DNA of 64,000 nucleotides from Eledone cirrhosa (Eukaryota). The notes below the pieces were generated by a model, which was not told the origin of the DNA, made no database searches, and worked only from the letters and a program-made list of their open reading frames with translations. Location of the stretch: positions 14,322,001 to 14,386,000 of the forward strand of contig OZ024760.1 of NCBI GenBank assembly GCA_964016885.1, in the 5' to 3' direction. This document shows positions 1-64,000 of this stretch, one piece after another. The translations under genes and the position numbers were made by a program. Numbering within the stretch: the first letter of the stretch is position 1; the number at the start of each line of letters is the position of its first letter.

Positions 1-1177
1 TAAACCGAATTCTATATTATCAATTCACTTAAATAATTATCGTGTCGTCTTGAGTTCGTTATGAGTCTCTTTTTTTTATAAAAGGATGCCACAGAGTGTA
101 CGATAGATAATGATTACAATATTTTTGAGCAACAACTCTAGTCCCACACTTTTGAAGGTTTATTATAACATTCTGTGGCTCTTTTGGGGTTGCGCATTTT
201 TCAGGTCTAGTTTAATATTTTTTTAAGGCAACGCTTGTAATAACTCTAGTTAAACATGATATATATTAATAATAAATTATCGTTGTAATGTAATTAGATT
301 ATATAATTGTTATTTTATAAATGATCTTATAAATATTATTGTAAGATGTATAAAAATATTTTCAGACTTTTAATATAAACAACTACGAAAAACAATCAAT
401 ATTAAATAAATATATTTTTCATAATAATTGTTATAGTTGAATTAATAAAAATTAAATATTACATACAAATAGTCTAACATAATAATAAAAAAAATAATCT
501 AACATAATAATAATAAAATAATCTAACATAAAACGAACCATAATATGGACATATATACAAGTAAATATGATACAACCAATATTCTAAGCATGTTATAACG
601 AACTGAAAAAAAAATAGTTAATATAAATTTTAAAAATCATATAGAAATTAACAATATAACTTATCAAAACGAGAAAAATATTTTGATGATAAAATGACAA
701 AATACGGGAGAGAGATTCGAAAGCGAAACGATAAATAAACGTGCAAACAAAACGCTTTTGGGCAACAATTACTCTCGTTGATTGATTAGCCAATAAGACG
801 ATGAAATTAGCCAATAAGACGATACATTACAAAACATGTTTGGAAGGAATCGCCACGGCCAGCGATACCCCTTGAATCTTTTATTCACAAGCTACGCATA
901 TATTGTCAGACAACATGCAGACTTAAAACATTCTGTTGTTAGTCACTGCGTGTCTAACAGATACAGTGGAGGACTAGGTCTAAAAATATTGGTTGCCAGG
1001 AGATGAATGGGGCCCACCTACATATAGAATGCTATCATTTAATTTTTATAATGAATAAATAACATTTTCGAAAAATACATAGGTAGAAACAAAACAGTGC
1101 AATCAAATTTTTGCGGGAAAATATCTTACCTTCTCCAATAAAAAATATTATGTATTTTGCGAAATCCAGAGACTTTC

Positions 1178-1655
1178 AATAATGACCAGAAGTCGACCCT
1201 AAATATTACTAATAACTCTAGGAAAGCCATGAACAACACAACATCTTTTTAACTTTGATTTTGAAAGTAGGTTTATAATTATCAATTTTCATTATACTTT
1301 TGTAGTTGTCTCGGCGGTCTAGCTGGAGGAACCATAGACGGTGGTGATCGTGGTCTGAAGTTCGATCCTGGTCGGGAGTAGGGTTCCCAGTAAACCTTTT
1401 CATTTTTTTCTCTATGGGTTGTAAAATAAAAACTGAAAAAAGGTTACATGTACCTCTTGACCAGGATTGAACCCAACGCCAGAATCTCCACCGTCTCTAG
1501 TTCCTACCGCTAGGCTAATGAGACAACTACGAAAATCTTATGAAAATTCATACTTATAAACAAACTTTCAAAATGTTCAAAACAAAGTGTTGTGGTTTCG
1601 TTCATGCCTTTCTTAACGTTATTGCTCCTACTTAAGGTCGACTTCTAAATCATTT
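1178..1655. repeat. Diverged fold-back element with a tRNA-like A/B-box cassette in each arm
   Basis: Left arm (agaagtcgacc..gaaagccatgaac..ttttgaaag..gtagttgtctc..agacggtgg..atcctggtc..aaccttt) is the reverse complement of the right arm. Arms contain A-box-like (CGGTCTAGCTGG / TAGCCTAGCGG) and B-box-like (GTTCGATCC / GTTCAATCC) motifs followed by T-runs. Confidence 0.75.
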
Positions 1656-1815
1656 GGGAGTTCCATAAACTACATCCTCGTTTTGTTTCACATCTATCGA
1701 GACTACATTTTAACCTGTAATCCATGTTTCATTTCTGTTCCACCCCATTTCTGCCCCTCCTCCATTACTAATTGATTTGACAGATGTCTTTAACCCATTG
1801 ATAGCAAATATTATT

Positions 1816-1990
1816 TGGATTGTCAGTATCGGTAGAGGGTCGGACGCCATGCTTTGCAGCAAAGAGTTACGGCCCTTTATCCCGCCGAGGTTAACTTTGC
1901 CTTTCATCCTTACGGGGTCGATAAAATAAAGTATCAGTGGTGCACTGGCATAATTGCTGGCCTTGTGCCAAAAGTAGAAACAATTATTTG
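1816..1990 (+). mobile_element. tRNA-derived SINE family 1 (Meta/MESC-like core), internally deleted
   Basis: Matches fuller copies at 34582 and 59402; core ccgaggttaactttgcctttcatccttacggggtcgataaaataaagt, tail gaaacaattatt. Confidence 0.8.
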
Positions 1991-2289
1991 GTCAGTATTT
2001 CGTGTGTAAGTATATATATATATATATATACATATGATTGTGTGTCTGTGTCCATATATGTATGTTTGCATGAATGAATACACTAAGCTTTAGATTTAGT
2101 AGAATGTACCACCAGATTCCAACTATTTGCACTATCGTATATTTTGGTTTCTAGTAATTCCCTGGGGATTTGGTGGACCAAATGCTTTGTTTAATTGATT
2201 TATTTATACTTTTAAAGATTTGATTCTTTCTCTTAGATTTCAGGTATTTTTTTGGCCCCTAAAATACTAGAGTGTGCTCTGCAATGCTA

Positions 2290-2364
2290 ATCTGGGCTCT
2301 GCAATGCTAATGTGGGCACCCTGGGGCCCACTTGCCATTGAGCAACCTGACCAGTCCGCCACTG
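2290..2364 (-). mobile_element. End of a hAT-like non-autonomous DNA transposon
   Basis: Minus strand starts CAGTGGCGGACTGG...GGGCCCC, resembling hAT-derived MITE termini; partner end not found. Confidence 0.45.
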
Positions 2365-2392
2365 CATATATATATACACACACACGCATATA

Positions 2393-2428
<36 letters not shown>

Positions 2429-2455
2429 CATATATATATACACACACATACAAAA

Positions 2456-2489
<34 letters not shown>

Positions 2490-2547
2490 GCGCACATACA
2501 AAAACACACACATATATGTATACACATTCAAAAACACATACACACAC

Positions 2548-2619
<72 letters not shown>

Positions 2620-2764
2620 CATATACACGGGTGTGTATGATTGTGTATAGAAGATTATATTAATAAAAGGAATTCCAACTCTGATTTACTCGTTTTATTT
2701 ACAATCCTTTAAAATTATGATATAATGAAATAGTATGGTAGAATATTAAATGTTAAGTGTTAAT

Positions 2765-2803
2765 TGAACAAGTACTTTCATGCTTTCGCAATCTTCAGGT
2801 TCA
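2765..2803 (-). ncRNA. Minimal Type I hammerhead ribozyme
   Basis: Minus strand UGAAC-CUGAAGA-U-UGC-GAAA-GCA-U-GAAA-GUAC-UU-GUUCA: 5-bp stem I, intact core, GNRA-capped stem II, palindromic GUAC in stem III. Confidence 0.8.
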
Positions 2804-4014
2804 TATTCTGTGGTGACAGTCAAGTTTGCAATTTTCAATATATACATATATATATACACACCCATTACATATGTAAACACATACATACAATACAGTTCGT
2901 CATGTCTCCAAACAGAAGTGTGTGTGTGTGTGTACTTGCATTATCTATGATTATATGTTGTAATGGCAACACAAACGCCACACACGCACCCCCACCCTTC
3001 CAAACAAGAATGTGTATACAAGTTACATGCATTAAATATACAGACAAAAAAACACACATATATGTGTGCGTGTATATAAGTATGTTTATATACATACATA
3101 CATTTATGTACATACATACATATACATATATTTATGTACATACATACATATACATACATGTATGTACATACATACATGTATGTATGTATGTGTGTGAATG
3201 TGTAACACAAACATTTCAAATTTAAACACAGACAAAAATACACGCACATAGCTATGTGTGCGTGTATGTGTGCGCGTGTGTATGTGTGTATACATGTGTG
3301 TATGTGTATACGTGTGTGTATGTGTATATGCGTGTACGTGTATATGTGTTTGTGTGTATGTGTGTGTATGTATGTATATGTGTGTATACGTGTGTGTATG
3401 TAGTGGGTCAAAGCTATTTATCGTCAGCTTTATCTGCTGCTATTCAGACATCACGTAGTATTGTCACATACTTTACTTCCATTTCCAGTCTTTGGCCTTG
3501 GAATAACTGCTACACCAACCACCCCCACCATCAACAGTAGAAACAAAACTAAACACCGCCACCACCACCACAAACAACAGCAGAAATAACACTAAACACC
3601 ACCACCGCTAACAGAAACAACACTAAACACCGACACCACCAACAGAAACAACACTAAACACCGTCACTTCCACCACCAACAACAGAAACAACACCAAGAA
3701 GAAGAAAAAGAAAAAGAGTTAAACAGGACATTCTGAAAAAAAATGTTTAAAGTCTTTAAAGTGAAGTAAAGTAAAGTGTTTTGTTGAATAACACAACCTT
3801 CCTACCTGTTTAAGAATTGAACCTACGACACGCTACAGTGAATCCCTTCTCCGCCCTTAAGGTCACAAGCCCTCACTATCTTCACAGTATGTCATATTTT
3901 GTCGATATCACGGGTGGGGTGGGGCAGACAAAGGAATTAAGAGCTGTCGAATTAAAGCCACCGATATTTGGACCGACGATGCAAAAGTACGAAGGATGTT
4001 AGACGCTATATTTT

Positions 4015-4185
4015 TGAACTGTTTTCAGTGGTTCGACCGTGGCCATGCTGGGCCACCGCCTTCATTTAGGATTTCATCGATCATATCGGCCTCCGGGTAC
4101 ATATATTTTTTAAGTCTGCTACTTATTTTATCGATCTCCTTTTGTCGAACCGCTAGTAAACGGAACATAAACAGATCACAGACGT
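4015..4185 (-). mobile_element. Degenerate copy of an octopus-type SINE-like repeat
   Basis: gtggccatgctgggccaccgcc...tacttattttatcgatctccttttgtcgaaccgcta resembles an abundant octopus repeat (from memory, not aligned). Confidence 0.5.
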
Positions 4186-4339
4186 AAGTATAGACACGGG
4201 AACATACAAACACTCATACATATATATATATAAATGCACACACATACACACACACACACACATATATATACACATACATATATACACATACACATATACA
4301 AACATATATATATATATACATACACATATACAAACATAC

Positions 4340-4385
<46 letters not shown>

Positions 4386-4388
4386 AGG

Positions 4389-4601
4389 AACGATCGACTT
4401 TCGTCAAATCGGACCGAGGAAACAATGTTTCCGTTGGTGTTTCCAAATGCTAATACTATCTATCGGTCGCAACTCCAGGTAGGAGCAACATGAAATAAAG
4501 TGTCTTGCTCAAGGACATAACGCATCGCCTGGTCCAGGAATCGAACTCACAACCTCACGATTGCGAATCCAATTCTCTAACCACTCAGCTACACGCCTTC
4601 A
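4389..4601 (-). mobile_element. tRNA-derived SINE family 2
   Basis: Reverse complement of 26599-26813; A/B-box head (gagttcgattcc) and tccttgagcaagacactttatttca core. Confidence 0.85.
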
Positions 4602-5106
4602 CATATACATATATATACATATATATATACACATACATACATATACACGTGTATGTGTGATATATAGAGAAGGGGAGGGAGGTATGTGTGATATATAGAG
4701 GGGGGCGGTATGTGTGATATATAGACGGAGGGAGGGCGGTATGAGTGAGATATAGAAAGGAGGACGTATGTGTGAGACAAAGAGGGAAGGGAAGGACGTA
4801 TGTGTGAGACAAAGAGGGAAGAGAGGGAAGAGAAGGACGTATGTGTGAGACAAAGAGGGAAGAGAAGATCGTGTGTGTGAAATAGAGAGCTTCAGCCTGT
4901 GCATGTGCGTAAGTGTGTGTGTGTGTGAGGATGTGTGTGCATGAGAGAGACAGAGAGGGAGAGGGAGAGAGGAAGCAAAGTCTATAAAAAAATTAAGATG
5001 GAAAGAAAATAAAAGACCAAAAAGGAAGACAAGAAAGTACTGGCTTCAAAGATTTGCTATTCATGTAGGAAATAATTTATATAGACAACACAAAACACAC
5101 CTAAAC

Positions 5107-5402
5107 TATATATATATATATTGTTTATTATACATTATATATATATATACAATATATATATATACAATATATATATATATATATATATACAATATATATA
5201 TATATATATATATATACAATATATATATATATATATATACAATATATATATATATATATATATACACAACATATATATATATATATACACAACATATATA
5301 TATACACACAATATATGTATATATATATATACAACATATGTATATATATATATATACAACATATGTATATATATATGTATATATATATATATACAACATA
5401 TG

Positions 5403-5448
<46 letters not shown>

Positions 5449-5455
5449 ACATATG

Positions 5456-5505
<50 letters not shown>

Positions 5506-5538
5506 ACATATGTACAATATATATATATATATATATAT
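5107..5538. repeat. (TA)n microsatellite with CAA interruptions
   Basis: Direct reading. Confidence 0.95.
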
Positions 5539-5898
5539 GTGCCCAGTTGTTTTTAAGTCATCTTTAGTCTACAAAAGGTACTGCAGCACTCCCACCTCTA
5601 TCAAACACCTCTTCCTACAACCTCAGTCACCCCCCCCCCCTCTTCCCTTGCCAACCGTCCCCCTCCATCACTGTCGACTCCCCCTCTCCTTCCATCACCA
5701 CCAAACCCTCCTACCTCCAGCTGTGTGTATGTCAAACGTATAAAAACAAACACACGTTACATGTACAGGCACGTGTTACTGTATATTGTGTGTATATTAT
5801 ATATACTATATGTATATATATATATATATATTGTTATACTTTGGGAGGGTCATGTTGCCAATAAGAAACGAAATTCAGAAACCAAATTCAGAAACGAA

Positions 5899-5934
<36 letters not shown>

Positions 5935-5947
5935 TATATATATATTG

Positions 5948-5994
<47 letters not shown>

Positions 5995-6280
5995 TGTATG
6001 TATATATATTATATGTATTATATTTCTTTAAAATCTCGCTTCCTCGCGTGATGGTAGTGATATGAAGATAATGATACTGATGGCAGTAGTGGTGATGATG
6101 ATGATGATGATAGTGGTGATGACGATATCAATATGATATTGATGTGGTGATAGTGATGGTGGTGATGGTACTAATGAACATAGTGGTGGTGGTGATGGTA
6201 GTGATAATGATACGATGATGATGGTAGTAATGCTGATGATGATGATGATGATTCGCTTGTAGGAAATATTTTCCTTCAAT

Positions 6281-7520
<1,240 letters not shown>

Positions 7521-7570
7521 ATAGAGACAATCATATACACAGTTAATGCTTCAAGGAAACTACATCATCA

Positions 7571-7611
<41 letters not shown>

Positions 7612-7616
<5 letters not shown>

Positions 7617-8079
7617 CAAAATAACAGGAGGCATGTTCTGATGTAAATCCTTGAAAGGTTTATTTTACTTTGATCCCGGTGACATCATCAGGTAATTCAA
7701 AATATAACGAAGGAATATACCGGATAAAAATCTTTGGTGTTTAAATCAAAGACAAGAGGGCCGCCGGTATTTGAGTGACTTGTATCTACGTCGACCGCCC
7801 TGGTATATTCCTTCGTTATATTTTGAATTACCTGATGATGTCACCGGATTCATACTGAACCCGGTCATTGAGATGATCAGAGTAAAATAAACCTTTCAAG
7901 GATTTACACCAGAACATGCCTCCTGTTATTTTGTAATAATCAACTCCGTAATCGCACCACCAACTACACAAAAGAAGACGGGGGTTGCATTACATTATTC
8001 CATAACATTACATCGTGGCTGACCACACAGATTGACCAGTTCTTATCCAGTGGTGAACAAACAAACCCAAATAAATAAA
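7612..8079 (+). mobile_element. Fold-back element family E with degenerate HHR and 3' tail
   Basis: Inverted arms ~7612-7721 and ~7802-7938 (left arm internally deleted); CTGATGA at 7832-7838, hairpin, GAGA-TGATCA; unique tail ~7940-8079; (TA)n on both sides. Confidence 0.7.
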
Positions 8080-8218
8080 TATATATATATATACATACAC
8101 ACACACCTACATATATACATACGCACACACACACATACATATATACATACACACATATACATACATAGATATAAATATACACACGTATATACAAATACAC
8201 ACATACATAGATACAAAT

Positions 8219-8263
<45 letters not shown>

Positions 8264-8528
8264 CATATATACACATACATATATATACATAGACACACAC
8301 ATACACGTGTGTGTACGTATGTGTTAGAGAAAGGATGACGGTGATGTTGATTTGAAAAAAAGTGAATAACAAATGCGATAATACAGCTTGCTTAAACACT
8401 TTTTAGTTCATTTGGCAGTTTGGTGAAGAAAAACACTATTTTCTTCGATTTTTTCTCTCCATCATAACCCTCCATATCCAATTTCGTTCTCAAATGCCAC
8501 TCTTTCCCAGATTACTAATGCGCTAAGC

Positions 8529-8595
<67 letters not shown>

Positions 8596-8667
8596 AAAAA
8601 AAGATGAAATCGAAAATGCAACTGGAGTCTTATTTTAAAAATATATATATATATATATTTACTTGGT

Positions 8668-8708
8668 TCCTTTACCGGTTTCGCAGTTCTTCTGCTTTTC
8701 AAAAGTAG
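8668..8708 (-). ncRNA. Degenerate minimal hammerhead motif
   Basis: Minus strand cuu-UUGAAAA-GCAG-aagaa-CUGC-GAAA-CCGG-UA-aag; core CUGANGA mutated at two positions. Confidence 0.5.
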
Positions 8709-8865
8709 AGTTGAGATGGAGGGTCTGTGGTTTTTCTCACATATATATATTATAGAGAGAGAGAGGTATCATTGTTAGGAGTAATGAAACACTGTTTAGC
8801 ACTTGAATTAAAACAATATATATATATATATATTGAATTAGAAATTGAACAACAAAATATAACTA

Positions 8866-8933
8866 CTCCATTACCAAAGGTTTCTGGATCAGGGACGATA
8901 ATAATATACGTCTGGATCGGTCGTCAGACAGAG
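8866..8933 (-). ncRNA. Type I hammerhead ribozyme
   Basis: Minus strand CUCUGU-CUGACGA-[GAUC..GACG/CGUC..GAUC stem II]-GAAA-CC-UUU-GG-UA-AUGGAG; 6-bp stem I with G-U pairs, GUA site; base of stem II mismatched. Confidence 0.7.
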
Positions 8934-9289
8934 ATGTTATAGACAAAAGATATGAAATGAGATTTAAAATCTGTTAAAAATGACATACATATATATAAGT
9001 CGATTGCGTGAGTTATCGAGATATAAAGTGATAGACAGAATATTTCCTTAGACCAACGGTTATGAAAAGGGTTAAAGAATGAATATGGTAGGAGGGAGAG
9101 GAGAGAAAGGGCTGGAAGGGGACAGAAAGGGTGGAGAGAGAGAGAGAGAGAGTGAGATAGGCAAAAGGCTGGAAGGGGAGAATAATAAAGGGACAAGTAG
9201 AAATCATTTAAATATTTCTGTGGAACCTTTTTTGTGGGTCCCTTGAATGGGGACACGTTATTTATGGTTGGCAGACCCCTGACAATGTA

Positions 9290-9635
9290 TTGATGACTTG
9301 TCAATCGCAGCTACTGACTGAGTGAGCCTTTCTTTTTAGGGGCCTCAATTATGAATGAGGAAGACTTTATGGGTTTTCTTTCTTGCCACACCCCTAAATA
9401 AGTATAGAAAGTAGGGCTCATGGCTTGTCAATCGCAGCAATTGACTGCTATGAATGAGGAAGATTTTTTATGGGTTTCTATGGGTTTCCTTTCTTACCAC
9501 ACCCCTAAAAAGATAGGGAAATAGGGCTCATGGCTTGTCAATCGCAGCTATTGACTGCTATGATTAAGAAAAATTTAAAGGGTCTTTATGGGTTCCCTTT
9601 CTTGCCACATCCCTAAATAAATAGCGAAAATAGGG
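9290..9635. repeat. Three tandem ~115-bp units
   Basis: cttgtcaatcgcagc...ttatgggttt...cccctaaa recurs near 9297, 9424 and 9534. Confidence 0.8.
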
Positions 9636-9796
9636 TTAACTTAAACAGGTCTGTCTTGCCTCTTATAGAGGAACTGTTCATTTGCTTACACTAATAGGGG
9701 ACAAGAATTAAGTGTATCTGCCCTCGCTGATGCACACTCCCACACATAAACAGGTGTGTGTGCATATATATATGCACGTATATATGTGTGTGCGTG

Positions 9797-9832
<36 letters not shown>

Positions 9833-9836
9833 AGAG

Positions 9837-9867
<31 letters not shown>

Positions 9868-10181
9868 TAACCGTTTACGTTTCGCATATATATATATACA
9901 CACACACATAAAATACATATACATGTTCCAGCCAGTTGGCCTGGAACAGGTAAAAGAATATGTATATATATATATATATATACATATATATCTGTGAGTG
10001 TGTGTGTGTGTGTTTATATATATACACACACATGTATATATATATATATATACACACATATTACACATATATATATTATATATATATATATATATATACA
10101 CACACATTACACATACATACATATATATATATATACACACACATTACACATACATACATATATGTATATAAACATATATAT

Positions 10182-10421
10182 GAGAAAGTATGACCCCGAA
10201 GGCAGAGCTCAAGCCGTTTCGACGGCTATTTCAGTCCAGAAATAGCCGCCGAAACGGCTTGAGCTCTGCCGTCGGGGTCATACTTTCTCCTATTACCCAC
10301 AGCATTGAGTACTCTTGTGCGTTATGGTCCATCTGGTTCCTTACCACAACTCCTTCGTTATTATTATATATATAGTCCAGGACGGCTTGAGCTCTGCCGT
10401 CGGGGTCATACTTTTTCCTAT
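10182..10421 (+). mobile_element. Fold-back HHR-derived element family B plus adjacent partial copy
   Basis: Inverted arms around a ggctattt/aaatagcc hairpin; GAAA-CGGC..GCCG-TC-GGGGTC; tail with TTGAGTACTC at 10305; partial arm 10375-10421. Confidence 0.85.
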
Positions 10422-10498
10422 ATTTATATATACATATATATATATTACATGTACTTACAGATATACACATATATGTACATAAACATACATATTTATAA

Positions 10499-10552
<54 letters not shown>

Positions 10553-11519
10553 CGAGCATGCAGTCGTGCGGCATGCATTTAAGCATTTAAAAATATACAA
10601 GAGATTGAAATATGTAAATGCTAAAAGTGGAGAAGACCGTAAAAGCATGTTTAAAATAGGGATGACTGCGGCGACGAAAGAGGAGATGGCGATGCTGGTG
10701 ATGATGGTGCTTGCTGTGATGATGGTGATGCTGGTGATGATGGTGATTGCTGTGATGATGGTGATGATAGTGATTGCTGTGATGATGGTGATGATAGTGA
10801 TTGCTGTGATGATGGTGATGGTGAATAGAGATTAAAAAAAAAAAAAAAGGTTGAAGCAAATATAACAAATAAAGTGAATACAATCAGATCTGTTGTATTA
10901 GAAATGAAATAGAACGGAGAGAGGGGGGGGGGGGGGGGGGTTAGCAAGGGAGCACACACACACACACTCGCATACATGGTCATAGTTACACACACATACA
11001 TAAACACAATTGCACACACATTAACACAGCACAAACACACACATATATGATCACAATTACACACACATAAACACAATTGCACACACACACACACATATGA
11101 TCACCGTTACACACACACATATAAACAGAGCACAGTCACACACACACATGATCACAATTACACACACAAAAACACAACTGCACATGCACACACACACACA
11201 CTCACAATTACACACATACATATGATTACAATTACACACACACACCTAAAAAAAGCGATATTGTGTTCGCTCCTCCGAAGCACTGACAGCATAATAACTA
11301 AGGCTGTTATAGATGATGATGATGATGATACGGAGGAGGGGGAGGGGTGTGTGGATAGGGGGTACCGTGTGGTGTGTGTATGGGGGGTAATACCAGGAGG
11401 AAAGGCAGTAAAGAGGCCACCACAGCAGCAACTACTTCACTTCGCTTACAGCACCTCCATACAACAACACCACCACATTAGCAACACTTCATTCCGAAGG
11501 GGAAACTAAAGGAGCAAGT

Positions 11520-11709
11520 AGTAGTAGTGGTGGTGGTGGTGGTGGTGGTAGTGGTAGTAGTGGTGGTGGTAGTGGTGGTAGTAGTAGTAGTAGTGGTGGT
11601 GGTGGTGGTGGTGGTGGTGGTGGTAGTAGTAGTGGTGGTAGTAATAGTAGTGGTGGTGGTAGTGGTGGTGGTGGTAGTAGTAGTGGTGGTAGTAATAGTA
11701 GTGGTGGTG

Positions 11710-11744
<35 letters not shown>

Positions 11745-11810
11745 GGTGGTGGTAGTGGTAGTGGTAGTAGCAGTAGCGGTGGTAGTGGTAGTAGTAGTAG
11801 TAGTAGTAAC
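11520..11810. repeat. (GTG/GTA)n trinucleotide repeat
   Basis: Direct reading. Confidence 0.95.
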
Positions 11811-12088
11811 AGCATTATGAATTAAAGGGTCGTTTGTTGGTTGGTGTAGGTAGGTTTTGTACATGTATCAGAACACTGCTGCTGCTAACACATAAATACA
11901 TATATATACATACACGTGTGTGTGTGTATTATATACACAGTTAATACAATGGAACACACACACTGGTTTTATATATATATACCTATATATACATACATAC
12001 GTATATACACATATACCTATATACGTATATATATATATACACACACACAAACATATATATATACGTATATATATATACACACACAAAC

Positions 12089-12119
<31 letters not shown>

Positions 12120-12711
12120 TACATATATATACATACACATACCTAGATATATATATATATATACACACACACGCGCGCGTGCATACATATATATATATAT
12201 ATACACACACACATATATATATATACACACACATATATATATATACACACACATACCTATATATACATACACATACCTTTATATATATATATATATATAT
12301 ATATACATACACACACATATACCTATATATATATACACACACATATACCTATATATATATATACACACACATATACCTATATATATATATACATACACAT
12401 AAGATGCACTTATATACATACACATATACCTATATATATATATATGGAAATGTGGTTAAGTGTGTAATAGGAACCGTCATTTCCCTCCTTGTAAGGAAAG
12501 ATAGGAAAGGACGAGAGGAATAACTACTGTACACAGCTATAAGTACCTATAAGCATAAATATAGCTATATGTATATAGAAGGACATCTTTACGTTTACAA
12601 ATTATCTATACGTAAATATGTGTGTGTGTGTGTAGAGGGAGAGAGAGAGAGATGCAAGCGTATCTTTATGAAGTGTATCCATATGCAAATATGTGTAGCT
12701 ATATGTAAATA

Positions 12712-12750
<39 letters not shown>

Positions 12751-12790
12751 ATAAGTGCATCTTTACGTTTACAAGTGTATCTATATGTAA

Positions 12791-12848
<58 letters not shown>

Positions 12849-13122
12849 GTGAATGTATATAAGTGCATCTTTACGTTTACAAGTGTATCTATCTATCTTT
12901 ATGTATACAAATGTATCTATATGTATAAGTGTATTTTTATATGTACAAGTGTATCTGTATGTATGTATATATGTGTGTGTGTGTATCCATATGAATATAT
13001 GTGTAGCTATATGTACATATGTTTCTAAGTGTATCTCTGTATCTCTCGCTTTGTATATATGTATGTTGTTATATAGCAAGCACCATGTGCGTACATGTTG
13101 CTATATGTATGTGTGTGTGTGT

Positions 13123-13248
13123 ATCCCGGGTTCAATGGGAGGTAACCACAGTAAGTAAGGTACTCAATACATAGTAGAGTATACATATTTAATATAGAAA
13201 TGGCTTCTACAGGGCTAGAACCGTTTCATTCGAAGAAAATCATCAGGA
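13123..13248 (-). mobile_element. HHR-tail element family C
   Basis: Minus strand tc-CTGATGA-ttttcttcgaat-GAAA-CGG-ttctagcc-CTG-TA-GAAGCC, then tail with TTGAGTAC; homologous to 17163, 23483 and 61596. Confidence 0.8.
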
Positions 13249-13363
13249 TATGTGTGTGCGTCTGTGCAACTGTATCCATTATTGTTACATAGAATCAACA
13301 TAACTATTATTTCTCTTTTCTTGTTTAATAATACTAAGTCAATCCAACTGAGGAGGATTTGCA

Positions 13364-13400
13364 TCGCTGAAGAGGTCTAACAACATCGAAACACGTCTGG
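13364..13400 (+). ncRNA. Hammerhead-like core, possible Penelope-like element end
   Basis: CTGAAGAG-gtctaacaacatc-GAAAC-AC-GTC; stems I and II weak. Confidence 0.45.
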
Positions 13401-14271
13401 TTTTTCTCCAGTCGGCTCTGACAAAATCCACTCTATCCTTGGGATTAATTCATGTTGTTCGAGTTATCTCCCCTATCTATTTATAGATTTTGAACACTCC
13501 GCAAAGGGAGAACTTGCCTTTTAATTGCAAGGGTAATCTCAGTTAATTAAAGTTTCTCAGCTCTCCACAGTTCATAAGTGAGACTACCGTCTATATAGAA
13601 TATATATATATATATATACGTACGTACACACACACATGTTCAAATATAATGTATATATACACACACATATATCATGTTGAACGGTCCCCCGAGGTCTTTT
13701 CCCCACTATTCATTATACATACGTGTGAACCCCCCCCCCCCCCCACATATATATATATACACACACAGACCTTCATATATCATGTTCAATGGTCCCCTGA
13801 GGCATTCCCTATTATCCATTGTATGTATGTGTGTATATGTGTGTATATATATAGTATAAATAATGTTTCATGTATGTATGTATATATATATAGTATAAAT
13901 GTTTCATGTATGTGTGTGTGTATGTATATATATATATATATAATATATATATATAGCACACACTGTGTGCTTCTATTATTAATAATAGCATAAGCAATGG
14001 AGGGGACTTTGGTGGTGGGTGGGATGGCGATGGTGGTTACGATAGTGGTGAGATAACTGTGTTAGAGTGACTAACACTGCACTGATGAATGTAAATAGTG
14101 GTGGGGGGGGGGGGTTAAATGATCGATCATAGTTGCGATGGTGGTGGTGGGTTTTGGTAGAGGGTGAGGTGGGGTGGAGAAGGAAAACTACCAGAACAAT
14201 GCGTAAGGGTGTATCGAGATGAGAGGGGTGACGTGTATGTGTGTTTTACACTCCCATATATATAAATATGT

Positions 14272-14305
<34 letters not shown>

Positions 14306-14599
14306 GTATGTAAGTGTGCGTGTTTATATATACATATATATGTATAAATATGTATGTTTATATATATATGTATGTATACATAAATATATGTTTAAATGTG
14401 TATGTTTATGTGTTTATATATATAAACACACATACGTGTGTGTTTATGTATATATATATATATACATATATGTATAAATATACATATATGTATATATATA
14501 AATATATATATATTATATAAACATACATATATATGTGTGTATACATATATATATGTATACACACATATATATATAAAGATACTTAGATAATATATATAT

Positions 14600-14844
14600 A
14601 ATTGTTTCTACTTTAGGCACAAGGCCAGCAATTACCCAGTGCATTACTGGTACTTTATTTTATCGACCCCGTAAGGATGAATATATACATAATATATACA
14701 TAATATATACATAATATATACATAATGAAGATGCTTAGGAATGTAAATGATAGTAATAATTAACGTCACATATTTCTGTGTGTATATATGTGTATGTGTA
14801 TGTGTATATATATGTGTGTATGTGTGTATATATCTGTGTATATA

Positions 14845-14889
<45 letters not shown>

Positions 14890-15065
14890 ATATATATATG
14901 TGTGTATGTGTATATATATGTGTGTGTGTGTGTGTGTAGGAGTTATAACCATTAATTTAAAATAATAATTGTTTCTACTTTAGGCACAAGGCCAGCAATT
15001 ACTCAGTGCATTACTGGTACTTTATTTTATCGACCCCGTAAGGATGAAAGGCAAAGTCAACCTCG
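14600..15065 (-). mobile_element. Two 5'-truncated SINE family 1 tails
   Basis: aattgtttctactttaggcacaaggccagcaatt...atcgaccccgtaaggatgaa at ~14600-14680 and ~14965-15065. Confidence 0.85.
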
Positions 15066-15830
15066 AATTAAAGTTATCGTGCCAACTCAACGAATCAATT
15101 ATGTGTAGGGATGTGTGTTTGTATGTATGTTTGTATTTGTTTATGTGTGTGTAGGGATGTATGTGTATGTTTGTTTACGTGTGTTTATGTGTGTGTGTGT
15201 ATGTGTTTGTGTATGTGTGTTTGTGTATGTGTGCGTGTGTGTGTTTGTTTATGTGTGTAAATATATATATATAAATATATATATTTGTGTGTGTGTGTAT
15301 GTAGATATGTATATATATACATATTTGTGTGTGTGTGTGCGTGTAGATATGTAAGTATATAAATATACATATTTCTGTGTGTGTGTGTGTGTGCGTGTGT
15401 ATCTTGTACAGATATGTTTGTTTGTGTGTGTGTGTGTCTTGTACAGATGTGTTTGTATGTGTGTCTTGTGCAGATGTGTGTGTGTCTTGTGCAGATGTGT
15501 GTCTGTATGTGTGTCTTGTACATATGTGTGTGTGTATGTGAATACTTAAATAATAAATGTATGTGTTCGTGTGTGTGTATACGCGTGTGTGTGTGTACGT
15601 ATGTGTGTGTACGTATGTGTGTGTACGTATGTGTGTGTACGTGTGTTAATGCCCTGTTCGTAGCAAACTCTGCGTGAAATTCAACATAATCTGATTAACT
15701 AAAATAATAATAATATAAATAAACAACAACACTGAACACTGGTGTATCTATATGTGTATATATGTATAGTCATGTAGTTGTGTCTGTGTGTATATATCTT
15801 TGTGTGTGTATATATATATATAGAGAATAG

Positions 15831-15861
<31 letters not shown>

Positions 15862-15891
15862 GTCATGTAGTTGTGTATGTCTGTGTGTATG

Positions 15892-15932
<41 letters not shown>

Positions 15933-15959
15933 ATATAGTTGTGTATGTCTGTGTGTATG

Positions 15960-16012
<53 letters not shown>

Positions 16013-16547
16013 ATATAGTTGCGTATGTGTGTGTATATATATACACAGTCATGTAGTTGTGTATGTGTCTGTATATATATATATGTCATGTAGTTGCCTA
16101 TGTGTCTGTATATATATATATATATGTCGTAGTTGCGTATGTGTCTATATATATATATATATATATATGTCTATGTGTGAGAATGAGTGAGTGTGATAGA
16201 GAGAGATTAGCTTATTTATGTAAATATATATCCGTTAATATACACACAGATTAGATTTTGAGGTGTGATAATATATATACATATATATACCCCTGTGTAC
16301 GTATGTATATATACCTTTTAAAACATACACACCCATACATTGTATGAATAATATATATATATACACACACACACAACAGTGTGTAATTTATATTTAGCTA
16401 CTCAGACACACACACACACCTATATATACATATATGTATATATGTATATATATATATATACACATATACTCATATATAAATAGCTAACTAACTGAATAGG
16501 TGGATGAGGATGTGTATGTATGTGTATATATATATATATATATATAC

Positions 16548-16700
16548 AGGAAAATATTCAGGACCCCGACGGCTGAGCTCCGGCCGTTTCGACAGCTAGA
16601 TCCGAACGGGGTCCTGACTCTTTTTCTATTACCCACTCTACTACATTAAATATTGAGTACTCTGCTGCGTCATGCTCCACCTGGTATCTTACCACACCCT

Positions 16701-16705
<5 letters not shown>
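16548..16705 (+). mobile_element. Fold-back element family B, internally deleted
   Basis: ggaccccgacggctgagctc..ccgtttcgacagctagatccgaac joined to ggggtcc; tail with TTGAGTACTC at 16653; TA-flanked. Confidence 0.85.
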
Positions 16706-16732
<27 letters not shown>

Positions 16733-16736
<4 letters not shown>

Positions 16737-16939
16737 GTAGAACACTGGAAGGTAATATCCGTAGTGGTAGAGCACTCAGTCCATGGGACGAGTTAGGTAG
16801 AAGTGGTTACACAACAGTTAGTTCACCATACCGAGAACAATTGTTTCACCTTAGCGGATCCTCAGCTCGTAATCGAGGATCCGCTAAGGTGAAACAATTG
16901 TTCTCGGTATGGTGAACTAACTGTTGTGTAACCACTTCT
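16733..16939 (-). mobile_element. Fold-back element family F containing a complete HHR (16832-16869)
   Basis: Perfect 65-bp inverted arms 16799-16863 and 16875-16939; minus strand CGAG-CUGAGGA-UCC-GCUAA-GGU-GAAA-C-AAUU-G-UU-CUCG; tail 16733-16798 with TGAGTGCTC. Confidence 0.85.
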
Positions 16940-16976
16940 GTATATGTGTATATATGTGCGTGTGCGTGTGTGTGTG

Positions 16977-17108
16977 TCAGAAGGCTGAAGCTCACGGAGG
17001 AGATGACAAAGGACCGTGACGAATGGAGAGATGCTGTGCTGAATAGGACCCGTCCCACCCTTGCAAGTAGTGAAAAGCGGACGTATGATGATGATGATGA
17101 TGATGATT
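16977..17108 (+). mobile_element. 3' end fragment of RTE LINE
   Basis: Matches ~34090-34207 (ctgaagctca..ggagagatgctgtgctgaataggaccc..cggacgta-(tga)n). Confidence 0.85.
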
Positions 17109-17162
17109 ATATATATGTATATATATATGTGTGTATATATATATATATGTATGTATCAAGTT

Positions 17163-17289
17163 TATCCAGGGTTCAATCGGGGGTAACCACAGTAAGTAAG
17201 GTACTCAATACATAGCAGAGTATAAATATTCAATATAGAAATGGCTTCTACAGGACTAGAACTGCTTCATTCGGGAGAAATCATCAGGA
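17163..17289 (-). mobile_element. HHR-tail element family C (GAAA mutated to GAAG)
   Basis: Closely similar to 13123-13248. Confidence 0.8.
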
Positions 17290-17355
17290 TATATATATAC
17301 TGTATATATCCATCTTCCACGCTAGCATGGGTTAGACGGAAAAATGCTAAACGCC

Positions 17356-17410
17356 TGCGTCGGCTGGGAGTAGAACCCGGATCGACTGCTTGGAAGGCAA
17401 CCATGCTAAC
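17356..17410 (-). pseudogene. tRNA-Gly(TCC) fragment, 5' acceptor strand and most of D-arm missing
   Basis: Minus strand gttagcatggttgcctTCCaagcagtcgatccgggttctactcccagccgacgca matches the 3' part of metazoan tRNA-Gly(TCC); short trailer then TTTTT; no CCA. Confidence 0.8.
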
Positions 17411-17754
17411 AGTATATTTATTTGAATATATACATATGTGTACACACCTTCAAATGTTTGGGATGAGTACTGCCTAACATACATACCTATACATGTATAT
17501 ATGCGTGTATATGTATATGTGAGAGAGAGAGAGAGACATCCTAGGTCTACCTTGTACACAGGAGTTCAAGAAACTTCATTAATAACCACAAGAATGCTAA
17601 TATATCTATTAGTCAACATTAATATTTCGGTCAAACAACCAACCAAAACATTGTTGGTATTATCGTTAATATTATGACAATTATCATCAACCGCTATACC
17701 GACATCGGACCTCAGTCGCTTTCGACGATGAGCGTTCCAGCTCAACGACTAACA

Positions 17755-18431
17755 CAGAGGTTCTGAAGTGGACGCTACCACCCCCGGGGGTGTTTAGAAT
17801 GTCCAATGGGGCGCTAGAGATGATATAATAGTATATTAACCCTTTAGCATTTAAACCGGCCATATCCGGCCAGAATTCTCTCTCCTCTTCTGTTCTGTTC
17901 AAACTGGCCATAACTGGTCACTCATACTAATGTTAAGGTATTGTTCTCAAAATGAATAATATCAAAATCTCATAGATTCAATATTATGTGAGATAATCAT
18001 GTAAGAAAGCCTTTATCATGAAAATACAATAGTATATATAGAGTAATGTAAATAAAGGGTTAGCTGTCAAATGATACATATATATATTATATAAATTAAT
18101 GATTTTATTTATTATATATACGTACTATAAATATAGTGAAACAAAAAATATATATTTATTTATATATAATATATATTATATTATTTATTATATATTAATT
18201 AATGATTTTATTTATTGTATATACGTAGCATGTATATAGTAAAATAAAAGTATATAATATTTATTTATATATAATTTTATTATTTATTATATATAAATTA
18301 ACGATTTTATTTATTATATATTATTTACAATTTGCGTGTAGGCAGGTCTCTCTGGAAATAGGGTTGCGGGTACTAAGGGTATTACATGGCCATGAGAGGG
18401 GACAGTGGCCCCAAAAGTCTGAGAACCTCTG
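17755..18431. mobile_element. hAT-like MITE hosting a piggyBac-like MITE
   Basis: TIR CAGAGGTTCT / AGAACCTCTG; flanking 8-mers gactaaca and gactaatg (imperfect TSD); related left end at ~20858. Confidence 0.7.
17836..18062 (+). mobile_element. piggyBac-like MITE (~225 bp)
   Basis: TTAA-CCCTTTAGCATT ... AAAGGG-TTA; same family at 37813, 41183, 44508, 53419 and 55530. Confidence 0.8.
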
Positions 18432-18469
18432 GACTAATGGAACAGCTTGCTCATGAAATAAACCTGAAA

Positions 18470-18900
18470 GTAGTTGAACATTCCACACAGACACGTGTAT
18501 CCTCAGGGAGATTCAGCTTAAGACAGCGTGACAATGGTTGGGCGTTTGAATTACGGGTTCTGTCGATCTTGTATCACAATGTAAGTGGCTGAGTATTCCC
18601 CAGACACGTGTACACATAACGTAATTCTCAGGGAGATTCCGCATGAGACAGCGTGTCACAAGACTGGCTTTTTGTATTACAGGTTCATTACATCTTATAT
18701 CATTGTGTATGTGGCTGAGCATTCCACAGACACGTGTATCCATAACGAAATTCTCAGGGAGATTCGGCATGAGACAGCATGTGACAAGACTGGCCTTTTA
18801 AATTACAGGTACATTACATCTTATATCATTGTGTATGTGGCTGAGGACTCCACAGACACGTCTATCCATAACATAATTCTCAGGGAGATTCAGCACGGCA
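18470..18900. repeat. Tandem ~125-bp units, probably SINE-tail derived
   Basis: gtggctgag.attccacagacacgtgt..ttctcagggagattc.gca present 3-4 times. Confidence 0.75.
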
Positions 18901-19073
18901 CATAGGTACAGAACACCAGTCAAGGGGCTTCCAAACACGAGTTCACCTACAAGGCATAGGTCGACTCCTGGCTCCGGTAAATGACACTTGCCCACGATAC
19001 CTTGCACTGGGACAGAACCTGGGACCTAATATTTGAGAAGCGGACCCCTTAACCATTTGGCCATGCTTCATCC

Positions 19074-20153
19074 ACACCACCACCACCATCATCATTACTA
19101 ACATTACTACCACCACCACTATCACTAACATTACCACCACCACCATCATCACTAACATTACTACCACCACCAACATTATTACTACCACCACCATCACTAA
19201 CATCATTACTACCACCACCTACACCAACATTATTACTACCACTACCACCACCACCATCACTAACAACATTACTACCACCACCACTATCACTAACATTACC
19301 ACCACCACCATCACCATCATTACTACCACCACCACCACCATCACTAACAACATTACTACCACCACCACCACCAACATTATTACTACCACTACCACCACCA
19401 CCATCACTAACATCATTACTACCACCACCACCACCATCACTAACAACATTACTACCACCACCACCTACACCAACATTATTACTACCACCACCACCACCAC
19501 CACTATCACTAACATTACCACCACCACCATCACCATCACTAACAACATTACTACCACCACCATCACCAACATTATTACTACCACCACCACCATCACTAAC
19601 AACATCACTACCACCACCACCACCATCACTAACATCATTACTACCACCACCACCACCTATACCAACATTATTACTACCACCACCACCATCACTAACAACA
19701 TCACTACCACCACCACCACCATCACTAACATCATTACTACCACCACCACCACCTATACCAACATCATTACTACCACCACCACCACCACCTACACCAACAT
19801 TATTACTACCACTACCACCACCACCATCACTAACATCATTACTACCACCACCACCACCACCATCACTAACATCATTACTACCACCACCACCACCACCATC
19901 ACTAACAACATTACTACCACCACCACCATCACTAACATTACTACCACCACCACCAACATTATTACTACCACCACCACCCCACCATCACTAACAACATTAC
20001 TACCACCACCACCAACATCATTACTATCACCACCACCACCACCACCATCACTAACAACATTACTACCACCACCACCAACATTATTACTACCACCACCACC
20101 AACATTATTACTACCACCACCACCAACATTATTACTACCACCACCACCACCAT
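19074..20153. repeat. (ACC)n-based complex minisatellite
   Basis: Units such as accaccaccatcactaacattattact. Confidence 0.95.
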
Positions 20154-20449
20154 ATCAAACCAACACGATAGGGAGCTTCTACATAGCTGCACATAATAAC
20201 CTGTTCCCTTCACCACCAGCCCCCCCCCCCCTCCCTCCCTCCCTCCCTCCGCAACTCACTATAGCAGCCCCATAAAATCTTTTCCCCTTAAACTACTCCA
20301 CCTACAACCCCCCCTTTTTACACTATTCCACAACTTCTAAAATGTAGAAGGAACGGGAAACGGGGAGATGACGAGGGGAGAGAGGGGGAGACCGCGTTTC
20401 ATCCTATCTTATATGTTTCTTCGTTTCGGTTACAGAAAACATTGCGGGT

Positions 20450-20830
20450 TTTTAATCGACTTTTCCCCCCTTCCCTTCAAATTGCTGGCCTTGTGCCTAA
20501 ATCAGAAACCATTCGGTAGAGCGTCAGACACCATGCTTTGCCGCATAGAGTTACGATCCTTTGCGTTCTAAGTTCAATCCGGTCGAGTTTAGCATTACCT
20601 TTCATCCTTACGGGGTCGATGAAATAAAGTACCAGTGATTCTCTGGATATTGGCAGTATCGGTAGAGGGTCGGTCGCCATGCTTTGACGCATAGAGTTAC
20701 GGCCCTTGCCATTCTGAGTTCAAATCCCGCCGAGGTTAACTGTCTTTCATCCTTACGGGGTCGATAAAATAAAGTACCAGTAATGCACTGGAGTAATTGC
20801 TGGCCTTGTGCCTATAGTAGAAGTTGTTGT
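20450..20830 (+). mobile_element. Cluster of three tandem SINE family 1 pieces
   Basis: Repeated catgcttt..gagttacg..ctttcatccttacggggtcgat and ttgctggccttgtgccta. Confidence 0.8.
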
Positions 20831-21029
20831 TGTTGTGGATTACCAAAGTGGTTAGATCAGAAGTTCTAAAAGTGGGCGTTACATCTCCCCGGGGGACGTT
20901 AAGAAAGTCCACGGGAGGGTCACTGGAGCCTGGGAGGGGGGCAGTAGAGATGATATAATAGTATATTAATATCAAATGATACATATTATATAATATTTAA
21001 TAAAATGTAGTTTGCTTGAAGCATTGTTA

Positions 21030-21236
21030 TCATCATCATCACTGTTTTACGTCCATCCTTCCACGCTAGCATGGGTTAGACGTGTTGTCCTGTTGTGGGC
21101 AATGCCAGGTCGGGGCACCTTGTCTTGCTCATACGGGAACTGATTTTGGCTTAATTTCAACAGCTGGATGCCCTTCCTAACATGAACCTCATTTACAGTG
21201 AGTACTGGGTGCTTTTTTACTGTGACGCCTACACGA
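21030..21236 (-). mobile_element. SINE family 3 with RTE-like tail
   Basis: cagctggatgcccttcctaa core; tail gcatgg..ggacgtaaaac-(gat)n; copies at 52040, 52293, 54600 and 61750. Confidence 0.8.
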
Positions 21237-21344
21237 CATTGTATATAATAACATGGAAAGAGATAGAAGGCTAAACAATGCAAAATGGACTGTAAGATGA
21301 AGGTAACGAAAAACTAAGTTACCTGGTAAGCCTTGTTTTGTTAT

Positions 21345-21826
21345 ACAGGGGCCTCAGTTCTATCATATCACAGCTCACACCTATGTGAGGTTTCTTGGGA
21401 GTTTTAACGACAGGGGGCTCCAAGTTTATCATATCACAGCTCACACCTATGTGAGGTTTCTTGGGTATTTTAACGACAAGGGTTCCAGTTCTATCATATC
21501 ACAGTTCACACCTATGCTGGTTTAGTTAGCTATCTAAGACGCTACATCTCATAGGAGATTTCTCTGATTTTTTAATGAGAAGGGCCCAAGTCCTATGTTG
21601 TGTTACAGCTTACATCTATGTAGGTTTAGCTAGACTCCTTCGAGGTTGTATCTCAGAGGTTTCTTTGGTGCTTTAATGATATGGGGGGTGCAGTCCTATC
21701 AGGAAAAGCAACGCGAAATGAAGTATCTTGCTCAAGAACACAACATGCTGTCCGGTCCAGGAATTGAACCAACGACTTTGATCGCGAACCCGTCACCCTA
21801 ACCAACTAGGCCACGTACCTTCCATG
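21345..21826 (-). mobile_element. SINE family 2 variant with tandemly amplified ~65-bp tail
   Basis: tatcatatcacagctcacacctatg repeated ~4 times next to a SINE head at ~21710-21826; single-unit version at 53636-53884. Confidence 0.7.
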
Positions 21827-22905
21827 TACCTGTAGGTTGGGCAATGACAGCTGAGAAAGGATGACACTTGCCCTCAGTGCCGAGTTTAGGACAAATGAGG
21901 CCCTGTGCTAGTTAAGTTATGAGGCCCCAAATATTTGAAAAATCGATCTTAAGAAAATTCGAGGGGGGTGGGGGTGCAGGAAGATGCCCCACCCTGGCCA
22001 ACGGGGCCATGTGCTTAAGCACACCTAATAAGTAAACCGAAAATCCCTCCAAATTCTTGGATATTTTCAAAATTACTTGAAAATAATAGGTAGTGTCTTT
22101 CATTAGAAATTTGGTAACGAAAGGGTTAAACCTGACATTGCAAATTTATATAAGAACCTTTGTTAAGTTATGTTCCGAACACCAGATAAAAATCGAGAAA
22201 GTTAGTTGTATTATGAGATACCTCGAAATTCTTGATTATTTTCAAATGATTTTGAAATAGACTGTTGTTTTTCATTAGTTAGATATGTGGTAACGAAAGG
22301 GTTTAGCCTGAAACGGCTGGCTGGCTTGCTGGTTGATAGCTCTCACCCTAACTATGTCTTCTTCGAATATAGGCAGAGGGGGTGGGAAGGAATAATAAAG
22401 AGCTACGTACGGCATATCATACTTTTCCCACCCTCCCTATTCAAAGCTGCTTAACTGCTCTGTGTTATGTTACACACGAGCAACACCAAGAAGCTCTTAC
22501 CTACTACGTGGTCACCCGCCTTGCTAGAAATAGCAGCAAAAACCTCCCCTTAAAAATATCACACCCTAAGAGTCTTCAAAAAGAATTGATACATTGGACA
22601 ATGTAATCCTAGATATACATATATTTATAGGGAGTAATAACACGACGGTCGATGGAGGAATACTTTTGATCAATAATTCTGAGTCGGTCAGTACTTCATC
22701 GTGGGTTTAAATAAAAGCAGCAACAACTGCTACACACACACACAATATAATATATATATATATATGAGAATAATAAAATATATATATATATATTATATAT
22801 ATATATATGAGAAGCACAAATATCAAGCATAATTGATGTTTTGATGCCTTAAATTTGTATGAGTGTGCGTGTATATATATGTGTATGTGTGTATATATAT
22901 GTGTA

Positions 22906-22951
<46 letters not shown>

Positions 22952-22992
22952 AAAGAGTCGGGACCCCGACGGCTGAGCTCGTATATATATAA

Positions 22993-23023
<31 letters not shown>

Positions 23024-23030
23024 TTATATA

Positions 23031-23190
23031 GCAGTGACTTCTACGGGACTAGAGCTGTTTCATTCATAAACGAATATGAAACAGTTCTAGTCCTTTAAAT
23101 GTCATTTATACATAAAATAAATATGTATATACTCTAACGTACTCTGTACCTTATTAAACTGTGGTTTCTTACCAATTCCCTTTGGAACAC
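23031..23190 (+). mobile_element. Family C fold-back, diverged, hairpin at stem II
   Basis: ggactagagctgtttcattc-ataaac-gaatatgaaacagttctagtcc. Confidence 0.7.
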
Positions 23191-23421
23191 TATCCATTAC
23201 ATATATGTGTGTGTGTGGAAACAAAAACGTGGGAGTCACGGCTGGAAGACCTTTTGAACAGAGATCAGGGGTTAACATGTTTGCTAAACAACTGCTGCTG
23301 TGTTCAGAAAGGTCGAGAGCGGAGGAAAGGCTTAATAATGTCACATACGTTATTCTCGGGAATGTAGTACAAGGGAATCTAAAGGCAATGTCTCCGGCAC
23401 CACGAGAGAGACAGATTCAAG

Positions 23422-23482
<61 letters not shown>

Positions 23483-23483
<1 letters not shown>

Positions 23484-23707
23484 CAAGTTAAATATAGAAA
23501 TAGCTTCGACAGAACTAGAACTGTTTCAGTCAAAAGAAATCATCAGGGTTTTCCTGATGGTTTCTTTTGAATGAAACAGTTCTAGTCCTGTAGAAGCCAT
23601 TTCTAATATTAAATTTGATGTTTACACTCTAGTAATGTATTGAGTACCTTACTAACTGTGGTTACCCTCGATTGAACTAGGGACTCACACATACACACAC
23701 AGATATA

Positions 23708-23740
<33 letters not shown>

Positions 23741-23870
23741 CCCCGAGTTGTGTCAGGGGGTACAGTTAAAAAAGGGTACTCAATACATACGTAGAGTATA
23801 GGACCTTTTCCATAAGAATGAAACAGTTCTAGCCCTGTAGAAGTCATTTCTTCATAAAATAAAATAAGTG
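23483..23870 (+). mobile_element. Family C fold-back with both HHR arms (23483-23685) plus rearranged copy (23740-23870)
   Basis: Arms centred on catcagg-gtttt-cctgatg; GAAACAG-TTCTAGTC-CTGTA-GAAG; tail TTGAGTAC at 23640. Confidence 0.8.
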
Positions 23871-24144
23871 TGTGTGTGTGTGTGTGTATATATATGGTAG
23901 AGCCGAAGAAGGGGAGAGTCAAAACAGGTTCATAAAAGAAAAGAAAGTCAACGCGAGGAGAGGTTGTGGCGGTCATTCATGTATGAGTATTCATCGAGAA
24001 CATTCTGCAGATCACAGCACAATCAATACATTTTAGTCAGCTTTGTATTAAACAAGCGCATCTTTTAAACGATATCTCTATTATCTTTCGATCTATTTAA
24101 CATCTACATCAACACTCCAATACTACACTCACACGCAAGCCGAC

Positions 24145-24915
24145 GAGGGTAATTCAAGACAGTTTGTACATCCTAGTAGAAATGGCAGCCAAATTCCCCT
24201 CAAATCACACACTTTAAAAAACAAAACCAAAGGAAAAACACATTGTTTTATATAATCCTAGATAAAATAAAATAAAAATCCCAAATAAAATAAAAAAACC
24301 AGATCTACTGCATACATAAAAGAGGGTAATTCAAGGCGGTCATGTAACCTGCTAGAAAAAGCAGCCAAATTTCCTTAAAATCACAAACCTTTACCGTTTA
24401 AGAAGAAAAAAAGGGATAATGTAGTTCTAGATAGACTGTGCCTGTATAAAGCGACAGGACGGTCACGGATGGATAGTTCTTTAAAAAATAGATCTGCTTT
24501 TAACAGTAACTACACACACACACACAAGCCAACTGTAGTACGACCTAGTAGAAATAGCAGCTAAATTTACCCTCAAAATACACACCCCCTTTCAGAATTG
24601 ATACATTGGATACAAGTAGTCCTAGATACATTATTTTAGAATAAAAATAGACAAAATGGTCACGGTTGGAACGTCCTTTTATCACAAGTCTTCCTCTAAC
24701 ACTCCTCTGCACACAAGTCAAAATAGAACCCTTTTGCGATCGTACGACCTGCTAATAATAGTAGCTAAGTTCCACCGTCCTCCTTTCAAATCGCACCACT
24801 CCTAACGTTTAACAAAAACAAAGGAGACATTGAATAATGTAGTCTTAGATACACTGTCAGAAATAAAAACAGAATGATCGGTCACGGCTGAAATGTCTTT
24901 TGATCATAGATTTGA
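24145..24915 (+). repeat. Four diverged tandem ~190-bp units of a dispersed repeat
   Basis: tagaaa.agcagccaaatt..aaatcacac..cattgga..atgtagtcctagataca..ggtcacgg.tgga recurs; dispersed copies near 22510 and 40820 (-). Confidence 0.7.
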
Positions 24916-25961
24916 TTGTAACCTAAAGACTAATTTACTAACAATAACTGCACACACACACGCATACATCAATACATTCCATGAACATATACACAATGAG
25001 AATCACATGTTACATTACACACATTCCAGTGACTCTACATGCACGAATACGTGCAGCACACACACACAAAACTATAGTACATATCGTAACCACACACAGA
25101 CAAATAATACATCACACCCTCATATATAAATACAGTACATTATCACACCCACTCATAAATACAAATAGTTCATACACACACACACACACATCAATACATA
25201 CACTGACATTAACAGACAAAATATACGAATAAAATCACATAAACACACTAAAGCATGACACATCACGCACACACACACACATATATATATATACACACAG
25301 ATCAATATACAAACTATACACATACGTTCAATAAGTGCTTCACAAACACACATATACTAAAACATGTTACACATACACATTCAATACGGGCCACACACAT
25401 ATACTAATACATGTTACACATACACAATAAGGGCCACACACACACACACTAATACATATACACAATAAGGGCCACACACACACATATATACTAATACATA
25501 TACACAATAAGGGCCACACACACACACACACACGCATTCACCCTTCTACACGCTACAAGCATTACGCAGATTTTATACACATGCCACATATTATAAGCTA
25601 CATACATACAGACGATTATATGCTAAAAATATATATACACACACTGATTATACGCTATGTATACACCAGAACATGTTAAACGAACCTTCACATATAGCTG
25701 CCATATATATATATATATATAGTATGTATGTATACGTACATACATATATGTATACAGACGTACAGTAGCATGTATATATATATTGTAAGTATGTATGTAT
25801 ACGTACATACATATATGTATACAGACGTACAGTAGCATGTATATATATATTGTAAGTATGTATGTATACGTACATACATATATGTATACAGACGTACAGT
25901 AGCATGTATATATATTATGGAATACTGTTAGCTTCTCGCTACAATAATTTCTATACTTTTC

Positions 25962-26005
<44 letters not shown>

Positions 26006-26010
<5 letters not shown>

Positions 26011-26198
26011 AACAAGTAAGACCCCGACGGCTGAGCTCAAGCCGTTTCGACGGCTAATTAGTACAGAATTAGCCGTCGAAACGGCTTGAGCTCAGCCGTC
26101 GGGGTCTTACTTGTTCCTATTACCCACTCTACTACCCTAAGTATTGAGTACTTTGGTGCGTTATGGTCCACCTGGTTCCTTAACACATTTCCTTCGTT
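26006..26198 (+). mobile_element. Fold-back element family B, best-preserved copy
   Basis: Perfect 54-bp arms 26006-26059 and 26067-26120; GAAA 26078, stem III ACGGCT/AGCCGT, GTC 26098; tail 26121-26198; pure (TA)n on both sides. Confidence 0.9.
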
Positions 26199-26530
26199 AT
26201 ATATATATATATATATATATATAAATGTACACATATATATACAAAACAAATTAAAAAAACAAGTATATATCGCCTACATTCTTATACATGTATTATATGT
26301 GTGTATATATTCTTTACATACCTATACTACACATATATACACTATTATAAGCTAGAAATATATATACACACACATACATAAACTGTAAATGAACCCACAC
26401 AAACAAACCTGCTCGAAAGAAGTATACCCGCCAATCTTGTTAATATAGTCGATAATGTTATAAACATACTAAACACACACACACACACAATATATATATA
26501 TATACATATATATATATGTATATACATATG

Positions 26531-26563
<33 letters not shown>

Positions 26564-26598
26564 GTGTAAATATATATGTAAATATATATATATATGTG

Positions 26599-26813
26599 TG
26601 AAGGCGTATGGCTGAGTTTGTTAGAGAATTGGGTTCACAATCGTGAGGTTATGAGTTCGATTCCCGGATCGGGTGATGCGTTATGTCCTTGAGCAAGACA
26701 CTTTATTTCACATTGCTCCTTCTACCTGGAGTTGCGACCGATAGATAGTATCAGCAATTGGAAAGACCAATGGAAACATTGTTTCCTTGGTCCGATTTGA
26801 CGAAAGTCGATCG
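26599..26813 (+). mobile_element. tRNA-derived SINE family 2
   Basis: A box tggctgagtttg, B box gagttcgattcc; matches 4389-4601. Confidence 0.85.
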
Positions 26814-27095
26814 AAAAAAAATATATATATATGTATATATATTTCTTATTTTGAATAATATATATACATGGAGTACATTTGAAATGTTTCTCCGGTAGTA
26901 AGAAATATCTAACTATATATATATATGATAGATAAAGAAGCTACATTCTTATACATGTATATATATTCAAATGTATAATATATTATTCTACATACCTTGT
27001 AAGTTGGGTGGGTGGGGAAATAAAGTATCCGTTTGTTTTGTTTAGTTTGTGTTTTTGTTTGTTTTCTTGTAAAGGCTGCGGCAGCTTGGAATAAA

Positions 27096-27127
27096 TATAA
27101 AAGCCCTCTTCTATACAGCAGCAGTAC
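27096..27127 (+). promoter_or_regulatory. Candidate TATA box and Inr-like start
   Basis: TATAAAAG 27096-27103 with GCAGT ~26 nt downstream, at the start of a repeat-poor, CpG-retaining island with a pyrimidine-rich UTR-like stretch. Confidence 0.35.
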
Positions 27128-27932
27128 TTCCTTTTCCTCCTCTTCTTTGGCTGACTTTAAAATAACACAAGAGACAAGTGCTCTGATCGCCTCTTCTTCT
27201 CTTCTTCTTCTTCTTCTTCCTCATCCAACATACTACTACGTAATGGTAGATACAAAACTCAGCGCGGAACCACAAACGAACACGGTTTTGTTACCCTTGG
27301 CGACCAGACGACGATTTCTTCACAAATAAAAATAAAAAGTATAGCGAAATTACTTCGATATTTTTTATTATAAAGTTTTTAAATCGAACCTCTTGTTCTA
27401 GATTTATTCTGGGTTTCTTTTCTTTTTAGGAAATAGTAAATAATTAAACAGATATTAAGAGCGGGAAGGCGATATCAAAATTAACGGACAATTTTCAAGT
27501 AATAACATGTGATGTTTTTACTTGAAAAATATCTCACCATGAATGTACAACTTCAAGTCTATGAATTTTCGTGACAACTTTGATTTTGTCAAATCATCAA
27601 ATCAATCTATTATCACCTATTGATTTCCATATCTTGTTGTTGTTTTTCGAGATAAACGTCTGTGGTTAACGAGTTCGAATCGCGCTCTCGTCTCCGTTTT
27701 TATATTTTAAATTTATTTCTATTTCAGTGTCATTTTGTCATCTAAAGAAACATTTTCATTCATTTCTTTGTTTTTTTAAATTATCGACTGTTACAGGCAA
27801 TGTTTTACGTAAGGATCAGCGCTTTTATTATTATTTTTTCTTGTCTTAGCATTCGAAGTTTTTGATTCGTTTCGTTTCATTATGTTTGTTTTTTGGCATT
27901 TTCGTTTCGCTTGATAGTAATTCATAAATAAT

Positions 27933-28111
27933 TGTTTCTACTTTAGGCACAAAGCCAGCAAATACTCAGTACATTACTGGTACTTATTTTATCGACCCCG
28001 TAAGGATGAAAGGCAAAGTTAACCTCGGCGGGATTTGAACTCAGACTGTAAAGGGACGTAACTATGCTAGAAAGCATGGCGTCCAACCCTCTACTGATAC
28101 TGCCAATTCAC
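27933..28111 (-). mobile_element. SINE family 1 with 13-bp TSD
   Basis: attcataaataat at 27920-27932 and 28112-28124. Confidence 0.9.
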
Positions 28112-28789
28112 ATTCATAAATAATGTTCTCTACTTCATATTATTATTTTAATTTTCAGAAGGTTAATAAAGAAATAAATGAATACACATTACAAAAGAGA
28201 TTTCCACGGGAATATTTTTATTCCTTTCTGATAATTTATTTAATATATTTATTTATTTACTTATTTATTTATTTTAGTTTGCGATTCAGTGTGTTCGTTA
28301 AGTGAAGGTTAGCTATAAAAATCAATCACGGAACACAAGTCGGAAAACGATCCGAAAGAAAACGAAACCGGAGAAAAAAAGTCGTGTAAACGTTAAGTTA
28401 AAATGTTGTTGAAGTATTAAAAAAAAAAAAATGAGCAGGAAAAGATATAAAAACAACAATAACTTCTAGAGTTGGCGCGGCACCTCAGTATTCAACACCT
28501 TACCCTGATAATATGTGCTCCCTTTTCCCAGGTATGCACTCCATTCTCCCAAATAAACTAATTTCTAGCTGACGAACCTAGTTTTTGACATTTCTTGCTC
28601 TAATCAAGCACAAAAAAAAAAAAAATTACTAAACCTGCATTTTCTACTACACAGTCCACACTCACCCAAGCCAAATCATATTACTCTCTCTACCACATTG
28701 GATATTTCCACAATGCTGCTACACTGTAGAGATATTTCGTGATTTATTTATTGATCACAGAAAATTAATATATATATATCTAGGCATAT

Positions 28790-29085
28790 CTAGAATGATG
28801 ATCGTTGGGTGAAGAAATGCCAAGCAATCTCAGTGGAAAGGTGAGTCAGTAGAGGGAAAGGCCCAGGAAAACCTGGGTAGAGCTTGTAAGAGCTGATCTC
28901 GATTCATGGAAGCTCACAACTTAGTTGACAAAGAACCATGACAAGTGGAGGGACGCTGTACTGGGAAAACCTGGGTAGAGGTTGTAAGAGCTGATCTTGA
29001 ATCATGGAAGCTCACAGCTGACTTGATGAAGGACCGTGACATCATAGAAAAACGGACGTAAAGCAGTGATGATGATGATGATGAG
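28790..29085 (+). mobile_element. RTE LINE 3' fragments, locally duplicated
   Basis: gggtgaagaaatgccaag..aaaacctggg..gaagctcac..aaggaccgtgac..cggacgtaaa matches ~33995-34207. Confidence 0.75.
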
Positions 29086-29184
29086 TCTGCAGTGCTGGGA
29101 CCAGGAAGACCACACAAATCATGGAAGCACTCAATGCATGGAGAGATTGGGCGTCGCAGTTGGGTTCAACTCTCTCTCTCTCTC

Positions 29185-29258
<74 letters not shown>

Positions 29259-29590
29259 AAAAGAGTCAGGGGTCCTGATACATCATCATCATCATCGTTT
29301 AACGTGAAAGATAGACGTTAAACGATGATGATGATGATGATGTATATATATATAGGAAAAGAGTCAGTATATACATATATGTATGTATATCTATATATAT
29401 ATAGGAAAAGAGTCAGTATATATATATATACATATATGTATGTATATCTCTATATATATATATATATATATAGGAAAAGAGTCAGTATATATATATACAT
29501 ATATGTATGTATATCTATATATATATATATGTATGTATATCTATATATATATAGGAAAAGAGTCAGTATATACATATATGTATGTATATC

Positions 29591-29631
<41 letters not shown>

Positions 29632-30631
29632 TTGAAAATATTTCTTAAGAGAGTCTCAAAGCAGGAAGTCCCAGTCTCTCTAGTTGAGCTCTGGAAATAT
29701 TTAAGAATGAGAAGCAAAGTCCCTTGGTAGTCTTTTATTTATTATAGAGGCCATATCCTCTCCTTTAGCATGTGTAATGAAAGGGGGCCCTCTTTAAATA
29801 GGGAGTTAGTCTAAGGATGTCTGGGGGTGGAGAGTGTAATGAGGCTGTGTGAGAAGGGTGTGTAGTGTGAGAGTCTTTAAGAATGAAAGGCAGTGTCTCT
29901 TGGTAGTGATTTGTATGTGTGTGTGTATGAGTGTGTGTATGTGTGTGAGTGTGAGTATGTATTTATGTGTGTATATGTGTGTGTGTGTGTGTATGTGTGT
30001 GTGTATGTATTGTGGTGGTTGTGGTGATGGTGGTGGTGTGGTGATGGTGGTGTAATGTGATGTGGTGTAGTGTGGTGTAGTGTAGTGTAGTGTGGTGTTG
30101 TGTCATGTAGTGTAGTGTAGTGTAGTGTGGTGTGGTGTAGTGTAGTGTAGTGTGGTGTAGTGTGTTGTAGTGTGGTGTGGTGTAGTGTGGTGTGGTGTTG
30201 TGTCATGTAGTGTAGTGTGTTGTAGTGTGGTGTGGTCTGGTGTAGAAATTGCCTTCTTTTATTCTACCGTGTAATAAAGCTATGCTTCTGTTTTTTTACA
30301 TTGAGACTAAACTAAAACGTTACCAGATTTTCTTATCATTATTGTTGTTGCTGTTATTGTTGTTATTATTTGTCATTTCCGTCATTTCTCCACTGTGGAA
30401 CTGAGATTTTATTGTGTATATATATATTTATATATATATATATATATATGTTTATATATATATTTATATATATATATATATATATATATGTTTATATATA
30501 TATATATAAACATAAACACACATATATATATATATAAATATATATAATATAACCAAATCAACTTTTTTTAAAAGGAAGTTGCATTATTACAAGGTATGTC
30601 ACTAATTATTTATAAAACAGCTTATGTATTG

Positions 30632-30740
30632 TATTTTGTCTGAGGAAGGCATAACATATTTTTAATATGATATCCCAGAAATATATATAACGAAATAAAT
30701 ATGGTTTTATAAATATAGTTTCCATTTGTTTAATATCGTA
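30632..30740 (+). ncRNA. Family D Type I hammerhead (30632-30697) with 3' flank
   Basis: UAUUUUGU-CUGAGGA-stem II-GAAA-U-AUAU-A-UA-ACGAAAUA; flank homologous to 63640-63690. Confidence 0.75.
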
Positions 30741-30805
30741 AATATATATATATATGCTTATATATATATATACATTATATATATATATATAATATATATA
30801 TATAC

Positions 30806-30846
<41 letters not shown>

Positions 30847-30855
30847 TATATACAT

Positions 30856-30890
<35 letters not shown>

Positions 30891-30899
30891 TATATACAT

Positions 30900-30932
<33 letters not shown>

Positions 30933-31052
30933 TATATACATTATATATATAATATATATATATTATATATATATATAATATATATATACATTATATATAT
31001 ATATATATATATACATTATATATATATACATTATATATATATATATATATAC

Positions 31053-31089
<37 letters not shown>

Positions 31090-32385
31090 TATATATATAT
31101 ATATATATATAATGTATATATATATTATATATATAATGTATATATATATAATGTATATAATGTATATATATATAATGTATATATATATTATATATATAAT
31201 GTATATATATATTATATATATATATTATATATATAATGTATATATATATTATATATATAATGTATATATATATAATGTATATATGTATATATATATAATG
31301 TATATATATATTATATATATATATATAATGTATATATATTATATATATATATAATGTATATATATATATATAATGTATATATATATATTATATATATAAT
31401 GTATATATATATAATGTATATATATATTATATATATATATATAATGTATATAATGTATATATATATTATATATATATAAGCATGTATTATATATTTATAT
31501 ATATATATTTATATATTTATATATATATATTTATATATATATATATATACATTATATATATATATATATACATTATATATATATATATATACATTATATA
31601 TATATATATACATTATATATATATAATATATATATACATTATATATATAATATATATATACATTATATATATATATAATATATATATACCTTATATATAT
31701 AATATATATATATACATTATATATATATATTATATATATATACATTATATATATATATAATATATATATACATTATATATATATATATAATATATATATA
31801 CATTATATATATATATAATATATATATATACATTATATATATATATAATATATATATACATTATATATATATATAATATATATATACATTATATATATAT
31901 ATAATATATATATACATTATATATATATATAATATATATATACATCATATATATATATAATATATATATACATCATATATATATATAATATATATATACA
32001 TTATATATATATATATAATATATATATACATTATATATATATATATAATATATATATACATTATATATATATATATAATATATATATACATTATATATAT
32101 ATATATAATATATATATACATTATATATATATATATAATACATTATATATATAATATATAATACATTATATATATAATATATAATACATTATATATATAT
32201 ATATATAATACATTATATATATAATATATAATACATTATATATATAATATATAATACATTATATATATATATAATACATTATATATATAATACATTATAT
32301 ATATATATATAATATATATATTTAATACATAATATATATATACATACAGGTATATGCATGCAAATATAAATATATATATATATAC
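30741..32385. repeat. (TA)n-derived array with tacattatatat..aata units
   Basis: Direct reading. Confidence 0.95.
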
Positions 32386-32387
32386 AC

Positions 32388-34208
32388 AATGTGTCCGGAA
32401 TGATGCCGGTGTATTTAGTGTCGCGAATGATCAGAAAAAGGAGGCCTGGAAATGACATTATGTGAGACTGATGAATGTGGACAACGAATGGGAGAGAGAA
32501 ATTACCCTCAGTAGATCCGACAGAGGGACCAGCTATTGAGATTGACGAATATAGGGTCCAAGAGGCGATTAAGGAAATGAATAATGGTAAGGCTGCTGGA
32601 CCATCGGGGATAGTTGTTGAGATGCTGAAGGCATCAGGGGACGTAGGCACTAAACTCGTTGCACGCATCATCAATCAGGCTATATATGGTGGTGTCATAC
32701 CCAAAGACTGGTGCAGTAGTATTCTCATAAATCGCTACAAAGGTAAAGGAGATGCTCTGGAGAGGAGCAATTATAGGGGTATAAAACTGATGGATCAGGT
32801 TATGAAAGTGGCAGAAAGGATATTAGCACAACTAATTAGAGAAAGGGTCAAACTAGATGAGATGCAGTTTGGTTTTGTGCCTGGGAAGAGTACAACAGAT
32901 GCCCTCCTCTTGGTGAGACAATTACAAGAGAGGTTCTTAGAGAAAAATAAGCCGCTATACTTAGCCTTTGTTGACCTAGGGTACCCTGATCTGTCATCTG
33001 GTGGTCCCTAAGGAAACTAGGTGTTGAGGAATGGCTTGAGAGGACAGTGCAAACTTTGTACAGAGGTACTGTCAGTAAAGTTAGGGTAGGAATGGAGTTT
33101 AGTGAGGAATTCCAGATACAAGTAGGAGTACATCAAGGTTCGGTCCTCAGCCCGCTCTTGTTCATTATAGTCCTCCAAGCCATAACAGAGGAGTTTAAGA
33201 CTGGCTGTCCATGGGAACTTCTCTATGCCGACGATCTGGTTCTTATAGCATAATCAGTAGAGGAGCTAGAGAATAAATTCTGGCTATCGAAACAGCAGTT
33301 GGAAGCAAGAGGACTGAGAGTGAACCTAGCTAAGACAAAAGTGTTGATGAGTAGAAAAGAGGACAAAACTCTGATTCCGTCAGGGAAATGGCCATGTTCG
33401 ATATGCAGAAAAGGAAGTGGCATAAATTCTATAAAATGCACACAATGCAGATCCTGGGTACACAAGAGATGTAGCAGGATAGCAGGCAAACTAACAGGTA
33501 GGAGAAATACATATGCAGTAGATGTACAGGGAAATTAGACAGTAGAAGTTGCATTGATAGACACATTTTTCAAATGCAGGCGGGTGCTATAGAAGTAGTG
33601 GATAGCTTCCGGTACCTAGATCAGATTAGCATAGGAGGGAGGGTGTTCTGAGGACATAGTATCTAGAATAAGGACGGGTTAGAAGAAGTTTAGGGAGCTG
33701 CTTCCTCTGCTGAAGAAGAAGGGTTTCTCCCTGCGTATGAAAAGCCGGTTATATGATGCCTGTGTGAGGAGCGTGATGCTGCATGGTAGTGAGACATGGG
33801 CAGCAACTACAGAGGATATGCGACGGCTGGAGAGAAATGAGGCAAGCATGCTCCGTTGGATGTGCAGTGTCAATGTGCGTGAACGACCCAGCATAGTTGA
33901 GTTGAGAAAGAAACTGGGTATAAGAGGGATAAGTTGTGGTGTGCAGGAGAGAAGGCTGATATGGTATGGACATGTGATGCGCATGGAGGATGACCGCTGG
34001 GTAAAGAAGTGCCAAGAAATCCCAGTAGAAGGAAGACGTGGTAGAGGTAGTCCACGAAAAACATGGGCGGAGGTGGTGAGAACAGACCTCAGATAGCTGA
34101 AGCTCATGGGGGAGATGACGAAGGACCATGACAAGTGGAGAGATGCTGTGCTGAATAGGACCCATCCCACCCTTTCAAGCATGGAAGAGCGGACGTAAAA
34201 TGATGATA
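32388..34208 (+). mobile_element. 5'-truncated, decayed RTE-clade LINE (reverse transcriptase pseudogene)
   Basis: ORF pieces GKAAGPSGIVVEMLK, NYRGIKL, QFGFVPGKSTTDA, LYLAFVDL, GVHQGSVLSPLLF, LLYADDLVL, RLYDACVRSVMLHGSETW, RLIWYGHVMR, GRRGRGSPRKTW; frameshifts and stops; (TGA)n tail. Confidence 0.95.
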
Positions 34209-34514
34209 TACACATATGCACTTACATGTCTATGCATGCAAATATATATAAATATACATACATACATATATATATATATATATGTATGTATACATACACA
34301 CATATATATATGTATGTCTGTGATTATGCATGTGTGTATAATCATTTAACATCCGTTTAAAATGTGTGCATATCCTATTTTAAATCAAATATAAAATAAT
34401 GCCTTGGGAAAAATCCTAATTTATAAACTCAATACAAAGATATAAATCTATAGTTGTGTAATTATATATGTATTCATTATTTGCAGACTTAAATATTCCC
34501 AGGGATGATAACTC

Positions 34515-36830
34515 TACAGCAGTGTCTCATTATATACCCTGGCTTATCAAACTACAGTACTATATCATTATGTACACACTAAGGGCGGTGGATTGGCAAT
34601 ATCGGTAGAGGGCTGACACCATGCTCTGCAGCATAGAGTTACGGCCCTTTATGATCTGAGTTCAAATCCCTCCGAGGTTAACTTTGCCTTTCATCCTTAT
34701 GGGGTCGATAAAATAAAGTACCAGTAATGTACTATGATCGATTTAATCAATTTTCGCCTCCCCCAAAATTGCTCGCCATGTGCCTATATAAGAAACCATT
34801 ATATACACACTAGCTTATCTAACCCACAGCAGTGTCCCATTATATACACCCTGGCCTATCAAACTACAGTACTGCCCCATTATATATACACTCACTCATC
34901 AATATACAGTACTGTCCCATTATATACACCCTAGCTTATCAAACTACAGTACTGTCTCATTATATACACCCTAGTTTATCAAACTACAGTACTGTCTCAT
35001 TATATACACCCTAGCTTATCAAACTACAGTACTGCCCCATTATATATACACTCACTCATCAATATACAGTACTGTCCCATTATATACACCCTAGCCTATC
35101 AAACTACAGTACTGTCTCATTATATACACCCTAGCTTATCAAACTACAGTACTGTCCCATTATATACACCCTAGCTTATCAAACTACAGTACTGTCCCAT
35201 TATATACACCCTAGCCTATCAAACTACAGTACTGTCTCATTATATACACCCTACTTATCAAACTACAGTACTGTTTCATTATATACACCCTAGCCTATCA
35301 AACTACAGTACTGTCTCATTATATACACCCTAGCTTATCAAACTACAGTACTGTCTCATTATATACACCCTAGCCTATCAAACTACAGTACTGTCTCATT
35401 ATATACACCCTAGCTTATCAAACTACAGTACTGCCCCATTATATATACACTCACTCATCAATATACAGTACTGTCCCATTATATACACCCTAGCCTATCA
35501 AACTACAGTACTGTCTCATTATATACACCCTAGCTTATCAAACTACAGTACTGTCTCATTATATACACCCTAGCTTATCAAACTACAGTACTGCCCCATT
35601 ATATATACACTCACTCATCAATATACAGTACTGTCCCATTATATACACCCTAGCCTATCAAACTACAGTACTGTCTCATTATATACACCCTAGCTTATCA
35701 AACTACAGTACTGTCCCATTATATACACCCTAGCTTATCAAACTACAGTATTGTCCCATTATATACACCCTAGCCTATCAAACTACAGTACTGTCTCATT
35801 ATATACACCCTAGCTTATCAAACTACAGTACTGTCTCATTATATACACCCTAGCTTATCAAACTACAGTACTGCCCCATTATATATACACTCACTCATCA
35901 ATATACAGTACTGTCCCATTATATACACCCTAGCCTATCAAACTACAGTACTGTCTCATTATATACACCCTAGCTTATCAAACTACAGTACTGTCTCATT
36001 ATATACACCCTAGCTTATCAAACTACAGTACTGTCCCATTATATACACCCTAGCTTATCAAACTACAGTACTGTCTCATTATATACACCCTAGCTTATCA
36101 AACTACAGTACTGTCTCATTATATACACCCTAGCTTATCAAACTACAGTACTGTCTCATTATATACACCCTAGCTTATCAAACTACAGTACTGCCCCATT
36201 ATATATACACTCACTCATCAATATACAGTACTGTCCCATTATATACACCCTAGCCTATCAAACTACAGTACTGTCTCATTATATACACCCTAGCTTATCA
36301 AACTACAGTACTGTCTCATTATATACACCCTAGCTTATCAAACTACAGTACTGTCCCATTATATACACCCTAGCTTATCAAACTACAGTACTGTCTCATT
36401 ATATACACCCTAGCTTATCAAACTACAGTACTGTCTCATTATATACACCCTAGCTTATCAAACTACAGTACTGTCTCATTATATACACCCTAGCTTATCA
36501 AACTACAGTACTGTCTCATTATATACACCCTAGCTTATCAAACTACAGCACTGTCTCATTATATACACCCTAGCTTATCAAACTACAATACTGTCTCATT
36601 ATATACACCCTAGCTTATCAAACTACAGTACTGTCTCATTATATACACCCTAGCTTATCAAACTACAGTACTGTCTCATTATATACACCCTAGCTTATCA
36701 AACTACAATACTGTCTCATTATATACACCCTAGCTTATCAAACTACAGTACTGTCTCATTATATATACCCTAGCTTATCAAACTACAGTACTGTCTCATT
36801 ATATATACACTCCCTCATCAATATACAGAA
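34515..36830. repeat. 40-bp minisatellite (~50 units) with periodic variant unit
   Basis: Unit tatatacaccctagcttatcaaactacagtactgtctcat; variant tatatatacactcactcatcaatatacagtactgtcccat. Confidence 0.97.
34582..34800 (+). mobile_element. Full-length SINE family 1 inserted near the start of the minisatellite
   Basis: ggcggtggattggc head, B box gagttcaaatcc, core and tail; flanked by ttat.tacacacta duplication. Confidence 0.9.
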
Positions 36831-37084
36831 CTGAAAGGCAAAGTTGACCTTAGCGAGATTTGAACTCAGAATATGAAGAACTAATTGTTTCTACATTTGG
36901 CACAAGGGCAGCAATTTGAAGGCATGGGGAAAGTCAATATTCGACCTTATAAGGATGAAATGCAAAGTTGACCTCAGTGGGATTTGAACACAGAACATAA
37001 AGACCCATAACTAATTGCTACAAAGTATTGCGTCTGGCTCTAACAATTCCCCCAAGCCACTGCCACCGAAAAAAGAAAAGGAGA

Positions 37085-38360
37085 AAATTAACTGGTACCA
37101 GGATTTAACTCTTAAACCAGTCATATCTGGCCAGAATTTTCTCAACTCTTTCTGTTCAAACCAGCCATAAACGGTCAATAATACCTATGTTAAGGTGTGG
37201 TTCTCAAAATAAATAATTGTTTCTACTTTTGGCACAAGGCCAGCAAATACCCAGAACATTACTGGTACTTTATTTTATCGACCCTGTAAGGATGAAAGGC
37301 ACAGTTAACCTCAGCGGGATTTGAACTCAGATCGTAAAAGGACGTAACTACGCTGGAAAGCATGTCTGACCCTCTACGAATACTGCCAATTCAATAAATA
37401 ATATCAAAATCTCATGGATTCGATATTATGTAAGGTAAAGCCTTTATTGTGAAAATACAATAGTATATATAGAGTAATGTAGATACTAAAGGGTTAAACC
37501 AGCTGTATCTGGCTAGAACTCCCTCACCTATTTCTGTTCAAACTGGCCATAAGTGGCCACTAATATTTATGTCAAATGATGGTTCTCAAAATAAATAATA
37601 TCAAAATCACATGGATTCAATATTATGTGAGATAATTATGTGAGGTAAAACCTTTACTGTGAAAATACAATAGTTTACTGCAATATTTTCATCAAACTGT
37701 CCACTAGTAAAGATACTATAAACTTTTTAATCAACAAACCACATGAAACTGCATTAGAAAGATATTCTTGAAAAATATAAAACAGCATTATGACTGCATT
37801 TCATTAAAAAAATTAACCCTTTAGCATTTAAACCGGCCATATCCAGCCAGATTCTCTCACCTCTTTCTGTTCCAACTGGCTATAACTGGTCGCTCATAAC
37901 TACATTGATATTATTTATTTTGAGAATAATACCTTAATCTCATAGATTCGATATTATGTGAGATAAAGCCTTTACTGCGAAAATACAATAGTAAATATAG
38001 AGTAATGTAAATACTAAAGGGTTAAACTGGCTGTATCCGGCCAGAATTCTCTCACCTCTTTCTGTTCAAACCGGCTGAAACTGGCCACTCATACTGATAT
38101 TAAGGTATTGTTCTCAAAATAAATAATTGTTTCTACTTTTGGGACAAGGCCAGCAATTACCCAGTGCATTACTGGTACTTTATTTTATCAACCCCATAAG
38201 GATGAAAGGCAAAGTTAACCTCAGCAGGATTTGAACTCAGTTCTTAAAGGGACGTAACTCTGTGCTGCAAAGCATGGTGTCTGACCCTCTACCGATACTG
38301 CCAATCCACCACCATCTTTCAAAATAAATATCAAAATCTTGTAGATTCGATATTACTTGA
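37085..38360 (+). mobile_element. piggyBac-like MITE tandem cluster with two SINE family 1 insertions (37213-37392 and 38125-38312, minus strand)
   Basis: TTAACCCTTTAGCATT at 37813; AAAGGGTTAA near 37490 and 38020; both SINEs follow ctcaaaataaataat. Confidence 0.85.
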
Positions 38361-38889
38361 AATCTTTACTAGTGGACAGATTGCTGAAAATATTGCAGTA
38401 AACTTTTAATTTTGAATGAAATTGAGTCATAATGCTTCTTTATACTTTTCAAAAGGAGGTGGAGTTTTTTAATTGTGGTGTAGTGTGATGTGGTGTGGTG
38501 TACTGTGATGTGGTGTAGTGTAGTGTAGTGTAGTGTGGTATGGTGTGGTGTGGTGTGGTAGGATGTGGTGTGGTGTGGTGTGGTGTGAAGGAGAGACAGG
38601 ATGTTAAATGCTAACATGTCCTTAAATTTTTCAACAGTAGGGAGTGACTGAGACAAATTTAGCAGCTATTTCTAGCAAGTCAGGTGATTATGTAAAGCCC
38701 ACCCCACTCACCCCTCACCCCCGCACTAGTTGACAATGAAATTACCTGGGAGTGGTGGTGGTGGTGGTGGGTGTAATCTGAGGGAGGTTAAGGTAGTGGT
38801 GAGGAGTGAAGTTGATATTTAGTAAGGCTACTGAGAGGTAGGGGTTGGTGTGTGGGTGACAGGTGCATCATAAAGGCTTTTACAGCACA

Positions 38890-39430
38890 CACTCTCTCTT
38901 TCCTTCTCTCTCTCTCTCTCTTTCCCTCTCTCCCTCTCCGCCCTCTCTCTCTCTTTGCATCTTCTGTCTTTCCTTCCATCTCTCTCTGTCTTTTTGTCTC
39001 ACTGTCTCTTTTCCCTTCCTTCCTTCTCTCTGTCTATCTCTCTCTCTCTCTCTCTCTACCCCTCTTTCTCTCTCTCTACTCCTCTTTCTCTCTCTCTACC
39101 CCTCTTTCTCTCTCTCTGCCCCTCTTTCTCTCTCTCTATCTCTCTGGCTCTCTCTCTTCCCCTCTCTATCTCTCTCTCTCTCTTTCCCTCCCTCCCTCCC
39201 TCTCTGTCTGTCTCTCTCTCTCTATTTATCTCTCTCCCTCTCTCTCTCTATTTATCTCATTCTCTCTCTCTCTCTCTCTCTGTCTTTATCTCATTCTTTC
39301 TCTCTATCTTTCCCTCTCTATATTTCCCTCTTTCCCTCTCTATCTCTCTCTGTCTCTCTCTCTCTCTTTCCCTCCCTCCCTCTCTGTCTCTCTCTCTCTC
39401 TGTCTTTATCTCATTCTCTCTCTCTTTACC
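38890..39430. repeat. CT-rich polypyrimidine low-complexity tract
   Basis: Direct reading. Confidence 0.95.
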
Positions 39431-39449
39431 TGCTATTCAGACCTATAGA

Positions 39450-40092
39450 TAGACAAACTGACAGATGAACAGGCAGACATGCAGACTGACAGACTGACAG
39501 ACTGACAGACAGACAGGCAGACTGACAGACTGACAGACTGACAGACTGACAGACAGACAGGCAGACTGACAGACTGACAGACAGACAGGCAGACTGACAG
39601 ACTGACAGACTGACAGACTGACAGACAGACAGGCAGACTGACAGACTGACAGACTGACAGACAGACAGGCAGACTGACAGACTGACAGGCAGACAGGCAG
39701 ACTGACAGACTGACAGACTGACAGACTGACAGACAGACAGGCAGACTGACAGACTGACAGGCAGACAGGCAGACTGACAGGCAGACAGGGAGACTGACAG
39801 ACTGACAGACTGACAGACTGACAGACAGACAGGCAGACTGACAGACTGACAGACAGACAGGCAGACTGACAGACTGACAGACTGACAGACTGACAGACAG
39901 ACAGGCAGACTGACAGGCAGACAGGCAGACTGACAGGCAGACAGGCAGACTGACAGGCAGACAGGGAGACTGACAGACAAACAGACTGACAGACTGGCAG
40001 ACTGACAGACTGGCAGGCAGGCAGGCAGACTGACAGGCAGACAGACTGACATATAGACACGCAGGTAGACAGACAAACAGACAGACAGAGAG
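39450..40092. repeat. (CAGACTGA)/(CAGA)/(CAGG) minisatellite
   Basis: Direct reading. Confidence 0.95.
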
Positions 40093-40228
40093 AGTAACAG
40101 ATGGACTAACAGGTAAACAGACAAAGTGCTTACTCATATTACAAACTGATATAACAGTTCACCCCCACCCCTACAAAGCCTCTACACCACCCTGTCATTT
40201 CTTCAGTGACACAGACAAGCCAGCCACT

Positions 40229-40269
40229 ATGACCCAGCCATGTGAAAAACTGGGTCCAAAGGGTCGAGG
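40229..40269 (+). CDS. Candidate coding exon of an unknown small gene (MTQPCEKLGPKGR-G)
   Basis: Acceptor ttttcttcag ending at 40206; Kozak-like gccactATG at 40229; weak donor GG|GTGGGG at 40270 (phase 2); no recognised homology. Confidence 0.3.
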
Positions 40270-41182
40270 GTGGGGGAGGGGTGGTGGTGGGAAGGCTGTT
40301 AGTCCCCTAGTTTACTAAAGCAGACCCTATTTTATTTTAACCCCATTTAACAATGAACAAATTCACTAACATACATACATACATACACACACATAATACA
40401 TACATACATACATACACACACACACATAATACATACATACATACATGCATACATACATACATACATACCCTAAGTAGACACACACACATAAACCTATCTA
40501 CCTTCCCAGCCAACTACCTACCTATCTACCCTGCCTATGTACCCTGCTTAACTACCCTACCCATTCACCCTACCTAACTACCCTACCTGTATATCAATTT
40601 ACATAATAATTTGTGTCTGTCTGTCTACCCAACAGAAGCTAAAGCCCCCCCAAAAATATGAGGTCATATATTAGTTAGCTGTATGTAAGAAGAAACAGTT
40701 AAAGGAAAAATTATATACTTTGCTGTTGAGCTTACAAATTAATAAACTTTATATTAAACTAGTAGCAGGACCCGGCCTATTCTCAGGCTGCCAAATACAA
40801 AAAAAATGTTTGTTTATTTGTTTTATGTCTAGGACTATGTTATCCAATGTGTCCTCTTTTTTAAACTGGAAGGGCACCTTGTAAATTTCAATTTGGTTGC
40901 TATTTCCAACAAATTGATAGGCCATGTAGAAGCACAATTGTTGGCTCCTGTTGTTTATCTAGGAGTATATTATCCAATGCATTCTCTTTTTAAAGATAGT
41001 AGAGTGTAATTTGATTACAGGAAATTATCATATATATAAATTACTTATACAAATTTGTATAAGACTGATCTTTTGACTCTTCACATCCTGCATCACATGA
41101 AACTACATTAGCAAAATATTCTTTCTTGAAAACTACCAAATGGCTCTGTGACTGAATCACATTAAAAAATGAAGTCTTTACT

Positions 41183-41617
41183 TTAACCCTTTAGCATTTA
41201 AACCAGCCATATCTGGCCAGAATTGTCTCACCCCTTTCTCTTCAAACTGGCTGTAACCGGTCGCTCATACTAACGTTAAGGTATTGTTCTCAAAATAAAT
41301 AATATCAAAATCTCATTGATTTGATATTATGTGAGATAATTATGTGAAATAAAGCCTTTACCGTGAAAATACAATAGTAAATATAGAGTAATGTAAATGC
41401 TAAAGGGTTAAACTGGTCATATCTGGCCAAAATTCTCTCACCTCTTTCTCTTTAAACCAGTCGTAACTGGCCACTCATATCAATGTTAAGGTATTGTTCT
41501 CAAAATAAATATCAAATTTTCATAGATTCGATAATACTAAGATAATTATGTGAAATAAAACCTTTTCTGTGAAAATACAATAGTAAATATAGAGTAATAT
41601 GAATGCTAAAGGGTTAA
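41183..41617 (+). mobile_element. piggyBac-like MITE dimer
   Basis: TTAACCCTTTAGC..AAAGGGTTAA (41411)..second body..AAAGGGTTAA (41617). Confidence 0.85.
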
Positions 41618-41732
41618 TACTGCAATTTTTCAAAACAATCTATCCACCAGTAAAGATACTATAAACATTTGAATTAACAATACTGTTTTTAAATATATTA
41701 AGAGTTAAGGTTCAGTAATGTGCCTCTCTAGA

Positions 41733-42085
41733 AGGCGGTGAGTTGGCAGAGTTGTTAGAGCGTCGGATAGAATGCTTTGCAGTATTTATTCCAATTCTCT
41801 GCTTTCTGAGTTCAAATCTCGCCGAGGTCAACTTTGCCTTTTATCTATTTAAGGTCGATAAAAAGGTACCAGTTTAGTACCAGTACTAAACTGGTACCTT
41901 TTTATCTTCCTCTATATCTCTCTCTTTCACTTCTTTTCTCTCTCTATCCATCTCTGGAAAAAAATCTGCTGTATTCAAATCTGGAAAGGAGACAGGCTCC
42001 GCCAGATTTAAAGATGCCCTAAAAACACCATATGTCAATACGGTGCCCCCTACAAATTCCTTGGGAGTTATGGGTCCATACATAC
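41733..42085 (+). mobile_element. SINE family 1 relative with alternative 3' tail
   Basis: Same head and core followed by tctggaa.aaatctgctgta..ggagtta.ggg.ccatac; also at ~45790-46050 (-) and ~58915-59185 (+). Confidence 0.7.
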
Positions 42086-43267
42086 TATGTGCCTCTCTAA
42101 GGTCTGGGCCCTAGATGACTGCCTAACTGGGCCTAATGGTAGGACCAAGCCAGGCTATTTGGCAAATATGTTTAGTGATGACAGGAAATTATTATATATT
42201 AAATTTAATTTTACAAATTTATATAAACCTGTGATCCTTTAAGGTCTGTTCTGTGCCTTTCTGATGTCTGGGTCTTAAGTGGCTGCTTAGTAGGCCTTAA
42301 TATTAACACTATTCCTAGTTTCATGACAAAAATGTTTCATGATTTATTTACTGATTACAGGAAATTATTATAAACTAGTTTTTTCAACACGCTGATGAAT
42401 ATGTGTATATGTGTATATGTGTATGTATGTGTACATGTATGCTCGTGTGTGCATGTGTATATGCATACATTTATATGTATACATATACATATAAATGTGC
42501 AAACAGACACACTTACAACAATACACACTCAGACATACATTCACACAAACACACATACATCCACACAAACACACACACATACATTCACACAAACACACAC
42601 ACACATACATTCACACAAATACACACACATACATTCACACAAATACACACATACATCCACACAAACACACACATACATTCACACAAACACACACATACAT
42701 TCACACACAGTTTAGTTTTTTCACCATCCCCTTCCTTTCTTTTACACACACATACATTCACACAGGCAGTAGACGTAAAGAGAGAGTAGTAGTAGGTAGT
42801 TAAACTACACCTCCCTCTTCAGGTGTTGTATGCAGACGTAAAGAGAGAGGAATAGTATGAGGTAGTCAAAACACTTCTCTCTCTTTACGTGTTGAGACAG
42901 AATTGCAGGAATTTATATATAGAGATTTTAATTTAATTCTACAACTTTCTATAAAACTGTGATCCTTTAAGGGTCAGTAATGTGCTTTTCTGAAGTCAGG
43001 GTCATAGGTTGCTGCCTAGTTGACTTTAATTGGAGAGACAGCGCTGCTTTTATGTGATGTGAAGTTTTACATTACAATACCATTACAGTCAGATCTATAA
43101 CGCAGCTGTTGCCACCAAATTAGTTTTATGGCTTTGCTATCGATCTTCATCGTGTTCTATCGGTTTTTACATTTCTCTGGACATTCCATTGTTTAACTTG
43201 CATTCAAGTGTGACCATCCTCACTTATGTTTGTTTTGGTGACACAATATATTTCATACTTATTATAC

Positions 43268-43622
43268 AAGACAACCTCAGACATAATATTAAACACTTTT
43301 TAAACCAGCCTCAGACATAATATTTTTAACACTTTTTATACCAGACAACCTCAGACATAATATTTTTAACACTTTTTATACCAGACAACCTCAGACATAA
43401 TATTTAACAGTTTTTATACCAGACAACCTCAGACATAATATTTCACACTTTTTATACCAGACAACCCCAGACATAATATTTCACACTTTTTATACCAGAC
43501 AACCCCAGACATAATATTTCACACTTTTTATACCAGACAACCTCAGACATAATATTTCACACTTTTTATACCAGACAACCTCAGACATAATATTTAACAG
43601 TTTTTATACCAGACAACCTCAG
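43268..43622. repeat. ~38-40-bp minisatellite (~9 units)
   Basis: ccagacaacctcagacataatatttcacactttttata. Confidence 0.95.
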
Positions 43623-43706
43623 TCAACTAGGATGTTCATATTTCAATCAAAATCTCATTATAATGTGAAAACTGTTGTGAGAATTCAGTTGGTCGACACC
43701 AATATG

Positions 43707-43730
<24 letters not shown>

Positions 43731-43738
<8 letters not shown>

Positions 43739-43933
43739 AGATTCAGGACCCCGATGGTTGACCTCTGGCCGTTTTGACAGCTAGATCCGAACAGTTCGGA
43801 TCTAGCTGTCGAAACAGCCAGAGCTCAGCCATCGGGGTCCTGAATCTTTTCATATTACCCATTCTCCTACCCCAAGTATTGAGTACTCTGGTGGGTTATG
43901 GTCCACCTGGTATCTTACCACACCTTCTTTGTT
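43731..43933 (+). mobile_element. Fold-back element family B, CpG-decayed copy
   Basis: Arms 43731-43792 and 43794-43855; tail TTGAGTACTC at 43879; TA-flanked. Confidence 0.85.
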
Positions 43934-44159
43934 ATATATATATATATATATATATATTTGCTAGTATTGAAAAGTGGACGTAAAATGATGATGATAATAA
44001 TACATGTATATATGTACTTTATTTATCAACCTTAAAAGGATGAAAGGTAAAGTTGACCTTGGATGCATTTGAAAAGAGAGAACCAGAATGAATATCTCAA
44101 AGCATTCTATCTGGCATTCTAATGACTGTCATTTCACCATCTAGCAGCTACAATGATAG

Positions 44160-44450
44160 GTCTAAAAAGTCTAAAGTCTGTCTTAAGCCAGAAGGCTCAT
44201 TTGGCCGGTGCTTATCCTGGTTTCATGGCGTGAAGTGACTGAGAGTACAAGACTCCCCCCTGGACCGAATGCCAGTCCATCGCAGGGTTAAACCCCCAGC
44301 TATTGCTGGTACTCATTTTCAGCTGAGTATACTCAAGCAAGGGGAAATGAAGTGCTTTGCTCAAGAACACAACACGCAACCCAGGAATCAAACCCACGAT
44401 ATTATGATCGTAAGTCGAACACCCGTACCACTAGACCACGTGCCTCCACA
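44160..44450 (-). mobile_element. SINE family 2 relative with cctgcgatggactggc body
   Basis: tRNA-like head plus ttcttgagcaaagcacttcattt core; second copy at 48530-48815. Confidence 0.8.
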
Positions 44451-44507
44451 CGATAATGGGTACGATTGAGAATTTAAAGCTTGGATACGCAAGGTATATG
44501 TTCCACC

Positions 44508-44723
44508 TTAACTCTTTAGCATTTAAACTAGCCATATCCGGCCAGAATTCTCTCACCTCTTTCTGTTCAAACAGGCTGTAACCAGCCACTCATACTGATG
44601 TTAAGGTATTGTTCTCAAAATAAATAATATCAAAATCTTGTAGATTCAATATTATGTGAGATAAAGCCTTTACCACGAAAATACAATAGCAAATATAGAT
44701 TAATGTAAATGCTAAAAGGTTAA
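44508..44723 (+). mobile_element. piggyBac-like MITE
   Basis: ttaactctttagcatt ... aatgctaaaaggttaa. Confidence 0.8.
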
Positions 44724-44729
44724 ACAAGA

Positions 44730-45455
44730 CATTTGCAGCTTGGATACATAAGTTATATATTCCCCATTATCTCATACAGTACCTTTTATTTTCCCACAAC
44801 ATTATATGAGATATACAGCTTGGATATAAAAGTTGTATATCCCACATTAGCTAACTGTAAAAGATTTGTTTTTTCCCTAAAAAATTATTAAATGAAATAT
44901 TCACAGCTTCAATACAAAAGCTAAATATTTCATATTAACTCATTGTAAATGTTTTTTTCTTTTTCCACAATATTAAATGAGACATTCACAGCTTGAATAC
45001 AAAAGTTATATATTCTACATTATCTCACCATAAACGTTTTTTTTCCCAAAAATATTAAACAAGTCATTCACAGCTTGAATATGAAAGCTGTATATTCGAC
45101 ATTATCTCACTATAAACCTTTTCTTTTTCCACAATATTAAATTTACAGCTTTGACGTATGAGCTTCATTTTCTACATTAACTCAACATAAATATTTTTTC
45201 TTTTTCCATATTATTAAACGAGATATTCACAGCTTGAATACAAAATTTTTATATTCTACATTATCTCACAATAAACTTTTTTTCTTTTTCCACAACATTA
45301 TTATACTTTGATACAAGAGCTTCATTTTCTACATTAACTCAATATAAATATTTTTTTCTTTTTCCACGATGTTATATGAGACATTCATAGTTTAAATACA
45401 ACAGCTGTATGTTCCACACTAGCTCAACATAAAATCTTATATTTTTCCACAATGT
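44730..45455. repeat. Diverged ~80-bp tandem repeat
   Basis: cagcttg.ata..aa.gttatatatt..acatta.ctca..ttttttccacaa.atta recurs ~8-9 times. Confidence 0.75.
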
Positions 45456-45514
45456 TAGCCAACACATTCCCATCCGGCTGACCACTACAACAGCGCAACA
45501 TTATTGTTCTCATC

Positions 45515-45680
45515 GCTAGAGGGTCGAACACCATGCTTTGTAGCATAGAGTTATGCCCCTTTACGGTCTGAGTTCAAATCCCGCCGAGGTTAACTTTGCA
45601 ATCTTATTGGGTCAATAAAATAAAGTATCAGTAATGCACTGGGATAATTGCTGGCCTTGTGCCAAAAGTACAAACAATTA
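45515..45680 (+). mobile_element. SINE family 1
   Basis: Same B box, core and tail as 59402. Confidence 0.8.
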
Positions 45681-46242
45681 TTCTTCTTTTCATACACATA
45701 AAAATATTGGGACAGCTTTACGTGTTTCACACCTAATTGGTAGTTCCTTAGATGAGCACAATTCTTGTTTTCTGTCCGCAAAGAGAACTACAATATGGTA
45801 TGGTCCGTAACTACTGATATAATTGTAGGGAGTAAAGCAGATTTCTGAGTAAAGCAGATTTCTTCCAGAGAAAGATAGAAAGTGAGAAAGAGGAAATGAG
45901 AAATGAGATATAGACAAAGAATCGACCTCAGTACTAGACTGGTACTTTTTTTATTGACCTTGAAAGGGTGGAAGGCAAAGTTGACCTCGGTGGGATTTGA
46001 ACTCAGAGAGCAGAGAACCAGAATGAATACCATAAAGCATTCTATCTCTCTATATTTCCGAAGCACAAACCAAGACACCGCTAAATTACCAGTGTAATTT
46101 GCTTACTATCAATTTATTGGGTACCTGATTAATAAAACAATAAATATTTATGCTCAACACAGTGTATATTAGAATATCTGGGATGAATTATAAGCAAGCC
46201 TTAGAATTTATAAGCTGTAGGTATTCTTATATTAAAATTAAT

Positions 46243-46418
46243 TGTTTCTACTTTTGGCACAAGGCCAGCAATTATCCAGTACATTATTGGTACTTTATTT
46301 TATCGACCCCCGTAAGGATGAAAGGCAAAGTTAACCTCGGCGGGATTTGAACTCAGATCGTAAAGGGACGTAACTATGCTGGAAAGCATGTCTGACCCTC
46401 TACCAATACTGCCAATCC
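46243..46418 (-). mobile_element. Young SINE family 1 with perfect 20-bp TSD
   Basis: attcttatattaaaattaat at 46223-46242 and 46419-46438; CpGs intact. Confidence 0.9.
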
Positions 46419-46545
46419 ATTCTTATATTAAAATTAATGTCTTAAAACAGACATAAAATGATATATACATATAAATATGCGTGTGTGTCTATATATATGT
46501 ATATATATATATAGTGTATATATATATATATACAATATATATAGT

Positions 46546-46594
<49 letters not shown>

Positions 46595-46641
46595 GTGTCT
46601 GTATTTATGTACATATGTATATATTTTATATATATATATAT

Positions 46642-46741
<100 letters not shown>

Positions 46742-46985
46742 ATATATAATAGTAATAATAATAAATATGAAGACTAAAATCCAAAGAGGGCTCAGAGAGC
46801 TAAGTAGATAGGTAGATAGATAGATATTTGAATGTAGTTAAAAGGCACTTCGCAATAAATACTTGAAATCATAAAAAAACTGAAATATATTTTCGCCATG
46901 AGAGCTCAATAAATAATTGAAAATTAATTAGAGCTTCGCTAATAGATCCTATGTCAAGAAAATAGAATCAAATATATTATACATA

Positions 46986-47031
<46 letters not shown>

Positions 47032-47173
47032 TTGTACACATACATACATACCGTTTTATGTATGTGTGTGTGTGAATCTGTGAGTGATTGTGTGTGTTTA
47101 TGTATTGGTATGTATGTGTGTGTATTTGTATACATGTAAGTATATGTATGTATGTACATATATGTATATATAC

Positions 47174-47222
<49 letters not shown>

Positions 47223-47391
47223 CATATATATACATATATATATATACATATATGTATATATATATATATCTTATATATATACACACATATGTGTGTCTGT
47301 GAATATGTGTGCTTTTGTATTGATGTGTATGTGTGTGTTTTTGTATGAATGTAAATATATGTATGTATGTACATGTATGTATATATATATA

Positions 47392-47457
<66 letters not shown>

Positions 47458-48049
47458 CATATGTGTGTGTGAATATGTGTGCTTATATATTTATATATAT
47501 GCATGTAAGTATATATATATATGTGTGTGCATGGGTATCTGTGTGTGTGTATGTGTATGCATGTGTCTTTGTGTGTGTGTGCATGCATGTGAGTGTGTGT
47601 ATATGTGTGTATGTGTAACAATGATTTCAAGGTGTCCTTAACTGTGTGATGTACCAGCTGTCTTATTTTTCAACATTATTAATATATATATATAAAGATG
47701 TATCTATTTATTCTTATGGTGGCGGCGGTGGTGGTGTTATAGTGACAATGTGATGGTGGTGGTGGTGGTGGTAGCAGTAGTGTTGTAACAGTGTGGTGGT
47801 GATGTTGGTGACAGTGGTGTTGTTTTGATAGTTTGGCAGTAGTGGTGGTGGTAGTTTGTTGTGGTCACCACCACCACCAACACCACCAACACCACCACCA
47901 CCAACACCACCAACACCATTATCTTCATAATGCTGTAAAACCATATAAGTAAGAATCTCTCTCAAAATACTTAGACATTTAACCAAGTATCGGTACTATT
48001 GATATTAGTAAAGGATAAAGACCCACTTGGATGACAAATGACTATGGGT

Positions 48050-48815
48050 AATCCCAGTGGAAAGAAGACACAGTAGAGGAAGACCACGGAAAACATGGGC
48101 GGAGGTGGGGAGAGCTGACCTCAGATCGCTGAAGTTCACAGAGCAGATTTCAAAGGATCGTGACAAATGGAGAGATGCTGTGCTGAAGAGGGTCTGTCCC
48201 ACCCTTACAAGCAGTGAAAAGCTGACATGATGATGATGGTGATGATGATGAAAGGGCCCCTCTGAGTCAGTAGCCAATGTATGCCCATCTCCCCCTCTCC
48301 TCTCCAACGATGTCAATCAAAGGAAATGTAACGGCTGATACAACTTAGCACTTGTAACATCACAACTCATTTCTGCAGCTCAGTGGACTTGAGTATCATG
48401 AAATAAAGAGTTTTGCTCCAAGACACAACACATCACCCATTCTAGAAATTGAACTCCCAACCTCATGATTGTGAATCCAATGCTCCAACCACTAAGCCAC
48501 ACACCTCTGCATTTGTATGAGTATTGTAATCTAAGTCTAAAGTCTGTCTTAAACTAGAAGGCTCACCTCAGTGCTTATCCCAGTTTAATGGCGTGAAGCG
48601 ACTGAGAGTACAAGACTCTCCCCTGGACAGGACACCAGTTCATCACAAGTTTAAACCCCCAGCTATTGCTGGAACTCATTTTCAGCTGAGTATACTCGAG
48701 CAACATGAAATGAAGTTTTTTACTCAAGAACACAACATGAAGCCCAGCCCAGGAATTGAATCCATGACATTATGATTATAAATCCAACACCCTGACCACT
48801 AAGCCACACACCTCC
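48050..48815. mobile_element. RTE 3' fragment (48050-48250, +) followed by two SINE family 2 copies (-)
   Basis: ccacggaaaacatgggcggaggt..ggagagatgctgtgctgaa; SINE heads end in accactaagccacacacctc at ~48508 and ~48813. Confidence 0.8.
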
Positions 48816-48959
48816 TATTGTAATATAAATATTAATGGTATTGATATTGGTATTTGTCTGGCACGAAGTAGACGTCTTAAAGCAAGACTAATACTTCTGA
48901 TGATAATTGGAGACTAAACCGATCGAAATTTAGTGTAGATATAAATACAATTCATTATA

Positions 48960-51055
<2,096 letters not shown>

Positions 51056-51209
51056 GATCAATATATTTATATGAAAGAAAGTATGTATCGAAGAAAATTT
51101 CATCTGTAAATATAGGAGTTAATAGTCGGAAAAAATCATAATCTTATTAACAACAACTCATCTAAGACATGAAAATGTTTACACAGTAGTTCTATGGATG
51201 AGATGGAAT

Positions 51210-51261
<52 letters not shown>

Positions 51262-51291
51262 TATTTGCAACAACACAGCTCGCCATTTTTC

Positions 51292-51330
<39 letters not shown>

Positions 51331-51999
51331 ATCCTTATAACACTTATATGTTTTGACATATCCATTATATTAGTAGAAGTCATCCCAGTATGAATCAGTA
51401 AGCAGAATTAATGGTTTAGACAGCCTCTCTCTCTCTGGTTGGTAGAACTCACCCGCACCCCCACCCTACCCACTGCATGTCTGTCTGTCTGAGGCCACTA
51501 CTGTTAAACCATCTCAAACACCTTTCAATAAACAACCTCTTTGACTCTCAGCTTGTGTATATATATATAACTAGTATGTATATATATATGTATACTACGT
51601 ACATTCACACAAATATATATGTATGTATGTTCTTCTGGTTTTATAATTTCACAAATTTTTGCCAATAGAGAGAGAGTCGGTTTCTAACATAGTTACAAGA
51701 CTCTCTCATTGGAATTTACACAACATCAACTTGGTAGATATGTATGCATGTCTGCACGCATGCATGTATGTGCAGGTATGGATATTATTGTATGTGTGGA
51801 TGTGTATGTTTTGAGTTGTATGTGTGCATGTGTATACACTTTGTATCTGTACATGTGTATATGCAGTTATTAGAGGCAAAATTTTTGGAATGTTTTACAT
51901 ATTTTTACTGTTCCATTAATGGATTGTACTTGTAAGTATGTATGTATGTGTGTGTATATATATATATATATTTAATTTTAACCTGTTGACTTACACTTC

Positions 52000-52038
<39 letters not shown>

Positions 52039-52039
52039 G

Positions 52040-52233
52040 AGCAATGTCTTGCTCATACAGGTGACCATGTCTTGTTCATACAGAACTGATTTGGACTTGG
52101 TTTCTACAGCTGGATGCCCTTCCTAACACCAACTTCATTTACAGTGAGTACTGGGTAGTGACACCTACATGACCACTTTACAGTGTAGACTGGATGCTTC
52201 ACTGGACATATACTTCCGCTTGACCTCCTGGGA

Positions 52234-52265
<32 letters not shown>

Positions 52266-52455
52266 CTCATATATGCAATATATATATACATATGTGGTTG
52301 GTGCTAGGAAGGGCATCCAGCCGTAAAAAAACTAGCCAGAAACTCTATTATATGAGCAAGACATGGTCACCCGACCCAACTTGCCTCTAAATGGGATAAA
52401 CCCGTCTAACCCATGCTAGCATGGAAGATAGACGTTAATCGATGATGATGATGAT
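52040..52455. mobile_element. Two SINE family 3 pieces in inverted orientation
   Basis: cagctggatgcccttcctaacacc (~52107, minus) and ggtgctaggaagggcatccagccg (~52300, plus). Confidence 0.8.
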
Positions 52456-53418
52456 ATATGCACATACACATATACATACACAGAATCTTTCCATTTATTT
52501 CTATAAAAAATATATAATTATTTGTCCATTTTTCACTGAACAAAGAACTTTAACTGGCAACACAATTTTCTTTTATTAGAAGTAAACCATTGCTGAGATT
52601 ACATTTTATTTTTACACTTTACAATATTAATTTGAAATCTTAAATGTCAAATGAGCTGTAAACATTGCCAGCATTAAGTATTATTGCATTTTATTTGTAA
52701 TTATACAATTGTTAACCAACCTACACAAGACTTAAATCTTTTGATATTAAACCACCTGAAATTACACCAGCTTCTATAATACAAAACTATTTATTTTATA
52801 GTGCTTAGTTCATCTAAAATCCTTCTATCATAATTCAGTGGGTAGGCAAATTATACAATAGCCAACAAACCTACAACCAGCCTAGACAAAACTTAAATCA
52901 CCCCGGCTTCTATAATACAAAATATTTTTAAATGTTTATATTCCATTAAAATACTTCTATCATAATTCTGGGGGCAGGCAAATTATACAATTAGAAACCA
53001 ACCTACAACCAACCTACACAAAACTTAAATCTTTTGATATTAATATTGCTTCTATAATACAAAACTGTTTATTTTAAAGTGTTTATATTCATATAAAATC
53101 CTTCCATTATAATTCTGGGGGTGGGCAACAACTTTTTTCCAACAGGAAACAAGCTCTACCAAATTATTAGAGGGTTCTGTAGAAGTAGTTGACCTGGGTG
53201 AAAGTTATGCTCCAAGTACCAGTTAAATAAACAGAAAGTTTGTTATCTTACTAAATCCTTCCAAATCCTTGATTATTTTCAAAATAACTTTTAAATCATA
53301 GGCAGGGTCTTTCATTAGAAATATGGTAGCAATACAGTTTAAATGTTTATATTTATCTAAAAATTTCCATCCTAATTCTATGTATGAACTTTTATTAAGT
53401 TATGTTCCAAAAACCAGT

Positions 53419-53908
53419 TTAACCCTTTAACATTTACATTACTCTATATATACTATTGTATTTTCGTAGTTAAGGCTTTATCTTACATAATTATCTCACA
53501 TAATATCGCATCTACGAGATTTTGATATTATTTATTTTGAGAACAATACCTTAACATTAGTATAAGCAGCCAGTTACAGCCAGTTTGAACAGAAAGAGGG
53601 GTGAGAATTCTGGCTGGATATGGCTGGTTTAAATGTGTGTGACAGCTCACACCTATGCAGGTTTAGCTGGCCTCCTCCAAGGTATATCTCGTTGGAGGTG
53701 TCTTGGGTGATTTTAATGATAGGGACCCCAGTCTTATCATCTCATTTCTACAGATGAGTAAACTGGAGCAACGTGAAATAAAGTGTCTTGCTCAAGGAAA
53801 CAACTCGTCATGGTCTGAGAATTTAACTCACAACCTTTCGATTTCAAGCCCAATACTCTAACCACTAAGCCATGCGCCTTCACGCTGGTTTAAATGCTAA
53901 AGGGTTAA
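53419..53908 (-). mobile_element. piggyBac-like MITE interrupted by a SINE family 2 copy (53636-53883)
   Basis: TIRs at 53419 and 53908; SINE TSD gctggtttaaatg at 53623-53635 and 53884-53896. Confidence 0.85.
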
Positions 53909-55347
53909 AGCATTTATATTTATCTAAATCTTCCATCATAATTTCATTAGGAACTTTTATTAGGTTATGTTAAAAAAACCAGTTTAATAATGAGAAAATT
54001 AGTAATATTACAAAACCTTTTCAATCCATGGTTATTTTCGAAATGATTTAAAAATTCTAGGCAGTGGTTTTCAATAAAAAAAAATATGGTAAGGAAACAG
54101 TTAAACAAAAAACTTTAGCCAGCAATTCTGTTTTCTTTTATTTGAACAAACCATTGTAGAAAATAATTCATTTATTTATACACTTTACAATATTAATTTG
54201 AAATCTTAAATGTCAAATGAACTGTAAACATTGCCAGCATTAAGAACTAGCTCATAAGACAGAGTAAATGATGATAAGCAGCTGTTTTATGTGGCCAGAT
54301 AAATGAAGAATGTTAACACTAATTGACTATAATGAAGGTGTGACTATCTACATCTTCAATTTATATATACATAGACTCATCGTTAACAAGAGAAGCTTTG
54401 TGAATAACTAAAGAAAATCTGCATATAATATATTGAGTGTTGAAAACAATATATTTTCAATTATCGTTTTGGTGTGAAGATGCAGGGTCTATTATCAGAG
54501 GTGTTGTACTCACAACCATAAAGGCATGCGTTTGGTTTGATTTACAGACTGGATGAGTTCTGTCCTTGAGCAAGGCATGTTTTTTATGTGGTATCAGTTC
54601 ATCATCATCATCATCATCCTCATCATCACTGTTTTATGGTCATTCTTCCACGCTAACATGGGTTAGATGGGTTGTCCTGTTGTGGGCAATGCCAGATCAG
54701 GTGACGATGCCTTGATCATACAGAATTGATTCTGGCTTGATTTCTACAGCTGGATGCCCTTCCTAACACCAACCTCATTTACAGTGAGTACTGGGTACTT
54801 TTTTACCATGGCGCCTACAATGAAAATGAGTACCAGTGGTAACTGGGGGTTTGGCAATGTGATTGACTCATTAATGAGACACAGCTGCCTATAACTTTAA
54901 AATAATTTTGAAAGTAATCAGAATTTTAGAGAGATTTAATAATATAATTAACTTTCTCGTTATAAAGCTGATGCTTGCAACGACATAATTTAACGAACGT
55001 TCTTCAATAAAATTTTGATGAAATACTTAAATTTGAATATAAACATTTTGACTCCTTCATTACCATATTTCTATTGAAAGACACTGCCTATGGTTTTCAA
55101 ATAATCATGAAAATAATCAGGAATTTAGAGGGATTTAATATTATAAAGCCGGTGTTTGGAACATAGTTTAACAAAGGTTCTTTGATAACATTCCATGAAA
55201 GGTTTAAATTTAAATATAAACACTTAAAGTCTTTTTTATCACCATTTTACATGGCCTATAATTTTTCAAATATATTTGAAAACAACCAAGAATTTCAAGG
55301 GATTTAATACTATAACTTTCTATGGAACATTACTTAATAAAAGTGCG

Positions 55348-56095
55348 TGGGGTCGATAAAATAAAGTACCAGTAATACACTGGGATAATTCCTGGTCTTG
55401 TGCCAAAAGTAGAAACAATTATTTATTTTGAGAACAATACCTTAATGTTGGTATGAGTGGCCAGTTATGACCTGTTTGAACAGAAAGAGGTGAAAGAATT
55501 CTAGCCGGATACAGCCGGTTTAAATGCTAAGGGGTTAAAACGGCCGTATCTGGCCAGAATTCTCTCACCTCTTTCTGTTCAAACTGGTTGTAACTGGCCA
55601 CTCATTCTGATTTTAAGGTATTGTTCTCAAAATAAATAATATCAAAATCTCACTGATTCGATATTAAGTGAGATAATTATGTGAGGTAAAGTTTTTACCA
55701 TGAAAATACAATAGTATATATAGAGTAATGTAAATGTTATGTGAGATATTATGTAAGATAAAACCTTTACTGTGAAAATATAATAATAAATATAGAGTAA
55801 AGTAAATGTTATGTGAGATATTATGTAAGATAAAACCTTTACTGTGAAAATATAATAATAAATATAGAGTAAAGTAAATGTTATGTGAGATATTATGTAA
55901 GATAAAACCTTTACAATGAAAATACAACAGTAAATATAGAGTAATGTAGATATTATGTGAGGTAAATCCTTTACCATGAAAATACAATAGTATATATAGA
56001 GTAATGTAAATATTGTGAGATAATTATGTGAGATTAAGCCTTTACCATGAAAATACAATAGTAAATATAGAGTAATATAAACGCTAAAGGGTTAA
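55348..56095. mobile_element. Head-to-head piggyBac-like MITEs with SINE tail; second MITE has an internally amplified ~70-bp unit
   Basis: SINE tail 55348-55422 joined at aattatttattttgagaac; tgtgagata..aaacctttac..aaaata.aatag..tatagagtaa repeated ~6 times at 55670-56080. Confidence 0.8.
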
Positions 56096-57395
56096 CACAA
56101 ACAGCTTTACATCATTAACAAGGATTGATTTCAGGTAGATTGGTATGAAAAGAGTTCTTATATGGAAGGTAAATTAAACTGACAACAATGGCAAGAGTAT
56201 ATATTATTTATATATCTAGTGCTGTCTTTGATATGATAAATTCTAGCTAAATGTGGTCCTTTGTTTTTCAAAATTCTGATAAATTTTTCAATAAAATGTC
56301 AAATGTCAGAAGCAAGCTGTTCTGTATTCTACACCTCAGTGAAGTCTTTTATTTCACTGTGCTACCACCACTACTGTCACCACCTATACTACTACCACTA
56401 CTGTCCCCACCACCTATACTACTACCACTACTGTCCCCACCACCACTACTGCCACCACCAATACTACCACCACTACTGCCACCACCAATACTACCACCAC
56501 TACTGCCACCACCAATACTACCACCACTATTGTCACCACCAATACCACCACTACTACTGTCACCACCAATACTACCACCACTACTGCTATGACTATCACA
56601 ACCACTACCACCTCCATACTACTACTACCACTACTACTACTACTACTACTAATACAATCACCATCACCACCATATGTTTGAGTGCGTGTGTGTGTTTGTG
56701 TGTGTATGTGTGTATGTGTATGTTTGAAGGCATGTATGTGTGTGTGTGTGTATTTGAGAGCATGTCTATGTGTGTGTGTGTGTGTATTTGAGAGTATGTC
56801 TATGTATGTGTGTGTGTGTATTTGAGAGTATGTCTGTGTGTGTGTGTGTGTGTATTTGAGAGTATATCTATGTATGTGTATGTGTGTGTATTTGAGAGTA
56901 TGTCCATGTGTGTATGTGCCTGTGTGTGGTGGGGATCCTTACTAAAGTAACTCAGTATTTCTAAACACTTACTGACCCCCACCCACCCTTATATCCACCC
57001 CCAAGACACGCACACTTCCACCCACTGCCATCCTTTCCTATAATTTGATTATTTCCAAGAAATGTCTTATCTCATTGGATGGAGGGGGGGGGGGGTAATG
57101 GTGGTGGTGGTGTTGTTGTTGGGGGGGAGTGCTACTGTTGCTGTTGCTGATTAATTATATAGTGGTGGTGGTGACAGTGGAGATGGTGGTGGTGGTGGTG
57201 GTGGTGGTGGTATGTCATGGTATTATGAGGGGAGGGGGCTGAGTTTTAAGGTTAAGGTGGAGAGAGGAAAAAAAACAGAGATAACAGCAATTGTTTTTGT
57301 TAGTCTCTTTCTTTCTCCTCCTCCTCTCCCCCAGCCCCTACCTCCAGTCCCTACCCCCACCCTCTCCCTCACCCCCACCCTGTCTGTCTGTGTAG

Positions 57396-57465
57396 TTGCC
57401 TGGAATTGAACCCAGTGTTTCCAAAGGTCAACTTAGTCACAGGAACAGCAACAGCTGGAATGTAA
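57396..57465 (+). CDS. Candidate terminal coding exon (G-CLELNPVFPKVNLVTGTATAGM*)
   Basis: Long pyrimidine/C-rich tract then tgtag acceptor ending at 57395; phase compatible with the 40229-40269 exon; TAA 57463-57465. Confidence 0.3.
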
Positions 57466-57925
57466 AACACAACTACTACCACAACAACAACAATATCTAC
57501 CACCACCACAACTACAATAACAACAACAAAATAACAATAATTTGAAGTATAAAAGTAAGATTTAACAGACAATGGTAGTGTTGATGATGGTGGTGGTGGT
57601 TGTAATGGTTATATTAGTGGTTGTATTGGAACTGGTTGTATTGGTAGTGGTTGTATTGGTTGAGGTGGTGGTGAGGGTGGTGGTTGTGTTGTTGTTGTTG
57701 TGTAGCCCTAGGCTAGTCCTAGGGGAAAGCAAAATCTGCTACAGCTGGGCACCAGTGTCATCACAATCCATATACATTCTATATATTATAGACCGTGCCT
57801 AATTGTCAAATCAAGCTTAGCACAAATATGATCACAACTCATACACATACTCTATATATGTGTCTTAGCATCACTCAGCAAGACCTTTGTCAGCCACTCT
57901 CCAGCTATCTATTTAAAGCTATATG

Positions 57926-58527
57926 TAGCTACGGTGCGGCCACACTTAGAATTTGCAACACTAGTCTGGAACCCCTATCTTTCTCAGAACATTGACCGCC
58001 TGAAAACTGTTCAGAGACGTGTAACCAAGCGAATACCCTCCATCAGGCATCTACCATAATCTGAACGCCTTGCTTTCCTGGGAATGGATACATTGAAGCT
58101 CCGAAGCCTGGCAACTGACTTGGTAAAGACCCACAAAATTATTAACCATCTTGCCAACAACAACCCTGAGCACCTTTTTGATGTGTCTAACACACGTGGG
58201 CATGCCAACAAAGTCAGAAAACAGCACAAATTTTAGAAAACTCTTTTCACGCTCAGAGATGCTGAAGCATGGAACAAACTACCTGCATCAGTTGTTAGCT
58301 GTCGAGACACTACATCCTTTAAAACCTCTATGCTTCCTGAGATTCGCCAACACTACAGCTAATGTTCCCCCTCCATAAACACACACACATGTATTTCATG
58401 ACTCATACACTATTCACTTCCCTGACATTTGTAGATTATTCTATGTACTATACATGCACCTTTGATGAGTTGTAGTGCACCTGAGCACTGTACACAATAA
58501 TTTCATTATTTTCATTATTATTATTAT
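57926..58527 (+). mobile_element. CR1-clade LINE 3' fragment
   Basis: Broken translation TVRPHLEFA..WNPYL..IDRLKTVQRRVTKRIPSIRHLP*SERLAFLGMDTLKLRSLATDLVKTHKII; ends in (att)n tail. Confidence 0.85.
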
Positions 58528-58664
58528 ATACAATATACAATCTATATACCCTATATATACATTATATACCCGATATATGATGATGTCCAAAGGAAACACA
58601 AAAGCCAATACAGCTTAGCACCATTGTTATCACAACTCTTATATACACTACATATACTCTATAT

Positions 58665-58740
58665 CAGGGGCATGCAACAGGTGGCCTGCGGGCCACAATC
58701 CAGCCCACCAGACCAGACAGAGTGGCCCACAATGACCATT
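58665..58740 (+). mobile_element. hAT/Charlie-like MITE end
   Basis: CAGGGG..GCAAC..GGCCTGCGGGCCACA.TCCAGCCC. Confidence 0.55.
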
Positions 58741-59214
58741 TTTAATGTTTACCTTGTAGGCTTATTTAGAATATTTTTCGTAACCGTAATACAATTTTCT
58801 GTTAGTTGACCTATACTAAAGGGCTTCACTGATAGGGTTGTGTGTTATATCATATAGTGGTCCACCAATGGAATATGTTGTACACCCCTTCTCTATATGA
58901 TAAGCAGAAAATTGTCAGTCGTTAGAATGTCGGATAGAATGCTGTATGGTATTCATTCAGGCTTTCTGCTCCCTGAGTTCAAATCCCGCCGAGGTCAACT
59001 TTGTCTTTCATCCTTTTGAGGTTGGTAAATAAAGTACCAGTCTATTACTTTCTTTCTCTGGAAGAAATCTGCTGTACTCAGGCCTGGAGAGGGGTGGGCT
59101 CCGCCTGGCTTAAAATGCCCCCAAAATGCTGTATGTTAATACAGCGCCTCTACGACTCTATCAGGAGTTACGGGACCATACATACATATATACCATATAC
59201 TCTATATACACAAG

Positions 59215-59625
59215 ACCAGCAATTTATAGGGGAGGGGGGGATTAATTAAATCGACCCCAGTGCATTACTGGTGTTTTATTTTATTGACCCCGTAAGGATG
59301 AAAGGCAAAGCTAACCTCGGCGGAATTTGAATTCAGAATTCAAAGGGCCATAACTCTATGCTGTAAAGCATAGTGTCCGACACTCTGCCAATAATTACAT
59401 TAGGGCGGTGGATTGGCAGTATCGGTAGAGGGTCGGACGCCATGTTTTGCAGCATAGAATTACACCCCTTTATGATCTTAGTTCAAATCCCGCCGAGGTT
59501 CACTTTGCCTTTCATCCTTACGGGGTCAATAAAATAAAGTACCAGTCACGCACTGGGGTCGATTTAATCGACTTTCCCCCTCCCCCAAAATTGCTGGCCT
59601 TGTGCCTATATAAGAAACCAATATT
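59215..59625. mobile_element. Two head-to-head SINE family 1 copies (59215-59392 minus, 59402-59625 plus)
   Basis: Full head, core and tail; the plus copy is flanked by attacatta duplication. Confidence 0.9.
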
Positions 59626-59937
59626 ACATTACAAATGCTTCTCAGACTCAGAGAATATGAAAACACCTGGCTTAGAACACCTGACTCAAAGATTGGTTGT
59701 GCTGTAGAAAAATTTCTTTCAAATAAACCCTAGGCAAAACTAACCCTTGTCTTCTTTTGTAAGAATTCCCTTATCACGCAAGAAGTTATCTTGAAAGAAT
59801 GAAATTATTCCATGCAGAGAGAGACAAATTAAACATGACATACAGGGTCATAGACTTTGGTTGTGTGAAGACATCACACAGTCTGGTACATGGTACTAAT
59901 ACACAAACACACACACACACACACATATATATATTAA

Positions 59938-60001
<64 letters not shown>

Positions 60002-60158
60002 CAAACTCGCACACACACTCATGATCACACATACATAAACATAAATATATATACATATATATGCATATATAAATAGATATATGTGCATACATATACACAT
60101 ATATAACATACATATACACACATATATATATATATATATATGTATTTAAACATATATA

Positions 60159-60191
<33 letters not shown>

Positions 60192-60676
60192 GTGTATGTG
60201 TGTGTGATTATGTACATATGTATATACCATATACACACACACAGAAAGTCAAACACATACATCTATGCATACATACACATAGCCACATATACATAGGTAC
60301 ATAAACACCTACATACACATATACATACACACATGCACACACATATACACACAGATACACACAGCCACACATGTCCTAAGATAGAAAAAATCTTGGTTCA
60401 GTTATTTTCCTTGTGGGGTAGGGGTCACTACACCCCTTCTCCTCTGGCCCCTAAAAAAAGGAACGTGACTGAGTTGTGTTCAACAAAGATGTAATCTAGG
60501 ACATGACTGTGTGTGGGGACAGGGGATCGGGTGGGGCAATGTAGCCCCTTTACTTCCTTAAGAAAACACCCCTTAAAGGCACACACAACTGCCCCCTCCA
60601 CCAACATACACACACGCACATATGCATATACACTAATGCGCACACACACTCTCATACACAGGTGCATACATACTGT

Positions 60677-60707
<31 letters not shown>

Positions 60708-60794
60708 TACATGTAGCCATACACTCACACAGACCCCCCCCCTCCTACTGAAGTACAGTTAGGTTCGATTGTTTACTTAGGAACAGAAAGGGAA

Positions 60795-61052
60795 ATCATC
60801 ATCATCATCATCATCATCATCACCACAATCATCATCATCATCTTCATTAACATCAACATCATCATCACCACAATCATCATCATCAGCATCATCACCATCA
60901 ACATCATCATCACCACAATCATCATCATCATCATCATCATCATCACCACAATCATCATCATCATCATCATCATCATCTTCATTAACATCATCATCACAAT
61001 CATCAGCATCATCAGCATCATCATCATCATCATCATCAACATCATCACCACC
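60795..61052. repeat. (CAT)n trinucleotide repeat
   Basis: Direct reading. Confidence 0.95.
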
Positions 61053-61409
61053 AATGGGTCAACAAAGGAGGCTGAACTGTATCAAATGTCTCTCGGAATA
61101 TCATCAAATAGAACAGCAACTGGGTCAACATATGGCCCGGGGGGGGGGGCGGTAGATGGGGAGAAGGGCTGATTTTTATGGGGTGGGGGGAATAGATGGG
61201 GAGAAGGGCTGATTTTTATTGGGGTGGGGGGAATAGATGGGGAGAAGGGCTGATGTTTATGTTATTGGTTTAGGGTTCAATGGAAATAGATTGGGAACAG
61301 AACAGGGATTCAGTTCAGGTCAGAAAAAGGTGCTGGGGACAGACAGACACACACAGACAGACATCATACACAGCACTCACTCACTCTCTCTATATATATA
61401 TATATATAT

Positions 61410-61963
61410 AACTGCCGTTAGCGAGCTTATACTATTAAGTCTACGTTAACGTATGTCAATATCTTAACACCAAATATTATATTTTATCTGATGAAAGCAC
61501 ACTAACATTTTGTGTCCTTCAAATACGTATAATAAAATAAATATGGTATTATAAAGATATTTTCCATTTATTAATATTGTTAATATATATATATATTTAA
61601 TATAGAAATAGCTTCTACAGGACTAGAACTGTTCCATTCGGGAGAAATCATCAGGAAAGATGAGTAAATATTTATACTCTGCTATGTATTGAGTACTTTA
61701 CTTACTGTGGTTACCCCCGAATGAACCCGGGATAAACATATATATAAAGTGGACGTGTAGGCGCCACGGGAAAAAAGCACCCAGTCCACACTGTAAATGA
61801 GGTTGGTGTTAGGAAGGGCATCCAGCCGTAGAAATCGTGCCAGAATCAGTTCCAGTATGAACAAGACAAGGTCAGCCGACCAGACACTGCCCTCAACAGG
61901 ACAACCCATCTAACCTATGCTAGAGTGGAAGAATGGACGTAAAACGGTGATGATGATGATATA

Positions 61964-61996
<33 letters not shown>

Positions 61997-62005
61997 GTAT
62001 ATGTA

Positions 62006-62054
<49 letters not shown>

Positions 62055-62220
62055 ATAATATTAATAAATGGAAAATATCTTTATAAAACCATATATTTAT
62101 TTTATTATACATATTTCAAGGGTACCAGTATTTTGGTACGCTATCGTCAGATAAAATACAATATTTGGTTTACAGATAATGACATATCAACATATGAACT
62201 TAATGTTATGAGTTCAATGT
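61410..62220. mobile_element. Cluster: family D HHR (+, 61480-61539), family C element (61596-61738), SINE family 3 (61750-61960), family D HHR (-, 62098-62158)
   Basis: CTGATGA at 61488 (GAAA mutated to CAAA); minus-strand CTGACGA..GAAA-TATGTA-TA at 62098-62158; family C arm and tail with TTGAGTACT at 61689. Confidence 0.8.
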
Positions 62221-62226
62221 AGATAG

Positions 62227-62296
<70 letters not shown>

Positions 62297-62875
62297 ATAT
62301 TTGGGTTTCTTCAACTCCTAAATCAAGTACTGTCTGCTTAGACAAATAATGTTAAATTTTTGGTAAGATGATCGAACAAGGGAGTCACTTTCTCAACATG
62401 CTTTTAGTTTAAGTGCCAAGCGAAGGACCATTATCAAAACACACGTGGAGCTCGACAAGGGGGGCAACCCTTAGTTTTGGCGGATGAATTCGGTATGTGC
62501 GTTATTATTGCAAAATTGCAAAATATCACAAAACGAATAAAGTTCTCAACAAAATGGTTTTAAAATTAACAAAAGCTTTAATTAGTCAATTAACTAAAAT
62601 TAACTAATTAACTAAAAAAATCAAGAAAATTAACTGGTCAATAGCTAGACTCTGGAGATTAATACAAATATAAATTAGCGAGAATCGTATTTCGGCTATT
62701 GGAAATTAGCGAAAAACAACTTCCGAGATGTGTGGCAAGTGCTCCATAGAAGCTAGTGAACTAGAGCTACAACATAAGTTAAAAGGCCGAACACACTGAG
62801 ACGATGGTTAAACCATTATCCGCACAGCCATAGAAACGACCAACTAATTTGGGTCAAACAAATAAAATATGATTG

Positions 62876-62933
<58 letters not shown>

Positions 62934-63406
62934 ATATATGTATATAGCAGCAACATCAACAACAACTGCAGTTGAGTCAATATTAATTGGGAGTGAAAGA
63001 CAGAAATAGGATTGAAGTGAATGATGTAGAGAGAGAAAGAGTGAGAGAGAGGGGGGAGAGGGGGGGGGGGGGGCAGATTGAGAGAGAGAGGGAGAGCGAG
63101 AGAGAGGGGATAGATATATATAGACTGATATACATACATATATACACATACTGATATATAGACTGATACACATACACATACATATATGTATATATACATG
63201 CATACATACATACATGCATGCGTGCATATATATATATATATATATATATATGCATACATATACATACATGATCACACACATTCGTGCACATTCATATATG
63301 TATGCATATGTATATATGTGTATATGCATGTATGCATATATATGTATATATATGCATGTATGCATATATATGTATATATATGCATGTAGGTATGTATATA
63401 TATATA

Positions 63407-63784
63407 CAATGATATTAAATAAATGGAAACTATATTTACAAAACCATATTTATTTTATTATATATATTTCAAGGGTACCAAGACACATTGATACGCTTTC
63501 ATCAGATAAAATACAAAGTTTGTTTTATAAATAGAGACATACCCATAAAAATCATACCTTATCGGTTGGAAATTCACTGTATTTTATTTTATCTGATGAA
63601 AGCGTATCAATGTGTCTTGGTACCCTTGAAATATATATAATAAAATAAATATGGTTTTGTAAATATAGTTTCCATTTATTTAATATCATTGAATATTTAC
63701 TCCAGTAAACTGTTGAGTGCTCTAAATCAGTTATAAACATTTATATTTGTTGGAATTCCAACAAATTAAATACCCCTTCTACTT
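63407..63784 (+). mobile_element. Family D fold-back with two intact HHRs (63451-63513 minus, 63583-63649 plus) and 3' tail
   Basis: Arms ~63407-63514 and ~63578-63691; UUUAUUUUAU-CUGAUGA-AAGCGUAUCAA-ugugUc-UUGGUACCCUU-GAAA-U-AUAU-A-UA-AUAAAAUAAA; tail TTGAGTGCTC at 63713; TA-flanked. Confidence 0.9.
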
Positions 63785-63926
63785 ATATATATATATATAT
63801 GCGCATATATGTATATATCTATGTATGTGTATATACATAAGTATATATGAATGTATGTAAGTCTGTATGTATGTCTATATATATGTATGTGTATCTATTT
63901 ATGTGTATGTATGTATGCATGCAAGC

Positions 63927-63972
<46 letters not shown>

Positions 63973-64000
63973 ATATATATGTGTGTGTGTGTATATATAT

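What the first reader, a model, noticed from the sequence alone, without database searches (positions are those of the whole stretch)
26006..26198. Family B: snap-back on stem II deletes the catalytic CUGANGA
Seen: all family B copies keep GAAA, a paired stem III (ACGGC/GCCGU with GAGCUC in the loop), a GUC or AUC triplet and GGGGUC. Where stem I 5' and CUGANGA should be, there is an inverted copy of the 3' half. The axis is a hairpin directly 5' of GAAA and differs between copies (10182, 26006, 43731). The inverted arm ends at a tat microhomology with the TA tract. Inference: the parent reads GACCCC-CUGANGA-stem II, and these are catalytically dead products made repeatedly.
Basis: partly seen in the sequence, partly recalled or inferred. 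Interest (0 to 1): 0.75.

Follow-up and report, generated by a model that had tools for sequence, protein, structure and literature searches.

The report
Penelope mini-hairpins ending at RNA start
This 193-base hairpin is one of many thousands of miniature back-to-back copies of a Penelope-type jumping gene, likely made when both ends of cut DNA copy the same short stretch of the element's RNA up to its probably capped start, which lies inside the element's self-cutting RNA motif.

Summary
The hairpin is real: two perfect 54-bp arms around a 7-nt spacer, a one-sided tail, TA tracts at both ends. It is the smallest form of insertion of an abundant Penelope-like retroelement with Hydra-clade motifs (intact 719-aa ORF found). 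One exact hairpin pattern has 11,823 loci genome-wide. The parent hammerhead exists but reads TTGANAA (U3-A8; 4,978 matches) or CTGAGAA (1,564), not CTGANGA (37). The hairpin is not parental stem II: both arms stop at one point in loop II. Snap-back of one strand fits poorly: either arm can be the longer (17 against 20 of 90 short copies; 18 against 12 resolved long ones), and one insertion has non-overlapping arms. An untemplated G beside the stop point on both arms (191 loci, against 3 with A) suggests a capped RNA start. Best reading: both DNA ends prime at the two known internal start sites, run to the RNA 5' end and are joined, so the core was never on the template. No RNA data were available. 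Inverted ends, the tail and U3-A8 are in print; the scan noted the same pattern earlier on other DNA of this genome.

The parts
25965..26008 (.). (TA)n target tract, left; last 3 nt shared with the arm end
   Evidence: sequence
26006..26059 (-). tailless arm: inverted copy of element positions +8 to +61 (+1 = first A of the spacer)
   Evidence: exact reverse complement of 26067-26120; +61 is one of two fixed ends in long insertions
26060..26066 (+). spacer = parental loop II positions +1 to +7; 26060 is the inferred RNA 5' end, in an initiator-like context in the parent
   Evidence: extra-G counts; 'initiator-like' is a recalled consensus
26070..26105 (+). 3' half of a type I hammerhead: stem II 3' strand 26070-26077, GAAA 26078-26081, stem III 26081-26099 with palindromic loop, C17 at 26100, stem I 3' strand 26101-26105
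   Evidence: sequence; parent alignment and pair counts
26060..26198 (+). tailed arm, element positions +1 to +139
   Evidence: 99% match to the pLTR of parent copy L005
26121..26198 (+). one-sided tail (+62 to +139), which in tandem parents runs on into the 5' UTR and ORF
26198..26223 (.). (TA)n target tract, right
   Evidence: sequence
10178..10359 (+). second hairpin copy, another subfamily; +1 at 10233
10375..10421 (+). extra tailless piece beside the second copy, starting at the +1 motif with an internal skip
16547..16705 (+). asymmetric copy: tailless arm reaches about +2, tailed arm starts only at about +41
43731..43933 (+). hairpin copy of an older subfamily with a different loop II; +1 at 43793
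   Evidence: matching parents L207, L216
22950..22980 (-). short tailless-arm fragment between TA tracts

Best explanation
The hairpin is a miniature back-to-back insertion of a Penelope-like retroelement, likely made when both ends of a cut (TA)n tract prime reverse transcription at two fixed sites (+61 and +139) near the 5' end of the element RNA, run to its probably capped start inside hammerhead loop II, and are then joined. Shown: the parent element and its ORF, its U3-A8 hammerhead layout, the two fixed ends, one of each per insertion, the sharp stop at +1, the symmetry of arm lengths and the excess of an untemplated G. Inferred: that +1 is a capped transcription start, that both DNA ends prime, and that end joining fuses the two cDNAs. 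On this reading the catalytic core is missing because it lies upstream of the RNA start, not because a fold-back removed it.
For: Parent: 5 of 30 top genomic matches run on upstream into a full hammerhead layout; an intact 719-aa ORF with RT and C-terminal VIY/YIG nuclease motifs lies in L273; the model of the L063 protein (pLDDT 91.6) has telomerase RTs as its three best fold matches. Two ends: 90 of 92 hairpins have the tail on one arm only, as do long insertions; two internal RT starts flanking the tail, and extension of both DNA strands, are reported for an anole element (PMC11167929). Symmetry: tailless arm longer 17, tailed 20, equal within 2 nt 53, of 90; long insertions 18 against 12, 15 unresolved, of 45 (my reading); in L294 the arms do not overlap at all. 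Stop point: in 50 position-ordered hairpins no arm passes -4 although the pattern left room; contigs of a public run show a loose end at the base equal to +1 and a roughly 8-fold drop in summed depth across it. Extra G: both arms with G next to +1 at 191 loci, with A at 3; by eye C 15 against T 2 and C 25 against T 2 of 100 arm ends each, 4 and 6 of the C being ambiguous single-letter inserts. An extra G marks the cap in L1 insertions (PMC11702581, passages). The Y-Y-A-G-T-Y context of +1 persists in subfamilies whose loop II is otherwise unrelated.
Against: No RNA 5' end was measured. Many of the 191 inserts (CAG, CAGAATT and like) can also be read as short templated pieces, so that ratio overstates the effect; in 34 held loci the tally was only C 10 against T 3, with A 34 and G 21. 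Many arms go 1-5 nt past +1 and a few to about -12, so the end is not single. The arms share their subfamily haplotype in 65 of 82 copies (random pairing 10), as snap-back also predicts; two-ended priming must then use one RNA or RNAs of one source. G on both arms is also compatible with fold-back on an untemplated tail. Later inversion of the spacer by recombination between arms could symmetrise lengths in overlapping copies. The TATA-like box 29-31 nt upstream is absent in the older subfamily.
Confidence: 0.7

Rival explanations
1. Self-priming: one cDNA folds back near its end, copies itself and joins the TA tract at TAT (the first reader's idea; self-priming was also proposed in print for palindromic Penelope junctions).
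For: Arms are of one haplotype in 65 of 82 copies; short microhomologies of 1-4 nt occur at 25 of 50 junctions; proposed in PMC3846280. It may account for some copies.
Against: The tailless arm is longer in 17 of 90 short and 18 of 30 resolved long insertions; L294 has non-overlapping arms; L063, L064 and L065 carry a third, internal piece between the arms; the tailless end is fixed at +61 although other TA sites are near; L123 has two different common haplotypes on its arms.
Confidence: 0.12
2. Two-ended priming is right, but +1 is not a transcription start: it is a stall, an RNA processing site or a splice acceptor (the site reads YAG after a pyrimidine run).
For: The -1 base is always C or T, giving YAG; Penelope elements have introns near the pLTR (PMC4209133); RTs add untemplated letters at any template end, and A is the commonest next letter.
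Against: Arms keep the AG and carry no constant upstream exon; G greatly exceeds A as untemplated neighbour; the 4-bp local hairpin of one subfamily is not conserved in others.
Confidence: 0.13
3. The hairpin is a self-propagating SINE- or MITE-like unit copied whole from a few master hairpins.
For: High copy number (11,823 exact matches; about 85,000 by sampling); some junctions recur.
Against: 42 distinct junctions in 50 copies; every subfamily has long parents with the same ends; the target is TA tract at both ends with no fixed terminal repeat.
Confidence: 0.05

Closest known systems
Hydra clade of C-terminal EN+ Penelope-like elements (Craig et al. 2021, PMC8557442; section 11 and passages read)
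   Same: RW(R) motif, DKT, CxCX5C linker, CxxC and CxH around the nuclease E and N, (TA)n target, hammerhead in the pLTR, inverted 5'-truncated copy and one-sided tail.
   Different: Unit is 3.63 kb, above the usual 3 kb; tail is 78 nt, not 30-40; core is U3-A8 or C3-A8; short hairpins outnumber long insertions about 5 to 1 in a random sample (11 against 2). No tree against named Hydra sequences was built.
Poseidon element of the anole, in vitro (Frangieh et al. 2024, PMC11167929; parts 1-2 of 4 read)
   Same: Two internal RT starts flanking the tail; both target strands cut and extended; AT-rich target; ribozyme cleavage not needed.
   Different: That work reports starts without homology to the target and does not model the inverted join or the RNA 5' end; here both ends merge into TA by 2-3 shared letters.
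Inverted pLTRs with palindromic junctions in rotifer Penelope (Arkhipova et al. 2013, PMC3846280; parts 1-4 of 5 read)
   Same: Head-to-head inverted pLTR, optional tail, TATA and initiator-like motifs in the pLTR.
   Different: Explained there by self-priming on an antisense template, from few copies; here thousands of copies favour two primed ends on a sense, probably capped template.
[quoted passage not shown]
   Same: Type I layout, long stem II, palindromic loop III, U3-A8 variant, pairs of motifs on opposite strands 100-700 bp apart.
   Different: Half-ribozyme hairpins cut in loop II, a 37-nt loop II and an amplified C3-A8 subfamily are not described in the parts read.
L1 twin priming and cap G (PMC11702581, passages read; twin-priming model otherwise recalled)
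   Same: Both DNA ends prime, end joining at the inversion, extra G at full-length 5' ends.
   Different: L1 inverts and deletes non-overlapping parts from a poly(A) end; here both arms usually copy the same 60 nt from two fixed internal sites.

Membership tests
EN+ Penelope-like element | Single ORF with telomerase-like RT | tested here: met
   719-aa ORF in L273 with YRDDG; top three fold matches are TERTs, E about 2e-8, TM about 0.36. Pfam and PDB sequence searches were blank.
EN+ Penelope-like element | C-terminal GIY-YIG nuclease | tested here: met
   VIY...YIG motifs with downstream E and N at the C terminus; by motif only, no separate fold match listed.
EN+ Penelope-like element | pLTRs from partial tandems, inverted 5'-truncated copy, one-sided tail | tested here: met
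   L062, L063, L273, L286 tandems; inverted arms in 30 resolved loci of 45.
Hydra clade | RWK, DKT, CxCX5C, CxxC and CxH motifs | tested here: met
   RLRWR (R for K), DKT, CNCPDRSIC, CNLC, CKH in L273; DKT in 110 and CxCX5C in 113 of 120 homologues, ADKG in 0.
Hydra clade | (TA)n insertion | tested here: met
   TATATA after the tailless end in 74 of 82, TA-type after the tail in 66 of 82.
Hydra clade | Generally under 3 kb | tested here: not met
   Unit 3,631 nt; the paper gives this as a tendency.
Hydra clade | Placement in an RT tree with named Hydra families | not tested
   No named reference sequences were fetched; supplements of PMC8557442 were not opened.
Type I hammerhead (parent) | Three stems around the core, G10.1-C11.1 and A15.1-U16.1 pairs | tested here: met
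   80% of cells paired, 5 pairs with two-sided change, slid controls 19-54% (13 sequences picked by motif, so biased). Rfam gave no hammerhead hit and the lowest-energy fold is not the active one.
Type I hammerhead (parent) | Paired positions 3 and 8 | tested here: inconclusive
   U3-A8 in 4,978 matches, unpaired C3-A8 in 1,564, C3-G8 in 37 or fewer.
Type I hammerhead (parent) | Self-cleavage after GUC | not testable with these tools
   Needs an in vitro assay.
Type I hammerhead (hairpin copy) | Complete core | tested here: not met
   No 5' core near any of four window copies.
Non-LTR retrozyme | Tandem monomers each with a whole hammerhead | tested here: not met
   Dispersed single hairpins with half a motif; definition from the abstract of 10.64898/2026.07.22.740005.

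The most novel reading that the evidence does not exclude
The element starts its RNA inside its own hammerhead, so the 5' end carries only the 3' half of the ribozyme and the missing half sits in the far pLTR. The ribozyme could then assemble only when the two ends of a unit-length RNA meet, cutting and closing it into the circle that makes partial tandems, while uncut capped RNA is copied from both DNA ends into tens of thousands of tiny hairpins: a split ribozyme that switches between productive and abortive copying.
Probability: 0.12. Interest if true: 0.8.

Novelty: new variant of a known kind. Interest (0 to 1): 0.5.

Why it matters
How Penelope-like elements, the closest relatives of telomerase, make their inverted ends is an open question (PMC8557442 names it; PMC3846280 proposed self-priming). 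Here thousands of independent junctions act as a natural run-off experiment. They favour two primed DNA ends and point to a single base as the RNA start, inside the ribozyme, so one cap-mapping run and one in vitro assay can decide it. They also explain about half a percent of this genome as Penelope by-products rather than MITEs or microRNA-like hairpins, and the 1,564-copy subfamily with an unpaired core suggests that self-cleavage may not be needed for spread.

Tried and rejected
Rfam: no hammerhead among the 150 listed of 403 window hits, which are TA-repeat noise, nor on the parent. Pfam and PDB sequence searches of the ORF were blank. RNA: no RNA holder listed; the runs laid are contigs of unknown kind, one study, possibly the source of the assembly, so expression and 5' ends were not seen. 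My first core patterns had a gap too short for the 51-nt parental spacer; replaced. I first read L003 as having non-overlapping arms; more flank showed that they overlap (L267), claim dropped. I first took the 801-codon frame of L063 as the ORF; that copy is frameshifted near its start and the ORF begins at an ATG seen in L273. I first read U3-A8 as proof of selection for catalysis; the C3-A8 subfamily weakens that. Arm haplotypes did not show two templates: mismatch 4.0% at diagnostic against 3.3% at other sites. One search used a mis-registered structure and is disregarded. A strict parse giving 33 of 90 tailless arms beyond the tailed arm counts 1-nt differences and point changes, so it is not relied on. 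A conserved TATA box was rejected as general. Paper searches listed no paper on cap-bounded Penelope mini-hairpins or on twin priming in Penelope; the library lacks most subscription papers and Repbase.

Full report
Setting. The window lies in a 3.0-Gb assembly of 1,796 contigs, rich in TA repeats. It resembles an octopus-type genome; that label is recalled and was not tested. Element positions below count from +1, the first A of the spacer (window 26060).

Observation. The arms at 26006-26059 and 26067-26120 are exact reverse complements around a 7-nt spacer (z -23.9). A 78-nt tail follows on one side only, and TA tracts flank both ends. Related copies lie at 10178, about 16547 and 43731, with fragments at 10375 and 22950. 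The copy near 16547 lacks GAAA and stem III on its tailed arm. One exact hairpin pattern has 11,823 genomic loci and a reversed control 0. In 39 random 10-kb stretches I count 11 hairpins, 2 long insertions and 3 single arms, or about 85,000 hairpins genome-wide (95% range 42,000-151,000).

The parent. Five of the 30 best matches continue upstream instead of folding back. They show stem I, a TTGANAA core, stem II with a 37-nt loop, GAAA, stem III with a palindromic loop, GUC and stem I 3'. Of 57 pLTR hits (chosen by likeness to one copy, some held twice) 55 have TTGANAA. U3-A8 is a known core variant of Penelope hammerheads (PMC4209133). Stems hold across 13 hand-picked relatives (80% paired, 5 two-sided changes), but Rfam and the lowest-energy fold do not recover the motif and cleavage is untested. 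The pLTR belongs to a 3,631-nt unit. L273 holds an intact 719-aa ORF with the motifs that define the Hydra clade (lead from earlier finding e1-9560118, checked here). The L063 protein has 691 homologues at E 0.001 or better among 7,994 scored, and its model matches telomerase RTs best.

Two fixed ends. pLTR copies end either at +61 or at +139, each merging into TA. 90 of 92 hairpins have one of each, and so do long inverted insertions. This is the known inverted pLTR with one-sided tail (PMC8557442; PMC3846280), and the tail is known to lie between two internal RT starts, with both target strands extended in vitro (PMC11167929). The hairpin is thus the shortest member of a continuum of two-armed insertions.

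Snap-back or two primed ends. A fold-back of the tailed cDNA requires the tailed arm to be the longer. In 49 one-tailed, position-ordered hairpins the tailless arm is longer by 3 nt or more in 11, the tailed in 11, equal in 27; over all 90 held, 17, 20 and 53. Of 45 long loci, by my reading, the tailless arm is longer in 18, the tailed in 12, and 15 are unresolved. L294 has arms that do not overlap (tailed +98 to +139, tailless -61 to +61), which neither fold-back nor later flipping can give. L063, L064 and L065 have a third piece between the arms. Against this: arms share a haplotype in 65 of 82 copies (random 10), with one clean two-haplotype case (L123), so both cDNAs mostly come from one RNA or one source, and some copies may still be true fold-backs. 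Self-priming is the published hypothesis for such junctions (PMC3846280).

Why the core is missing. Arms stop sharply: in 50 hairpins the longer arm reaches +2 to -1 in 28 and none passes -4, with 42 distinct junctions. Public contigs show a loose end at the base equal to +1 and a roughly 8-fold fall of summed depth across it (not a copy number, and perhaps the source sample). The parent has only C or T at -1, yet both arms carry G there at 191 loci against 3 with A; by eye, untemplated C outnumbers T at cDNA ends 15 to 2 and 25 to 2 in two lists of 100, and 10 to 3 in 34 held loci. An extra G is the mark of a copied cap in L1 (PMC11702581). The context of +1 fits the initiator consensus TCAKTY (recalled) and survives in subfamilies with unrelated loop II; Penelope promoters lie in the pLTR (PMC2377424 passages; PMC3846280). 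Caveats: many G-bearing inserts can be read as templated scraps, many arms pass +1 by a few letters (a second initiator-like site at -4, or untemplated A), and the site also reads like a splice acceptor. No RNA run was listed.

Mechanism, most likely (0.7). The nuclease cuts a TA tract; both 3' ends are extended from +61 and +139 on an RNA that starts at +1; near the RNA 5' end both cDNAs run out after about 60 and 140 nt and are joined bluntly or by 1-4 nt of homology. The same two sites in the 3' pLTR give long insertions with scattered 5' ends. These need an uncut 3' ribozyme, since cleavage at +41 would part the start sites from the ORF (inference), in line with the C3-A8 subfamily and with cleavage being dispensable in vitro. 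Partial tandems need read-through or circular templates, which this reading does not explain.

Novelty. Class, inverted ends, tail and U3-A8 are in print. Nine paper searches listed no account of cap-bounded mini-hairpins or of twin priming in Penelope; supplements and Repbase were not seen and may hold this family. The scan reached a like reading earlier on other DNA of this genome (e1-9525717, e1-8802548); I had stated mine before looking. Verdict: new variant of a known kind, interest 0.5.

Noticed in passing
G000, 1,564 matches, e.g. L015:1570-1696: A whole subfamily amplified with core CTGAGAA, C3 facing A8 with position 7 nearly always G. Either catalysis is dispensable, or the core is in transit between C3-G8 and U3-A8; A-to-I editing at position 8 would restore the pair (speculation). 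The roughly 11 CTGAGGA copies are as few as chance point change would give.
   Followed up: partly
window 23480-23690, 61592-61740, 13117-13248, 17171-17289: A second family has the same two-arm, one-tail layout in TA tracts but keeps CTGATGA, with its axis just 5' of the core; its tail shares a CTCTA...GTATTGAGTAC motif with family B. Also in 9 of 44 other 10-kb stretches.
   Followed up: partly
window 63407-63710, 62050-62170, 30620-30750: A third hammerhead-like family with CTGANGA, one copy as an inverted pair with a spacer of about 75 nt.
   Followed up: no
L220-L226 (G000:C2:356029903-356031748): At least seven tandem 299-nt repeats, each with a whole U3-A8 hammerhead of this family whose loop II is shortened; retrozyme-like array.
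   Followed up: no
L081, L083, L093, L098, L251: Rare sister families keep a canonical CTGATGA or CTGAAGA core with the same stem III loop.
   Followed up: partly
L063:71-1639 (minus strand): A second, diverged Penelope-like ORF of 523 codons lies next to the family B parent.
   Followed up: no
L136 and L275: Exceptions to one end of each kind: one hairpin with tails on both arms and a nested locus with tailless outer ends.
   Followed up: no
window 16735-16940: A long near-perfect palindrome unrelated to family B, next to the copy at 16547.
   Followed up: no
window 26600-26700: Start of a tRNA-like SINE head (recalled resemblance, not tested).
   Followed up: no
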